A stretch of DNA of 21,394 nucleotides from a virus. The position numbers were made by a program, and so were the translations under genes. Of this stretch, positions 1-21,394 are shown one piece after another. The stretch lies in UHGV virus genome UHGV-0175408. The stretch is one strand, 5' to 3'. Under the pieces are notes generated by a model. That model was not told the DNA's origin. It worked only from the letters and a program-made list of their open reading frames with translations, and searched no databases. Position 1 is the stretch's first letter. The number at the start of each line of letters is the position of its first letter.

Positions 1-17257: not shown

Positions 17258-17446
17258 ATGAAAGAAAAACAACAGAACATAACACATAAAAAAGTAAGAG
17301 TGTTGCTAACCATTGAAAATGGTGAAGTAATTTACTCAAAACATCTGTTGGATAATGAATTCGTTGGCTGCATGGATACATTTCTGTGGATGGCAAAAAG
17401 AGCTGGCTACACGATTATTCCACCAGCAAAGGAGCAAACATTATGA
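17258..17446 (+). CDS. Hypothetical small protein
   Basis: 62-aa ORF with GGGAGA ribosome-binding site; stop overlaps the next start. Confidence 0.5.
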   Translation: MKEKQQNITHKKVRVLLTIENGEVIYSKHLLDNEFVGCMDTFLWMAKRAGYTIIPPAKEQTL

Positions 17447-18024
17447 ATCATTCAGAGTTCCGACCAGAAGTTACGCCACATGGCATAAAAATTGGCAATA
17501 CAACCATTGATTATGTTGAGGCCGTACAGCGGCTTAATGATGGTGAATACGATAATCCATACTGGCACGGGTTAAGAATCATGCAATGTATTGCAGAAGC
17601 TGATGATGCCGGACTGCTGGGCAAATTTTCAGTCGATATGAAGGTTGCCCAGTGGCGCTGGCTATATGTAGCGAAATTTATCAGTGAAGTGGAAGACAAG
17701 AACGGCACCATTGATATCCCTAACGATAACGGAACTACAGATCGCGCAGTTATTTATAAGGGGAAGCATGGTTGCATGAGTATATACCCAGGACCACTTC
17801 GCATTGCCCTGCAAAACCATGTCGAATGGGGATTTATTGAAAAATATGGTGAAGCTGAAGGCATGGGGCGAGTTCTGTTTCTCTATCAAAAAATGCTCAT
17901 CGCAGATCCTAATAATGGTTTCATTGTCTCTGCTATGGGGCGCGAAGGGCTTGAACTCCTTCTGGATGAAATGATTCACGATCTGAATACTCATGGTATG
18001 CCAGAAGCGCCAGTGACACATTAA
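17443..18024 (+). CDS. Hypothetical protein
   Basis: Start taken at the ATG (MNHSEFRPE...) preceded by AAGGAG; 193 aa; no recognisable motifs. Confidence 0.55.
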   Translation: MNHSEFRPEVTPHGIKIGNTTIDYVEAVQRLNDGEYDNPYWHGLRIMQCIAEADDAGLLGKFSVDMKVAQWRWLYVAKFISEVEDKNGTIDIPNDNGTTDRAVIYKGKHGCMSIYPGPLRIALQNHVEWGFIEKYGEAEGMGRVLFLYQKMLIADPNNGFIVSAMGREGLELLLDEMIHDLNTHGMPEAPVTH

Positions 18025-18200
18025 ATATTAAGAAGAATATAATTCTTCCGTTTTTTACTAACCGTTTATATGAAAAGCAACCGTGAATTAAGCAGAGTAA
18101 AACTGCTTTTAATCCTTGCCACAGTACTGACACTAACAGAAATCATTATTCTCTTTATTGCGCTGTCAGTCAGTTAAAAATATCGGGATGCAACAAACCA

Positions 18201-18389
18201 ATGAGATTGTATTTCAGAATAGTAATTTTACTGGCAATTATCGCATGCATTTACGGACTACTCGTCCCGTTCCTTATATCCATGAAGGATACGGTAGCAG
18301 TCATTTCCGGCTTTGCACTGGCGTTTCTGACCCCGCCCTGCATTTATGCCATTTACAAGGGTCTTTCTTTCACTAAGGGTAAAAGATGA
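18201..18389 (+). CDS. Small two-TM membrane protein, coupled to the downstream SPFH lipoprotein
   Basis: 62-aa hydrophobic ORF; stop overlaps the lipoprotein start (ATGA); an alternative overlapping frame (18158..18376) is less protein-like. Confidence 0.5.
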   Translation: MRLYFRIVILLAIIACIYGLLVPFLISMKDTVAVISGFALAFLTPPCIYAIYKGLSFTKGKR

Positions 18390-19213
18390 AAAAAGTTATT
18401 TTTGCTTTAGCCATTGTTCTTCCGACCATTGGCCTTGTCGGTTGCGATCGCGTTGAACCAGGTAATGTTGGCATCAAGGTAAATAAACTGGGCGACGACA
18501 AAGGCGTCGGTGAAGTGGTTGGCGTTGGCCGCTACTGGACCGGCTGGAATACTGAAGTTTACATCTTCCCGACCTTCAAACAAATGAAGACCTACGATGA
18601 ACCGTTCAGTTTCCAGATGAGTGACGGTACAACCATCGGCTATCACATCGGCGTGGCCTACAAAGTTGACCCATCCAAAGTTACCACGGTGTTTCAGACC
18701 TACCGCAAAGGCGTGGATGACATTACCGACACCGACCTGCGTCAAAAGATCGCCGACGCACTCAATCGACTGGCCAGCAAAATGACCACCGACAAATTTA
18801 TCGACGGCGGCAAGTCTGAACTGCTGGATGCAGCTCTTAAAGACATTCAGGCAGAAATGACGCCCATCGGTATTCAGGTAATGAGCCTCTCATATGTGGG
18901 TAAGCCGGAGTACCCGCCAACCGTTATCGACAGCATTAATGCCAAAGTCACGGCGAACCAGAAAACACTGCAGCGCGAGCAGGAAGTTAAACAGCGCGAA
19001 GCGGAAGCCAACATGTTGCGCGCGGAAGCTGCCGGACAGGCTGATGCGATTCGCACAAAAGCCCAGGCTGAAGCCGATGCTATTCGTTTACGCGGTGAAG
19101 CTCTGCGCCAGAACCCCGGTGTTATGGAGCTGGAAGCCATCAATAAATGGAACGGCACACTGCCGCAATACATGACCAGCGGCGCCAGTACACCATTTAT
19201 CCAGGTTAAATAA
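18386..19213 (+). CDS. SPFH/Band-7 (stomatin/prohibitin/HflKC-like) domain lipoprotein, predicted inner-membrane anchored
   Basis: 275-aa ORF; signal peptide with lipobox LVGC followed by Asp at +2 (inner-membrane retention); central SPFH-like region; Ala/Glu/Gln-rich coiled-coil C-terminus (REQEVKQREAEANMLRAEAAGQADAIRTKAQAEADAIRLRGEA) resembling HflK/HflC tails. Confidence 0.7.
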   Translation: MKKVIFALAIVLPTIGLVGCDRVEPGNVGIKVNKLGDDKGVGEVVGVGRYWTGWNTEVYIFPTFKQMKTYDEPFSFQMSDGTTIGYHIGVAYKVDPSKVTTVFQTYRKGVDDITDTDLRQKIADALNRLASKMTTDKFIDGGKSELLDAALKDIQAEMTPIGIQVMSLSYVGKPEYPPTVIDSINAKVTANQKTLQREQEVKQREAEANMLRAEAAGQADAIRTKAQAEADAIRLRGEALRQNPGVMELEAINKWNGTLPQYMTSGASTPFIQVK

Positions 19214-19253
19214 CTTATATGCCCGGCGACCTGCCGGGCTAAGGGAAAAGCAG

Positions 19254-19625
19254 ATGAACACCCATAATACCCAACCGCAAATAATGAACTATGATCCGAA
19301 TCTGACGTCATGCGGACGCATGGCAAAACAAACCGTTCGATTAACTTTCGGACTATGGGAATACCGCGAAACATTCGAAGTTACTGTCGGCGGCAATCTG
19401 ACCGGACTGGATGTTATCAGTTGCGCTATTGAAAGCCTGTACGCAACGCTGCCTTATGAAGAAGTCGAGGATGAGCGCACAGGGGAAACAGATATCATGG
19501 CCACCATTAATATTGGCGAACTGATATGTCAGGATGAAGACCTGTCCGGAGAACTCTGGCTTGCCGGGATGCTTATCTCAGCAGAAATTATCAGTATTGA
19601 ACCCGCTACAAACATACGGCTCTGA
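19254..19625 (+). CDS. Hypothetical protein
   Basis: 123-aa ORF with AAGGGAAAAG ribosome-binding site; acidic; no recognisable motifs. Confidence 0.5.
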   Translation: MNTHNTQPQIMNYDPNLTSCGRMAKQTVRLTFGLWEYRETFEVTVGGNLTGLDVISCAIESLYATLPYEEVEDERTGETDIMATINIGELICQDEDLSGELWLAGMLISAEIISIEPATNIRL

Positions 19626-19656
19626 AGTTCTCACTATTCAGAGAGCAGGAGAAAAA

Positions 19657-19899
19657 ATGTTCGCTTTGATTAATCAAGGGCAACTGTATACCGACAGTGC
19701 CGGTTACCCGATAAAAATTATTCGCTGCATAAACAACACTGTGTTGTACAGAAGAATGGATGGGCGAACACAATCTGTAAAAATAAGCGATTTTAATGAA
19801 TCGTTTGAACGGATAGATCACCAGGAATACCGACAAATTCTGGCAGAAACAGAGCTGGAAGCTCATCTGAAAAAATTACGAGCCATGAAAAGGAAATAG
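19657..19899 (+). CDS. Hypothetical small protein
   Basis: Start taken at the internal ATG (MFALINQ...) preceded by AGGAGA; 80 aa; the track ORF extends to 19534. Confidence 0.45.
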   Translation: MFALINQGQLYTDSAGYPIKIIRCINNTVLYRRMDGRTQSVKISDFNESFERIDHQEYRQILAETELEAHLKKLRAMKRK

Positions 19900-19902
19900 A
19901 GA

Positions 19903-20049
19903 ATGAATAAAGCATTTGAGCTATGGGTACGCCAGCGTTACGGCAATCGCTATGACCTGACGCGAGACGTTGACGGCTTCTACTGTCGTGAAGTTGTGAG
20001 GCGAATGTTTGAAGTGTGGTGCCACTGCCGTGGGCTGAATGTTGTGTGA
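19903..20049 (+). CDS. Possible small ORF (48 aa) upstream of xis
   Basis: ATG with AAGGAAA upstream; MNKAFELWVRQRYGNRYDLTRDVDGFYCREVVRRMFEVWCHCRGLNVV; below the ORF-track size cutoff. Confidence 0.3.
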   Translation: MNKAFELWVRQRYGNRYDLTRDVDGFYCREVVRRMFEVWCHCRGLNVV

Positions 20050-20057
20050 GGTGAACT

Positions 20058-20267
20058 GTGGGGCTGGATTGCGTACCTATATCAACCTACTGCCGCAACG
20101 CAGGAGAAACGGTTGATGCCGTTAACAAACGGATACAAAGAGGAATATGGAAAGAAGGGGTACATGTATTAAAAGTCGACGGAGTTAAAGAACGTTGGGT
20201 CGACTTAATGGAGATTACAAAATGGGCAAGAAAGAACAAGGATCATTATCTCTCCCTAGAGGAGTAA
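20058..20267 (+). CDS. xis: Excisionase (Xis-like winged-helix protein)
   Basis: 69-aa ORF immediately upstream of and overlapping int; ...ETVDAVNKRIQRGIW...VLKVDGVKERWVDL resembles the lambda/HK022 Xis fold signature; GTG start. Confidence 0.6.
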   Translation: MGLDCVPISTYCRNAGETVDAVNKRIQRGIWKEGVHVLKVDGVKERWVDLMEITKWARKNKDHYLSLEE

Positions 20268-21394
20268 CTATTCGGCAGCATAAAACTGGCAGCACTCTGG
20301 TTATCACTTTTACATATAAAGGGGTTCTGTGTCGGGAGCCCCTCTCCAGAATGGAAGTAAACGCGCGCGGTGTGAAGTACGCCGAGCGTCTGCTGGGAGA
20401 AATAAAAAATCAGATTATCGATGGTACCTTCGAATATGCAAAATACTTCCCCAACTCCCAAAAGCTGGAGTTGTTCGGGGGAGTGAAAAAAAACAAAAAT
20501 ATAAAATCTTATCTGGATGAATACCTGATTATCTGCCAGAACCGTAACCTGTCACCATCGACAATTAGAGGTTATGAAAAATGCTTGTCGGCGCTGTCAG
20601 CATTGCATAAATTTCATGTATCAGAACTGACACCTGCTGTACTAAAAAACTGGATCGCCAGCAGAAAAACAAAACTGAAAACGATCCGCAATAATCTTTC
20701 GTTTCTGCGCAGCGCCATAGATGAAGCGGTGACCGATGGTTTGTTAACAATAAATCCTGTCACGCTAGTCAGCGCCAGCCGGTATCACGTATTGGACAAC
20801 ACACCAGGCAGTGGTGATTACGAGGTCGATCCCTTTACACCAGCGGAGACGGCAGCAATCTATGACGCCTGTCATTACCCGGAATGGCGAAATCTGTTTC
20901 GCTTTGCCTTTAATACTGGACTGCGTAGCTCAGAATTGTGCGCGTTGCGCTGGACGGATATAGACTTTATCGGCAACACCGCGCATGTTCAGACTGCAAG
21001 CGTAGTCGGGGTAATCAAAAGCACCAAAACAAAAGCCGGCACCCGCAAAGTGCAACTGAACAGCGAAGCGCTGGCAGCTCTTCAGGCACAAAAGCCCTAC
21101 ACGGCGCTAAAGAGCGACTTCATATTCAGCGATCCGAAAACTCGCGCCCCTTGGGCAAACGCAGATGCGATCCGAAAAAAAGCCTGGGTACCAACCCTTA
21201 AAAAAGCTGGTGTACGCTATCGCAATCCGTACCAGACACGCCACACGTTCGCCACTCGGCACATTAGCCAGGGCGTTAACCTGTTCTGGCTTGCTGGTCA
21301 GATGGGGCATAAAGGACCGGAAATGCTGTTCAGACATTACGGCTCTTACCTTGCAGAATACGATGGAAAAACGGCGATTTCTGCAACCCCGTAA
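20222..21394 (+). CDS. int: Tyrosine integrase (phage integrase with N-terminal arm-binding domain)
   Basis: Start taken at the ATG (MGKKEQGSLSLPRGV...) preceded by GGAG; catalytic-domain residues near the C-terminus (R...HTFATRHISQG...LAGQMGH...Y); last gene before the window edge; the track starts at a TTG at 20195. Confidence 0.85.
   Translation: MGKKEQGSLSLPRGVTIRQHKTGSTLVITFTYKGVLCREPLSRMEVNARGVKYAERLLGEIKNQIIDGTFEYAKYFPNSQKLELFGGVKKNKNIKSYLDEYLIICQNRNLSPSTIRGYEKCLSALSALHKFHVSELTPAVLKNWIASRKTKLKTIRNNLSFLRSAIDEAVTDGLLTINPVTLVSASRYHVLDNTPGSGDYEVDPFTPAETAAIYDACHYPEWRNLFRFAFNTGLRSSELCALRWTDIDFIGNTAHVQTASVVGVIKSTKTKAGTRKVQLNSEALAALQAQKPYTALKSDFIFSDPKTRAPWANADAIRKKAWVPTLKKAGVRYRNPYQTRHTFATRHISQGVNLFWLAGQMGHKGPEMLFRHYGSYLAEYDGKTAISATP

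Follow-up and report, generated by a model that had tools for sequence, protein, structure and literature searches.

Results

Gene organization and local DNA features

The window, by which we mean the whole 21,394-nucleotide stretch of the virus genome UHGV-0175408, contains two adjacent genes that encode a small membrane protein with two transmembrane (TM) segments, hereafter referred to as the hairpin protein, and a lipoprotein with an SPFH/Band 7 domain (Table 1). The stop codon of the first gene and the start codon of the second share an ATGA overlap, which implies that the two are translationally coupled. In this respect, the coordinates, hydropathy, and overlap all agree with the original prediction of a 62-residue two-TM protein coupled to a 275-residue one. 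The same 4-nt overlap is found in the pairs of KpCHEMY26, phi1026b, and two further loci (L093 and L095), while the genes of other relatives are separated by a gap, or joined by an overlap, of 1–20 nt.

Table 1. Positions of the gene pair and of associated features in the window.
Feature	Position	Strand	Details
LexA/CI-type repressor gene	15449-16141		
Terminator of repressor gene	16164-16182		
pL-like promoter, TTGACA-17-TATTAT	16209..16237	+	Promoter scan, 11/12 matches
Weak AU-rich hairpin followed by U6, 5' of pair	18032..18056	+	Fold dG -4.9 kcal/mol, z -2.2
Unannotated ORF, 35 aa, single TM, just 5' of pair	18070..18177	+	
ORF 1, two-TM hairpin protein, 62 aa	18201..18389	+	N4 gp19 / PHROG 1130 family
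AAGGG Shine-Dalgarno of SPFH gene	18375-18379	+	Sequence
ATGA stop/start overlap	18386..18389	+	4 nt; context AAA AGA TGA / ATG AAA
ORF 2, SPFH/Band 7 lipoprotein, 275 aa	18386..19213	+	N4 gp20 / PHROG 200 family
Predicted lipoprotein signal peptide, lipobox, and Asp+2	18386..18448	+	Cys20 codon 18443-18445; Asp+2 codon 18446-18448
Band_7/SPFH domain, residues 22-208	18449..19009	+	Pfam envelope; AF2 secondary structure
Long helix 178-242, short helix 244-253, and C-terminal motif K-W-N-G-x-L-P...P-F	18917..19213	+	AF2 model; alignment
GC-rich hairpin, GCCCGGC-GACCU-GCCGGGC	19221..19239	+	dG -17.1 kcal/mol, z -2.7
int	20222-21394		

Among 55 alleles of the SPFH gene from close relatives, there are 47, 32, and 213 variable sites at the three codon positions, respectively, and neither stops nor indels, a bias that confirms both the plus-strand frame and purifying selection. 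The hairpin ORF is open in all 19 of its alleles; its own codon-position pattern (8/6/9) is uninformative, and we take the ORF to be real on account of its homology across phages. The GC content of the pair (0.50–0.56) exceeds that of the flanks (0.36–0.44), which indicates a mosaic, acquired module.

The AU-rich hairpin that precedes the pair is conserved in close relatives. It failed the terminator scan, which requires at least three GC pairs, and may be a weak intrinsic terminator that is read through by early-operon transcription. The GC-rich hairpin on the other side lies 8 nt past the SPFH stop codon and has no U tract. The unannotated 35-residue ORF is open in 22 alleles from 46 close loci, with a codon-position pattern (10/4/10) that is not decisive and no match in PHROG and Pfam searches; it may encode a third small membrane protein, although its status is uncertain. 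An Rfam search of positions 15000–21394 gave no match, and a repeat search around the pair revealed nothing meaningful.

The SPFH lipoprotein and its predicted location

The N-terminus of the SPFH protein (MKKVIFALAIVLPTIGLVGC, followed by DR) includes the lipobox LVGC, which ends in Cys20 and is followed by Asp21 at position +2. The segment L-V-G-C20-D21-R22 fits the pattern that we applied, [LVI][ASTVI][GAS]C with Asp at +2 (the E. coli +2 rule), and the C-D-R sequence is present in 98 of the 106 close homologues that have a lipobox. In some lineages, the lipobox Cys is replaced by Tyr, Trp, or Phe (G[YWF]DR), with one such variant occurring on 175 contigs; we assume that a Cys-less leader of this kind is uncleaved, in which case it would likewise hold the protein in the inner membrane. 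Based on the lipobox, the Asp at +2, and the Cys-less signal-anchor variants, the SPFH domain is predicted to reside on the periplasmic face of the inner membrane, and the earlier reading of the Asp as an inner-membrane retention signal thus appears reasonable. Outside the enterobacterial phages, the +2 residue is Ser, Thr, or Asn, as seen in Vibrio, Pseudomonas, Erwinia, and metagenomic members. Were the E. coli rule to apply, these residues would direct the protein to the outer membrane, where contact with an inner-membrane hairpin is harder to envisage, but sorting rules differ between taxa, and we regard the variation as a caveat rather than a refutation. In many E. coli genomes, the DNA homology begins at query position ~240, i.e., at the lipobox, so that this site acts as a recombination joint.

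The remainder of the protein matches Pfam Band_7 (PF01145) with E=8.2e-31 and 107.8 bits against a cut-off of 23.6, covering model positions 2–176 of 176, and PHROG 200, annotated as 'lipoprotein', with E=5.5e-114. The AlphaFold2 model (pLDDT 80) comprises a β-rich N-terminal part, an α/β SPFH core, and a single helix of 65 residues (178–242). Foldseek agrees, with matches to prohibitin, HflC, HflK, erlin, and stomatin at E-values of 1e-13 to 1e-10; flotillin, MVP, and QmcA were also matched, and all of the families fall between 1e-13 and 1e-7, with each of the cage-forming SPFH families represented. Both the HMM search and the model therefore uphold the original assignment of the protein as a lipoprotein with an SPFH/Band 7 fold. 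An alignment of 123 sequences shows that W255, G257, and P260 are invariant and that K254, P270, and F271 are nearly so; the C-terminal region is the part that forms the cage wall and cap in solved SPFH complexes. The pLDDT is low past residue 254, which would fit a segment that becomes ordered only in an oligomer.

As modeled, the protein has the architecture of the cage-forming SPFH members. Solved SPFH proteins (HflK/C, QmcA, prohibitin, stomatin, flotillin, and erlin) form closed or nautilus-like rings on the membrane, and by analogy with these relatives, we infer that the phage protein may also oligomerize into a ring or cage. The label 'putative serine protease', which is attached to phiP27 L05 and others, is unsupported, as Band_7 is the only domain detected in the protein; we suspect that it stems from COG-style 'membrane protease subunit' naming.

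The C-terminal tail had been described as HflK/HflC-like. While the long helix is indeed seen in the model, the similarity to HflK and HflC is generic, being no closer than to prohibitin, erlin, stomatin, or QmcA. The NCBIfam models for HflK (TIGR01933) and HflC (TIGR01932) give only 22.7 and 24.7 bits against cut-offs of 159.4 and 134.4, respectively, and align with the C-terminal half only. In a PDB profile search, HflK, prohibitin-1, QmcA, and HflC score within one order of magnitude of each other, with HflK being the nominal best sequence match (E=1.3e-3 with a single sequence and 3.6e-6 with a profile).

These comparisons bear on the idea that the pair mimics HflKC, with a periplasmic SPFH assembly that would capture or displace FtsH hexamers and so alter the turnover of FtsH substrates; in temperate phages these would be CII/CIII-like regulators, and in lytic phages other proteins of the phage or the host. 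Phages do target FtsH, as exemplified by lambda CIII, and the idea gains from the predicted topology, which is that of HflK/C, from the modeled cage-former architecture, and from the nominal top rank of HflK. It is weakened by scores far under the HflK/HflC equivalog cut-offs, by the similar scores of the other families, and by the absence of both a second SPFH paralogue and an N-terminal TM anchor; in addition, it leaves the conserved hairpin protein without a role. The phage distribution described below weighs further on this idea, which for phage SPFH genes in general was already raised in 2016 and 2021, the 2021 paper noting that obligately lytic phages carry an SPFH gene too.

The hairpin protein

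A hydropathy scan of the hairpin protein reveals hydrophobic segments at residues ~5–27 and 31–52 with basic residues at both ends. Both termini are thus predicted to lie inside (N-in/C-in), with the two segments joined by a short turn in the periplasm (P-F-L-I-S-M-K-D-T), and the C-terminal tail is basic. The protein matches PHROG 1130 ('membrane protein') with E=1.5e-23, and the Band_7 and PHROG scores of the pair are all far beyond chance. Profile searching places ~750 clusters at 50% identity in the hairpin family, and alignments show an invariant Pro23 and a conserved turn, P-x-L-[IV]-S-x-K-D-[TS]. No significant match was found in Pfam, including NfeD and the holin families, the best being DUF6320 (E=0.04). 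The link to NfeD that the original prediction had put forward for checking thus finds no support, and we judge the protein too short to contain an NfeD domain.

Two TM segments in an N-in/C-in arrangement are hallmarks of class II holins, and the size, predicted topology, and charged C-terminus of the hairpin protein are typical of that class. It could accordingly be imagined as a class II holin-, pinholin-, or antiholin-like protein that is corralled by the SPFH scaffold, with the effect of delaying or tuning permeabilization. The analogous Kayvirus genes mbpV ('holin-like') and mbpS are located in the lysis region, between lysK and tgl, and N4 displays lysis inhibition to which regions outside the lysis cassette reportedly contribute. 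However, the pair lies far from the lysis cassette and among early or replication genes, both here and in most of the phages examined, no Pfam holin family is matched, and the preprint on lysis and lysis inhibition in N4 mentions none of gp18, gp19, and gp20. We consider a role in lysis timing to be unlikely.

Distribution of the gene pair

By sequence comparison, the pair is a copy, in a lambdoid prophage, of the N4 gp19-gp20 cassette (PHROG 1130 plus PHROG 200), an old module with a wide distribution that is carried by hundreds of phages, temperate as well as strictly lytic. Orthologous pairs are found in strictly virulent phages, including N4 (gp19/gp20, 63% identity), KpCHEMY26 (73%), and Vequintavirinae, and the strictly virulent groups with the pair are Schitoviridae, Vequintavirinae, Ounavirinae, and Kayvirus. 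The pair is also present in N4-like Klebsiella phages, in P1-like and SSU5-like phage-plasmids, and in Burkholderia and Vibrio phages. A homologous hairpin gene lies directly upstream in N4, Moo19, KpCHEMY26, EC152, CKB-S1, phi1026b, a P1-like plasmid, and an SSU5-like plasmid. Conversely, when the loci of nine hairpin proteins were looked up, among them metagenomic proteins (E ~1e-8) and with GC contents spanning 29–59%, a Band_7 gene was found immediately downstream in eight of them and one small ORF further away in the other (P0152). One protein, P0003, is a natural in-frame fusion with the order TM1-TM2-signal peptide-SPFH, as confirmed by a model. The pair is therefore conserved, usually with translational coupling of its genes, and its range extends beyond the prophages for which a survey had originally been proposed, to strictly virulent phages and phage-plasmids.

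The usual neighbors of the pair are early replication and nucleotide genes, such as the RNAP II genes in N4, those for dUTPase, DNA polymerase, Thy1, and SSB, and dmt and ban in the P1-like plasmid. Relatives of the SPFH gene are detectable at the DNA level in 716 of 5426 complete E. coli genomes (13%) and at the protein level in 668 records of phages and 691 of plasmids, the majority of the latter being phage-plasmids. The hairpin is not universal across the wider SPFH family, since other small upstream partners occur in Kayvirus (MbpV, with one TM) and Pae-1 (with a C-terminal TM), and the membrane partner of the SPFH-lipoprotein gene is absent in Erwinia MM7. Distant single-gene SPFH relatives are found in phages of Gram-positive bacteria and in haloarchaeal viruses.

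Two candidate relatives were rejected. Phage P1 carries plp, upl, and tciABC in the dmt-ban interval, where the P1-like plasmid has its SPFH pair, but plp/upl are not homologues of the pair, Plp being a 125-residue non-SPFH protein encoded on the opposite strand. Mycobacteriophage Sbash gp30 was considered as part of an SPFH and channel pair; the paper shows it to be RexA-like (DUF4747) and does not mention SPFH.

The breadth of this distribution speaks against mimicry of HflKC. Strictly lytic phages have no lysogeny decision to make, and the SPFH lipoprotein occurs alone in haloarchaeal viruses, whose hosts, to our knowledge, lack FtsH. Moreover, no member of the lambda CII and CIII families was found among the ten ORFs neighboring the pair. 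The pair is thus probably not a lysogeny-specific HflKC mimic, and the earlier proposal that it biases the lysis-lysogeny decision is not supported in view of the generic similarity, the virulent-phage orthologues, and the neighboring ORFs. We likewise deem a broader action on FtsH, covering temperate and lytic phages alike, to be unlikely.

The distribution also bears on whether the animal host is the target of the protein, as a lipoprotein of lysogenic conversion or virulence. Such a role has been reported for PM0222 (Pmorf0222, OAZ06802.1) of Pasteurella multocida, which was characterized only as a virulence factor and TLR1/2 agonist; it leaves the cell in outer-membrane vesicles and acts by TLR1/2 signaling, and its deletion yields an attenuated mutant (PMC9872710). 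The window matches ETEC genomes from pigs and cattle, which would suit such a role, but members of the family abound in archaeal viruses and in lytic phages that infect environmental bacteria, so that a host-directed role is not the primary one. Activation of TLR2 is furthermore a general property of bacterial lipoproteins, and we find this explanation highly improbable.

Literature searches returned no functional study of the phage hairpin/SPFH pair, nothing relevant on N4 gp19/gp20, and, when SPFH was combined with defense terms, nothing mentioning SPFH. This agrees with the initial impression that the pair is not a described system, and a 2026 paper still calls it unclear why an SPFH gene sits in a phage genome.

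Prophage neighborhood and transcription

The prophage is a phiP27-like one of E. coli, and the pair belongs to its early-left operon, close to the repressor gene. The order of repressor gene, terminator, pL-like promoter, small genes, and int confirms the placement made in the original prediction; in full, the promoter is followed by ~2 kb of small genes, the pair, DUF5406, DUF4222, an excisionase-like ORF, and int. The pL-like promoter is the only strong σ70 match upstream on the plus strand and probably drives the operon containing the pair. The promoter scan found no σ70 site directly in front of the pair, for which reason we dropped the notion of a self-contained moron with its own promoter. 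In phage P1, the dmt-ban interval is transcribed from the C1-repressed Pban promoter. Taken together, the lack of a σ70 promoter before the pair and the location of the P1-like plasmid's pair in this interval make expression in the lysogen doubtful. The timing of expression that we propose is a prediction from gene order.

Doubtful expression in the lysogen weighs on the possibility that the pair is a prophage-expressed defense system, shielding the lysogen by superinfection exclusion or abortive infection. Such a system would be at home in the accessory region of a prophage and in a mosaic module with a higher GC content than its flanks; moreover, the hairpin falls in the PHROG category 'moron, auxiliary metabolic gene and host takeover', and the pairs of N4 and Moo19 adjoin a gene annotated as superinfection exclusion. 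On the other hand, besides the transcriptional arguments from the missing promoter and Pban, virulent phages retain the pair, and a PADLOC-DB 2.0 search (E<=0.1) with both proteins and two neighbors gave zero matches. Lysogen defense, which the original prediction had offered as an option, is in our estimation improbable. Exclusion during the lytic cycle is distinct from lysogen defense and forms part of the explanation presented below.

Discussion

A model for the function of the pair

Overall, we favor, if only somewhat above even chances, the explanation that during lytic growth this conserved cassette erects an SPFH scaffold on the inner membrane, at its periplasmic face. That its function belongs to the lytic cycle rather than being a lysogeny device is quite likely, given that the pair is found in strictly virulent phages, that its neighbors are early replication genes, and that no promoter is located directly upstream here. 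Assembly of the SPFH protein with the hairpin on the periplasmic face is itself probable.

According to this model, the pair would be transcribed in lytic development from the repressor-controlled early-left promoter. The SPFH protein would be exported, lipidated at Cys20, and held in the inner membrane by the Asp at +2, after which it may oligomerize into a ring or dome on the periplasmic face, in the manner of solved full-length SPFH proteins. The hairpin protein would lie in the bilayer beneath the ring and would provide in trans what HflK/C have in cis, a transmembrane palisade. Contact between the two would most likely involve the P-x-L-I-S-x-K-D-T turn, since this is the only part of the hairpin predicted to be exposed to the periplasm. 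In this way, the phage would build a membrane microdomain that conditions the infected cell's inner membrane and in which the hairpin protein, inner-membrane proteins of the host, or both could be confined.

As to what the phage might gain, we tentatively suggest, by analogy with other systems, that during the latent period the pair either safeguards membrane integrity and the proton-motive force or excludes a second infection. More speculatively still, and with considerable doubt, the pair may be a hitherto unrecognized early module, near-universal among tailed phages, whose cage on the outer side of the cytoplasmic membrane encloses or insulates specific membrane machinery in the infected cell. 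The cargo of such a cage could be FtsH, proton-motive-force-dependent complexes, or the phage's own channel-forming hairpin, and the module would then represent a novel class of device by which viruses take over the membrane.

SPFH proteins occur in every domain of life, yet the role of most bacterial members is unclear. Phage copies have been noted in many genome papers; what our analysis adds is that the phage SPFH lipoprotein has a two-helix partner that is conserved and obligate, that the module is predicted to be exported to the outer face of the cytoplasmic membrane, and that temperate phages share it with strictly lytic ones, the model phage N4 among them. The question is thereby no longer how a prophage might tamper with the lambda CII switch, but what phages in general do at the cell membrane. 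A cage with a defined cargo, should the pair form one, would offer a small and tractable model of cargo selection by SPFH cages.

Comparison with known systems

In functional terms, the proposed role recalls T4 Imm and Sp and T5 Llp, which are small early inner-membrane or lipoprotein products that act on the envelope and exclude secondary infection. The parallel is one of analogy only; they have no known relationship to the pair in sequence or fold, and none of them is an SPFH protein. PM0222, which is encoded by a lambda-like prophage, resembles the phage SPFH family by description only, in being HflK/C-like and of similar size (25–35 kDa), and its report does not discuss a partner gene (PMC9872710).

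With HflK and HflC, the phage protein shares the SPFH fold, the long helix, and the C-terminal cap region, and its SPFH domain is predicted to be on the periplasmic face. However, HflK and HflC are two adjacent SPFH paralogues, each with an N-terminal TM helix, whereas the phage has a single SPFH gene, whose product would be held by a lipid anchor, and an upstream gene for a 62-residue hairpin without an SPFH domain. The SPFH-NfeD operons (E. coli QmcA-YbbJ and YqiK-YqiJ, and Pyrococcus PH1511-PH1510) resemble the phage pair in having a small membrane-protein gene directly upstream, and QmcA-YbbJ has been solved as a cage with the partner inside (8z5g). They differ in that the phage partner has only 62 residues and matches neither NfeD nor any other Pfam family, and in that their SPFH domain faces the cytoplasm, while that of the phage protein is predicted to be exported.

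Among phage systems, Staphylococcus Kayvirus MbpS is a distant SPFH homologue (~25% identity over the full length) with an exported N-terminus and an abutting small membrane-protein gene upstream. Its N-terminus, in which basic residues are followed by a TM segment, would place the SPFH domain outside the cell and seemingly provides a TM anchor. The upstream MbpV, with its one TM and charged cytoplasmic tail, is no homologue of the hairpin. The only published idea for this pair is that it aids Sec export of Tgl (PMC7150955). The N4 pair, for its part, has the same arrangement as the one described here, with a lipobox, a hairpin gene directly upstream, a stop/start overlap, and an SPFH protein whose identity to ours extends over the full length. 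It differs in belonging to a strictly virulent phage, in which it follows the RNAP II genes and the gene annotated as superinfection exclusion, and in having Tyr rather than Asp at +2, while gp19 shares with our hairpin protein the turn P-x-[LM]-[IV]-S-x-x-D-S.

The hairpin and SPFH lipoprotein genes

The two genes of the pair share an ATGA overlap, and six bases 5' of its start the SPFH gene has an AAGGG ribosome-binding site. Judged by hydropathy, the 62-residue protein has two hydrophobic stretches, a linker turn P-F-L-I-S-M-K-D-T and basic ends, which predicts an N-in/C-in hairpin; it matches PHROG 1130 ('membrane protein', E=1.5e-23). The 275-residue protein has a lipoprotein signal peptide at its N-terminus, with the lipobox L-V-G-C20 followed by Asp21-Arg22, and matches Pfam Band_7 over residues 22-208 (E=8.2e-31) as well as PHROG 200 ('lipoprotein', E=5.5e-114). 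The original prediction of a two-TM protein coupled to a lipoprotein with an SPFH domain is thus borne out. Among 55 alleles from close relatives, variation in the SPFH gene is distributed 47/32/213 over the codon positions without stops, and we therefore regard the + strand as its coding frame and the long antisense ORFs as by-products. An AlphaFold2 model of the protein (alignment of 123 sequences, pLDDT 80) has a β-rich N-terminal part, an α/β core, a single helix at 178-242, and a poorly ordered C-terminus.

Features of the hairpin-SPFH locus and other parts of the window
Feature	Position	Strand	Remarks
tRNA-Gly (TCC) gene	5439-5513	-	late region
ompC-like porin gene	7622-8719	+	365 aa
Q antiterminator gene	8909-9292	-	adjoins porin gene
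BssS-family gene	14679-15002	+	immunity region
YdaS-type Cro-like gene	15087-15401	-	immunity region
LexA/CI-type repressor	15449-16141	+	
Terminator	16164-16182	+	3' of repressor gene
Near-consensus promoter	16209-16237	+	
Weak AU hairpin with U6 run	18032-18056		precedes the pair
Unannotated 35-aa single-TM ORF, MKSNRELSRVKLLLILATVLTLTEIIILFIALSVS	18070-18177	+	between 193-aa gene and hairpin gene
Hairpin ORF, 62 aa	18201-18389	+	
SPFH lipoprotein ORF, 275 aa	18386-19213	+	
Strong GC hairpin without U tract on either strand	19221-19239		8 nt past SPFH stop; dG -17 kcal/mol

Relation to HflK/HflC and other SPFH proteins

The pair had also been proposed to be a prophage-encoded mimic of HflKC, but the kinship to HflK and HflC is generic. 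The NCBIfam scores fall far below the cut-offs (HflC, 24.7 bits against 134; HflK, 22.7 against 159), and among PDB sequences a profile built from nine phage homologues retrieves HflK (3.6e-6), prohibitin-1 (6e-6), QmcA (2e-5), and HflC (4e-5). Foldseek likewise matches the model to prohibitin, HflC, HflK, erlin, stomatin, flotillin, major vault protein, and QmcA, all at 1e-13 to 1e-7. From these rankings, the protein would be a canonical protomer of a cage-forming SPFH family; an HflK or HflC orthologue was rejected owing to the sub-cut-off scores and the equal matches to prohibitin, QmcA, erlin, and stomatin. There is no second SPFH paralogue beside the gene, and whereas HflK/C are anchored by a TM helix, the lipobox predicts a lipid anchor here.

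Earlier genome papers had already raised a link between phage SPFH genes and CII, one of them pointing out that obligately lytic phages also carry the gene. Ten ORFs around the immunity region encode no member of the lambda CII or CIII families (their regulators are YdaS/Cro-like, Rha, and Ash). Capture of FtsH by a phage SPFH assembly is conceivable, but nothing points to it specifically, and it would leave the conserved hairpin unexplained. The mechanistic part of the original prediction is mostly not supported.

Membrane anchoring

C-D-R is present in 98 of the 106 close homologues with a lipobox. The +2 residue is Tyr in N4 and Moo19, and beyond the enterobacterial clade it varies (S, T, N), which cautions against generalizing inner-membrane retention. 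Some lineages (proteins P0062-P0067 and P0110-P0114) have Tyr, Trp, or Phe in place of the lipobox Cys (G[YWF]DR), and one of these proteins recurs on 175 contigs. Assuming that the leader is uncleaved, these proteins would still be kept in the inner membrane, so this location appears to be the feature under selection and lipidation itself dispensable; a signal anchor may replace it. Distant homologues differ further: that of the Kayvirus Staphylococcus phage ISP (L009 1666-2765) is anchored by a TM segment at its N-terminus and is paired with a 102-aa protein with one TM, and the SPFH gene of Halorubrum virus HRTV-8 (L010 1788-2855) is annotated with a ~70-aa extension holding a hydrophobic segment.

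Distribution and pairing

The distribution is decisive for the interpretation. By tblastn, the SPFH protein is matched in 668 phage records, including strictly virulent groups: N4-like Schitoviridae at 62-73% identity, Vequintavirinae at ~50%, Ounavirinae, Bruynoghevirus, Lak megaphages, haloarchaeal tailed viruses, and 168 Staphylococcus phage records, the sampled ones being Kayvirus-sized with ~25% identity. It is also found in 691 plasmid records (636 non-mobilizable), which we take to be P1-like and SSU5/pMT1-like phage-plasmids because the sampled ones are mostly 90-115 kb, and 716 of 5426 complete E. coli genomes hold a relative at the DNA level.

A homologous hairpin gene lies directly 5' of the SPFH gene in N4 (gp19 and gp20), Moo19, KpCHEMY26, and EC152, and the same arrangement recurs in Vibrio phage CKB-S1, Burkholderia phage phi1026b, one P1-like plasmid, and one SSU5-like plasmid, usually with overlapping genes. 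Searching with a profile of the hairpin family yields 750 clusters (50% identity), and of the 150 listed nearly all are 55-90 aa long with full-length matches. Starting from nine different, in part distantly related hairpins (loci of 29-59% GC), a Band_7 gene follows immediately 3' in eight cases and one small ORF further on in the ninth. Conservation within the hairpin peaks at the predicted periplasmic turn, P-x-L-[IV]-S-x-K-D-[TS]; no other segment could contact an exported SPFH domain.

The 347-aa protein P0003, represented by eight member sequences, combines hairpin, signal peptide, and SPFH domain with coherent topology. In a P1-like phage-plasmid lineage (L084 2784-3828), the hairpin ORF and the start of the SPFH gene share 20 nt that span an A7 run. 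The fused product corresponds to loss of one A and may reflect a genuine fusion, slippage during transcription, or an error in sequencing the homopolymer.

DNA-level homology to the pair starts, in many E. coli genomes and phage-plasmids, at query ~240, the lipobox/CDRVEPG codons (window 18440-18450); the hairpin gene with the signal peptide and the mature SPFH part therefore form two separately exchangeable modules. Across loci L084-L092, mature SPFH is 92% identical, with divergent hairpin and signal peptide.

Locus and timing

Porcine ETEC strains such as ETEC1732 carry a prophage with 100% identity to positions 17000-20200 of the window, and the pair shares 95-99% protein identity with Stx phage phiP27, whose SPFH gene L05 is annotated 'putative serine protease'. 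The + strand order (repressor, terminator, promoter, HTH gene, several small genes, the pair, DUF5406, DUF4222, excisionase-like ORF, integrase) agrees with the predicted early-left placement. The GC content of the SPFH gene, 0.50-0.56 against 0.36-0.44 in the flanks, fits a mosaic module, and the GC hairpin might be an mRNA stabilizer or a processing or recombination site.

Several neighboring features were also observed. The 35-aa ORF remains uninterrupted in 22 alleles drawn from 46 close loci, its codon-position pattern (10/4/10) being no proof of coding. The BssS-family gene (Pfam E=9e-15) lies between Rha and the YdaS-type gene. The porin gene, 'porin OmpC' by RefSeq in ETEC1732, runs opposite to the Q gene; it and the tRNA-Gly gene are offset by ~195-200 nt relative to ETEC1732, and the window is therefore not wholly collinear with that genome upstream of ~15 kb. 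In ETEC1732, a P4-like satellite encoding an integrase, the Psu polarity-suppression protein, and a regulatory protein (L001 24738-29718, outside the window) directly adjoins the integrase end of the prophage.

The promoter scan found no sigma-70-like site directly upstream of the pair, and this lack of a dedicated promoter makes the pair look like a lytic-cycle function rather than one expressed in the lysogen. Elsewhere the genes around it serve mainly in early or replication processes (RNAP II in N4, dUTPase, DNA polymerase, Thy1, SSB, exonuclease), and in a P1-like plasmid it lies between dmt and ban, an interval transcribed in P1 from the C1-repressed Pban promoter. The missing promoter also speaks against the rival reading of lysogen defence, and no PADLOC model matches either protein.

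A proposed model for the cassette

By identity, pairing, and distribution, the feature is real and a conserved phage cassette. To our knowledge, all solved full-length SPFH proteins form a ring or dome on their membranes. We infer that the SPFH protein would be exported, membrane-anchored, and assembled into such a structure on the periplasmic face of the inner membrane with the hairpin in the bilayer beneath, the two making a phage-built membrane domain during lytic growth. As pay-off we favor insulation of the inner membrane, which would protect its integrity and the proton-motive force or exclude secondary infection. The module is very common, present in model phages, and directly testable; phage SPFH genes are already familiar to specialists, and the mechanism is so far only proposed.

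Comparison with known systems

We found no functional study of the hairpin-SPFH family in the literature, and for an N4-like phage, a paper of 2026 states that the reason why the SPFH gene is present 'remains unclear'. Kayviruses carry mbpV (holin-like, one TM) and mbpS (SPFH) between lysK and tgl, which the authors speculated aid Sec export of Tgl (PMC7150955); a rival reading of our pair is that a holin-like hairpin acts in lysis timing. Another rival, a host-directed lipoprotein, recalls PM0222 of a Pasteurella prophage, an HflK/C-like protein described as a vesicle-borne TLR1/2 agonist and virulence factor (PMC9872710) and at most a candidate member of this family. In the SPFH-NfeD theme, the partner carries NfeD, whereas that of the phage protein is a non-NfeD hairpin; the cassette is best filed under the theme of SPFH plus small membrane partner, with an exported lipoprotein as its SPFH component.
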